Assembly (NCBI RefSeq): GCF_046119375.1
Contig: NW_027362770.1
Coordinates: 191,890,001 to 191,954,000 of the forward strand
Direction of reading: 5' to 3'
DNA from: Phyllobates terribilis
Lineage: Eukaryota
DNA: 64,000 nt
Shown here: positions 1 through 64,000 of the stretch, in pieces
Numbering within the stretch: the stretch's first letter is position 1
Layout: each line of letters opens with the position of its first letter
Notes under the pieces: model-generated
Database searches by the model: none
What the model saw: only the letters and a program-made list of their open reading frames with translations
What the model was told of the DNA's origin: nothing
Made by a program: the position numbers and the translations under genes

Positions 1-2640
1 TTGTGTTTTTATTCCACTGCGACCTCCACCACTCTTCCAAGGGGCATTGATATTGTCTTTTTATTCCACCGCGTCCTCCACCATTCTTCCAAGGGGCATT
101 GATATTGTCTTTTTATTCCACTGTAACCTCCACCACTCTTCCAAGGGGCATTAATATTGTCTTTTTATTCCACTGGGACCTCCACCACTCTTCCAAGGAG
201 CATTGATATTGTCCTTTTATTCTACTGAGACCTCCACGTCTCTTCCAAGGGGCATTAAAACCATCTTGCTAAACCACTCTGATATCCACGTCTCTTCCAA
301 GGGGCATTAAAACTGTCTTGTTAAGCTACTGTGACCTCCACGACTCTTCCAAGGGGCATTAAAACCGTCTTGTTAAACCACTCTGAACTCCACGTCTCTT
401 CCAAGGAACATTAAAATCATCTTGTTAAGCTACTGTGACCTCCACGTCTCTTCCAAGGGTCATTGATATTGTCTTTTTATTCCGCTGGTACCTCCACCAC
501 TCTTCCAAGAGGCATTGATATAGTCTTTTTATTCCTCTGCGACCTCCAACACTCTTCCAAGGGGCATTGATATTGTCTTTTTACTCCACTGCGACCTCCA
601 CCACTCTTCCAAGAGGCATTGATATTGTCTTTTTATTCCACTGGGTCTCCCACGTCTCTTCCAAGGGGCATTAAAACAGTCTTGTTAAACCACTCTGAAC
701 TCCACGTCTCTTCCAAGGGGCATTAAAACCGTCTTGTTAAACCACTCTGAACTCCACGTCTCTTCCAAGGGGCAATAAAACCGTCTTGTTAAGCTACTGT
801 GACCTCCACGTCTCTTCCAAGGGACATTAAAACCGTCTTGTTAAACCACTCTGAACTTCACGTCTCTTCCAAAGGGCATGAAAATTGTCTTGTTAAGCTA
901 CTGTGACCTCTACGTCTCTTGCAAGGGTCATTGATATTGTCTTTTTATTCCACTGGGACCTCCACCTCTCTTCCAAGGGGCATTGATATTGTCTTTTTAT
1001 TCCACTGGGATCTCCACCACTCTTCCAAGAGGCATTGATATTGTCTTTTTATTCCACTGGGACCTCCACGTCTCTTCCAAGGGGCATTAAAACCATCTTG
1101 TTAAACCACTCTGAACTCCACGTCTCTTCCAAGGGGCATTAAAACCGTCTTGTTAAGCTACTGTGACCTCCACGTCTCTTCCAAGGGGCATTAAAACCGT
1201 CTTGTTAAACCACTCTGAACTCCACGTCTCTTCCAAGGGGCATTAAAATCATCTTGTTAAGCTACTGTGACCTCCATGTCTCTTCCAAGGGTCATTGATA
1301 TTGTCTTTTTATTTCACTGGGACCTCCACCACTCTTCCAAGGGGCATTGATATTGTATTTTTATTCCACTGCGACCTCCACCACTCTTCCAAGGGGCATT
1401 AATATTGTCTTTTTATTCCACTGCGACCTCCGCCACTCTTCAAAGGGTCATTGATATTGTCTTTTTATTCCACTGGGACCTCCACCTCTCTTCCAAGGGG
1501 CATTGATATTGTCTTTTTATTCCACTGGGATCTCCACCACTCTTCCAAGGGGCATTGATATTGTCTTTTATTCCACTGGGACCTCCACGTCTCTTCCAAG
1601 GGGCATTAAAACCATCTTGTTAAACCACTCTGAACTCCACGTCTCTTCCAAGGGGCATTAAAACCGTCTTGTTAAGCTACTGTGACCTCCACATCTCTTC
1701 CAAGGGGCATTAGAACCGTCTTGTTAAACCACTCTGAACTCCACGTCTCTTTCAAGGGGCATTAAAATCATCTTGTTAAGCTACTGTGACCTCCATGTCT
1801 CTTCCAAGGGTCATTGATATTGTCTTTTTATTTCACTGGGACCTCCACCACTCTTCCAAGGGGCATTGATATTGTCTTTTTATTCCACTGCGACCTCCAC
1901 CACTCTTCCAAGGGGCATTGATATTGTCTTTTTATTCCACTGCGACCTCCGCCACTCTTCCAAGGGGCATTGATATTGTCTTTTTATTCCACTGTAACCT
2001 CCACCACTCTTCCAAGAGGCATTGATATTGTCTTTTTATTCCATTGGGACCTCCACCACTCTTCCACGGGGCATTGATATTGTCTTTTTATTCCACTGGG
2101 ACCTCAACCACTCTTGCAAGGGGCATTGATATTGTCTTTTTATTCCACTGGGACCTCCACGTCTCTTGCAAGGGGCATTAAAACCGTCTTGTTAAACCAC
2201 TCTGAACTCCACGTCTCTTCCAAGGGCACTAAAACCGTCTTGTTAAGCTGCTGTGACCTCCACGTCTCTTCCAAGGGTCATTTAAACCGTCTTGTTAAAC
2301 CACTCTGAACTCCACAGCTCTTCCAATGGGCATTGAAATGTTTTTTTAATTACCTCTAACCTCCACGACTCTTCCAAAGGGCATTGCATTTCCTCCTAAT
2401 TTTAGTCATCTATTGCCTTTCAATGCATTGGCGAACACTAAGGGATACCCACTCCCCAATAATGGGTAGAAGGTTTTTAGCACTCTGTAATCAACGTCTG
2501 TTTCAAGGGGCATTGCAGTTCTTCATAATTTTTGGAAAGCCTTCCATTCTCTGCTTAGGCCAACAGTGTACAGGAGACCCAGTTGCAATAAATGGAAAAA
2601 ACGGTTTAGTTAAGGCCCTCTGACCTCCATGTCTCTTCCA
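1..2640. repeat. 52-bp tandem satellite with higher-order block structure; degenerates after about 2320
   Basis: CTCTTCCAAGGGGCATT core recurs every 52 bp (e.g. 32, 84). Monomer variants: GATATTGTCTTTTTATTCCACTG, AAAACCGTCTTGTTAAACCACTC and AAAACCGTCTTGTTAAGCTACTG. Confidence 0.95.
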
Positions 2641-2699
2641 AGGGGCATTGGAGTGCTTTGAAATTTTTGGTAGGCATTGCACTCACTGTATGCCCTATA

Positions 2700-3680
2700 A
2701 CTGTGTAGCCGAAATGCTCCTTTTGGTACAGAAACATATCCTACAAGACATGTGTGGTTGACTGGCCTGATATTGATGTGAATGGTCCCTGTTCCTCCTG
2801 CTCTTTCTCCTTTGCCACCACCTCATCCATCATTCATCACCTGAAGCTTTGTTTTAACGGGAGTCATAGAACTGGGATAGTAGCAGGAAAACATCCAGCA
2901 ATCCTCGGAGGAGGTAGGATATGCGGCAAAACGCTGACCAACTCAGGCCTAGCCGCTACTACATACATGCGCTTGCATTCCAAGGAACAGAAAGCTAAGT
3001 AGATGGATGGCCTCATGATCATGAATAATTTACTCATTGTGTAGGAGGCCGACCACTGCTGCAGTCTACCTTCTGAACTTTGTGTTGAAGCCTGATTGAC
3101 CCAGGACCCGCAATCCTCTATGTCTGGAGGACTTGTTGCGTCCCAGTGTCCAATTGTGTCCCAGCTTCCACAATATTAACCCAGTGTGAAGGCGTCAGTG
3201 AGATGGACTATCCCTGGCCACATTCACTTGCCCACGTGTTTGTGGTTAGGCTGTCCTTCCCACTAAATGCACTGGGGAGGGCACAGGTAATGTTTTGGTA
3301 TGCGCGCTTTTGTATAAGGCACACTGGGACAAATAGGGGCGGCTGGGGACTGAGTATGGATACCAGTCCGCCGACGCAGCCATGACGTGGTGGCCAGATT
3401 CCGCCTCCACATGCCTAAAAGGCCCAATTTCAAGTGCAAGCAAGCAGTATGGTATTGCAGCATGGGGATGAGTGGGTGGCAGGCTACATACTTGCGCTTG
3501 CATTGCAAGGAATGGGGGAGGTACAATTGAACACTGCCCTGGGACAAGGACTTGCACGGGGATAGTTGCAAGTCTGCATCTTCTGATGCGGCAAGGATCA
3601 CTTCTGATGGGCACACTTTTAGGCAGTGACCTGGGTGTCAGAGATGCTTCCAGGGGTCTTCCCCATGCTGTTCCCATGTC
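2700..3680 (-). pseudogene. Degenerate hAT-superfamily transposase fragment
   Basis: Minus-strand peptides LLALEIGPFRHVEAES..YSVPSRPYLSQCA and GKDSLTTNTWASECGQG*SISLTPSHWVN resemble the vertebrate hAT motifs LLALEMLPFRLVE..YSVPSRHYFS and GKVHLTTDTWTS..GQGRYISLTAHWVN. Stops and frameshifts present. Confidence 0.7.
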
Positions 3681-3959
3681 TTTTCAGCACTGCATGCATG
3701 TGTCACATAGCACATGGCCAGATAAGGTTGTAAAATGTTAAAATGATATTTCCCGATGAATGCATTTGTCACGGTTGAAAGCAATACAAAAGTGTAAAAA
3801 CGCATAAAAATGCTACTTGTGAACATAGCCCAAGGTGATGAGGAGTATTTTTGTTTTTGGTTATTTATTTTACCTTATACACAAGTCTTTACCCTGGAAA
3901 GGATGTTCCTTGACATATTTCACAGGAAAACAGTTTCAGTTTCGTTTTTGAACGTTTTA

Positions 3960-4257
3960 TTGTGCGCCCGTAAAAGTGGCTTAATACCTCTGACCACTTT
4001 GTTGACAGCAGTGACCTGGGAGTCAGAAATGCTTCCTGGGGCGATCCCCATGCTGTCCCCATGTCATTTGAGCACTGTAACTATCGTTTTGGGCACTTTT
4101 TAGGCTTTCTACAGACTGCCGGGGGTGCCGCTGCAAAAATGCTTGGGTCTCCCATATACTAACATTGGGCTCGTTGCTCGGGTCGAGCACCCGAGTATCA
4201 CGGTGAGCTCGGCCCGAGCTTCGAGAACCCGAGCATTTTAGTGCTCGATCAACACTA
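3960..4257 (-). mobile_element. hAT-family terminal segment, probably the 5' end of the relic at 2.7-3.7 kb
   Basis: Ends GTGCTCGATCAACACTA (reverse complement TAGTGTTGATCGAGCAC), with CCCGAG subterminal repeats. Homologous to 63330-63614. Confidence 0.7.
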
Positions 4258-4291
4258 ATTAGCATGCTATAAAGCTTCATTTTGTAATTAA

Positions 4292-4602
4292 AAGGCTCGT
4301 CCAGGTTTGAGATGAAAGTCTGCAGTCTTTCTAGCTGACTGCAGGCTTCTGAATTCTCACAGCGCATGCACTGCACACTTTTAGGATTCTCCCTTGCAAG
4401 TATGAGATTTGTACACTTTATGCCACATTCGGATGTGTCCGACCTCGCTCAGTTCATTTTCATTGAGTGAGGCCACGCATGTCTAGTCGGCATGTGACTG
4501 CTTGTATGCAAATCGCTTGCACCAGAGAATCCTGACAGCGTGCAGTGCTCACTGCAGCCACATAGAATGACTGGAGACTCACCACAAGCTTGGACAACCC
4601 CT
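4292..4602. mobile_element. Kolobok/T2-type MITE
   Basis: TTAA-AAGGCTCGTCCAGG ... TTGGACAACCCCT-TTAA: imperfect terminal inverted repeats with TTAA flanks. Confidence 0.55.
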
Positions 4603-4717
4603 TTAACTCTCTAAAGAAAATTAAAAACATGAGCATTAGTCAGTATCACAAATAACATTTACATCCAGGTAACTGATAGGTGATGTTGTCTCTGGAGTTT
4701 TTCTCTTTCTTTTCTTC

Positions 4718-5969
4718 TGACGCGCCCCCTGGGCCATGGGGTACTCGGTGCCGGGCCGGTCGTTGCTAGAGGAGATGTCACAGTGATGGTGACCCGGTCC
4801 GTGACCCAGGGCGGTCAATAAAAGGGGGATATTTACTGGGGATTTATAGTTCTTATATACAGTTCGTGACGCCACATGTGGTATGCGGCTAAAGGGAGCC
4901 GCCGCTGCAGAGCAGATCCTCTGGAGCTGATGGTGACGCAGCAGAGTTGGTTCAGCTCTCCACAGGTAGAGCTTAGCTCCAGGGCAGTAAGTGGTGATTT
5001 TACAGATGTTGCTGTGCAGTGTAGTGCAGGGGATGATGGCGCAGTAGTAATAATTCACAGAGACAGTGGGGATGCAGTCTTCCAGATTTACTCACAGTTC
5101 ACACTTTGCTCCTGGTTACAACTGCAGATGATAACGTCCCACGTCGTGCTGCGTTCACCGGGCAGGGGCTCAGCCAACCCTCAGGTACCTCCGGAGTACA
5201 TAACGGGACCCCCTTCTGTGTGTTCCTTCTGGACGTCTCCCTGCACCTCACACCTAGTGTCCCAATCTAGTGACCGCGGACCTTGTCGGGCGGCGTCTTC
5301 TCTGTTCCCTGGGTCCTCTATGGCCACCTTTTCGGTGAGTTAGATGTGGCTTTCGGGTTTCAGCACCTGAAATGCTGCACCCTCCGGTTACCCATTTGAA
5401 TATTGTAATTCTCATTAGTTAGGGGCCGGTCTCCTCTGCGACCCGATCCCTCCACTGCCTGGTAGATTCGGGCGTACGGGTGGCCTCCAGCACTGCCTGT
5501 ACCCCTGGGATCCTTTCTTCACTCCTGGAGCCTCCTCTCTGCTCCCATTCCTTCCTTCTCTCCTTCTTCAGGGCCTGCACACTCAGGCCCGCGCTTCCCC
5601 TGAGCAGAGCTCCTGCAGAGCTCCTGCTCCCAACTGTTCCTCTGACTCAATCTCCTCAGACCCCTGACTGGTCTCTAGAATGTTCCACCCTCTCTTTTAT
5701 ATCACTTCTTACTGAGCTCCCCTGGACTTCTTCCTCCACCCACATCCACTACATGGTTCCCCCTACTTTGGTTCCCCCTACTCCAGCCAGGGACAGGGCT
5801 CAGCAGGAGAGTGACGCATCTTGCCCCTCCTGCTGGTCTGGAGTAGTGTAGTGTTGGATGCAGGTGTTAGGGTCCTGGGCAGTACTCATTCCTTACCTGA
5901 GAGTGAGATACCACACCTCTGGGTGAGATGCAGTACATCTGTGGCGACTGAACCCTCAGGGGCGCCACA
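4718..5969 (-). mobile_element. Solo LTR (Gypsy family related to the element at 30.7-38.6 kb)
   Basis: TGACGCGCCCC ... GGGGCGCCACA termini; 4-bp target-site duplication CTTC (4714-4717 and 5970-5973). Confidence 0.9.
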
Positions 5970-6289
5970 CTTCCTCTTGTCCAGACACCATGATGACTTT
6001 TCCCATCCACAGCTCGTCTCTGCAGATTTCCATCTTCTCCGGTCTTCTGCATCACATCCCCACACGATGCCCTTAAAGATAGCAGAGTCTTTATAATGCT
6101 CCTGAATAAACTTATCTGCCCTAGACTGAGCCCCTGAATAAATAATTGTCCCTCACTATATTCCCTGCACAAAACATGACCCCCACACTGTCCCCCTCAT
6201 GGGTAAATGCTCTCAACATTGCCGTCTCCTCTCCATATTTGGCCCCCTCTTCACACTGTCCTCTCACACTGTGTCCCCCAAATCTTCCC

Positions 6290-6863
6290 CCGTTACACTA
6301 AATATCCCCCACATAGTAAATCCCCCCATCCCCGTTACTCTAAATACCCACACACAGAGTATATACCCCCCACACATAGTATATACCTTCCCACAGTAAA
6401 TACCCCCACACACACAAAGTATATACGCCCCCGACAGTAATTATCCCCTACCCACAGTATATACACCCCCACAGTAAATCTCTCCCCCCAGAGTATATAC
6501 ACCCCACAGTAAATCTCTCCCCACAGAGTTTATACACTCCCACAGTAAATCTCTACCCCCCAGAGTATATACACCCCACAGTAAATCTCTACCCCCCAGA
6601 GTATATACACCCCCACAGTAAATCTATCCCACCCAGAGTATATACACTCCCACAGTAAATCTCTCCCCCCCAGAGTATATACACCCCGACAGTAAATCTC
6701 TCCCCCCCAGAGTATATACACCCCCACAGTAAATCTCTCCCCCCCAGAGTATATACACCCCCACAGTAAATCTCTCCCCCCCAGAGTATATACACTCCCA
6801 CAGTAAATCTCTCCCCCCAGAGTATATACACTCCCACAGTAAATCTCTCCCCCCAAGAGTATA
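6290..6863. repeat. 35-37-bp minisatellite, left part
   Basis: Tandem CAGTAAATCTCTCCCCCCAGAGTATATACACCCC(C)A; continues after the Tc1 insertion. Confidence 0.9.
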
Positions 6864-6888
6864 CAGTGGTGGCCAAAAGTATTGGCAC

Positions 6889-7310
6889 TGTTAGAACTCT
6901 CCTGTTGGTTTTTTTCTAGTTTGCTGGTCACATGACCTTTTTTGCCTATTTAATCCGGCTCCGCCCTCCTGGCCTTGCTGGACTTCATTGTATTACTACT
7001 CTTGAGCTAGCTTGGTGCTCTGTTACCGTTCTCTGTTAGTTTTGCTAGGTCTTCTGACCTCTATGTTCTATGTTGTGTGTTTGTCTTTTACTGCTACAAT
7101 TTCTGCTAGGAGGCGTCCAACTTTATCCCAGTCCCTAGATCTTGTAGGGATCCCTCCCTTGCATCTATAGGTCTTCGTACAGACTAGCTGAGGACTTTAG
7201 CGGGTCTGATCGCAGGATCAGGTTCCCCATTACATCGTAGGGATCCAGTTTAGTTCTATTGTAGGGACAGATCTCCTGTCTTTTCTTAGTGCTTGTAGCA
7301 GATCATAACA
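6889..7310. mobile_element. 422-bp solo LTR inserted in the left inverted repeat of the Tc1
   Basis: TGTTA...TAACA termini; 5-bp duplication GGCAC (6884-6888 and 7311-7315). Removing it restores the Tc1 repeat. Confidence 0.85.
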
Positions 7311-7672
7311 GGCACCCCTGCAATTCTGTCAGATAATACTCAGTTTCTTCCTGAAAATGATTGCAATCACAAATTCTTTGGTATTATTATCTTCATTTAA
7401 TTTGTCTTCAATGAAAAAACACAAAAAGAATTGTCCTAAAGCCAAATTGGATATAATTCTACACCAAACCTAAAAAAGGGGGTGGACAAAAGTATTGGCA
7501 TTGTTTGAAAAACCATGTGATGCTTCTCTAATTCGTGGAATTAACAGCACCTGTAATTTACCTGTGGCACCTAACAGGTGTTAGCAATAACTAAATCACA
7601 ATTGCAGCCAGTTAACATGGATTAAAGTTGACCCAACCTCTGTCCTGTGTCCTTGTGTGTACCACATTGAGC

Positions 7673-8712
<1,040 letters not shown>

Positions 8713-8931
8713 GCTGAGGGTGCCAATACTTTTGTCTGGCCCATTTTTGGAGTTTTGTGTGAAATGGTCAATGATTTGATTTTTGCTTCATTCTCTTTTG
8801 TGTTTTTTCCTTGCAAGCAAATTAAATGAAGATGATAATACCAAAGAATTTGTGATTGCAATCATTTTCAGGAAGAAACTGAGAAGTATCTGACAGAATT
8901 GCAGGGGTGCCAATACTTTTGGCCACCACTG

Positions 8932-9190
8932 TATACACCCCCACAGTAAATCGTAAATCTGTCCCCCCCCCAGAGTATATACACTCCCACAGTAATTCTC
9001 TCCTCCCCAGAGAATATACACCCCCACAGTAAATCTATCCCACCCAGAGTATATACACTCCCACAGTAAATCTCTCCCTCTCAAGAGTATTTACACCCCC
9101 ACAGTAAATCTGTCCCCCCAAGAGCATATACACCCCCACAGTAAATCTTTCCCCCTCCAGATTATATACACCCCCACAGTAAATCTCTCT
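8932..9190. repeat. 35-37-bp minisatellite, right part
   Basis: Same unit as 6290-6863, resuming at TATACACCCCCACAGTAAATC. Confidence 0.9.
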
Positions 9191-9938
9191 CGCCTTCATG
9201 TAATCTTCAGTGTCTTCAGCTCCAGTGTGGAGCATTTACCACCCACCTCACATTGTAACTCTGCTAACCTTATTAACATCAGTTGTACTCCTTTATATCC
9301 TTCTTTTAATTATGCACTCTGGAATACACGGTTTGTATGCAACAAGCTTTCTTTCCTGCGCAATTACTTTTTGAATAACTCCTTCTGATATTTGAGGTCT
9401 CAGTCCCGCATCTCGTCACGGCTCAGCTGTTCTCCCGGCTGTGGAGGGTGGTGGGGCAGGTTGCGGCGGTGGAGCAGTGGGCACAGGTAGTAGTCGGCAG
9501 CTGCAGCTACCATGTGTGCCCGCAGCTAAATAAAATGAATATTCACTCCTTTCCACACCCATAAGAGAGAAGAGTGAATGTTCATTCTCGTTAATAGCGC
9601 ACACTGTCAATCGCAGCCCCCAGCTTCGTGCTGCAGCTCCCCGATCCTGTGTGCCCGCTATTAGAATAAATTTTCAGTCTTCTCCACTCCCATGGGCATG
9701 GAGAAGAGTGAATATTCATTCTCTTTAGCAGTGGTTTGTCCTTCCATAGCTGGCAGTCTAGATGCACTGGTAACCTCAGCTCCCCTCTGAAAACACCTTA
9801 AATAGTATTATCTCACCTGTCTTCTATCTGAATCGTCAAAAGGTGTTTTCCCTTTAATTAGGATTTGGTGCCCTTTTTTTTAAATTTCCAAAGTGCGGTG
9901 GAACGCAAGCCGGGTACTGGAGGTCTGTGCGTCATCAC

Positions 9939-12900
9939 TAGTGTTGAGCCACCCCCGTAGTGTTCGGGTTCGGTTCGGTTCGTCGAACACCGGGATGTTC
10001 GAAGAACTGTTCGTCGAACTGTTCGTCGAACACCTTAGAACACCGTCGAACACCGTTAAAACCAATGGCAGGCAAACAAAAACACATAGAAACACATAGA
10101 AAACACCTGCAAAGGTGTCCAAAAGCTGACAAACTGCTCAGAAGACACTCTCTTTAAAAAAGCCGGCCGGCAAATTCAGCAGCGGCATACACCGGTACCC
10201 GACAATTTAGACAAGAAGGAATAGAGCATCACACATAGATTAGATAGATAGAAACATGTCAGTCACACATATAAGAAGCACAGTGACAGTGTTGGTTACT
10301 GCACTTGTCATTTAGTGTAAAGGATTTATTAAAAAAAATATTAGTGTTTTCATGCACCGTCTCTTTAAAAAAGCCGGCCGGCAATTCAGCATCTGTACCC
10401 GACAATTTAGAACAGAAAGAATAGAGCTTCACACATAGATTAGATAGATAGAAACATGTCAGTCACATATATAATAAGTACAGTGATAGTGTTGCTTACT
10501 GTACTTGTCATTTAGTGTAAAGGATTTATTTAAAAAAATAATAGTGTTTTCATGCACTGTCTCTTTAAAAAAGCCGGCCGGCAATTCAGCACCGGTACCC
10601 GACAATTTAGAACAGAAAGATAGAGTATCACACATAGATTAGATAGATAGAAACATGTCAGTCACATATATATGAAGTACAGTGATAGTGTTGGTTACTG
10701 TACTTGTCATTTAGTATTAAAATAAAGGATTTATTATTAAAAAAATTGACGTGGGGTTCCCCTTAATTTTAGGCTCTAGCGGAGGTTAAGCAGACGGCTG
10801 GGGCAGATGTTTGAAGCCTGGGAAGGGGGTAATACCCACGGAACTTCCCAGGCTACTAATATCATCCCCCAGCTGAATACATAGCCTTTACTAGCTATTA
10901 AAATGGGGGACCCCCCAAAAAAAATGACGTGGGGTCCCCCCTAATTTAATAGCTAGCAAAGGCTAGGCAGACAGCTGGGGGCTGATATTAATAGCCCAGG
11001 AAGGGAGCCATGAATATTGGCCCCCTCCCAGGCTAGAAACACCAGCCGTCAGCCGCCCCAGAAATGGCGCATTCATAGGATGCGCCAATTCTGGCACTTA
11101 GCCTCGCTCTTCCACGCTGCCCTGGTGCGGTGGCAGGGGGTAATAGGGTTGGGGTTGATGTCAGCTTATAATGCCAGCTGACATCAAGCCCAGGTTAGTA
11201 ATGGAGAGGCGTCTATAAGACACCCCCATTACTAACCCCATAGTCAAAGTTAAAAAAAACACAAACACCCAGAATAAAGTCCTTTAATTGAAATAAAGAC
11301 ACAATCCTTTATTGTTCTAAATTAAACCATACTTACCATCACGCCCATTCCAGCTGAAGCCAACGATCTCCTGCAATAAAAGAAAAATAATAAAGCAACC
11401 TCATCCTTACCTTTCCATGGTTCCCACGACAGCTTCAGCTCTGCTACATCGAGATGACAGGCTGGACCGCAGCAGAACGCTGCCATCCAGCCTGTCATCC
11501 CGCAGACACTGAGAAGCGCAGGCTTGCTTGCGCTGCTCAGCGTCTCTCTGTGACAACATCCAGATGAGCCGAGTTCATGTCCAATGAACTCGGCTCACCT
11601 CATGCACGTCACTGACAGCGTGGGAAAATTCTCACGCTGAAGCGCTGATTGCAGGAGAATTTTCCCACGCTGTCAGTGACGTGCAGGAGGTGAGCTGAGT
11701 TCATTGGACATGAGCTCACCTCATGCACATCACTGACAGCGTGGGATAATTCTCCTGCACTCAGCACTTCAGCTTGAGAATTTTCCCACGCTGTCAGTGA
11801 CGTGCATGAGGTGAGCCGAGTTCATTGGACATGACCTCGGCTCATCTGGATGCCGTCACAGCGAGACAGTGAGGAGCGCAAGCATGCCTGCGCTTCTCAG
11901 TGTCTGCGGGATGACAGACTGGATGGCAGCGTTCTGCTGCGGTCCAGCCAGTCATCTCGATGTAGCAGAGCTGAAGCTGTCGTGGGAACCATGGAAAGGT
12001 AAGGATGAGGTTGGTTTATTATTTTTCTTTTATTGCAGGAGATCGTTGGCTTCAGCTGGAATGGGTGTGATGGTAAGTATGGTTTAATTTAGAACAATAA
12101 AGAATTGTGTCTTTATTTCAATTAAAGGACTTTATTCTGGGTGTTGTGTTTTTTTTAAATACTTTACTAGAAATTCATGGCGGTCATGTCTAATACTGGC
12201 GTGACCCCATGAATTTTGGGCTTGGGGCCAGCTGATAATACCAAGCTGGCCCTAACCCCTTTATTACCCAGTGAGCCACCGCACCAGGGCCCTGGATGAG
12301 TTGGGTACAGCGCCAGAAGATGGCGCTTCTATGAACGCGCCATTTTCCGGGGTGGCTGCGGACTGCAATTTGTAGCGGGGGGGGGCCCAGAAAGCTTGGG
12401 CCTCCCTGCGCTGCAGATTCCAGCCCCCAGCTGCCTAGTTGTACCTGGCTGGACACAAAAATAGGGCGAAGCCCCACGTACTTTTTTTTTAATTATTTCA
12501 TGAAATTCATGAAATAATTAAGAAAAAAAGGCCTTCCCTATATTGTTGTGTCCGGCCAGGTACAAATAGGCAGCTGGTGGTTGGGGGCAGCCCGTTCCTG
12601 CCTGCTGTACCTGGCTGGACACAAATATAGTGCGAAGCCCCACGTCAATTTTTTTTAAATTATTTCATGAATTTCCTGAAATAATTAAAAAAAATTGAAG
12701 TGGGGCTTCGCACTATATTTGTGTCCAGCCAGGTACAGCAGGCAGGAACGGGCTGCCCCCAACCACCAGCTGCCTATTTGTACCTGGCCGGACACAACAA
12801 TATAGGGAAGCCCTTTTTTTCTTAATTATTTCATGAAATAATTTAAAGAAAATTGACGTGGGGCTTCGCCCTGTTTTTGTGTCCAGCCAGGTACAACTAG

Positions 12901-15693
12901 GCAGCTGGGGGCTGGAATCCGCAGCGCAGGGAGGCCCAAGCTTTCTGAGCCACCCCCGCTGCAAATTGCAGTCCGCAGCCACCCCGGAAAATGGCGCGTT
13001 CATAGAAGCGCCATCTTCTGGCGCTGTACCCAACTCATCCAGGGCCCTGATGCGGTGGCTCACTGGGTAATAAAGGGGTTAGGGCCAGCTTGGCATTATC
13101 AGCTGGCCCTAAGCCCGAAATTCATGGGGTCACGCCAATATTAGACATGACCACCATGAATTTCTAGTAAAGTATTTAAAAAAAACACAACACCCAGAAA
13201 AAAGTCCTTTAATTGAAATAAACACACAATTCTTTATTGTTCTAAATTAAACCATACTTACCATCACGCCCATTCCAGCTGAAGCCAACGATCTCCTGAA
13301 ATAAAAGAAAAATAATAAAGCAACATCATCCTTACCTTTCCATGGTTCCCATGACAGCTTCAGCTCTGCTACATCGAGATGACAGGCTGGACCGCAGCAG
13401 AACGCTGCCATCCAGCCTGTCATCCCGCAGACACTGAGAAGCGCAGGCTTGCTTGCGCTCCACAGTGTCTCTCTGTGAGGGCATCCAGATGAGCCGAGTT
13501 AATGTCCAATGAACTCGGCTCACCTCATGCACGTCACTGACAGCGTGGGAAAATTCTCCTGCACTCAGCGCTTCAGCGGGAGAATTCTCACGCTGAAGCG
13601 CTGAGTGCAGGAGAATTCTCCCACGCTGTCAGTGACGTGCATAAGGTGAGCTCATGTCCAATGAACTCAGCTCACCTCCTGCACGTCACTGACAGCGTGG
13701 GAGAATTCTCCTGCACTCACCGCTTCAGCTTGAGAATTTTCCCACGCTGTCAGTGACGTGCATGAGGTGAGCCGAGTTCATTGGACATGAACTCGGCTCA
13801 TCTGGATGTCGTCACAGAGAGACGCTGAGCAGCGCAAGCAAGCCTGCGCTTCTCAGTGTCTGCGGGATGAGAGGCTGGATGGCAGCGTTCTGCTGCGGTC
13901 CAGCCTGTCATCTCGATGTAGCAGAGCTGAAGCTGTCGTGGGAACCATGGAAAGGTAAGGATGAGGTTGCTTTATTATTTTTCTTTTATTGCAGGAGATC
14001 GTTGGCTTCAGCTGGAATGGGCGTGACGGTAAGTATGGTTTAATTTAGAACAATAAAGGATTGTGTCTTTATTTCAATTAAAGGACTTTATTCTGGGTGT
14101 TTGTGTTTTTTTTAACTTTGACTATGGGGTTAGTAATGGGGGTGTCTTATAGACGCCTCTCCATTACTAACCTGGGCTTGATGTCAGCTGGCATTATAAG
14201 CTAACATCAACCCCAACCCTATTACCCCCTGCCACCGCACCAGGGCAGCGTGGAAGAGCGAGGCTAAGTGCCAGAATTGGCGCATCCTATGAATGCGCCA
14301 TTTCTGGGGCGGCTGACGGCTGGTGTTTCTAGCCTGGGAGGGGGCCAATATTCATGGCTCCCTTCCTGGGCTATTAATATCAGCCCCCAGCTGTCTGCCT
14401 AGCCTTTGCTAGCTATTAAATTAGGGGGGACCCCACGTCATTTCTTTTGGGGGGTCCCCCATTTTAATAGCTAGTAAAGGCTATGTATTCAGCTGGGGGC
14501 TGATATTAGTAGCCTGGGAAGCTCCGTGGGTATTACCCCCTTCCCAGGCTTCAAACATCTGCCCCAGCCGTCTGCTTAACCTCCGCTAGAGCCTAAAATT
14601 AAGGGGAACCCCACGCCAATTTTTTTAATAATAAATCCTTTATTTTAATACTAAATGACAAGTACAGTAACCAACACTATCACTGTACTTCATATATATG
14701 TGACTGACATGTTTCTATCTATCTAATCTATGTGTGAAGCTCTATTCTGTCTGTTATAAATTGTTGGGTACAGATGCTGAATTGCCGGCCGGCTTTTTTA
14801 AAGAGACGGTGCATGAAAACACTATTATTTTTTTTGATAAATCCTTTACGCTAAATGACAAGTACAGTAAGCAGCACTGTCGCTGTACTTCGTATATATG
14901 TGGCTGACATGTTTCTATCTATCTAATCTATGTATGATGCTCTATTCTGTCTGTTATAAATTGTCGGGTACCGCTGCTGAATTGCCGGCCGGCTTTTTTA
15001 AAGAGACAGTGCATGAAAACACTATTATTTTTTTAAATAAATCCTTTACACTAAATGACAAGTACAGTAATCAACACTGTCACTGCACTTCTTATATATG
15101 TGACTGACATGTTTCTATCTATCTAATCTATGTGTGATTCTCTATTCCTTCTATTCTAAATTGTTGGGTACCGCTGCTGAATTGCCGGCCGGCTTTTTTA
15201 AAGAGACGGTGCATGAAAACACTATTATTTTTTTTGATAAATCCTTTACGCTAAATGACAAGTACAGTAAGCAGCACTTTCACTGTACTTCGTATATATG
15301 TGGCTGACATGTTTATATCTATCTAATCTATGTGTGAAGCTCTATTCTTTCGGTTCTAAATTGTCGGGTACAGGTGTATGCCGCTGCTGAATTGCCGGCT
15401 TTTCATGTTTCACTGTTGGCACTGTTCCCATCGATTTGGGCAATCACTGTAATGCCACAACCACCATGGCTGTGGCATTGCAGTGAGTGGCAGACAATCC
15501 CTGCATGATTGGTGCTCTAAATAGCGCCAGACATGCAGGACACGCTTTTGGTGCACGAACAGTTATCGAACATAACCTCGAACAGCCGAATTTTTTGCAA
15601 ATCGTTCGGGTTCGTCGAACAACTCGAACACCGCCCAAAACAGCTCGAATTTGAGATTGGCGAACAGTTCAAGTCGAACACCGCTCATCTCTA
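9939..15693. mobile_element. Non-autonomous hAT element (5755 bp) built as a giant palindrome
   Basis: TAGTGTTGAGC / GCTCATCTCTA termini; 8-bp duplication GTCATCAC (9931-9938 and 15694-15701). Internal arms about 10170-12671 and 12673-15400 are reverse complements. Confidence 0.92.
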
Positions 15694-16147
15694 GTCATCA
15701 CCTCTGTAACCGGAAGTGCTCCTGCATTCAATCTTCAGTGCGCACAGGAGACTCGCAGGGACGGAGCAGTGTGAACCGAGAACCCCCTAAGGGGTATGCG
15801 GTTCACCTCAGGAGCCATAGCTCAACTGGACAGGTTGAGGGTCCCCTCGATTAGCGGGGTGCCGGCCTCTGGACCCACGGCAGGAGGAAGGGGAGAGATG
15901 TGAGGACCCCATCCCGATCCTCCTGTGCCCGACATCAGGAGCTTCTGCTTGACTGGAAACTGTAAGTTCACCTCTTCTGCGTCTGTCCCTGATAGGGACA
16001 GGAAACCACTTGTGTGTTCTTGTACCTATCAAGGATATGAAGAACGACCTCCTGAGGGCGCTGTCACACCCTGATTATGTATACGTCCCCCATCCTGGTA
16101 TATATGTCCATCATCCTGGCTCCATCTTGGTATATATAAGCCCCATA

Positions 16148-16248
16148 TACAGTTATATGAAAAGTTTGGGCACCCCTATTAATCTTAAGCTTAATGTTTT
16201 ATAAAAATTGGTGTTTTTGCAACAGCTATTTCAGTTTGATATATGTAA
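16148..16248 (+). mobile_element. Left-end fragment of a Tc1-like element, cut by the Helitron
   Basis: TACAGTTATATGAAAAGTTTGGGCACCCC is a typical Tc1 terminus; the sequence stops at the Helitron 3' end. Confidence 0.55.
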
Positions 16249-16649
16249 CTAGATGGTGGCCCGATTCGAATGCATCGGGTAATCTAGAATATGCATGCGG
16301 CTGACCGGGCGCGACTAAGCAGCGAAGCAGTGTTTAAATGGGTTGTGCACTACTTTAACTTAACCCCCCAATGTATGCCCCCGGGGCCCCTAATGAATTT
16401 TGTCATTACGTCATGTTGTCAATCCTGTTTGTGACAACATCGCTGATGACGCACAGCCAGCACGTAATTCTCCCGCCTGCTGTCGGATCTTGCTTCCGTT
16501 TACATCACGACTATTTGCGTCTGCAGCCAGGGGTCTGCTGTTCCGCGCACCACAGTGAATGACGGGCTGTGGGCGGGGTTATCCCTCATCGTGTCACATC
16601 CAGCATCCACAGCGCGGTCTGTCAATGTGGTTTGTATGGCTGCGTCATT

Positions 16650-18817
16650 CATAGAATCATAGAATCATAGAATGGTAGAGTTGGAAGGGACCTCCTGGGT
16701 CATCTGGTCCAACCCCCTGCTCAAAGCAGGATTCACTAGATCATCTCAGACAGATGTCTGTCCAGCCTCTGTGTGAAGACGTCCATTGAAGGGGAACTCA
16801 CCACCTCTCGTGGCAGCCTGTTCCACTCATTAATCACCCTAACTGTCAAAAAGTTTTTTCTAATATCTAATCTGTGTCTCCTCCCATTTAGTTTCATCCC
16901 ATTGCTTCTAGTCTTTCCTTGTGCAAATGAGAATAAAGATGATCCTTCTACAATGTGACAGCCCTTGACATATTTGTAGACAGCTATTAAGTCTCCTCTC
17001 AGTCTTCTTTTTTGCAAGCTAAACATTCCCAAATCCTGCAACCGTTCCTCATAGGACATGGTTTGCAGACCAGTCACCATTCTGGTCGATCTTCTCTGAA
17101 CTTGCTCCAGTTTGTCTATGTCTTTTTTAAAATGTGGTGCCCAAAACTGTACACAGTATTCCAGATGAGGTCTGACCAAAGAGGGGTAAAGACCGATAAT
17201 GACTTCACGTGATCTAGACTGTATGCTTCTGTTAATACATCTCAGAATTGTATTTGCCTTTTTTGCTGCTGCATCACACTGTTGACTCATGTTCAGTCTA
17301 TGATCTATTAGTATACCTAAGTCTTTTTCACATGTACTGTTGCTTAGCTCTATTCCTCCCATTCTGTATATGCTTTTTTCATTTTTATTGCCCAGATGTA
17401 GTACTTTGCATTTTTCCCTGTTAAAAACCATTCTGTTGTTTGCTGCCCACTGCTCCAGTTTATTTAGGTCTTTTTGAATCCTCTCTCTCTCTTCTCTAGT
17501 ATTAGCTATCCCTCCTAGCTTTGTGTCATCAGCAAATTTAATCAGTTTACCCTCAATTCCTTCATCTAAATCATTGATAAAGATGTTGAACAATACAGGT
17601 CCCAGGATGGAGCCCTGTGGTACTCCACTTGAGACATTCATCCAGCTGGATGTGAAGCCATTTACAACCACCCATTGAGTCCGATCACTAAGCCAGTTAT
17701 GAATCCACCTAACAGTTGCCTGGTCCATTGCATACTTGGTCATTTTTTCAATAAGGATGGTGTGAGATACTTTGTCAAATGCTTTGCTGAAGTCAAGATA
17801 TACTATATCTACAGCATTTCCCTGATCCACCCAGTCAGTGATTCTGTCATAGAAGGAAATTAAGTTAGTCTGACATGACTTGTTAGTTACAAACCCATGC
17901 TGACTCTGGTTAATCACTTCATTCTTATCCATGTACTTACATACATGTTGTTTAATAATTTGTTCAAAGATCTTTCCTGGTATAGAAGTCAGACTCACCG
18001 GCCTATAGTTCCCTGGGTCCACCTTCTTCCCCTTTTTGAAGATAGGAACAACATTTTCTCTTCTCCAGTCTTCTGGGACTTCTCCTGTTCTCCAAGAATT
18101 TTCAAAGATTATGGAGAGTGGTTCTAAAATTTCTTCTACGATCTCCTTCAGTACTCTGGGGTGTAATTCATCTGGACCTGGAGACTTGAACTCATTTATG
18201 TTAGCTAAATATTCCCTCACAATCTTTTTGTTTACAGATAACTTGGATTCCTCTATTCCTTTAAAAGGACAGTGAAGATCAGTTGATGTTACATTTTCTT
18301 TCTGAGAGAAAACAGATGCAAAATAGGAATTAAAAAGTTCGGCCTTCTCAACATCCTCTCTTACCATTTCTCCATTTGCATCCTGTAAAAATCCTATAGC
18401 ATCTTTGACTTTTCTTTTACTTTTGACATACCCCCAAAATCCTTTTTTATTGCTTTTGACATCTCTTGCAAGCCTTAATTCATTGTCAGCTTTAGCTAAC
18501 CTGATACGTGCCCTGCAGGATCTGCAGACTGCATTATAATCTTCTTTAGATATGCCTCCCTCTTTCCATTTAATAAACATTTCTTTCTTTCTTTTTAGCA
18601 TGTGTTTAAGTTCTGTGTTCATCCATCCTGGTTTCCTTAAATGCTTCCCATTCTTCCTACTTTTCGGGATTGTTAACGATTGTGCTTTGAGAATCTCATT
18701 TTTAAAAATTTCCCATCCTTCCTGGACATTTTTGTCCTTAAGGACATCCAGCCATTGGATCCCTCCTATTCTCTTTCTGAGTCTCTTAAAATCTGCCTTT
18801 CTAAAATCCTCTAATCC
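16650..18817 (-). mobile_element. 5'-truncated CR1 LINE
   Basis: 3' tail (ATTCTATG)n at 16650-16673; ORF2 RT open; upstream peptide DFRKADF..IPW..L. Confidence 0.95.
16736..18622 (-). CDS. CR1 ORF2 reverse transcriptase domain (endonuclease truncated)
   Basis: 628-aa open ORF: KSPGPD, NYRPVSLTS, YLDFSKAFDKV, GVPQGSILGP, KFADDTKL, C-terminal [11 protein letters not shown]. Confidence 0.93.
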   Translation of the reverse strand: MNTELKHMLKRKKEMFIKWKEGGISKEDYNAVCRSCRARIRLAKADNELRLARDVKSNKKGFWGYVKSKRKVKDAIGFLQDANGEMVREDVEKAELFNSYFASVFSQKENVTSTDLHCPFKGIEESKLSVNKKIVREYLANINEFKSPGPDELHPRVLKEIVEEILEPLSIIFENSWRTGEVPEDWRRENVVPIFKKGKKVDPGNYRPVSLTSIPGKIFEQIIKQHVCKYMDKNEVINQSQHGFVTNKSCQTNLISFYDRITDWVDQGNAVDIVYLDFSKAFDKVSHTILIEKMTKYAMDQATVRWIHNWLSDRTQWVVVNGFTSSWMNVSSGVPQGSILGPVLFNIFINDLDEGIEGKLIKFADDTKLGGIANTREERERIQKDLNKLEQWAANNRMVFNREKCKVLHLGNKNEKSIYRMGGIELSNSTCEKDLGILIDHRLNMSQQCDAAAKKANTILRCINRSIQSRSREVIIGLYPSLVRPHLEYCVQFWAPHFKKDIDKLEQVQRRSTRMVTGLQTMSYEERLQDLGMFSLQKRRLRGDLIAVYKYVKGCHIVEGSSLFSFAQGKTRSNGMKLNGRRHRLDIRKNFLTVRVINEWNRLPREVVSSPSMDVFTQRLDRHLSEMI

Positions 18818-19356
18818 TGGTTTGTATGGCTGACTTATCTTGGATTGTACGGCTTCCTCATCTTAGCTTGTATGGCCCCCTTATCCTGGTTTTGTATGAC
18901 CTACTCATTCCCCCATCTCTACAGCACAGTTAAAAAACTAAACCCTAATCCTCCCCTTGTTTCCTTTCTCTGCTCCAGCGCTGTCTGTCCTGTTTTCAGC
19001 AGCTCCTCGCAGGATGTGAGGCACAGCACGCGCTCTCAGATACTGCTGTGATTAGCTGCTGTCTGTAGATTCGCTGCTTTCCACGCCGGGACTAAGTGCG
19101 TGGAGAGGCACAAATCTGCATTCACTTTAGTAGCACATGCTGCAGATGCCGCTATGAAGATTTAACAATAATACAATGAAAACACAGAATAATACTTTAT
19201 TATTAACTATTATTGGTTATAGAACTTAATACAACTGAACAAAATTATTAAACAGATGATCAAAATATATAAACTATTCCATGAATCTGTAACAATATTT
19301 TACAATAAATCATCGGACAAAAGAAGTAAGACCCTAGAATATATTTCTTAACAATA

Positions 19357-21428
19357 TCAACCTAAAATATTTTTGTACACAACATTTTTGGTGAATACTT
19401 TTGGACTATCTCTAAGCAACTTTCCTTGTAAATGGGTATCCAAAACTTGCACCTTGACATTTGATCTCATTTTAACTCTTGAAAATGCAACATAGAGTTG
19501 TCCATGACCAAAAACGAGCTCTGGTAAATATATGCCAACACGTTGTAGAGTTTGACCTTGTGACTTGTTTATTGTCATGGCAAATGCTGGTTTTACTGGA
19601 AACTGTCGACGTCGAAGCCTAAATGGAAGACCGGTGTCTGAAAGACATAAATCAATGCGTGGAATGAACACTTCCTCTCCTTTTGCAGATCCAGTGATCA
19701 CTGTTGCTTGAATTATGTGAGAATGGAGTCCAGTAACAATAAGGCGAGTTCCATTACATAGAACATTTCTTGTATTTAGATTCCGCAGCAATATTACGAT
19801 TGCTCCAACTTTAAGTTGTAGTCTGTGGGATGGCATTCCTGATGGCGTAACACTATTTAAAAATTCAACTGGATAATGCTCTCGTTCATCTTCATTGTCG
19901 ACATCCACCGAATCATCACTTTTGTATAATTTATACTCTCCAGGCATTCTATCCATCACACGGGAATTTAGCAAAGCTACGTCATCGTTCTTGGGACAGA
20001 GAATTGCATAGGAAGAGGCCCTCTCAACACTGCTTTGGTAGTTCACATCTATTTCAACGCGTTGTCCAAAAACATCACTTACGATGCAGTCAGTGCGCAA
20101 CATGTCTTCTGGTATTTCAATAATGTCTTCTCCAAGGTTATATTCATTGCTCAGTTCACCATTACCAAGTTTAAGAAGCCAGTTGCTGTACTCTGGGTCA
20201 GAAGATCGCATGTTGTTAATTAGTTGGAGTTTATTAAACTCTTTCCAAAGGTCTGACATTTTTAAGGTTGACTCGATAATATTTGTTCTTGTTCCATTTG
20301 GTACAACTGGAAGGCATTGCCTAAAATCTCCGCCAAGGACAAAAACTTTACCTCCAAAAGGAATTTCATTTTTTTCAGCAATATTTGTAGTCATAACTTC
20401 ACGCAGAAGTCTGTCAATTAAGCTCAAAGCATATTTGGGTGCCATGGTGCACTCATCAAGTATCAAAAGATTTGCACTGTTCAACTGTTTTCCTGCAAAT
20501 GTGTCTTGTTTGATTCTGGAAACGGAGATTTCATTGACTGGAACTGGTATCCCAAAGAGTGAATGCATAGTGCGACCTCCTCTTAAAAGGTTTGCTGCAA
20601 TACCTGTTGTAGCCGATGGCAATACAACTTTTCCTAACCCTCTAACGTGATGCATTAAAACTTCATAGAGGTATGTTTTACCGCTGCCTCCAGGACCGTC
20701 AATAAAGAAACATTTTGGCGGTGGATCGGCTTGGTTTTGTACAGCGCTCACAATAGTGTCATATGCAATCATTTGTTCTTGATTTAAGGAGTTTTTCTTC
20801 TCTGTTGCCAACAATAATTCATAAGCTTTGTCATACTCTTGAATATGTGCAACTTGACTTGCAGACTGTGGCAAATTAAAGTCTGAAAACGTTTTTCCAT
20901 GCAGTAGTAGGATATTTTGGACATCTTGCATGACATAAGATTCGCAATTTTGACAATTTCCACTTTTGTTGTGAAGACGTAAGCAGTAATCTTCAATTAT
21001 ATGTTCTTTGAAATTTGTCCAAAGTTTATCCGGATTTGTAGGCGGTCCAAAGACACAAATGTAGGCAAACAATTCACGAAGTTTCTTAGTCATATGTAGG
21101 GTAACTGCGTCTTCTAAAGTAAGTGTCCACATAGTATCATCCAATAGAAGTCCTAAAGCCAAAGCTGCAGCTTTAAATGTATCGTTCAATACTCCATTAA
21201 CTGTTTTCAAATCTTCGTAACTTCTAGCTCCTTTGATATGCAGTAGTATCAGCCGAAGGCAATATCTTTCTTAATCCTTGACACTAACAGTATACATGCG
21301 TCCAATTATTCTGTTAAGTCCTCGTTGTCTTGGCTTCCAAGTTTTATTCCAAACGTAATGCTCTGGAATCTCTCGATACAAATACTGCCTTGCGTTTTTG
21401 TCACGTTGGTTCAGCAAAAACCATTCCA
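19357..21428 (-). pseudogene. Helitron PIF1-family helicase portion of RepHel
   Basis: FIDGPGGSGKT (Walker A), ILDECTM, GGDFRQCLPV, RRRQFPVKPAFAMTINKSQGQT, HGQLYVAFSRV. One stop near 21270. The frame joins the Rep part (..TSTL-MEWF..) once the 21433-24416 insert is removed. Confidence 0.92.
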
Positions 21429-21432
21429 TTAA

Positions 21433-24416
21433 CCCCTTAACAACTTTTGCCGTACTAATGCGCGTCTGTGCCCTGGGACTTAAGAGCCAGACCCGTATTA
21501 GTACGTCATGGCGATCGCGCGCGCACACAGGCTGTGCGGGCGCGATCGCCGCCGGGTGTCAGCTGATTGTCACAGCTGACACCCGGTACTATGTGCAGGG
21601 AGCGGTCCTGCACCGCTCCCAGCACATTAACCCCCGCGATGCTGCGATCGAAGTCGATCGAAATCGATCGCAGCATTGTGGGGGCAAGGGGAGGTGATCG
21701 CCGATACTCACCTCCTCTTCTGGCTTCCAGCGCAGTCTGCAAAGGCTTCGATGTCATGACAACATCCGGGTCACCAGACAGCAGGAAGATTGCTTGGACA
21801 TGCGCAGTGCATCTCCAAGCAATCTTCACACTGTGCATTTCTGACAGCTTGCATGGCACAGGGATGGTGCTGCATTCCTGTGCCATGCAGGCGATCAGAG
21901 AAAAAAAAGTGAAAGTCCCAGAGTGGGACAAAGTAATAAAGTGTATAAACTGTGTGAAAGTGGAAAAAAAAATAAAAAAAAAGTTTGCAAAAATATAAAA
22001 AAAAAATAAAAAAAATAATCCACCAAAAATAAAAATATAATGTACCCATCAATAAATATTATTGTAAAAAAAACAAAAAAAAAACAATAAAAGTACACAT
22101 ATTTGGTATCGCCGCGTCCGGAACAACCTGACCTATAAAACTGTCCCACTAGTTAACCCCTTCAGTGAACACGGTAAAAAAAAAAAGAAACAAAAAACAA
22201 TGCTTTATCACCATACCGCCAAACAAAAAGTGCTTCACAAATTGATTCATAAAAATGAAAAAGTGTTTTTTTTTTCACTTTTTCATTTTTACGAATCAAT
22301 TTGTGAAGCACCTGGGGGTTCCAAGTGCTCACTATGCATCTAGAAAGGTGCCTTGGGGGGTCTAGTTTCCAAAATGGGGTCACTTGTGGGGGAGCTCCAA
22401 AGTTTGGGCACAGAGGGGCTCTCCAAACGCAACGTGGTGTCCGCTAACAATTTGAGCCGATTTTCCATTCAATTTGTTAGCGGATATCATGTTGCATTTG
22501 GAGAGTCCCTGTGTGCCCAAACATTGGAGCTCCCCCACAAGTGACCCCATTTTGGAAACTAGACCCCCAAGGCACCTATCTAGATGCATAGTGAGCACTT
22601 GGAACCCCAGGTGCTTCACAAATTGATTCGTAAAAATGAAAAAGTGTTTTTTTTCACTTTTTCATTTTTACGAATCAATTTGTGAAGCACTTGGGGGTTC
22701 CAAGTGCTCACTATGCATCTATAAAGGTGCCTTGGGGGGTCTAGTTTCCAAAATGGGGTCACTTGTGGGGGAGCTCCAAAGTTTGGGCACAGAGGGGCTC
22801 TCCAAAAGCAATGTGGTGTCCGCTAACAATTTGAGCCGATTTTCCATTGAATTTGTTAGCGGATACCATGTTGCATTTAGAGAGTCCCTGTGTGCCCAAA
22901 CATTGGAGCTCCCCCACAAGTGACCCCATTTTGGAAACTAGACCCCCCAAGGCACCTATCTAGATGCATAGTGAGCACTTGGAACCCCTAGGTGCTTCAC
23001 AAATTGATTCGTAAAAATGAAAAAGTGTTTTTTTTTTCACTTTTTCATTTTTACGAATCAATTTGTGAAGCACCTGGGGGTTCCAAGTGCTCACTATGCA
23101 TCTATAAAGGTGCCTTGGGGGGTCTAGTTTCCAAAATGGGGTCACTTGTGGGGGAGCTCCAAAGTTTGGGCACAGAGGGGCTCTCCAAACGCAATGTGGT
23201 GTCCGCTAACAATTTGAGCCGATTTTCCATTCAATTTGTTAGCGGATACCATGTTGCATTTAGAGAGTCCCTGTGTGCCCAAACAATGGAGCTCCCCCAC
23301 AAGTGACCCCATTTTGAAAACTAGACCCCCCAAGGCACCTATCTAGATGCATAGTGAGCACTTGGAACCCCTAGGTGCTTCACAAATTGATTCGTAAAAA
23401 TGAAAAAGTGTTTTTTTTTTCACTTTTTCATTTTTACGAATCAATTTGTGAAGCACCTGGGGTTCCAAGTGCTCACTATGCATCTATAAAGGTGCCTTGG
23501 GGGGTCTAGTTTCCAAAATGGGGTCACTTGTGGGGGAGCTCCAAAGTTTGGGCACACAGGTGCTCTCCAAACACAACATGGCGTCCGCTAATTATTCAAG
23601 CAAATTTTACAATCAAAAAGTCAAATGGCGCTCCTTCCCTTCCGAGCCCTGCCGTGCGCCCAAACAGTGTTTTTTCCCCAAATATTGGGTATCAACGTGC
23701 CCAGAGGAAATTGCACAACAAATTTTGGGGTCCATTTTTTCTTGTTACCCCTGTGAAAATAAAAAAAATTGGGTCTAAAGTAACATTTTTGTGAAAAAAG
23801 TTAAATGTTCATTTTTTTCTTCCACATTCAAAAAATTCCTGTGAAGCACCTGAAGGGTTAATAAAGTTCTTGAATGTGGTTTTGAGCACCTTGAGGGGTG
23901 CAGTTTTTAGAATGGTGTCACTTTTGGGTATTTTCTGTCATAAAGACCTCTCCAAGTGACTTCAAATGTGATGTGGTCCCTAAAAAAATGGTTTTGTAAA
24001 TTTTGTTGGAAAAATGAGAAATCGCTGGTCAACTTTTAACCCTTATAGCTCCCTAACAAAAAAAAATTTTGGTTCCAAAATTGTGCTGATGTAAAGTAGA
24101 CATGTGGGAAATGTTATTTATTAACTCTTTTGTGTGACATATCGCTCTGATTTCAGGGCTTAAAAATTCTAATTTTGAAAATTGCAAAATTTTCAAAATT
24201 TTCGCCAAATTTCCATTTTTTTCACAAATAAACGCAAGTGATATCGAAGAAATTTTTCCACAATCATGAAGTACAATATGTCACGAAAAAACAATCTCAG
24301 AATCAGGGGGATCCGTTGAGGCGTTCCAGAGTAATTACCTCATAAAGTGACAGTGGTCAGAATTGTAAAAATTGGCCGGGTCATTAACGTGCAAACCACC
24401 CGCGGGGCTTAAGGGG
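21433..24416. mobile_element. Non-autonomous piggyBac-like element
   Basis: TTAA-CCCCTTAA ... TTAAGGGG-TTAA; TTAA duplicated at 21429-21432 and 24417-24420. Removing it restores the Helitron frame. No transposase. Confidence 0.85.
22220..23530. repeat. About 381-bp tandem unit, each made of two inverted half-units of about 190 bp
   Basis: GTGCTTCACAAATTGATTC recurs near 22230, 22611, 22992 and 23374. Near-identical peptides (MGGLVSKMGSLVGELQ..) read from both strands. Confidence 0.9.
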
Positions 24417-24420
24417 TTAA

Positions 24421-26191
24421 TGTTGACGTTGTGCTTAAATTTTTGGAGACATCTTCGACTTGAGCATTTTCAAAGAAATAAAGCTGCTGTTGATTTGGTA
24501 AATTAATAGCTAAACGTATAATGGCATGGGACTGCGAATGCATTGGAAATGCAAATATTCTCCAAGCAGCTTCTGGAGCACTGACATATCTTGAGTCAAC
24601 AAACCGTGATGATTCATCGTGATTGACTGTTTTTTGTTGTATTTTGACATTAGCTTTGTCATGCCCCTTGTAGATGTACTTGAAAAGATATTTAACACTT
24701 TTTATTGAAGAGCAGATTTCAACGTTGATGTGACAGTTAAACCTACAAAAGACAAAAATATATCTCATACCCTACCATCATCACATGTTGATGTGACAGT
24801 TGTAGCGTTTTAATAAGTACGGGTTGTATGGAACTATCCATGAGTTATTTATAATCTTTTTGTTGTGTACAATGTTATCAATCAGTTGACTCTGGTAGGA
24901 TGGGTAGCCGTCCAAATCTTTAACAGTGTGCTATTTCAACTGCTTTGGAAAACCTTTTGTACACTTTCCGTTTTCCATGCATGGACTTTTTGGATTTGCT
25001 ACACCGCATGGGCCATGAACCATACTACAGATTACAATATTATACAATTCAGGATACTTTTCTTGGTTAGGAATTTCAGCCCACACTATGTTGTCAATTT
25101 CGTCCTCCCTGTGAAACTTGGAATCCGCGTCTAAAATAATTAATATATGCGCATGTGGGAGACCTCGATTCTGAAACTCTGACGTGTACCATTGCTACGA
25201 CTGTTCCAAAAAGCCCATTTTTCATGTCTTTAAAAAGGCTGCTGAGTTTTAGTCGAAATACGCGTGCAACTAAGTCCGGTCTGTGTTCAACTTGCTGCCA
25301 GGGTTGTAGATTTTCGGTAATTTCCGGCCATTTAGGATTACAGGTCATTGTTAAAAAAATGTCAGGTCTTCCATACTTTGTTACTATTGCCATTGCATCT
25401 TGATAACGCTGTTGCATGTTGCGGGGGCTACCTTCAAAGGATGTCGGGAGAATTACTGTTTTTCCAATTGGAATTCCTTTTTGAATGGATTGTTTTTGTA
25501 AATGTTCTTGAAGAAAGCAGTAGTCTTCAACTTTAAGTTGTTTTTGGTTCATTCGTATGAAATTGAGCCGATTCGCTTCAATTTTAACGTATGCGTCGAC
25601 TAAGTACTATTGTGTCAGTTTCCCACCCACCGTTTAAAATAGGATTGAAGTAATTTCCCACAGACAGAAGAAAACTGTAGTACTGTAGTTGTGAAATTCT
25701 TCTTGAAGTTCCTTGCTGGTGTAGGTTTTCATGCCACCCTTGATCACCGCTTGGAAAGAATAGCGGATACAGAAGAGCATCAAGGTTGCTGTGCAAAATG
25801 CTAATACGTTGTGGTTTAGGAACGAAAGGGTTGTTTTTGTCTGGCTTAAGATGGACTAATATGTCTCTTTGAAAAGGAGGCTCTCCATCATCGTTTTGAA
25901 AAACAACTGCGACCTCACTTACACGTGGTTTATTGTAACATCGGGGATCTTGTTGATGTTCTTGTTTAATTTCCATGATAATAGAAGGCATTTCCGTTCC
26001 ATTTTGTATAGCTCTCTGTTCCTCCTCAGCTTCAACGTCTTTTAGCATGCGATATGCGGCAGCAAATGGGCTGATTGTGTGTAAATGTACGGCAATTAGG
26101 TTCATCAGTTCTGCATTACACTTTTCATTTTATTTTCGGTTCATCCTTTGTTCTGTAGCCTCATTTGGATCAAAGATGTATAATTGTGCAA
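24421..26191 (-). pseudogene. Helitron Rep (HUH/Y2) domain, frameshifted
   Basis: Motifs FAQLYIFD, GSPRNMQQRYQDAMAIVTKYGRPDIFLTMTCNPKWPEI, frameshifted [13 protein letters not shown] (HUH), PYNPYLL..NCHINVE and SVKYLFKYIYKGHD. Confidence 0.9.
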
Positions 26192-26757
26192 ATCATAGAA
26201 TCATAGAATCATAGAATGGTAGAGTTGGAAGGGACCTCCTGGGTCATCTGGTCCAACCCCCTGCTCAAAGCAGGATTCACTAGATCATCTCAGACAGATG
26301 TCTGTCCAGCCTCTGTTTGAAGACGTCCATTGAAGGGGAACTCACCACCTCTCGTGGCAGCCTGTTCCACTCATTAATCACCCTAACTGTCAAAAAGTTT
26401 TTTCTAATATCTAATCTGTGTCTCCTCCCATTTAGTTTCATCCCATTGCTTCTAGTCTTTCCTTGTGCAAATGAGAATAAAGATGATCCTTCTACAATGT
26501 GACAGCCCTTGACATATTTGTAGACAGCTATTAAGTCTCCTCTCAGTCTTCTTTTTTGCAAGCTAAACATTCCCAGATCCTGTAACCGTTCCTCATAGGA
26601 CATGGTTTGCAGACCAGTCACCATTCTGGTCGCTCTTCTCTGAACTTGCTCCAGTTTGTCTATGTCTTTTTTAAAATGTGGTGCCCAAAACTGTACACAG
26701 TATTCCAGATGAGGTCTGACCAAAGAGGAGTAAAGACCGATAATTACTTCACGTGAT
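26192..26757 (-). mobile_element. CR1 3' fragment (about 565 bp), nearly identical to 16650-17213
   Basis: (ATTCTATG)n tail and ORF2 C-terminus; interrupts Helitron codons PPT|FAQLY. Confidence 0.95.
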
Positions 26758-27989
26758 GTTGGTGGTTGTCCTAGTTCTGGGTGAAGTGTTCCAGTGCGGT
26801 GGTAGATCTGGCCATGAATTTTAAAACAATACGGTCCGAATCCAGGGGGCTGTGCAATGCTGGCACCAAATGAAGCAAACGCATGAGAACTGTTGATACT
26901 TCTGATATTTTCCATAAAATTTCTACTGTGTTCATGCGTTCCTTTCATCAACTGCTCACAAAGATTTGAGTAGTGACATCTTGGTAGCATCACTTTTCCT
27001 TTTTGGCTGCATTGAGTAAACTGATTGTCAGATGGTTTTTCCTCGATGAAATTTAGAGAGTCGCATTTTGAACAAACTACATTCATCTCCCCACAGTAGT
27101 GTTGAATAATTATAGTTTCATTGTCTGTTACGTAACGTGCAAGTTGTTGAATGTTCTGCTGGGTTTGCCTTAGTTGGTAGAGCATTCGTTTTTGATAAAT
27201 TTGTCGATCGTGTTGTTCTCGGTTTGTCCTGGATTCTGGAGATTCATTCAGCCGACATTGTCTATGGGATTCCGCATCATGTTCCTGTCTAGCCGCAGTG
27301 TGTTGCGGTGTTTCCCGTTCCCGACGTTGTCTGTGAGATTCCGCATCCTGGGCTTGTCTGGCGGCAGTGTGTTGTGATGTCTCCTGTTTCCGATGTTGTC
27401 TGTGAGATTCCGCATCCTGGGCTTGTCTGGCGACAGTGTGTTGTGGTGTCTCTTGTTCCCGGCGTTTTTGGTGACATTCGGCATCCTGGGCTTGTCTGGC
27501 GACAGTGTGTTGTGAAGTCTCCTGTTCCCGACGTTTTCTGTGATATTCCGCGCCCTGGGCTGGTCTGCCGGCAGTGTGTTGTGGTGTCTCCTGGTCCCGA
27601 AGTTTTCTGTGAGCTTCCGCATTCTGCGCTTGTCTGGCGGCAGTGTGTGGTGTTGTCTCCTGCTTCCGAAGTTTTCTGTGAGCTTCCGCATCCTGGGCTT
27701 GTCTGCCGGCAGTGTGTTGTGGTGTCTCCTGTTCCTGGCGTTTTTGGTGAGCTTCCGCATCCTGGGCTTGTCTGGCAGCAGTGTGTTGTGGTGTCTCCTG
27801 TTCCCGGCGTTTTTGTTGAGCTTCCGCATCCTGGGCTTGTCTGGCAGCAGTGTGTTGGGGTGTCTCCTGTTCCCGGCGTTTTTGGTGAGATTCCGCATCC
27901 TGGGCTTGTCTGGTGGCAGTATGTTGTGATGTCTTGACGTTGTCGTTTTCTTGCTGCTTCTGCTGCTTTTCTGTCTTCCTCCATGGCAT
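26280..27989 (-). CDS. Chimeric 569-aa ORF: Helitron N-terminus (23-aa repeats, Cys-rich region) fused in frame to the CR1 ORF2 C-terminus
   Basis: Open frame through ..[16 protein letters not shown]|[20 protein letters not shown]..; junction at about 26757. Expression unknown. Confidence 0.6.
27248..27940 (-). repeat. 69-bp coding tandem repeat (23-aa units, about 10 copies)
   Basis: GCATCCTGGGCTTGTCTG every 69 bp; peptide [23 protein letters not shown]. Confidence 0.9.
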
Positions 27990-28076
27990 ATTTTCCCTTA
28001 GGACCCATTATAAAACAGGAAGCGTAAAGAAGTATCTCTTCAGCGCGCTGTCACTGGCAGAACGTGTTCAGTAAAC

Positions 28077-28335
28077 CTGACTGAAGTCCCTCGCACAGTG
28101 TGACTGAAGTCCCTCGCACAGTGTGACTGAAGTCCCTCGCACAGTGTGACTGAAGTCCCTCGCACAGTGTGACTGAAGTCCATCGCACAGTGTGACAGAA
28201 GTCCCTCGCACAGTGTGACAGAAGTCCCTCGGACAGTGTGACAGAAGTCCCTCGCACAGTCTGACTGAAGTCCCTCGCACAGTCTGACTGAAGTCCCTCG
28301 CACAGTCTGACTGAAGTCCCTCGCACAGTGTGACT
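28077..28335. repeat. 23-bp minisatellite upstream of the RepHel ATG
   Basis: CTGAAGTCCCTCGCACAGTGTGA, about 11 copies. Confidence 0.93.
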
Positions 28336-28479
28336 GAGAAAACCTGCTCAGTACGTTATAAGCAGCTTGTGAGTCACATGACCACATGGGCGGAGTTAGC
28401 CCTGCTATCTCCCGAAGGTGGCGTAGCTATTTGAAATGTTGCGGTAATTGGCCGGAGAGCGTGATTAAATTTGGTGTGA

Positions 28480-30696
28480 AAATCTGTGATTGATCGCGGG
28501 CGGCAACCGCGACCAATCATAGGAGCGGGTTTTAAATCTCGCGCGCCATGTTACTAAGGAGTGTGTTTGAATTTAGCGTTCAAATCTCTGATTGGTCGCG
28601 GCAGGAGGGCGCGACCAATCAGCGAATCGTATTGGTGAGGACCGGGGAGCGGCTGCCTGTGCGGCTACTTCCGGTGCGAGAAGCCGGGAGATGAGCGACT
28701 GCTCGCAGCAGAAGTATCCGGAGCCGCAGCGCCGCTCCCCGGTCCTCCCTTCCGCATGGAGGTCAGCGCCGCAGCCTGTGCGGATACTTCCGCTCCGAGA
28801 AGCCGGGACATGAGCGGTCGCTCGCAGCAGAAGCATTCCAACTCGCAGCGCCGCTCCCAGGTCCTTCCTTCCGCTTGGAGGTCAGCGCCGCTGCCTGTGC
28901 GGATACTTCCGCTCTGAGAAGCCGGGACATGAGCGTCTGCTCGCAGCAGAAGTATCCCGACCCGCAGCGCCGCTCCCCGGTCCTCCCTTCACACGCTAGC
29001 TGCTGATCTCCCAACAGTAGCCCCATGGTGTTACTAAGGTCCGGACATTTTTGTTCAAAATCGCTGATTGTTCGCGGGCGCTGCCCGCGACCAATCACCG
29101 GTTTGGGCACCACATTTAAATATCGGCCGCGACCAATCACCGATCTTGGCGCCAAATTTAAACATCGCTGTGCTGATTGGTGGCGGACGCTGCCCGCGAC
29201 CAATCACCGATTTGGGCGCAACATTTAAATCGCGTCCGCAACCAATCAGCACAGCTATGTTTATATGTGTCTGCAAGACCGGTGATTGGTTGCGGCCGCT
29301 ATTTAAATGTGGCGCACAAATCGGTGATTGGTCGCGGTCTTCGGCCGCGGCCAATCACTGATCTTGCCGCAAAATTTAAACACCGCTGTGCTGATTTGTC
29401 GCGTTCGCTGCCCGCGACTAATCACCGATTTGGGCGCCACATTTAAACACTGCTGTGCTGACTGGTCGCGGACGCTGCCCGCGACCAATCACCGATTTGG
29501 GCGCCACATTTCAATCGTGTCCGCGACCAACCAGCACAGCGGTGTTTATATGTGTGTGGAAGATCGGTGATTGGTCACGGGCGCTATTTAAAAGTACCGC
29601 CCAAATCGGTGATTGGTCGCAGCCGAAGACCGCGACCAATCATCGAATCGTATTGGTGAGGACGGGAAAGCGCCGCTGCCTGTGCGGTTACTTCCGCTGC
29701 GAGAACCCGGGACATGAGCGGGCGCTCGCAGCAGAAGTATCCCGACCCGCAGCGCCGCTCCCCGGTCCTCCCTTCACACGCTAGCCGCTGATCTCCCAAC
29801 AGTAACCGCACGGTGTTACTAAGGTCCGGACATTTTTGTTCAAAATCGCAGATTGTTCGCGGGCGCTGCCCGCGACCAGTCACCGATTTGGGTGCCACTT
29901 TTAAATCGCGTCTGCGACCAATCAGCACAGCGGTGTTTATATGTGTCTGCAAGATCGTTGATTGGCCGCGGCCGCTATTTAAATGTGGCGCACAAATCGG
30001 TGATTGGTCGCGGGCTTCAGCCGCGCCCAATCACTGATCTTGCCGTAAAATGTAAACACCGCTGTGCTGATTGGTCGTGGACGCTGCCCGCGACCAATCA
30101 CCGATTTGGGCGCCACATTTAAACACTGCTGTGCTGATTGGTCACGGACACTGCCCGCGACCAATCACCGATTTGGGCGCCACATTTAAATATCGGCCGC
30201 GACCAATCACCGATCTTGGCTCCACTTTTAAACACCGCTGTACTGATTGGTCGCGGATGCTATTTAAATGTGGCGCCAAAATCGGTGATTGGTCGCGCCC
30301 AGCGTCGGCGACCAATCAGCACAGTGGTGTTTAAATGTGGAGCCAAGATCGGTGATTGGTCGCGGCCGATATTTAAATTTGGCGCCCAAATTGGTGATTG
30401 GTCGCGGGCAGCGTTCGCGACCAATCAGCACAGTAGTGTTAAACTTTTGCGGTAAGATCAGTGATTGGTCGGGTCCGAAGACCGCGACCAATCATCGAAT
30501 CGTCTTGTTGACTACCGGGGAGCGGTGCTGCCTGTGCGGGTACTTCCGCAGCGAGAACCCGTGACATGAGCGGGCGCTCGCAGCAGAAGTATCCCGACCC
30601 GCAGCAACGCTCCCCGGTCCTCCCTTCCACATGGAGGTCAGCGACCCTGGCGGTCCTTCCGCTGCTACCGGCCGGGAGATGAGCGCCTCGCACCGG
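28480..30696. repeat. GC-rich CCAATCA/TGATTGG array in the Helitron 5' region
   Basis: Dozens of GCGACCAATCA(G/C)C and TGATTGGTCGC motifs with ATTTAAA spacers in both orientations, plus palindromic modules of about 120 bp (GAGGACCGGGGAGC..GCTCCCCGGTCCTC). Confidence 0.9.
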
Positions 30697-31735
30697 TGAC
30701 GCGCCCCCTGAGCCGTGTGAGTGTGGGGATACCCGGAACCGGACCCGTTGCGGATGCTGGGGGTTGCAGTCCTCGTGTGGCGGGGACCCAGTCCCGTGGC
30801 TCAGGGTGGTCAACCCAAATGGCAGTCTATTTATAGGGTTTTGTGATATTAAATGTCCGACTACGCCACCCGTGGATTGCGGTCAGTGTGAACCGCCGCT
30901 GCAGGGCAGACCGCTGAGGCTGGTGTTGTGGGTGCAGCAGAAGATAGTAGTATAACTCCCCACGGGAGGAGTATAGCCTCAAGGCAGTAAATAGGGATGT
31001 TGGTGGTGATGGTGCGCGGGAGTAGCAGTAACCACACGGAGTCTGTCATGCAATTCAGGGTCTTTACTGCTGGTGGTATTAAGGGACCCGTCCAGAATAC
31101 AGGTTAACAATGGAAACCTGGTCAGTCTGAGAGCAACTGGGAAATCCTACTGGTCAGGGGGAGTTTGTAGGCCTACCGTGCTGACTTCACTCTTTCTTGG
31201 CTATCATGCTGTAGTGTAGTGGTAGCCCACGTCTCTGAGTGTACCGTGTTGTTCTCACCCGTATGACTGGCGACTCGGGCCTTCCGTACTGCTCACCCCT
31301 CCGGGGTAGTAGTGGTCCCTCTCGTGTGGCTGAGCCTCCGGGCTTCCTTGGGCCAGAGGACTTGAAGTCCCCTGCGTGGTGGTTTTCTGCTGCTGAGCTT
31401 ATAACCCTCACAGCCTCGGACTCCAGTGTCCGGCTTTGTAAGTCTCTAGGCCGGACGAGCTCTGCTAGCTCCCCTCCTGGCCTCGTGTTCCTCCTCTGCC
31501 TACAGGGACTCCTCAGCCTGCTGCTGACCTGTCCCTATCTGCGACTTGTCTGGAACTTCTCTCTGGCTGGACTGATTAACCCCGCCCCAGATCCAGTTTA
31601 TAAAGGGCAGGTTTCTCCCCTACCTGGACTGAGGCAGGAGGTGCTGCATGCTAATTGTCCCCAACCAGGGAACCTCCCACCTGCTCTTAGACATGACATT
31701 ACTGCCACTGTGGCGACCAGACCTGGGGTGCCATA
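30697..31735 (-). repeat. 3' LTR of the Gypsy element
   Basis: TGACGCGCCCC..GGGGTGCCATA; direct repeat of 37570-38605; preceded on the minus strand by the polypurine tract. Confidence 0.93.
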
Positions 31736-31746
31736 TTCTCCCCTAT
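31736..31746 (-). promoter_or_regulatory. Polypurine tract
   Basis: Minus strand reads AGGGGAGAA immediately before the 3' LTR. Confidence 0.75.
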
Positions 31747-32177
31747 TGAAATTTAGTACTCTGGGACAAAACATTTTGCAAAAACACAACAAGTAATAAC
31801 AATACAGTAACATATTTACAAGAAGTTTAGTCTTTTTTTAGGTCACGGCACTCCCGTAACCAGGTGTCCTTGTCACCCATGATGCAGTTTGAGGGACCCG
31901 TCCCAAACCCTCCACGTAGGCCCTGGGGTGGCTACAGGGCTTTGATGATCCGGAGTTGGACCAAGTCTTCAGCCACCTCTACGGGTTTTGTGTTCTGTGG
32001 TCGTCTTCAAAAGAGGGCACCTTATCAGGTGCAACTATGTACAAGGTACAGTTCTGGTTATTCATTGTCCATAACCTGTTAGTCCATGAACCCTGTCGGG
32101 TAACTAGAGAAACATAATAAGTATGCAAGCAACAAACATTTTAACATTTGCAATTTACAGGTATATATACATTGCAT

Positions 32178-33690
32178 TTAGATTCTCCAGCGAGCGGGTA
32201 CCTGGCCTTTAGTGCTCCTGGTGGACCTACGTAACCCACTGTCTGGTGGTACTCTACTCGGGTCCCCTGTTTCCACCCCCTGTGTACTGGGTGTGCTCAT
32301 GTCTGCACTAGAGGTGTTTGCAGATGTAACGGGTAGGTTGGGCAGCTTTCTGCGTACTCTTTGGCTCACCACGGGCATGGCAGGTTCACTACTAGCAGAG
32401 GGTTGATTCTCCTGGGCTGCTGGTATGTACTCTTCTGCCTCCGGGGCCACTTGCTTTTCCAACACCACTTGCTCTTCTGCAGGCTCTTGAGGGGCTGGTT
32501 GGAGGAAGGTAAGGAAGGGTACCACTATGGCGTTGTTGATTTGTGTCCAGGACCGGGGAAATCCTCCGAGCACTGTACTGACCATTTCCTCCCTTTCCTC
32601 TGCGGGTCGAGGGCTATCTTGGTCTTCATCAGCGCTTTGCAGCTGCTCGGGACACTTTTTCAGGTGGTCTCTGGAGACAGTGGCTGTGGTCTCTCCTCCA
32701 TCCTTACTGATAACACACACCTTTGGGTCTTCATGGCTTGACGGCAGTACGGTGTACGGGTCTTTCTCCCACTGGTCATCCAACTTGTGGAGCCGTCTCT
32801 TCCTCTTCAAGACCTGCTCTCCAGGTGCCAGGGGAGCAGCAGGAGCATGCTGGTTGTAGTTCCTCTCTTGCTTGAGACAGACTTCGCTCCACGCTCTCCT
32901 GTACTTTCCGGTACTGCTGCTGTCGTTCTGTGTCCCAGTCTGCTTCTGGTGAGGTGTCCTCAGGTGTCAGGACTCCCATCTCCAGGTCAATTGGCAGCTT
33001 ACCAGGTCTTGCCCTCATTAGGTAAGCCGGGGGGGAATTGGTAGAACCCACTGGGATATGGTTATACAAGTCCACCAGATCCGGCAGTTTCTCAGGCCAC
33101 AGGCTGCGTTCCTCCAGGGGCAACGTCTTGAGCAGGTCTATTACTACCTGGTTCATTTTCTCACACATCCCGTTGGTTTGGGGGTGGTAAGGCATTGTCC
33201 TTGTCTTCTTGCAGCCATACAGGTTGCAGAATTCCTGAAAGACTTCAGCCTCGAACGCTGGACCTTGATCAGTCAACACTTGCTATGGATACCCTTGTGG
33301 ACGGCAGAAATGCTGCTGAAAGGCTCTGGCGGCCGTCTGAACTGTTAAGTCTTTGACAGGGACCACCACTAGGAACCGGGAGTAGTGATCTACGATTGTG
33401 AGGGCGTAGACGTATCCCGATCTGCTTGGAGCCAGCTTTACGTGGTCCAGGGCCACCAGCTCAAGGGGCTGCTTTGTGATGATGGGCCGCAGGGGAGTCT
33501 TCTGGCTGGCGCGGTCCTTCCTCCTAAGGTTGCACGGGCCACAGTCTCTGCACCATCTCTCTATAGCCCCTCTCATGCCTACCCAGAAGAACCGCTCACG
33601 CAACAGGAACTCCAGCTTCTTCCATCCAAAGTGCCCTGCGCCGTCATGGTATGCTTCTAGGACCATAGCCGCATCCTGCCTTGGGACCAC
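32178..33690 (-). pseudogene. Gypsy integrase and C-terminal extension, in pieces
   Basis: YHDGAGHFG..CRDCGPC (HHCC), PLELVALDH, TIVDHYSR, TDQGPAFE, YHPQTNGMCEKMN. Confidence 0.9.
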
Positions 33691-34098
33691 TACCTACCAG
33701 ATCAGCTCATGTGTTCGAGAGTTGACGGTCCTGCGGCACAGCCTCCCCTCGTAGAGAAACAGCTTGCTCCTCTCCTTCCACAGCTGTTTGGCCTCTTCTG
33801 GAGCATCCGGATCAAGGTGGGCATCAGCCTGGGTCAGCATCTCTTTCACCAGGCGGACTGCGGGGTCACTATCTTGCTTCTCGGCCCAGCCGTGGTGGGG
33901 TAAGGGATTGAACGTAGTGGTAGCAGAGCACCTCTCCTTTACGCAGTGGGAACACTGGGCGATCCCATGACGGTGGAATTCAGGGAGTTCAATTTCTTCC
34001 AGTTCTTCTGGATCTTCTCCCCCGTCCTGCAAGTGAGGCATTCTGGACAATGCATCTGCGTTGGCATTAGCGCGCTCTGTCCGGTATTTGATAGTAAA

Positions 34099-35820
34099 TT
34101 AATAATTGGACAGCCGGGCCATCCATCTCTGCTCTAGGGCACCAAGTCTTGCAGTGTCCAGGTGTGTCAACGGGTTGTTGTCCGTGTACACAGTGAACTT
34201 AGAAGAAGCCAGGTAATGCTTGAAGCGTTCGGTGACTGCCCACACCACTGCCAGGAACTCTAGCTTGAAGGAGCTATAATTCTCAGGGTTTCTCTCTGTG
34301 GGTCTCAGCTTTCTGCTAGCATAAGCAATTACCCGTTCTCTGCCCTGCTGGATCTGGGACAGTACGGATCCTAGCCCCACGTTACTGGCGTCGGTGTGGA
34401 GGATAAAAGGCTGGCCGTAATCAGGGTAGGCCAGGATCTCATCCCCCGTGAGGGCCATCTTCAGCTGGCGGAAAGACTCCTCCTCCAGCTTGTCCCACTT
34501 AAGGGGTGGCTTCTGACTTTTAGTCTTTGACTGACCTAACAGGAGGTCCTGCATAGGGGCTGCCATTTTGGTGAATCCGGAGATGAATCTTCGGTAATAG
34601 CCTACCAACCCGAGGAACTGCCACACTTCCTTTATGCTGGAGGGTCTTGGCCAGTCCTTAATCACCGTGATCTTGTCAGGGTCTGGGGCTACTCCGTCAG
34701 CACTCACCATGTGTCCCAGGTACTGTACTTTTGGCTTCAGTAGATGACACTTGGAGGGTTTCACCTTTAGGCCGAAGCCTGCCAGGGCATCGAACACCTC
34801 TGCCAGGTGCTTTAGATGGTCCTCATAGGTCTTGGAATATACGATGACATCGTCCAGGTAGAGTAGGACTGTCTCTAAATTCCTGTGCCCCAGACAGCAC
34901 TCCATCAGCCTCTGGAAGGTCACTGGTGCGTTGCAGAGTATGAACGGCATACAGTTGAATTCACTGAGACCCATTGGGGTGGTGAAGGCGGTCTTCTCCT
35001 TGTCTGACTCTGCTACAGGAACCTGCCAGTACCCGCTAGTGAGATCCAAAGTAGAGAAGAAGTTAGCAGATTTTAGTGCAGCCAAAAACTACTCTATCCT
35101 AGGTAACGGGTGCGCATCTTTGTGTGTTATTCTGTTGACCTTTCTATAATCTACACACATCCTCATCTTGCCATCTTTCTTTTTTACAAGAACTAGAGGA
35201 GCTGCCCAGGGGCTACAGCTATCCCTGATCACCCCAGCCTCCTTCATCTCTCGCAACATACCCTTGGCATTCTGATAGTGTGCAGGGGGTACAGGCCGGT
35301 ATCTCTCTTTTATGGGTGGATAGTCTCCTGTGGGGATTTGGTGTTCTACCCCCTTTACTTGCCCAAAGTCTAGCGGGTGTTTGCTAAAGACTCTTTCGTA
35401 CTCCTGAACCACCCGGTAGACTCCCTGTTTCTGGTGTGGGGAAGTGGAGTCTGTGCCCACGTGCAGCTTCTGGCACCAGTCCTCCATTTGTCTTTTAGAG
35501 CCGTTACCTTCCTCTGGGGGAGATGGAGGCAAGGGTTCCACGGCCTTTACAGAGTTTTGGTTAATGGTGAACAATTTGGCCAGAGTGGCATACCGGGGCA
35601 AGTGTACTTCTCTTTCCCCAATATTTAGGATGCGGACTGGTACCCTCCCATGGCGGACATCAACCACCCCCCGTGCTGTCAAAATGGTGGACCTACAGTC
35701 TGAGTAAACGGGTTCTACCATAGTTTGATAGTCTCTACCTCTTAACCCGATTGCAGACCGGCACCAGATCATCATTTCACTTTTTGGGGGCATGGCTTCT
35801 AACGCTTCCAATCTCACCAC
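34099..35820 (-). pseudogene. Gypsy reverse transcriptase and RNase H
   Basis: [66 protein letters not shown]; stop near 35087. Confidence 0.93.
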
Positions 35821-36025
35821 CAGACAGTTCTACCTGTTGCCCCTTCATCGGGGCTCTGATCTCCTTTTGTAAGACACGCTGCTGGCTGGAGCTGGCATTC
35901 ATTGCGGCCTGCTGTAATATAACAATTATCTCTGAAAGACAATTTTCAATTACGTTAGTACCCAAGGTTATTTTAGGGTGATTTTCACTACGGTCAATGT
36001 CCACAATAATCAGTCCCTGCGCCGG

Positions 36026-36259
36026 CTATTCAACTTTACCAATCTTGATGGTCACCTCCTTGAACCTCACCTGCGGCATGGGCTGACCATTGCTGGCGAT
36101 GATGCTCAAGTCATTATCTGGGTAGCGGGTAATATCCGTGTCATCCCAGTACCGCTTGAAAAGTATATAGGGGATGGTGGTTACCTGTGACCCGGTGTCC
36201 AACAGTGCACTCATGGGAATGCCATCCAGTACCACAGGCAAGACCGGTCGTCCCCCCAC
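36026..36259 (-). pseudogene. Gypsy aspartic protease
   Basis: ALLDTGSQVT catalytic motif. Confidence 0.85.
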
Positions 36260-36294
36260 ATACTTGTCACGCCAGTTTGACGGGCCTGATGATC

Positions 36295-37287
36295 TTACGC
36301 CTGGGGGTTGGCCCTCTGCCCCAGGTTGGGCCCGTTTAAATTACAGTACCTCGCAATATGTCCTGGCTGGCTGCAGTGGCGGCAGATGGGTTGTCCATCC
36401 TGGTCGTTGCGGTTCATTGGCTTCCCTCTGGACAGTGGGATCCTCTTCTGTCGGCGCCACGGGACGTCCTCCGGACTGGTAGCCAGCAGGATCTTTCCTG
36501 GAGAGGATACCTGCAACGACTGCACAGTCCTGGTTAGTGCGGCAACGCATTTAGTCAGTTCTTGGACATGATGGTGCAGGTCTGTAGACGGGGTACTATT
36601 CATGGTCTGTGCGTTGGCTCCTGCAGATTCTGTAGACTGGGGCGCCGCTTCCTGGTGATAAGTGATAGCAGGGCGCCTGGAGGCCGCAACGCCACCGGGT
36701 GCGGGTTGTCGGAGTACACGGATGGCTCTGTCCTTAAACTGTGCAGAGTCTAGCTCAGGGTTCTGCAGGGCCATCAGGCGTAACTGAGTTCGGTGGGCGC
36801 TGGACAGCAGACCCTCAATGAATTGTTCAGTCAGCAGTTTATCTGCATTCCTCACACTGTCAGGGTCTGCCTGCTTGATGGCTCTCAGGGCCTCTTGCAA
36901 GTTCAAAGCATAGTCTCTTATACTGTCTTTTGCCCGCTGCTTGCACCCATAAAATCTCATTTTGATCTCTGCTGAGGTGCGGGTATCAAAAGTGTCCTTT
37001 AGACGGGCCAAAATCTACTTCACGGTCCCCTTGTCCTTGACTGACCAGGACTTTACTTCTCGTTGGGCCGCGCCGGTTAACTGGCCTATCAGTATGGTCA
37101 CTTTTTGCTCCTCCGTCTGGGGGTACACCTTGAATATGCTATATACTCTCTCTTTAAAGTCGCTCAGGGTATGCGACTCCCCTCAGTACTGGGGCAACCA
37201 GGCCGCTCCGGGGATATAAGGCATCGTGAACGGCATTACTGCGGCAGCAGCCGTGCTGGCGGTGACAGTTCCCTCTGCTTCCGTCAT
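36295..37287 (-). pseudogene. Gypsy gag with CCHC zinc knuckle and two premature stops
   Basis: ATG at 37287 is in frame with ORF 36295-37011; TGA and TAG interrupt; CRHCSQPGHIARYC. Confidence 0.85.
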
Positions 37288-37545
37288 CCTCTTCCCCCCT
37301 AGTCAACCGTGGCCTACCTTCCGTTGCTTTCCTTCTGTAGGCCGCGGCTCTGCAGGCGATCGTCGGGGTTGAGGACCTTGTGTCGTGACCTGGTGACGTC
37401 AGCGTCCGCTCGGCTCCTTTCAGGACCTTGCGCAGCGAAAATGTCCGCGGATAGCGGGAAACGGATGCGGATGGCGGGAAACTCTACCAACATAAGCTTT
37501 ACAGTCTTTCTTCAGGCACGCAGTACCCATTGGTGGCGGGCACAA

Positions 37546-37564
37546 AATCCTGCCGACTACGCCA
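37546..37564 (-). promoter_or_regulatory. Primer-binding site complementary to tRNA-Ser
   Basis: Plus strand AATCCTGCCGACTACGCCA matches, from recall, the 3' end (with CCA) of vertebrate tRNA-Ser(AGA). It lies 5 nt inside the 5' LTR boundary. Confidence 0.85.
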
Positions 37565-37569
37565 AAAGT

Positions 37570-38605
37570 TGACGCGCCCCCTGGGCTGTGTGAGTGTGGG
37601 GATACCCGGAACCGGACCCGTTGCGGATGCTGGGTGTTTTAGTGCTCGTGTGGCGGGGACCCGGTCCCGTGGCTCAGGGTGGTCAACCCAAATGGCAGTC
37701 TATTTATAGGGTTTTGTGATATTAAATGTCCGATTACGCCACCAGTGGATTGTGGTCAGAGTGAACCGCCGCTGCAGGGCAGACCGCTGAGGCTGGTGTT
37801 GTGGGTGCAGCAGAACATAGTATAACTCCCCACGGGAGGAGTATAGCCTCAAGGCAGTAAATAGGGATGTTGGTGGTGATGGTGCGCGGGAGAAGCAGTA
37901 ACCACACGGAGTCTATCATGCAATTCAGGGTCTTTACTGTTGGTGGTATTAAGGGACCCGTCCGGAATACAGGTTAACAATGGAGGCCTGGTCAGTCTGA
38001 GAGCAACTGGGAAATCCTGCTGGTCAGGGGGAGTTTGTAGGCCTACCGTGCTGACTTCACTCTTTCTTGGCTATTCTGCTGTAGTGTAGTGGTAGCCCAC
38101 GTCTCTGAGTGTACCATGTTGTTATCACCCGTATGACTGGCGACTTGGGCCTTCCATACATCTCACCCCTCCGGGGTAGTAGTGGTCCCTCTCGTGTGGC
38201 TGAGCCTCTGGGCTTCCTTGGGCCAGAGGACTTGAAGTCCCCTGCGTGGTGGTTTTCTGCTGCTGAGCTTATAGCCCTCACAGCCTCGGACTCCAGTGTC
38301 CGGCTTTGTAAGTCTCTAGGCCGGATGAGCTCTGCTAGCTCCCCTCCTGGCCTCGTGTTCCTCCTCTGCCTACAGGGACTCCTCAGCCTGCTGCTGACCT
38401 GTCCCTATCTGCGGCATGTCTGGAAATTCTCTCTGGCTGGACTGACTAACCCCGCCCCAGATCCAGTTTATAAAGGGCAGGTTTCTCCCCTCCCTGGACG
38501 GAGACAGGAGGTGCTGAATGCTAATTGTCCCCAACCAGGGAACCTCCCACCTGCTCTCAGACATGACATTGCTGCCACTGTGGCAACCAGACCTGGGGTG
38601 CCACA
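37570..38605 (-). repeat. 5' LTR of the Gypsy element
   Basis: TGACGCGCCCC..GGGGTGCCACA; adjacent to the primer-binding site. Confidence 0.93.
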
Positions 38606-38689
38606 GCAGCAGTGAATATTCATTTTCTTTTATAGCGGGGAACAGTGTTGGCTGCAGCAGATGGCTCCTACGACGCTCCCCCCACTCCT

Positions 38690-38796
38690 CCCACCATCCA
38701 CAGCAACAGTACCTTTGGACGATAAGACACATCCCCCACTTTCCTCCAAAATTTTGGAGGAAAAAAGTGCGTCTTATAGTCCAAAAAATATGGTAA
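38690..38796. mobile_element. Terminus of a pogo/Tigger-like MITE
   Basis: GCGTCTTATAGTCCAAAAAATATGGTA; reverse complement resembles the TA-CCGTATTTTTCGGACTATAAGACG terminus. Confidence 0.55.
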
Positions 38797-39189
38797 TTTG
38801 CTTTGTTAAAAAATAATAAACATCACAAACGAGCAAATAACAGACATATTTGGTGTCTCTGTAATCCTAACGACCAGCAACACAACACAGCGATCAGATT
38901 ATGTACGGGGATCAGTAAAATGGCTTAAAAAACCAACGTGATTGTTATTTTTCCTCTATTAAACCCATAAAAAATGTAATAAATTGTAACGCTGAGGTCG
39001 TGTTCATATGAAGGGCCGCCATCAGTGCGTTACTGCCCTTACTAGTGTATGGGGCCCGGTGAGAAGAAGCAAAGAGGAGGGGCTCGGACCACAGAGCTCC
39101 TGTGCATAATGTCACTAGTGATCACTGTATTTCCTTTACACTATATACAGAGCTTCTGTATATAATGTCACTAGTGATCCCTGCATTAT

Positions 39190-40950
39190 CTGTACACTGA
39201 CACTATACACAGGAGCTCTGTATATAATGTGATATATTGAGGGTACACAGCACTATGTATATGGAGGGTATATAACACTATATGGGGTATACTGTGGGAT
39301 ATGGGGGGGTATACAGCAGGAAATGGAGGATATATAGCAGGGGTATACAGCAGGATATGGAGTGTACACAGCATGATATGGAGAGTATACAGCACTACAT
39401 GGAAGTATACAGCATGATATGGAGGGTATATAACACTATATGGGGTATACTGCAGGATATGGGGGGTATACAGCAGGATATGGAGGGTATATAGCACTAT
39501 ATGAGGTATATGTAGCACCCTGAGGATTCGGCTGCTACAGGGGTATTGCACCTCAACCCAGAGGTGTGATATTCCACTCCCGGGTAAGGATGGAGTGTGG
39601 GACTGAGTCCAGAAAGCTGCATGCACTACACACATCCCATTTCCGAGGAACAGACCAACGGTACTCCCACTTAGAAATGTGCAGGTACGACCGAGTCTGT
39701 TCCTGGCTGGAGTGGGAGGGGGGTGGTACATCCCAGTAGTGTAGGGGCAGATAGGGGGAGCAGCCTGGGTAAAGTTAGGAGCTCATTGGGTGCTGGTCAC
39801 CTGAGCTCACACATAGAGGGAGTATTTAAGGTGGGCACCATCAAAGATCAGGGTCAGTCAGTCAGTCTTTGCAGAGGAGTCAGTCTGCCACAGTCGGTCA
39901 GTCTGTCAGAGTCAGGAGGAAGCAGAGGTCCAGATGAGCCTGCAGAGAGAGAGTGGAGCAGAGAAGGAAAGACCCAGAGGGGAAAAGAAAGGACTCTGAG
40001 AACCCAAATTCAATCCCCGGGTGAAGAGTCGGCAATAGGGTACCGGATCCCAAACTGGTGGGGGCAAAAGCACACCCTAGCCAGAGACCGGAGGCCATGG
40101 GCAGCGTCTGCCACGGCCACCCACCACATCCACCCTGAAGGCAAACCACGTGTAGGGTCAGGGAACCCAAGGCCAAGGGTCTCCCAACAGAAGGCCCGAG
40201 GGAGCTGGACCTAGGTGGATCCCTGGTGGGGACGGCCAGAAGAAAGGACAAGAAGGAGGGCTCAGGGACACGCTCCGGACTTGCTTGGGGGTTGGCTGAA
40301 TCCAGGACCTGGTGGACGCAGCACGGCTCGGGTGGTCACTGAAGGCCGGAGTGACCGGAACATCAGCAGTAAGTAAATACCCTAAACTGCACAACCCGAC
40401 TCTGTCTTTACTTATCATCTACGCTGCACCACCACAACCCCCATCCTCTGCACCTGACCCCCTGAGGCCATACCCCTCCCGTTGGGGGTTATACCATCTA
40501 AAGCTGCACCAACACCATCAGCCTCAGCGGACCCTGCTGCAGCGGCGGCCGTAGTGACCGCAATCCAACGGGTGGCGTAGTCGACATAACGAACTTTGTA
40601 ACATCTGTAGGACTGCCACACACACTGAGTTTGACACCCTGGGCACGGACCGGGTCACAGCCACTCGGAGACTACAACCCCCATCTGATCCGGCTCCGGG
40701 TATTCCCCTAAAGAACATGGCCCAGGGGGCGCTTCATATACAGCAGGATATGGAGGGTATACAGAAAGATATGGAGTGTATATAGCACTATATGGGGTAT
40801 ACAGCAGGATATGGAGTGTACACAGCTCTTTGTGGAGAGTATAAATAGACGGTATATAGTACTATATGGGGGGTTACAGCAGTATATGGAGGTATACAGC
40901 AGGATATAGATGGCATATAGCTGTATATGGAGGTATACAGCACTATAGAC
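39190..40950. repeat. Low-complexity ATATGGAGGGTATACAGC(AGG) degenerate repeat, split by a solo LTR
   Basis: Repeat on both sides (39190-39510 and 40737-40950); related tracts at 45950-46260, 55840-55990 and 56940-57000. Confidence 0.75.
39511..40736 (+). mobile_element. Solo LTR (same Gypsy lineage)
   Basis: TGTAGCACCCTGAGG..CCCAGGGGGCGCTTCA; 4-bp duplication TATA (39507-39510 and 40737-40740). Confidence 0.9.
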
Positions 40951-40964
40951 CTGTCAGTGACCCG

Positions 40965-41350
40965 AGCAGCAGTCACCGGGGAGGAGTCAGCTCTGTGACC
41001 GGATGTAACATCCTCGCTCGGGAAAATGACAGGAAAAAGGGCGGGAAATTCAACCTCCCCAACAGTTCTGTGCTCCGCCCACATCTGAGGAGAAGCCGCA
41101 GCTCCTGCTGCTGGGGGAGGGGCTGCTGACCGCCCTGTGCCCGGATGGCTGCAGTCTGCTCTGCGGGGACTGGGAACATCGGCCACTAAAGGGTTAACAC
41201 CAAGTGTCTGCGGGGAGGAGCTGATCCTGTGCTGCCTGTGGGCGGAGCCATAGCCCTACTGAGCGCTGATTGGCTGAGCGCTGAATATGAAATCCCCGCA
41301 CAACGGCTGATAGTTCCTCCCGCTCTTTGTTCTCCTCAGTGTAACACGTG
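40965..41350 (+). pseudogene. H4 ghost locus: upstream and downstream flanks joined, gene absent
   Basis: GCGGGAAATTCAA..AACAGTTCTGTGCTC resembles 46418-46453 and is joined at 41075/41076 to CGCCCACATCT..GCTCCTGCTGCTGGGG, which resembles 46968 onward. Confidence 0.75.
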
Positions 41351-41357
41351 GTGCAGA

Positions 41358-41930
41358 GCGCTATATGGAGGGTAATAACATCATGTGGCCGTATACAGCG
41401 CTATATGGAGGGTAATAACATCATGTGGCCGTATACAGCGCTATATGGAGGGTAATAACATCGTGTGGCCGTATACAGCGCTATATGGAGGGTAATAACA
41501 TCGTGTGGCCGTATACAGCGCTATATGGAGGGTGATAACATCGTGTGGCCGTATACAGCGCTATATGGAGGGTGATAACATCATGTGGCCGTATACAGCG
41601 CTATATGGAGGGTAATAACATCATGTGGCCGTATACAGCGCTATATGGAGGGTAATAACATCATGTGGCCGTATACAGCTCTATATGGAGGGTGATAACA
41701 TCATGTGGCCGTATACAGCGCTATATGGAGGGTAATAACATCATGTGGCCGTATACAGCTCTATATGGAGGGTGATAACATCATGTGGCCGTATACAGCG
41801 CTATATGGAGGGTGATAACATCATGTGGCCGTATACAGCGCTATATGGAGGGTAATAACATCATGTGGCCGTATACAGCGCTATATGGAGGGTAATAACA
41901 TCGTGTGGCCGTATACAGCGCTATATGGAG
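41358..41930. repeat. 40-bp minisatellite (about 14 copies)
   Basis: GCGCTATATGGAGGGTAATAACATCATGTGGCCGTATACA. Confidence 0.95.
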
Positions 41931-42369
41931 GTGTTATATAGCGGTATATGGAGGGTAATGTCAGTACTTGGCCATAGACAGCATCATCTGGAGGAATACA
42001 GCGCTATACTGAGTGTATACAGTATTGTATCATAGTATATAGCCCCATATGGATTTATACTGTACTATAGTGACACTATGTCCAGCACACTATGGCAGTA
42101 TACCGCAGGCTGGGGACATGTACAGACCATATGTGTGATCAGTGTCCGAGTTTCCCCTCTGCTTCCGTCAGCAGCGCCATTATAGCAGTGTACGGGGATA
42201 TGGAAGCACAATGACATCGGAGGCCGCAACTGCAGAAGACTCTTGTAGACATGATGTGACCCTTTCATGCGTTAGCGCATCCTGTAACCAGTGTGAACTG
42301 CGGACACCCAGCAGCACTTCATGGAGGAGAGAACCATGAGATTACTATGAGTTGTGCGGAGCTCACTTT

Positions 42370-42963
<594 letters not shown>

Positions 42964-42993
42964 ATCTGCCCTGGGCACCAAAGACAACACAAA

Positions 42994-43009
42994 GGCTCTT
43001 CTCAGAGCC
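42994..43009 (+). terminator. Histone 3' stem-loop (H3)
   Basis: AAA-GGCTCT-TCTC-AGAGCC-ACCA. Confidence 0.92.
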
Positions 43010-43699
43010 ACCAAATCCTTCCACTAACGAGCCAATTCCTAAACTCCAGATCCTTCTGCCGCCTGGCTCCAGTGTTCTGCTGGTAATAGGTGGAGATGGT
43101 CCATCAACTCCTTCAGTTATGTGAGATTCATTCCTGGAAATCGAGTGGTCTCATAGGCGGAAATGGTTAATGTGACAAAAATACAAATCGCAGGGATGTC
43201 ATTGTCTTGTATTAGACATTTTTTCAGGGGATGCAGCTGCCCAGGGACTTGTTACATCCAGAGCTCCCCACTCCGTGATGACCCGTAGCGGTCGCCTGTC
43301 CTGACACCACGTGCCACATGGATGAAGGGGTTACTGCCTAACACTAATCTGGTGCTGACTGGGCGGAGCCATAGCCCTGCTTAGTGCTGATTGGCTGCCA
43401 ATGAATATGGAGTTCCCGCATAATGGTTGATGGTTACTTTCCTTTGTTCTCAGTGTAAAACGTGGTGTCAAGATGGCGGCTCTCAGGCTGTGAGTGAATA
43501 TTTGATATACAATATAGTCAGCACTATATCACCATGTGCTACAGTTTTAAGGGTAAACCGTATCCTATCGCTGTAGAGATCTATATGGAGGTATACAGTA
43601 ATAAATTTGCGTATAAAGCTTTATATGGGGTGTATACAACAATATGGATGATTAATGCACTACATGGAATGAGGCAATAAAGCGCTGTATGGAGGTATC

Positions 43700-44200
43700 C
43701 AATTATTTCTATAGCGCCAACATATTCAGCAGCATTGTACATGTTCACGTCAATTGTAAAGACATGATGAGAGGAGTGAGGGTCCTGCTGCTCACAAGAT
43801 TACAGGGAATAGGGTGGTCACAATAGGTAGAGTGTGCTTGTCATGTACGGTCCAGCCATCACAAGGCTTTTCATATAAAGCTGCATGATCCGGACTTCAT
43901 CCAGATACCCAGTGCTATTGGGTGCATGGAGGCTGTGGAGACAGATGAATAAGAGCGACAGATTCTAAGGAAATATCAGAGGGGGAGCGTTAGATTAATG
44001 AAGCATGGTGATCAGCGCATTCCAGAAACCTGGTGCAGCACAAGAGAAGTCCTGGATGAGAGAGTGGGAAATTCAGATTATGAAGGCTATTGTAAAATGG
44101 AGAGCATGGGTAAGGTAATAGACAAAGTATCCGACAGTGCATGGGTGGTAGAGAGCACTACATCACGGTGTACAGCACTATATGGCAGTATATAGCGCTA
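43700..44200 (-). mobile_element. L2 LINE 3' relic
   Basis: TATAGCGCCAACATATTCAGCAGCATTGTACA is the reverse complement of a typical amphibian L2 3' end; degenerate body follows. Confidence 0.5.
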
Positions 44201-44618
44201 TATCTTGTCTAGCAGTGATAATATGATTAAGAACTAGAGCACATCAGATTAGAAACGTACAATGTCCGCCCCACACCCCCAATTCATCACCTTCCTCTGA
44301 TCATATTCTCACTCATGTACAAGGTTTAATCCACTGTGAATGTGGACACAGTACTATATAGGGGGTATACAATATATACGGAGGATATACAGCACTAAAT
44401 GGGGGAGTATTCAGCAGTGTATGGGTGGTATACTGCACTATTTCTTAGTTTACAGCTTTATAAGAATGGAGGGCATATACACTATACAGCATATGACATT
44501 TATTGCACAATATGGTGTGTACATAGTGGGATAATTCATGCCCCTAGTGCTCTGCTCTTTGGGGACACGAGTGTTGGTAATTTCCCATCATTCATTAGTA
44601 TTTTGTCAATGTTCACAC

Positions 44619-44730
44619 CAGAGATCAGCGGCGCCAGCTCTTGTGGTGACAGAGAACTCTCTTATACAAGGTTTCCTGCGCCTTGTATAACCTGCTGCTG
44701 CCCCGCCTCCTCTCCTACCATTGGCTGGAT
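44619..44730 (-). pseudogene. H2A ghost: downstream element joined to the promoter, CDS and stem-loop deleted
   Basis: GAGATCAGCGGCGCCAGCTCTTGTGGTGAC (identical to 54095-54124) is joined at 44650/44651 to AGAGAACTCTCTT (resembles 54616 onward). About 491 bp are missing. Confidence 0.85.
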
Positions 44731-44880
44731 ATAAAGTCACCAATGGAAACAAGACTTGTGGAAACACCAATGAGCTGCAGTGGGCGGAGATTATTAGTGA
44801 ACATTGGTCACATGATTTTCTCACCCAATAGTACAGTGATCTGACAGCATTGCTCATTTGCATGGCCGGTCTATAAATAC
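44720..44880. promoter_or_regulatory. H2A/H2B bidirectional promoter, copy 1
   Basis: CCAAT boxes, octamer ATTTGCAT at 44856-44863, TATAAATA at 44872. Confidence 0.85.
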
Positions 44881-44923
44881 GGCCGCTCTGGGAGGAGCAG
44901 GATCATTATTCTTTCTCCAGTGA

Positions 44924-45325
<402 letters not shown>

Positions 45326-45356
45326 TCTGCTCCAAGCTCTGTACCCACAACCCAAA

Positions 45357-45398
45357 GGCTCTTCTAAGAGCCACCCACCCCGTCTACATCAGAGCTGT
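45357..45398 (+). terminator. Histone 3' stem-loop and histone downstream element (H2B copy 1)
   Basis: GGCTCT-TCTA-AGAGCC-ACCCA, then CAGAGCTGT. Confidence 0.92.
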
Positions 45399-46393
45399 GG
45401 CTGCTTGTCTGTCCTGCTGCACCAACCTGCAGAAGAGATGACCTGCAATAATAATGTTCTGCTCCTCTTTCCAGGGGACATTTGGCTGCACAGATCTGGC
45501 CATAAAGCGCTGGGCAGAAGGGGAGGATTAGAAGAAGGAGATGAAGTTGGGGAGAGTGATGAGGTTAGTAGCAGTGAGATGTAGGATATTCCGCATCCAA
45601 TCTGACAATAAAAGGTCAGATGCAGGCAGCCATAAATACTCCATTGCCCTTCACACATGGAATCCTGTTCTCTCCCAGAACACTGGGTCCTAGTGCCCTC
45701 TGTTTCCATTGTTCTGCTGCCAATAGATGGAGATGGGCTGTTAACTCTTTCAGTGCTCGGCACGTTTCCAGCACTTTCTCGCTGATCCTCCTCTGATGTT
45801 ACACACCTTTTGCTCCGCAGACTGGTGAAGGCACCTGGTCAATAAGCTCCTAAAGATTGATCGATTTTTAGGTCTGAATCTCACATTGTGATTAATGGAG
45901 AAGCCGATCACTTGTTTATCGCAGCAGGAGCTGAAACAGATAAATGTGCAAAGAACAATATGGAGGGTATACAGGAGTATATGGAGGGTATACAGCTCTA
46001 TATGGAGGAATACAGGAGTATATAGAGGGTATACAACAGGGTATGGAGTGTACACTGCACTATATGGAGGGGATATAGGGGTATACAGCAGGATATGGGG
46101 AAACTGTATATGGAGTTTATACAGCGCTATATAGGGGTATACAGCAGGATATGGGGGATATATAGCAGTATATGGAGGGTATACAGCACTATATGGGGAA
46201 ACTGTATATGGAGTTATACAGCGCTATATAGGGGTATACAGCAGGATATGGAGCTTATACATCACTGGATGGAGGAGAGTATATAACTCTAGACCTCACA
46301 GTGATTGATTTCCAGGTGTCACAGTGTAATTCCTCCGAGCAGGATGTCACCAGAGAGGAATCAGGGCTGTGACTATTTCCACCATCACAGTAG

Positions 46394-46924
<531 letters not shown>

Positions 46925-46952
46925 TGCTTCTGTTCTGCTCTAACAACACAAA

Positions 46953-46968
46953 GGCTCTTCTCAGAGCC
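46953..46968 (+). terminator. Histone 3' stem-loop (H4)
   Basis: AAA-GGCTCT-TCTC-AGAGCC-GCCCA. Confidence 0.9.
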
Positions 46969-47579
46969 GCCCACATCTTCTGAGGAGGAGCTCCTGCTGC
47001 TGGGGAGGGCGAGGGGCTGGAGACCCCCTGTGCTGGGGTGACTGCAGGCTGCTGCTCCAGGGGCGGCTGGAGACATCGCAGGCGCTAATGGGTTAACACT
47101 GAGGAGCTGCCTGTGGGTGGAGCCATAGCCCTGCTGAGCGCTGATTGGCTGAGCACTGAGTGTGTGATTCCTGCACTGAGGCTGATCTCTTCTGCTCTGT
47201 GTTCTCTGTGTAACATGTGGTGTCAGGATGGCGGCGGTTGCCGGGTGACTGAATATCTCACATCTGGTTACTCCGCACTGTGGAGGGTGTACAGTACAGT
47301 ATGGGCATCTACCGCCCACTGAGTGTATACAGCACTAGATGAATGGTATCATGAGGGAAACTTGTTTTCTGTATATTCCATCTTGTTCCCTGAATTACCC
47401 AAGTACTTGGACCCCTCCCACCTCAACCTTAAATACAAGACTGCAGGTCATATCCATTGTGCATGTCAGGACCACCCTGAATACTTGCAATTCCTTTGTT
47501 TCCTGTCTATATAAACCTGTGAGTCTAAGCTGAAATTTACATTGTGTATACAGTTATCTGCAAAATAATAGTGTTAAAA

Positions 47580-49514
47580 ACAACCATCAGCAGAGCGCTG
47601 TTTACATTTGGCACCAATGTCGCTGATTGGTCGCATCTGGCGTCCGCGACCAATCAGCAGAGCGCTGTTTACATTTGGCACCTATGTCGCTGATTGGTCG
47701 CATCTGGTGTCCGCGACCAATCAGCAGAGCGTTGTTTAAATTTGGCTCCAAGCTCGCTGCTTGCTGGCCGCAACCAATCAGCACAGCAGTGTTTAAATGT
47801 GGCGTCAACATCGGTGATTGGTCGCGGGCGCTATTTAAATGTGGCGCCCAAATCGGTGATTGGTCGCGGGCAGCGGCCGCGACCAATCAGCACAGCGGTG
47901 TTTAAATTTTGCACCAAGATCACTGATTGGTCGGGTGCGGAGACCGCGACCAATCAGCAAATCGTATTGTGAGGACCGGGGAGCGGCGCTGCCTGTGCGG
48001 CTACCTCCGCTGCGAGAAGCCGGGACATGAGCGACTGCTCGCAGCAGAAGTATCCCGACCCGCAGCGCCGCTCACCCTAGCCGCTGATCTCCCGACACTA
48101 GCCGCATGGTGTTACTAAGGTCCGGAAAATTTGTGTTCAAAACCGCTGATTGGTCGCGGGCGCTGTCCGCGACCAAACACCCATTTGGGCACCACATTTA
48201 AATATCGCCCGCGACCAATCACCGATCTTGGAGCCACATTTAAACACCGCTGTGCTAATTGGTCGCGGATGCTGCACAGCAGTGTTTAACTTTTGCAGCA
48301 AGATCAGTGATTGGTCGCGGCCGAAGACCGCGACCAATCACCGATTTGTGCGCCACATTTAAATAGCGGCCGCAACCAATAACCGATTTGGGCGCCACAT
48401 TTAAATAGCAACCGCGACCAATCAGCACAGCGGTGTTTAAATGTGTCTGCAAGATGGGTGATTGTTCGCGGCCGCTATTTAAATGTGTCGCCCAAATCGG
48501 TGATTGGTCGCGGGCAGCGTCCGCGACCAATCAGCACGGCAGTGTTTAACTTTTGCAGCAAGATCAGTGATTGGTCGCGGCCGAAGACCACGACCAATCA
48601 CCGATTTGTGTGCCACATTTAAATAGCGGCCGCGACCAATCACCGATCTTGCAGAGACATTTAAACCCCGCTGTGCTGATTGGTCGCCGACGCTGCCCGC
48701 GACCAATCTCCGATTTGGGCGCCACATTTAAATAGCGCCGGCGACCAATCACCGATGTTGACGCGACTTGTAAACACTGCTGTGCTGATTGGTCGCTTCC
48801 AGCAATCAGTGAGATTGACGCCAAATTTAAACAACGCTCTGCTGATTGGGCGCGGCTGCCAGCCACGACCAATCAGCGAGATTGGCTCCAAATTTAAACA
48901 ACACTCTGCTGATTGATTGCTGTCGGCCGCCGCGACCAATCAGCAGTATTGGCGCCAAATTTAAACACCGCTCTGCTGATTTGTCGCGGTCGCCCACGAC
49001 GACCAATCAACAACATTAGCGCCAAATTTTAACAACGCTCTGCTGATTGGTTGCGGACGGCGGCCGCGACCAATCAGCAATATTGGCGCCAAATTTAAAC
49101 ACCGCTCTGCTGATTTGTCGCGGTCGCCGGCGGCGACGAATCAGCAATATTGGCCCCAAATTTTAACAACGCTCTGCTGATTGGTCGCAACCGCCGGACA
49201 CGACCAATCAGCAGTATTGGCGCCAAATTTAAACCCCGCTCTTTTGATTGGTCGCGTTCGTTGCCCGCGACCAATCAGCATTATTGGCGCCAAATTTAAA
49301 CCCCGCTCTGCTGATTAGTCGCGACCGCCGGCCGTGACCAATCTGCGATATAGGCGCCAAATTTTAACACCGCTTTGGTGATTGGTCACGGTTGCCGGCC
49401 TCGACCAATCAGCGATTTTGGCGCCAAATTTAAATACCGCTCTGCTGATTGCGCCCTGTCGGCCGCATACATATTCTAGAATACCCGATGCATTTGAATC
49501 GGGCCACCATCTAC
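47580..49514. mobile_element. Non-autonomous Helitron derivative (CCAAT array), 5' end not visible
   Basis: Same array as 28480-30696; ends ATACCCGATGCATTTGAATCGGGCCACCATCTAC. Confidence 0.8.
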
Positions 49515-50339
49515 TCTATATATATATAATCGTCTTATCCCGTCTGTCTGTCTGTCCAGGAAATCCTGCCTCGCTCATTGGTCCGCCAGCGGCAAATCAG
49601 CGACGCGGGATTTCAGAAAAAAGATGGCGGCCGTTAGCGGCTCATCTGCGGGACGGAGATGCAGCCGGGAGATGACCGTCGCGAGGCGCTCATCTCCCGG
49701 CCGGTAGCAGCAGAAGGACCTCGACCGCCGGCGCCGCTGACCTCCATGCGGCTAGTGTGTCAAGGGAGGACCGGGGAGCGGCGCTGCGGGTCGGGATACT
49801 TCTGCTGCGAGCAGTCGCTCATCTCCCAGCTTCTCGCAGCGGAAGTAGCCGCACAGGCAGCGGCGCTCCCCGGTCCTCACCAATACGATTCACTGATTGG
49901 TCGCGCTCTCCGGCCGCGACCAATCAGTGATCTTGGCTCAAAAGTTAAACACCGCTGTGCTGATTGGTCGCGGCCGCTGCCCGCGACCAATCACCGATTT
50001 GGGCGCCACATTTAAATAGCGGCCGTGACCAATCAGCGATCTTGCCGACACATTTAAACACTGCTGTGCTGATTGGTCGCGGACACTGCAGGCAACCAAT
50101 CAGCGATCTTACCGACATATTTAAACACTGCTGTGCTGATTGGTCGCGGACGATGCCCGCGACCAATCCGCGATCTTGCCGACAAATTTAAACACTGCTG
50201 TGCTGATTGGTCACGGACGCTGCCCGCGACCAATCAGCGATTTTGGCGCCAAATTTAAACACCGTTTTGCTGATTGCGCCCGGTCTGCCGCATACATATT
50301 CTAGAATACCCGATGCGTTAGAATCGGGCCACCGTCTAG
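49515..50339 (+). mobile_element. Complete non-autonomous Helitron (825 bp)
   Basis: 5' TCTATATATATATAAT; 3' hairpin CCGATGCGTTAGAATCGG, then GCCACCGTCTAG|T. Confidence 0.88.
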
Positions 50340-51024
50340 TTAATATATAAACCCAACCATTAATTAAAATAGGGACACTGGTTAGGAATCTACAATAGAT
50401 TACATCCCCTTTATCTGTTTTCTATCTGGACTTTAGTGGATCATGGTCACCAATAATACATACTAATTCATTAACTGTGATCCAATATACATCCTTAACT
50501 GGATGTAGGTAGAATTGTTATTAAGAAATTAATATTTGATTTAATAATTAATAAAAGTTTTATTTTCACATCCTTTCCCTCTCTTCTCTCTTTTCACAGC
50601 ATATCGCAGATGTCAAGACTCTGACACTGTTTGCTCCATGAGCCTCCTGATGAACTCTATAACGGAGGGGGGCTATCACCCCATATCGTTGCTCCTATTC
50701 GCTTTCAAACTCCTTGAGCAGCATGTTCACGCTGAACTCTCCTCTAATCTCTCATGTAACTCACTATTCGACAACCTACAATCTGGTTTCCGTCCCCACC
50801 ATTCCACTGAAAATGTCCAGACCAAAATTACTAACGATTTACAGCCAAAGCCAACAGACAATTCTATACTCCTCCTTCTTGACCTGTCCTTTGCCTTCAA
50901 TACAGTTGACCACTGCCTCCTACTACATATCCTCTCTTACTCATGCATCTTTACCCTTGGCCTGGGACAACTTTAAGTCCCATGGCTTTCAGTACCATCT
51001 GAATGCTGATGAAACTCAGATCTA

Positions 51025-51561
51025 CAGGTGCATCTCACAAAATTAGAATATCATCAAGCAAACAGTATCACTGTGCTTGATTGGCCCGCAAACTCGCCCG
51101 ACCTTAACGCCATAGATAATCTATAGGGTATTGTCAAGAGAAAGATGAGAGACACCAGACCCAACAATGCAGACGAGCTGAAGGCGGCTATCAAAGCCAC
51201 CTGGGCTTCCATAACACCTCAGCAGCCACAGGCTGATCGCCTCCATGCCACATGGCCGCATTGATGCAGTAATTGATGCAAAAGGAGCACCGGCCAAATA
51301 TTGTGCATTTACTGAACATACATTTCAGTAGGACAACATTTCGGATTTTAAAATCATTTTTCAAGCATTCTAATTTACTGAGAATGATTTTTCTGTTTTC
51401 ATTGGCTGTAAGCCATAATCATCAACATTAACAGAAATAACCACTTGAAATAGATCCCTCTGTTTGTAATAAATCTATATAATATGAGTTTCACTTTTTG
51501 TATTGAAGAACTGAAATAAATTAACTTTTTGATGATATTCACATTTTACGAGATGCGCCTG
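51025..51561 (+). mobile_element. Internally deleted Tc1-like element
   Basis: TA-CAGGTGCATCTC..GAGATGCGCCTG-TA; transposase remnant (DWPANSPDLNAIDNL); splits the L2 codons at TA. Confidence 0.85.
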
Positions 51562-52030
51562 TACCTCTCTGCTGTCCAGAATCCCGGAGTATCAGCCATA
51601 TCCTCCTTTTTCTCCTCTCGCTTCTTCAAGCTCAATGTGGACAAATCTGTACTCAATCTTTCCTCCGTCTCACGTATCCACTCTACCCTATCACAATAAA
51701 TGACATCATATATTCCCCTGTGCCGGAAATTCACTGCCTTGGAGTACCCTTGACTCTGCTCAGTCCTTCAAAACCCACATACAAACTTACCACCTCCAGC
51801 TCAAAAATATTTCCAGAATCCGTCCTTTCCTCAACCCTCAATCTACTAAAATGCTTGTGCATGCCCCCATCATCTCCCGCCTCGACTACTGCAACATCTT
51901 CCTCTGTGGCCTACCTGCGAACACTCTCGCACCTCTCTAGTCCGTACTTAACTCTGCTGCCTCACTAGTTCATCTCGCTCATCCCCCCTTTACAAATCCC
52001 TTCATTGGCTCCCAATTCATCGATCTAAAA

Positions 52031-53632
52031 CAGGGGTCTCAAACTCGGCTGGGTATATGGGCCGCACATGGAAAAAATTTGAATTTGGGGGGCCGCATTC
52101 TTTGTTCAATGTGACATTTTTAGTGATACCATTTTTTTTTGTATACACCTTTTGAACATTTTTTCCGTGTTTATTTTTTTATGGCTTGGGTCGTTATGGA
52201 TGTGGCGATAATAAGCGTGCACTTTTTTGTGTTTACTTTAGTTTACATATAAAACAGCATTTTTAGTGCCCAATATTTTTTCATGCTTTATTTTTATTTT
52301 TTGGATTTTTACAATTTTGTTTCCCCCAATTGGCCACATTCAGTAATATTGTCTTACAATTAGCATCATATAGTAATAATGGCAAACATCTTGTAGTAAT
52401 GTTCCCCATCCAAGTCCCCATCTTGTACTAATGTGCCCCATCCAGGTCCCCATCCTGTGGCTATGTGCCCCATCCAGGTCCCCTCTTGTGGCTATGTGCC
52501 CCATCCAGGACCCCATCCTGTGGCTATGTTCCCCATCCAGGTCCCCATCTTGTGGCTATGTGCCCCATCCAGGTCCCCATCTTGAGGCTATGTGCCCCAT
52601 CCAAGTCCCCTCTTGTGGCTATGTTCCCCATCCAGGTCCCCATCTTGTGGCTATGTGCCCCATCCAGGTCCCCATCTTGAGGCTATGTGCCCCATCCAGG
52701 ACCCCATCCTGTGGCTATGTGCCCCATCCAGGTCCCCTCTTGTGGCTATGTGCCCCATCCAGGTCCCCTCTTGTGGCTATGTGCCCCATCCAGGACCCCA
52801 TCCTGTGGCTATGTTCCCCATCCAGGTCCCCATCTTGTGGCTATGTGCCCCATCCAGGTCCCCATCTTGGGGCTATGTGCCCCATCCAGGTCCCCATCTT
52901 GTGGCTATGTGCCCCATCCAAGTCCCCTCTTGTGGCTATGTGCCCCATCCAGGTCCCCTCTTGTGGCTATGTTCCCCATCCAGGTCCCCATCCTGTGGCT
53001 ATGTGCCCCATCCAGGTCCCCATCCTGTGGCTATGTGCCCCATCCAGGTCCCCTCTTGTGGCTATGTGCCCCATCCAGGTCCCCATCTTGTGGCTATGTG
53101 CCCCATCCAGGTGCCCTCTTGTGGCTATGTGCCCCATCCTGGTCCCCTCTTGTGGCTCTGTGCCCCCTGTGCTGTTCTTCACACACAAAAAAAAAAAAAA
53201 ATAGATGATTCTCACCTGTCCTCCGTTCCCTCGGCGTCCTTCCTGCAGATGTGGCCCGCAGGCACCACAGAGTCAGACCCCTTGACGATCCCGACCTGGT
53301 CCAGGAGGAGCCGCCGACAGCAGCGCTGCATTACCGCACAGAGACTGTCTCCCAGCACTGCATTTCCAATGCCAGCCGCTGGCCAATCAGAGGCCAGCAG
53401 CTGACATCTGCATATGGCAATGACGTCATACTCGCTGCGCCGACACGCAGATATCAGCTGCTGGCCTCTGATTGGCCGGCGGCTGGCATTGGAAATCAGT
53501 GCTGGGAAACAGTCTCTGTGCGGCAATGCAGCGCTGCTGTCGGCGGCTCCTCCTGGACCTGGTCGGGATCAAGGGGTCTGTGCCTGCGGGCCGCATAAAG
53601 CAGCCTCAGGGGCCGCGTGTTTGAGACCCCTG
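52031..53632. mobile_element. Non-autonomous hAT-Charlie-type element with internal minisatellite
   Basis: CAGGGGTCTCAAAC / GTTTGAGACCCCTG termini; 8-bp duplication ATCTAAAA (52023-52030 and 53633-53640). Confidence 0.93.
52405..53170. repeat. 31-32-bp minisatellite
   Basis: GTGGCTATGTGCCCCATCCAGGTCCCC(A)TC(C/T)T, about 24 copies. Confidence 0.95.
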
Positions 53633-54104
53633 ATCTAAAACAAAGCCATCCATAACCTTTCTCCTCCATACATCTCCAAAATAATCTACCGATATCTTCA
53701 GTCTCCTCTCCTCCACACTTATTTGTTCCTCACCCAATTGCCGCAAAGACTTCTCCCGATTATCCCCCTTCCTCTGGAATTCTTTGCTCCAACATGTCCG
53801 ATTATCCACATTCGGATCCTTCAAACGTAACATGAAAACCCATCTCTACAAGAAATTTTACAACCTGCAATGACCCCGCTGCCACTGCAATCCCCCCACC
53901 TCCTCTCCAACCTACAGTCTCCTTCCCCATCATCCTGTAGAATATAAGCCTACAAAGGCAGGGTCCTCTTCTCTCTGTTCCAATCTATCATTGTTAGTTT
54001 ACATTCTGTAAGTAACCCCTCCTCATGTACAGTACAACACTATAGAATTAACGGTGCTATATAAATAATCTCTGCTATAGAACAGATAATTCCTGAGATC
54101 AGCG

Positions 54105-54149
54105 GCGCCAGCTCTTGTGGTGACGGTGTGGGTGGCTCTTAGAAGAGCC
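54105..54149 (-). terminator. Histone 3' stem-loop and histone downstream element (H2A)
   Basis: Minus strand AAA-GGCTCT-TCTA-AGAGCC-ACCCA..ACAAGAGCTG. Confidence 0.92.
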
Positions 54150-54184
54150 TTTGGGTTGTGTGGATGATACAGGATCAGCGGCGC

Positions 54185-54862
<678 letters not shown>

Positions 54863-54904
54863 GCCGCTCTGGGAGGAGCAGGATCATTATTCTCTCTCTA
54901 GTGA

Positions 54905-55306
<402 letters not shown>

Positions 55307-55337
55307 TCTGCTCCAAGCTCTGTACCCACAACCCAAA

Positions 55338-55380
55338 GGCTCTTCTAAGAGCCACCCACCTCGTCTACATCAGAGCTGTG
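55338..55380 (+). terminator. Histone 3' stem-loop and histone downstream element (H2B copy 2)
   Basis: GGCTCT-TCTA-AGAGCC-ACCCA..CAGAGCTGT. Confidence 0.92.
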
Positions 55381-55464
55381 GCTGCTTGGGTGTCCTGCAA
55401 GAAATTCCGTGCAGAAACGTATTGCAAAAAATATAGTTGACCACCAGGATGGATCCATGAAAGA

Positions 55465-55720
55465 GAAGTTATGCCTAACCTACATGTTAGACTTCTGAGA
55501 AGGTAAGTGCTATTATGGTTGTTGGTCATGCGTCCAATGTGATATATCTGGACTTTGCAAAGGCGTCTGACGCTGAACCACACAACAGCCAGAAGCCGGG
55601 ACTCGGTCCAGTATGCAGATGGGTGAAGAACTGGTTAAGGGACAGGAAACATGTTTTAAATGGTAGATTTTCTAAGTATGATATTGCCAGAAGTGGGGAC
55701 CTCGGATCTGTACTGGGAGC
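55465..55720 (+). mobile_element. Old CR1 RT fragment
   Basis: VIYLDFAKASDAEPH..WVKNWLRDRK..GSVLG. Confidence 0.65.
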
Positions 55721-56339
55721 AGATGTGGGCGAAGCACAGAACTGTTGGGGATTTTGAATTTCCCGCCCTTTTTACTGTCCTTTTTCCACTTTCTATCATG
55801 AGGATGTTGGTCACAAATGGTTCTGATAGTGAAGTATACCCTACATATCCAGCTGTATACCCCCTTATAATGCTATATACCATCCATATAATGTTGTATA
55901 CCCTTTATATAGTGCTATAGATCCTCCATATACTGCTGTAAATCATGTGGTGCTGTATACTCCCCATATAGTGCTCCGTATGCCCCCATATATACCAGAT
56001 ATTCAGATCCCACAGCCCCTACATTGGAGACCACCCTATTGATCATTTACAGTCCCCACAAACCCCTGCACCATAAATGAAGTGTTTCAGGAACTCATCC
56101 CTTCTCCTGAAACACCCTGACCCCACAATAAAGAGGTCAGATAAGGCAGATCACTGGACCACCACCTTGTTCTGCTGCTCCTCTTTATAAAGTGTGAATT
56201 CTGTCTGATGCAAAGCTTTTACCTCTACATCAGGTGATTCATTTAATAATCTGTTAGGTGGGGACCACAAGGATCTGGACTGGGAGCAGTAGGGGCCAAA
56301 AAGAGGTTTGGAATAATTATCTTTAATCTCTTCTTTAAT

Positions 56340-56570
56340 GACCTTGTGAAGGAGAGTAAAGTTCCAGTCTACAGAAAAGGACTTGGGAGTTCTGGTTACA
56401 AGTTGAGCAATCAATATCAGGCAGCAGCAACAAAAGCAAATAAGATTTGAGGATGTATAAAGAGATCATTTGATCCCAATGTATTTGTGGCCTCTAGATA
56501 TTTATAGAGGGGTAGCCTTTATAATATGGGATCCAGTTTGGGGCTCCACGTCTTAAAAGTATTAAAGGTG
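56340..56570 (+). mobile_element. Old CR1 3' fragment
   Basis: Degenerate EKDLGVLV..QAAATKANKI..CIKR..QFWAP-like peptide across frames. Confidence 0.5.
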
Positions 56571-57492
56571 TCACCTAGATTAACATTGGCATGTTATGAA
56601 GGACTCCTGCTGGTCACCTCTCACTTAATGAACCCATTCTCTGAGCACTGGGTCCTAGTGCCCTCTGCCTCCAGTGTTCTCCTGGTAATGGGGGAGGATG
56701 GGCTGTTAACTCTTTCAGTGCTCAGCTGCATTTTCATGTTTCTCAATGTTCAGATCTGCACTTCCTCTGATGTTACACACCCTTTGCTCCCCAGACCAGT
56801 GGAGAAACCTGATCAATGAACTTTCAAAGACTGATCTATTTCTTGGTCTGAATCTCACATTGTTATTAATGGAGAAGCCAATCACATGTTTTTCACAGCA
56901 GGATCGGTTGCTGAGATAAATGAGCAAAGGACAAGATGGTGGGTATAAAGCACCATATAGATTTATACAGCACTATATGGGGGTTTATGGCACTACATGG
57001 ATGAATACAGTAATTTTTATTTATATAGCGCCAACATATTCCACAGCATTTTACATTTTAGAGGGGACTTGTACAGACAATAAAACACATTACAGAATAA
57101 CCTGTATAAACCTATAAGAGAAATGGTGCACCCCAAAAATGCAACTCAGTGCTAGAGAATGAATTAAAAGATATATATTTTATTTAAGTATAGTTAAAAA
57201 CCAAAATCACTACAAAAATATAAAAGAAAGATCAATGGGTATGAGGTGAGAGATACATGAAAGAAAGATCACAGAGGGGCATAGGGGCTCTATATATAAG
57301 GGTGCATAAGGGTCCTTTGTATTAATAGATGCCAAAACGGCAGTATTCATGGTTTAAGCCACAAACATGCATGGACTCATAGGACAGTGCCATGCGCACA
57401 ATTCAAATAGCAACCTAGTAAACAGTATACACATATATGTGCGCTCGCCACTTAACATGAGTCAGGCTTACCCATATGTATCCCGCTGTGAT

Positions 57493-57538
57493 CGCGCCCC
57501 GACGTGCGTTTCACGTGGTAGGCTTCCTCGGGGGGCGG
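57493..57538 (-). ncRNA. Degenerate minimal hammerhead-like motif
   Basis: Minus strand CCCC-CCGAGGA-AGCCTACCACGT-GAAAC-GCAC-GTC-GGGG; core deviates from CUGANGA. Confidence 0.45.
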
Positions 57539-58563
57539 TGTGGTATGTATGAGGTCTCATGTCCATTTATATCCCCATCCTCAATCAAAATGTCCATAAC
57601 AGCCATTGGTGACGGCGCACGCGAGCGAAATCCCGGCGTCCATAGGTCACTTCCAGCCATCGCGATGATGGCGCGGGTCAGGAAAGTGTTTCCTGTGATG
57701 TCATTTCCCGCGTCGCATCGTATGGATGCCTTCGGTGATGATGGTGCTGCAGGGACCCACAGCACGTGCGCACATCCAGGTGGCCATTTTCCTTATGGGC
57801 AAAAATGAAGGGCAGAACTCACCACTCTCTCGTCTTAAATCATTGTCCAATTAGTGGGTTGTGGAGAGTATTGGGACCGGGGGACCAAGAGAGGAGCATA
57901 GAGAGACAACAAACGGGACAGTCACAATCCGTATGGGAACAAGTAAATCTCATTAAATGGGACATCACTCAAATGCAATATGCGTCGGCATATGTGGTCC
58001 CAAGGAAGACAATCCTATATTTCTTCTGCGTTCCCAAATCTAGGACTGTGTTTATCTCCATATGCGCTCCATTTCTCACAGGATCCCATAATGGCTTATA
58101 GAGTTGAGGGTCACGTCCATCAATAGGTAGGGTATATAAATAGAGACATCAAAGATAATCTTGTATCCAACTATGGAATGTGAAAAGAGTATATAAAAAT
58201 CAGTTAAAAGAACAACATACAAATTTAAAACCATTTGGAGAGAGAGGGACAAAAACACGGATTAGCTCTTATAGAAAAGGTGAGAACGATAGTTTTTCAT
58301 TTAGCCCAGAGGGGGACATGGTGTCCAGAGCGAAAATCCAACGACAAAAAAAAAAATATATATATATCTTTTAATTCATTCTCTAGCACCGAGTTGCATT
58401 TTTGGGGTGCACCATTTCTCTTATAGGTTTATATACTTTATGATGTGGTAAAATCCCCTCTTTCCCCATGTATGGGATAACATGTGAGTTAATCACCCGT
58501 TGCGTAGGTATTATGCATATATTGACTATACTGTGTATTTTCACAGCTATTCAACCTGAACGC

Positions 58564-61500
58564 ATGGACTATAAGGCACGTGAGAAAACGTGGCTTACCA
58601 AGCTAGATGAGGTATTTGGTGAGGAATCATGTGTGGTTTTAAAAACTGGAGAGACTGAGGACTTGATTACTAAGTTAAAACAACTTTATAATAAGAAAAC
58701 ATGGATATGGTGGAACAAAGCTTTCCTAGAGAGATATATTAAGGGACTGATTCCCCGAGGCCTTCGCGTGCAGGTTTTTCCTTCATTTACAATTGAAGAT
58801 GAGGGGTTTAAGAAGGAGTGGGAAAACCTATCTAACTGCTCCAGGGGGTACATGGAATTATGAATCAAATCCAATATGACCACCCTGGAAATGATTGAAA
58901 GTGAAATCAACTCAATCCAGGTGACTTTGACAGAAAAACTTGACTCTGAAGCATTGTTGAAGGTTAATAAAGATCAGGAGGGGGACTTTGTGATATGGGA
59001 AAAAGAGATTGTGAATTCTAAGTCTAAAAAATATCAAAGGGATCTCTTGGATTACGCTGAGAACCATGTTTATAGATGGAGGAACAAACAGAGGTCGAAC
59101 AATGCGACCCCCAGACCCCGGACACACTCTTTCTCATCCTTATCCTCAATGGATGAGGATCCCTCTACAAGCGGTCAGTTTGGCAATACTTATAAAGAGC
59201 GGATTGGTCAGGGAAGGCAAGGATCTAATAAGGGCAAAAGCCAGAATAAACGCAAACTAACACCACCCCAGTCCAAGGAAAAGAAGCCCAAACAAAGCAC
59301 TAGTTTAGAGGTAATCAACCTTTCTGAACACGTATTAACCGATGCACAACGGGAAGTACTTAGCTTAGGTCTTACTTTTGTCCCTGATAACAACTTTGAT
59401 TCTTTTTTAGCAATAAAAGACTTACAACTCTTTCTAAGAAAAGTAACTTTACGAAAACTTCATACTCGCCCGGTGAGTGGACAGGACCTGAATACCTTAC
59501 AAGAGGAGGAAGCGTTAGCGGCATTGGAGGAGTTGGCACAAGAGAGTATCCCTGCTGCTACAGGTGCCTTCCCGTCCTCGGTGTTGCCTAGATCGACCAC
59601 GTCCCCCCCCCCTTCTCCCTGTGCCCCCAGATAGAAATATTTAACAAACTTGTTAATGAGGATTTTAAAAGGATTCCCAATTGGAGGAGAAATGATAATT
59701 TGACGGGGGTCCAACATAAAGCCCTCAAGGAATTGAGGGGCATGAAGGATGTGGTCATAAAACCAGCAGATAAGGGGGGCAATGTGGTGGTCTGGCCGGC
59801 TCGGAGGTACGAGAAGGAGGCCTTTAGACAGCTGAGGGACCGTGAGGCATATACCCCTCTTACCCATAATCCCTTGAGTGACTTCTCTCAAACTCTAATT
59901 GATATTCTGGAATGAGCATTTGCACAGGGGATCATCCCCAAAAAAATATTTGATGGGTTGGTGGTACAGTGTCCGGTAGACCCTACATTCTATTTACTAC
60001 CCAAAGTACATGAGAATGCTCTCGAACCCCTGGGACGTCCGATTGTCTCTGGCATAGGAGGGCTTTGTGACCCTGTGTGCAAATTTATTGAACACTACTT
60101 ACATCCTTTGGTCGAAAACTTGCCCTCCTATGTCAGGGACACTACGGACGTCCTTAGAAAAATCGATGGTCTGTACTTGGATTCAGATATGACCCTGGTT
60201 ACTGCGGATGTCGAATCTCTGTACACCAGCATTGATCATTCGGATGGATTGGAGGCAGTAGAATTCTTCCTTAGTACGAGTAACCTAGACTCTGCACTAT
60301 GGCACCTTGTTTTGGAACTCCTACAATTTATTTTAACTCATAATTTTTTTACATTCAAAGACCGCTTCTTCTTACAGAGACGAGGCACTGCGATGGGGGC
60401 GGCGTGTGCGCCGTCGTATGCCAACCTCTTTCTGGGATATTGGGAGAGGGAGGTTGTCATTGACGGCGCGGGTGCCTCCTCCCATGCGCAGTGCTGGTAC
60501 AGATATATAGACGATCTATTTATCATTTGGCAGGGGTCGGAGCCTGGGCTTCATGACTTCATCTGTGAACTCAATAAGAACAAAAGAAACATCAAACTCA
60601 CTCACAAACACTCGAGGAAAGAGATTGACTTCTTGGATGTGAAAACAAGAGTGCAAAATAATGGTGTGCTCCAGACGGATGTGTACCGGAAGGAAACATC
60701 AGTAAATTCCCTCCTCCATGCAACATCGGCACATACTGTACATACAATCCGTTCAGTACCAACAGGTCAATTTCTTAGAGTGAAGCGTATCTGCTCCTCA
60801 GAGGAGATCTTTGAGGCTCAGGCTCGGGACCTGTCAAACCGATTCTTTGAACGCGGATACAGTAGGAGAGCTGTAAAACAGGGATACCATTGTGCCAAAA
60901 AAACACCTCGAGACTTGTTATTGGTGAATAAAAGTAAAAACTCCAAGAAAGATCCCCCTTTGAGATTTATCTCAACTTTCAACAATCAATGGCCGAGAAT
61001 GCGACAAATATTACAAAAACACTGGCCGATTCTCACTACAGAACCTACTTTGAGGAGAATCCTTCCTGACCATCCATTACTTACCGCAAGGAAAAGTCGG
61101 AATTTGAGAGACATCTTAGTAAGGAGCCACTATGTGGCAAATCCTCCGAACCCGTTCGGTGCTGGTGTGCAGAGATGGGGCTGTTTTCCATGTGGATCCT
61201 GCATGGCATGCAGAAGCATCACTAGAGCTGCCTGTTTTTCATCTTCTGATGGGGGTAGGGACTATCGGATCACTCATTACATCTCTTGTAGTACGAGTTA
61301 TGTTATTTATCGTGCCACTTGTACTTGCAACCTCCATTATGTAGGACTCACGTCCCGACAGTTCCACATACGAGTGAGGGAGCACATCAGAGACATTAAA
61401 GCCGCGAGCACGGCTGAGGATGTCTCTGTATTAAAAACCATCCCAAAACACTTTAGGTTACACCATAAGTGCAATACTGATGAAATTAAATTTATTGGAA

Positions 61501-61640
61501 TAGGCAGAATATTATGTGGTATCAGGGGAGGTGACAGAAAGAAAATCTTAGCTCAAAGAGAATGTCGTTGGATTTTCGCTCTGGACACCATGTCCCCCTC
61601 TGGGCTAAATGAAAAACTATCGTTCTCACCTTTTCTATAA
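58564..61640 (+). pseudogene. Penelope-like element polyprotein (N-terminal region, RT, Cys-rich linker, GIY-YIG); C-terminal 560 aa open
   Basis: IKPADKGGNVVV, FYLLPKVH, GRPIVSG, DVESLYTSI, GTAMGAACAPSYANLF, WYRYIDD, CFPCGSCMAC, YVIYRATC..YVGLTSR..RVREH. Stops and frameshifts at 58863, 59634 and 59915. Confidence 0.92.
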
Positions 61641-62006
61641 GAGAAACATAACATAACCTTCTTTTGAACCTGCTTGGACATCAATGTATAAATAAACCTT
61701 TTCTCTTTCATATGTGTATGAGATAGAGTGAACAGGGATATGGCTCTGAATCCCTATATGAAAATCTACTTATATATTCTCCCTGTGAGTTGAGCTTTTT
61801 TGTCCCCCTCCCGTTCCCTTCTTCCTTTTCCCCTCCCCCCCTCCTCTCCATCTTCACCCCCCCCTTTTCACCACTTATTCGTTTCTAATGTACTGATTAT
61901 GCCCTCTTATCCCATGCTATCCAAGATCGTTTATAAACCCCTGTACATATCCTCACTCTTTGCATTTTTATCCTCCCACTGGAGGTTGTGTGGCTTTAAG
62001 CTTATG

Positions 62007-62009
<3 letters not shown>

Positions 62010-62079
<70 letters not shown>
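62010..62079. repeat. (TA)n microsatellite
   Basis: About 35 TA units. Confidence 0.98.
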
Positions 62080-62082
<3 letters not shown>

Positions 62083-62843
62083 GGTGTGTCTTATAGATCT
62101 TATGTATACGAGGCGTCCCCCCCCCCCCCTTTTTTTTTTGTCATTTGCACATTCCCTCTTTAGGGGCATTGTGCAGGCATTATGACATAGTGGGGATGCT
62201 CTTTGTGGTCGGTCATTGTGCTATGCTTGCTGAGACCACTGATTTTGGGTCTGTGAGATGGCTATGGGGCGGTGGAGTGCAGGCTTGCGTTCCACGAAAC
62301 CGGAAATGACGGCGGTGGAGCGCAGGCTTGCATTCCAAGAAACTGGAAGTGACGCCGCGGTGTGGATCACATGACCGGAAGTGACATACGTGGAGCGCAA
62401 ACAGCGTTCCACGGCGTGGGAATGGAGCATACTGCATGGGAAGTGTTAGATTGTCTCGTTTTCAGGGGGTCTTATAATGGATTTTTCTATGTGGGGGTCT
62501 TAGATGTGTCTCCTCGGGGGGATCCTGCCTTGGGGGGTAGGGGATCGCTGTCTGCCCTTTATGGGGCGTTTGTGGATCGCTGGGGCATGTATGTGTGGGT
62601 GGGTTTAGCTCCTGCAGGGGGCATTTGCATATACGAGCTTTAATTGGCTAAAGTTCGCTGCTATTTACGGTGTTATCCAATGAGACCAGATGTGTCTCAA
62701 GGTACACACATGGGAATTATTTGGAATAATTGTACCTGAACATACTTAAGGCAATCAACCTGTGGCCATTTTGCCACTGCCTTTTCTATATACCTGCATG
62801 GAGGGTTACCATACCCTAGACCATTGATAATAATTTTTCTGTT

Positions 62844-62888
62844 ACTCCCCTGATGAATCACTTGATGGTGAGGAAACGCGTTGGGAAA
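62844..62888 (+). ncRNA. Minimal type I hammerhead ribozyme
   Basis: TCCC-CTGATGA-A-TCAC-TTGATG-GTGA-G-GAA-ACGCGT-T-GGGA: stem I TCCC/GGGA, stem II TCAC/GTGA, palindromic stem III. Confidence 0.75.
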
Positions 62889-63329
62889 CTTCTGTAGGGT
62901 CCATGTAGGGCTGATCAGATCTTTAGGGTCAGCTGTGGACTGCCCTTGTCAGGGCGGGAGCTTTGGGGTCCTAGGGACAGCATATGAGAACAGGGCATTA
63001 TAGGGTCAGAGGTGGATGACCGCTGGATTAACCCTGTGCTATTCTGTGGAGAAATTCGTGCTGCAGGACCGGTGAGATTGTTCCTTTTCTTTCTACTTAT
63101 GAATTTCCACTGTTTGCATATGATAGTCTCTCTCTACTATTAAGGAGTAAACATTATTGTAGTAAATTAAGGAACATATATCTCCTGTTGTATTTTCTGA
63201 ACTAGTCCACCCCACTGGGTGAATAACATCCCTATTTGTTTGTTTGTGTGTATCTAGATACTATTTTAGATTTAATTATCCCATTAAAAGTTATATTTTA
63301 ATTCTGCCATTTTTTGCTGTATATGTTTT

Positions 63330-63614
63330 ATTGTGAGTCCGTAAAAGTGGCGTAATACCTCTGACAACATTGTTGACAGCAGTGATCTGGGTGTCCGAAA
63401 TGCTTCCAGGGGTCTTCCCCCTGCTGATCCCAGGTCATTTGAGCACTCTTCCCATCGATTTGGGCAATTTTTAGGCCCTCTGCAGACCGCCGGAAAAATG
63501 CTAGTTTCCCATAGACTTACATTGGTCTCGTTACTCGGTCCTAGCACTCAAGCATTCCAATTTGCTCGACCCGAACGACGAGTACCCGAGCATTTTAGTG
63601 CTCGCTCATCACTA
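63330..63614 (-). mobile_element. hAT-family terminal segment
   Basis: Ends GTGCTCGCTCATCACTA; homologous to 3960-4257. Confidence 0.7.
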
Positions 63615-64000
63615 ATAACAACCTATTCATACAACCTTTTTCTTGTAGGACACCTGTAAGGAATAAACAATAAACACAATTAAAACAATCAGCATCTCTT
63701 CAGCTGGAGTTTTTCGCACGTCTTCAATCAGATGTCTCTCACTAGGCTTTAACAGTTATTTTTTTCTACAAAGTCTTTTAAGGAAAATCAATAATAAAAC
63801 AAAAATAAATAATAATAATAATGTTTAATAAAACAGGCACAGTAATGTCAGTCTCTTCAGTAGCATAATTCAGCACAGATTAGATCTTTTCGCAGCGCAC
63901 TTCTATGCATACACAACCACCGGCTTTTCCTTCAATAATACACAGCATTCTTTATCCTGCATGGAGATGAAGGGGGGAGGGTTTGATGAGGGAGAAGATC

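What the first reader, a model, noticed from the sequence alone, without database searches (positions are those of the whole stretch)
44619..44700. Ghost H2A: deletion closely matching the mRNA body
Relative to the intact copy, 54125-54615 (491 bp) is missing. The deletion starts in the 5' UTR region (26 nt before the ATG) and ends about 4 nt past the expected 3' cleavage site after ACCCA. The U7-binding downstream element and the bidirectional promoter remain, and the latter still serves an intact H2B. An unpaired H2B can shift H2A:H2B dosage.
Basis: seen in the sequence. Interest (0 to 1): 0.7.

Follow-up and report, generated by a model that had tools for sequence, protein, structure and literature searches.

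The report
Deleted H2A gene beside intact H2B
In a frog histone gene cluster, one H2A gene has been removed by a 491-base deletion that left its promoter, its RNA-cutting signal and the neighbouring H2B gene; this is ordinary gene loss in a gene family known for it.

Summary
A 30-nt stretch at 44621-44650 is identical to the U7-binding flank of the intact H2A copy (54095-54124). Homology resumes at 44651 = 54616, so 491 bp are absent: 26 nt of 5' leader, the coding sequence, the 3' UTR, the stem-loop and 4 nt past the cleavage site.

It is not an assembly collapse. Contigs from three samples in two studies cross the junction with 0-1 mismatch, at single-copy depth.

Related frog assemblies have co-linear units with H2A intact at this position. 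The ghost's 3' flank aligns over 250 nt with the flank behind one of them. This is therefore an in-situ deletion.

Several intact paralogs have GTC at both breakpoints, so the junction sits on a 3-nt microhomology, as in end-joining repair.

The orphan H2A promoter arm carries 5 of the ghost's 9 private changes, including TATAAAA>TATACAA. Together these form a perfect 10-bp inverted repeat, which looks like a template-switch mutation.

H2B and its promoter elements are untouched.

The match to the mRNA body is approximate: 10-20 nt off at the 5' end and 4-7 nt off at the 3' end. A second ghost gene (H4) does not repeat the pattern at its 5' end.

The dosage effect is unsupported. I rate this as ordinary birth-and-death gene loss. 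Recurring breakpoints in the 3' processing signal are only a lead.

The parts
44621..44650 (-). Remnant of the H2A 3' flank, containing the U7-binding histone downstream element (minus strand GTCACCACAAGAGCTGGCGCCGCTGATCTC)
   Evidence: 30/30 identical to 54095-54124 behind the intact H2A; the 30-mer occurs only at these two places in the window. It is the only one of 21 such sites in the window plus fetched frog loci without a stem-loop in front.
44648..44653 (.). Deletion junction. GAC on the + strand (GTC in H2A sense) at 44648-44650 is a 3-nt microhomology that could come from either side.
   Evidence: Intact paralogs L021, L025, L027, L030 and L008 read ...TTCTCTGTCTGCTG in the 5' leader. 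Most intact copies, among them every one with a GTC leader except L021/L027 (ATC there), read ...CACACCGTCACCAC (L025 CACACTGTC) behind the cleavage site. The ghost reads TTCTCTGTCACCAC. Contigs from three samples bridge it.
44651..44661 (-). Remnant of the H2A 5' leader (minus strand GAGAGTTCTCT)
   Evidence: Aligns to the leader of intact copies; identical to the corresponding part of L030.
44662..44690 (.). Perfect 10-bp inverted repeat (44662-44671 / 44681-44690, 9-nt loop). It includes the mutated H2A TATA box (minus strand TATACAA, 44689 down to 44683).
   Evidence: the repeat finder; absent from the intact copy. Four of the five ghost-private changes in this arm lie in its two arms and the fifth (44673) in its loop.
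44691..44944 (.). Shared H2A/H2B intergenic promoter: CCAAT boxes, H2B octamer ATTTGCAT at 44856-44863, H2B TATA at 44872-44879, H2B 5' leader
   Evidence: Conserved column by column with 12 intact pairs; only three ghost-private changes, none in these motifs.
44945..45325 (+). Intact H2B coding sequence (126 aa) left without its H2A partner
   Evidence: ORF. No private substitution. Exactly this protein is encoded at 10 shown and more unshown places in another frog assembly.
45357..45372 (+). H2B 3' stem-loop, followed by its downstream element
   Evidence: sequence.
54125..54615 (-). Stretch of the intact reference copy that is missing in the ghost: 26 nt of leader, H2A CDS (54185-54589), 3' UTR, stem-loop (54134-54149), ACCCA, and 4 nt more
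54095..54124 (-). Downstream element of the intact H2A, counterpart of the ghost remnant

Best explanation
A small in-situ deletion removed one H2A gene from a divergent H2A/H2B pair in a dispersed ('jumbled') frog histone cluster.

The break in the H2A 5' leader was joined to a break just behind the 3' cleavage site at a 3-nt microhomology (GTC). This is what end joining of a double-strand break, or replication slippage, leaves behind. The deletion took the coding sequence and the stem-loop, so nothing that could make H2A remains.

The 30-nt downstream element and the H2A half of the promoter are leftovers without a job. The H2A core promoter has since, or at the same time, collected a cluster of private changes, including a TATA mutation. 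These changes form a perfect 10-bp hairpin, most simply explained by a template-switch mutation.

H2B, which needs the shared upstream elements, stays under constraint and is presumably still expressed.

Shown: the deletion, its reality in three samples, its polarity, the possible microhomology, the private mutation cluster, and intact H2B.

Inferred: the repair pathway, the start-site position, the lack of function of the remnants, and H2B expression.
For: - Exact 30-nt remnant and 491-bp gap.
- The ghost has no stem-loop.
- Junction-spanning contigs from X1, X2 and X8 at single-copy depth.
- Co-linear units L026 and L023 in a related assembly carry an intact H2A at the same position.
- The ghost's 3' flank aligns over 250 nt with the flank behind L026's H2A.
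- GTC is present at both breakpoints in several intact paralogs.
- 5 of 9 private changes fall in 40 nt of the H2A core promoter against 4 in about 750 nt. Fisher p = 3e-5 counted as sites, 0.004-0.03 counted as 2-3 events.
- These changes create a perfect inverted repeat, as described for template-switch mutations (PMC5453318).
- H2B has no private change and its motifs are kept.
- Single histone genes and H2A pseudogenes are usual in jumbled vertebrate clusters, under birth-and-death evolution (PMC13525598; bioRxiv 10.1101/720235).
Against: - The true ancestor of this unit is not available. The GTC microhomology rests on paralogs, and the copy in the same window has ATC, leaving only 2 nt.
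- A 3-nt microhomology arises by chance in roughly one junction in twenty.
- The TATA change sits in the arm that a simple template switch would use as its source, so at least one extra step is needed.
- No RNA evidence shows that H2B is expressed or that the orphan arm is silent.
- One end of the deletion lies within a few bases of the cleavage site. A purely random deletion would do that rarely.
Confidence: 0.8

Rival explanations
1. The deletion was shaped by a fragile site at the histone 3' processing signal. In this reading the DNA encoding the stem-loop and downstream element breaks or stalls replication repeatedly. The cause could be hairpin formation by the 16-nt palindrome, or clashes between transcription termination or R-loops and replication in S phase. 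Histone genes would then tend to be lost by deletions with one end there.
For: Three independent lesions have one breakpoint inside the roughly 45-nt 3' signal:
- This H2A deletion ends 4-7 nt past cleavage.
- The ghost H4 deletion ends at the last base of the stem.
- An H2B fragment in a related assembly (L010; a fragment with the same extent lies in L029, its junction not read) has an internal deletion ending in the loop of the stem-loop.

A duplicated H2A stem-loop plus downstream element lies in L019. Earlier unchecked notes of this scan report tandem arrays grown from downstream elements elsewhere in this genome.
Against: - There are only three events, found while looking for exactly this pattern, so there is no unbiased denominator.
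- In the H2A case the boundary could only be placed because it fell within the short conserved flank, which is an ascertainment effect.
- The stem is only 6 bp, which is weak for a cruciform.
- The 5' ends differ: leader, upstream promoter, and coding sequence. An R-loop footprint covering the transcript is therefore not supported.
- No paper found reports such a hotspot.
Confidence: 0.14
2. Assembly artefact or rare private allele: an intact H2A exists at this place and the assembly collapsed or skipped it.
For: In run X1, one contig that matches the 30-nt remnant continues into stem-loop sequence (loose end at 44650).
Against: - That loose end is what contigs of the intact paralogs must give, since they share the 30-mer.
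- Contigs of three samples from two studies pass from unique left flank through the junction into the promoter with 0-1 mismatch, at the depth of the flanks.
- The best holder may be the sample the assembly came from, but the other two samples belong to another study.
Confidence: 0.02
3. The remnant has a function of its own. Examples would be a short non-coding transcript from the orphan promoter arm, a decoy U7-binding site, or the new hairpin acting on H2B expression.
For: - The 30-nt downstream element is still identical to that of intact copies.
- A 151-nt contig of a run guessed to be RNA lies on 44631-44781.
Against: - At the divergence seen, 30 unchanged bases are not unusual; about 1 change would be expected.
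- The TATA box is damaged and the start region rewritten, the opposite of conservation.
- The contig has depth 2, covers promoter DNA upstream of any H2A start site, and comes from a run that also holds other intergenic pieces, so contaminating DNA explains it.
- Without a stem-loop, the downstream element is not expected to direct processing (established knowledge of SLBP/U7-dependent cleavage).
Confidence: 0.03

Closest known systems
Solitary histone genes and histone pseudogenes in jumbled vertebrate histone clusters (birth-and-death evolution)
   Same: One member of a pair is lost while the neighbour stays functional. Clusters in human, mouse, chicken, Xenopus tropicalis and zebrafish contain pairs, single genes and H2A pseudogenes (PMC13525598). 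Human has 17 H2A genes, 18 H2B genes and at least 17 pseudogenes (bioRxiv 10.1101/720235).
   Different: This is not a decayed reading frame. It is a clean excision that leaves both flanking control elements, so standard pseudogene definitions based on residual coding similarity would not list it at all.
Microhomology-associated end-joining or replication-slippage deletions
   Same: A single junction, no filler bases, and 3 nt shared by both breakpoints in several intact paralogs.
   Different: The pathway cannot be shown from sequence, and the microhomology depends on which paralog best represents the ancestor.
Short template-switch mutations that create perfect inverted repeats (Loytynoja and Goldman 2017, PMC5453318)
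   Same: A tight cluster of private changes whose net effect is a perfect 10-bp inverted repeat next to the source sequence.
   Different: The presumed source arm (the TATA box) also carries a private change, so a single switch does not explain everything. The order of events relative to the deletion is unknown.

Membership tests
Replication-dependent histone H2A gene | H2A coding sequence | tested here: not met
   No H2A coding sequence between 44621 and 44944; 54185-54589 has no counterpart.
Replication-dependent histone H2A gene | 3' stem-loop followed by ACCCA and a purine-rich downstream element | tested here: not met
   Only the downstream element is left; no stem-loop within 45 nt. The Rfam Histone3 model gives no hit here, though at its gathering threshold it detected only one of the five real stem-loops.
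Divergent H2A/H2B gene pair with shared promoter | Intact H2B with octamer, CCAAT boxes and TATA on one side | tested here: met
Divergent H2A/H2B gene pair with shared promoter | Intact H2A with its own TATA on the other side | tested here: not met
   The gene is deleted. TATAAAA has changed to TATACAA; this change is private to the ghost among 13 aligned copies, though L025 has a different TATA change, TATGAAA.
Microhomology-mediated deletion | Short identical sequence at both breakpoints, one copy kept, no filler | tested here: inconclusive
   GTC lies at both sites in L025, L030 and L008 (L021 and L027 have it in the leader only, with ATC behind the cleavage site), but the window's own intact copy has ATC/GTC. 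The ancestor is not available.
Deletion that follows the transcript (R-loop footprint) | Both ends coincide with the transcript's start and end, and the pattern recurs | tested here: inconclusive
   The 3' end is within 4-7 nt. The 5' end is about 10-20 nt from a start site inferred only from the TATA distance. The ghost H4 deletion begins upstream of the CCAAT box, so the pattern does not recur at the 5' end.
Assembly collapse | Independent read data contradict the assembled junction | tested here: not met
   Contigs of X1, X2 and X8 confirm the junction.
Template-switch mutation | A cluster of changes that is the reverse complement of nearby sequence | tested here: met
   44662-44671 is the exact reverse complement of 44681-44690. 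The private changes at 44666-44668 and 44685 lie in the arms.

The most novel reading that the evidence does not exclude
The DNA that encodes the histone 3' processing signal (stem-loop, cleavage site, downstream element) is a recurrent breakpoint in these frog genomes. It would drive both loss of histone genes, through deletions with one end there, and the tandem arrays of downstream elements that earlier notes report in the same genome. This ghost H2A would be one footprint of that fragility.
Probability: 0.14. Interest if true: 0.6.

Novelty: new member of a known kind. Interest (0 to 1): 0.25.

Why it matters
Mostly it does not. Losing one copy from a large, redundant histone family is expected, and one unpaired H2B among dozens of genes will not shift histone balance.

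Three smaller points have some value:
- It is a clean, read-verified example of how a histone gene can vanish without leaving a pseudogene that annotation pipelines would detect.
- It gives a natural experiment on half of a bidirectional promoter. The orphaned half decays while the half serving H2B stays fixed.
- Together with two other lesions, it gives a testable lead that the 3' processing signal may be a preferred breakpoint.

Tried and rejected
- **Decay of the leader.** I first read the indels between the ghost's leader remnant and the copy at 54 kb as decay. Alignment with 12 intact copies showed they are differences between paralog types; the ghost has the short leader type.
- **Ortholog in the closest related assembly.** L029 and L030 share the H4-H2B side and the tandem repeat beyond. 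They lack the H3 segment, so orthology stayed unclear. L026 and L023, from a more distant assembly, are the co-linear units.
- **Look-up by the ghost-linked H2B protein.** It returned only places in yet another frog assembly, all with H2A present. That did not help to date the deletion.
- **Other ghosts of this kind.** A scan of all fetched loci for further downstream elements without a stem-loop found none. A scan for truncated histone units found only the H2B fragment and cross-hits between stem-loops. Two apparent orphan stem-loops in L019 turned out to be an uncalled intact H4 and a duplicated H2A 3' end.
- **Rfam.** At its gathering threshold it detected only the H3 stem-loop, so it was not useful for the others.
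- **Transcription.** RNA evidence could not be obtained.
- **Sequences avoided.** I did not look up H3 or H4 proteins, because they are identical to human ones. I kept histone coding sequence out of the reads call.
- **Literature.** Searches on R-loops or transcription-replication conflicts at histone genes gave only general reviews.

Full report
**What is in the window.** ORF listing and a stem-loop search identify five replication-dependent histone genes:
- H3 (42553-42963, +)
- H2B (44945-45325, +)
- H4 (about 46613-46924, +)
- H2A (54185-54589, -)
- a second H2B (54926-55306, +)

Each is followed by the canonical 16-nt stem-loop. The rest of the window is repeats and transposon remains. 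Earlier unchecked notes of this scan call the genome a golden poison frog; I did not verify the species.

**The observation.** Global alignment of the two H2A/H2B units shows that 44621-44650 is identical at 30 of 30 positions to 54095-54124. That stretch lies just behind the intact H2A gene on the minus strand and contains the purine-rich element that pairs with U7 snRNA (CACAAGAGCTGG in H2A sense).

The 30-mer occurs only at these two places in the window, against none expected by chance. Homology resumes at 44651 = 54616 and continues at about 96% through the shared promoter, H2B and the H2B 3' signal to 45417 = 55398. The 491 bp at 54125-54615 have no counterpart.

I recounted the landmarks in the raw sequence:
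- The start codon is at 54589-54587.
- The stem-loop is 54134-54149.
- ACCCA ends at 54129.

I laid contigs of four public runs on 43050-44944, keeping coding sequence out of the call.
- X1: an 854-nt contig, 43922-44775, with no mismatch.
- X2: a 606-nt contig, 44170-44775, with no mismatch.
- X8: a 586-nt contig, 44190-44775, with one mismatch.

These run from unique left flank through the junction into the promoter. Their depths (55, 49, 71) match the single-copy flanks. X1 may be the sample the assembly was made from, but X2 and X8 are two further samples of another study.

The only hint of an alternative is one X1 contig that matches the 30-mer and continues into stem-loop sequence. Intact paralogs must give exactly that. 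The deletion is therefore real, and I saw no intact allele at this locus.

**Polarity and origin.** I looked up where exactly the intact H2A protein is encoded. This fetched loci from four other frog assemblies; none is the window's genome (best identity 95-97%).

In GCA_032444005.1, loci L026 and L023 are co-linear with the ghost unit. Their order is H2B, H2A, homologs of 44339-44199 and 43931-43788, H3 with its flanks, then the homolog of 41413-40773. H2A is intact in both. The ghost's 3' flank aligns over 250 nt with the flank directly behind L026's H2A. The ghost is therefore an in-situ deletion in a unit that once had H2A, not an empty site.

In all paralogs the conserved block ends about 35 nt past the cleavage site. 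The short left-hand homology within the window is thus the normal end of the conserved unit, not a peculiarity of the ghost.

**The junction.** In H2A sense the ghost reads ...AAGAGAGTTCTCT-GTC-ACCACAAGAGCTGG.

Five intact paralogs (L021, L025, L027, L030, L008) have ...AGAGTTCTCTGTCTGCTG in the leader. Most intact copies have ...CACACCGTCACCAC behind the cleavage site; L025 reads CACACTGTC and L021/L027 read ATC, so L025, L030 and L008 carry GTC at both sites. With such an ancestor, both breakpoints carry GTC and one copy is kept. That is a 3-nt microhomology without filler, as left by end joining or replication slippage. The window's own intact copy has ATC in the leader, which gives only 2 nt.

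The microhomology shifts the possible ends to 23-26 nt before the ATG and 4-7 nt past cleavage.

The same alignment corrected an early mistake of mine. The apparent indels in the ghost's leader are differences between paralog types, since the ghost belongs to the short-leader type. From the TATA distance, the inferred start site is only about 10 nt upstream of the junction in this type, and about 17-20 nt in the long type. The start site was not measured.

**The orphan promoter arm.** I aligned the ghost with 12 intact pairs from the H2B 3' flank to the H2A leader and counted changes private to each copy.

The ghost has nine private changes. Five lie in the 40 nt of the H2A core promoter and leader: 44666-44668, 44673 and 44685, the last turning TATAAAA into TATACAA. 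Four lie in the other 750 nt or so. None is in the H2B coding sequence, the octamer, the CCAAT boxes or the H2B TATA.

The clustering is significant when counted as sites (p = 3e-5). It still holds when counted as two or three events (p = 0.03 to 0.004).

The changes are not random. Together they make 44662-44671 the exact reverse complement of 44681-44690, a perfect 10-bp inverted repeat with a 9-nt loop that the intact copy lacks. Clusters of changes that create perfect inverted repeats are the signature of short template-switch mutations (PMC5453318). Because the TATA arm itself carries a private change, one extra step is needed, and I cannot order these events relative to the deletion.

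Either way, the H2A half of the promoter is no longer protected, while the H2B half is.

**How close is the match to the mRNA body?** The 3' end is very close. The 5' end is off by 10-20 nt from an inferred start site.

The 5' end had little freedom. A deletion that removes H2A but spares the elements H2B needs must begin within a stretch of some tens of bases. The 3' end is the more surprising one.

For context I looked at the ghost H4 flagged by the same reader. There the missing piece runs from just upstream of the CCAAT box (46457) to the last base of the stem (46967/8). It includes the promoter, so it is not shaped like an mRNA, but its 3' break again lies in the processing signal. That junction is spanned by contiguous alignments to loci of several assemblies, so it is old and is a single event.

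A third lesion is an H2B fragment in L010. A fragment with the same extent in L029 may be the same event; I read the junction only in L010. It has an internal deletion between two AAG triplets, and its 3' break lies in the loop of the stem-loop.

Three of three is suggestive. However, I found these events while looking for the pattern. In the H2A case the boundary could only be placed because it fell within the short conserved flank. A scan of the fetched loci found no further examples. I keep this as a lead, at about one chance in seven.

**What is known.** Jumbled vertebrate histone clusters contain pairs, single genes and pseudogenes, and are taken to evolve by birth and death under purifying selection (PMC13525598). 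The human catalogue lists 17 H2A genes, 18 H2B genes and at least 17 pseudogenes (bioRxiv 10.1101/720235).

An unpaired H2B is therefore ordinary, and the dosage argument has no support. The related assemblies show many H2A/H2B pairs within 20-kb stretches. Read depth over the shared 30-mer indicates several further H2A copies in this genome.

The slightly unusual point is the cleanness. With no coding remnant, similarity-based pseudogene annotation would miss this loss.

**Verdict.** The most likely mechanism is a small end-joining deletion followed by decay of the orphan promoter arm. It is a new example of a known kind of event and of low interest, apart from the untested possibility of a breakpoint hotspot at the histone 3' signal.

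**Limits.**
- No RNA data could be laid, so H2B expression and silence of the orphan arm are inferred.
- The start site is inferred.
- The ortholog in the closest relative was not identified.
- I deliberately kept H3, H4 and histone coding sequence out of the public look-ups and the reads call because of their likeness to human genes.

Noticed in passing
window 40965-41353, junction at 41074/41075; compared with 46457-46968: Ghost H4. The flanks of the H4 gene are present, but the stretch from just upstream of the CCAAT box to the last base of the stem-loop is missing. Contiguous alignments to loci of several frog assemblies span the junction, so the loss is old and part of the repeated unit.
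   Followed up: partly
L010:2040-2740; fragment of the same extent at L029:5437-5658: H2B fragment next to an intact H2A in a related assembly. An internal deletion of about 75 nt lies between two AAG triplets, running from near the end of the coding sequence into the loop of the stem-loop. The 5' part is replaced by sequence resembling a Tc1-type transposase.
   Followed up: partly
L019:2380-2830 (minus strand): In another frog assembly, the last part of the H2A 3' UTR with stem-loop and downstream element is present twice, about 290 nt apart. This is a duplicated processing signal.
   Followed up: no
window 44631-44781: A 151-nt contig (depth 2, no mismatch) of run X10, which is only guessed to be RNA, lies on the ghost remnant and promoter. 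It reaches only 20 nt past the junction and covers DNA upstream of any H2A start site, so contaminating DNA is the likely source.
   Followed up: no
window 43690-44073: Contig depth rises to thousands or even a hundred thousand in all runs, so a very high-copy repeat family lies between H3 and the ghost.
   Followed up: no
window 55133-55135 versus 45152-45154: The H2B of the intact pair has Leu where the ghost-linked H2B and other frogs' H2B have Ile (NDLFERI against NDIFERI). The unpaired H2B is the canonical one.
   Followed up: no
window 54185-54589; L022, L023, L026: The intact H2A has 134 residues with a lengthened tail (…[14 protein letters not shown]). Related loci also carry 128-residue H2A genes in the same clusters, and another frog has 130-residue ones.
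   Followed up: no
window 41357-41994; L030:10944-14518: An 80-bp tandem repeat beside the ghost H4 flank is expanded to about 3.5 kb at the related locus L030.
   Followed up: no
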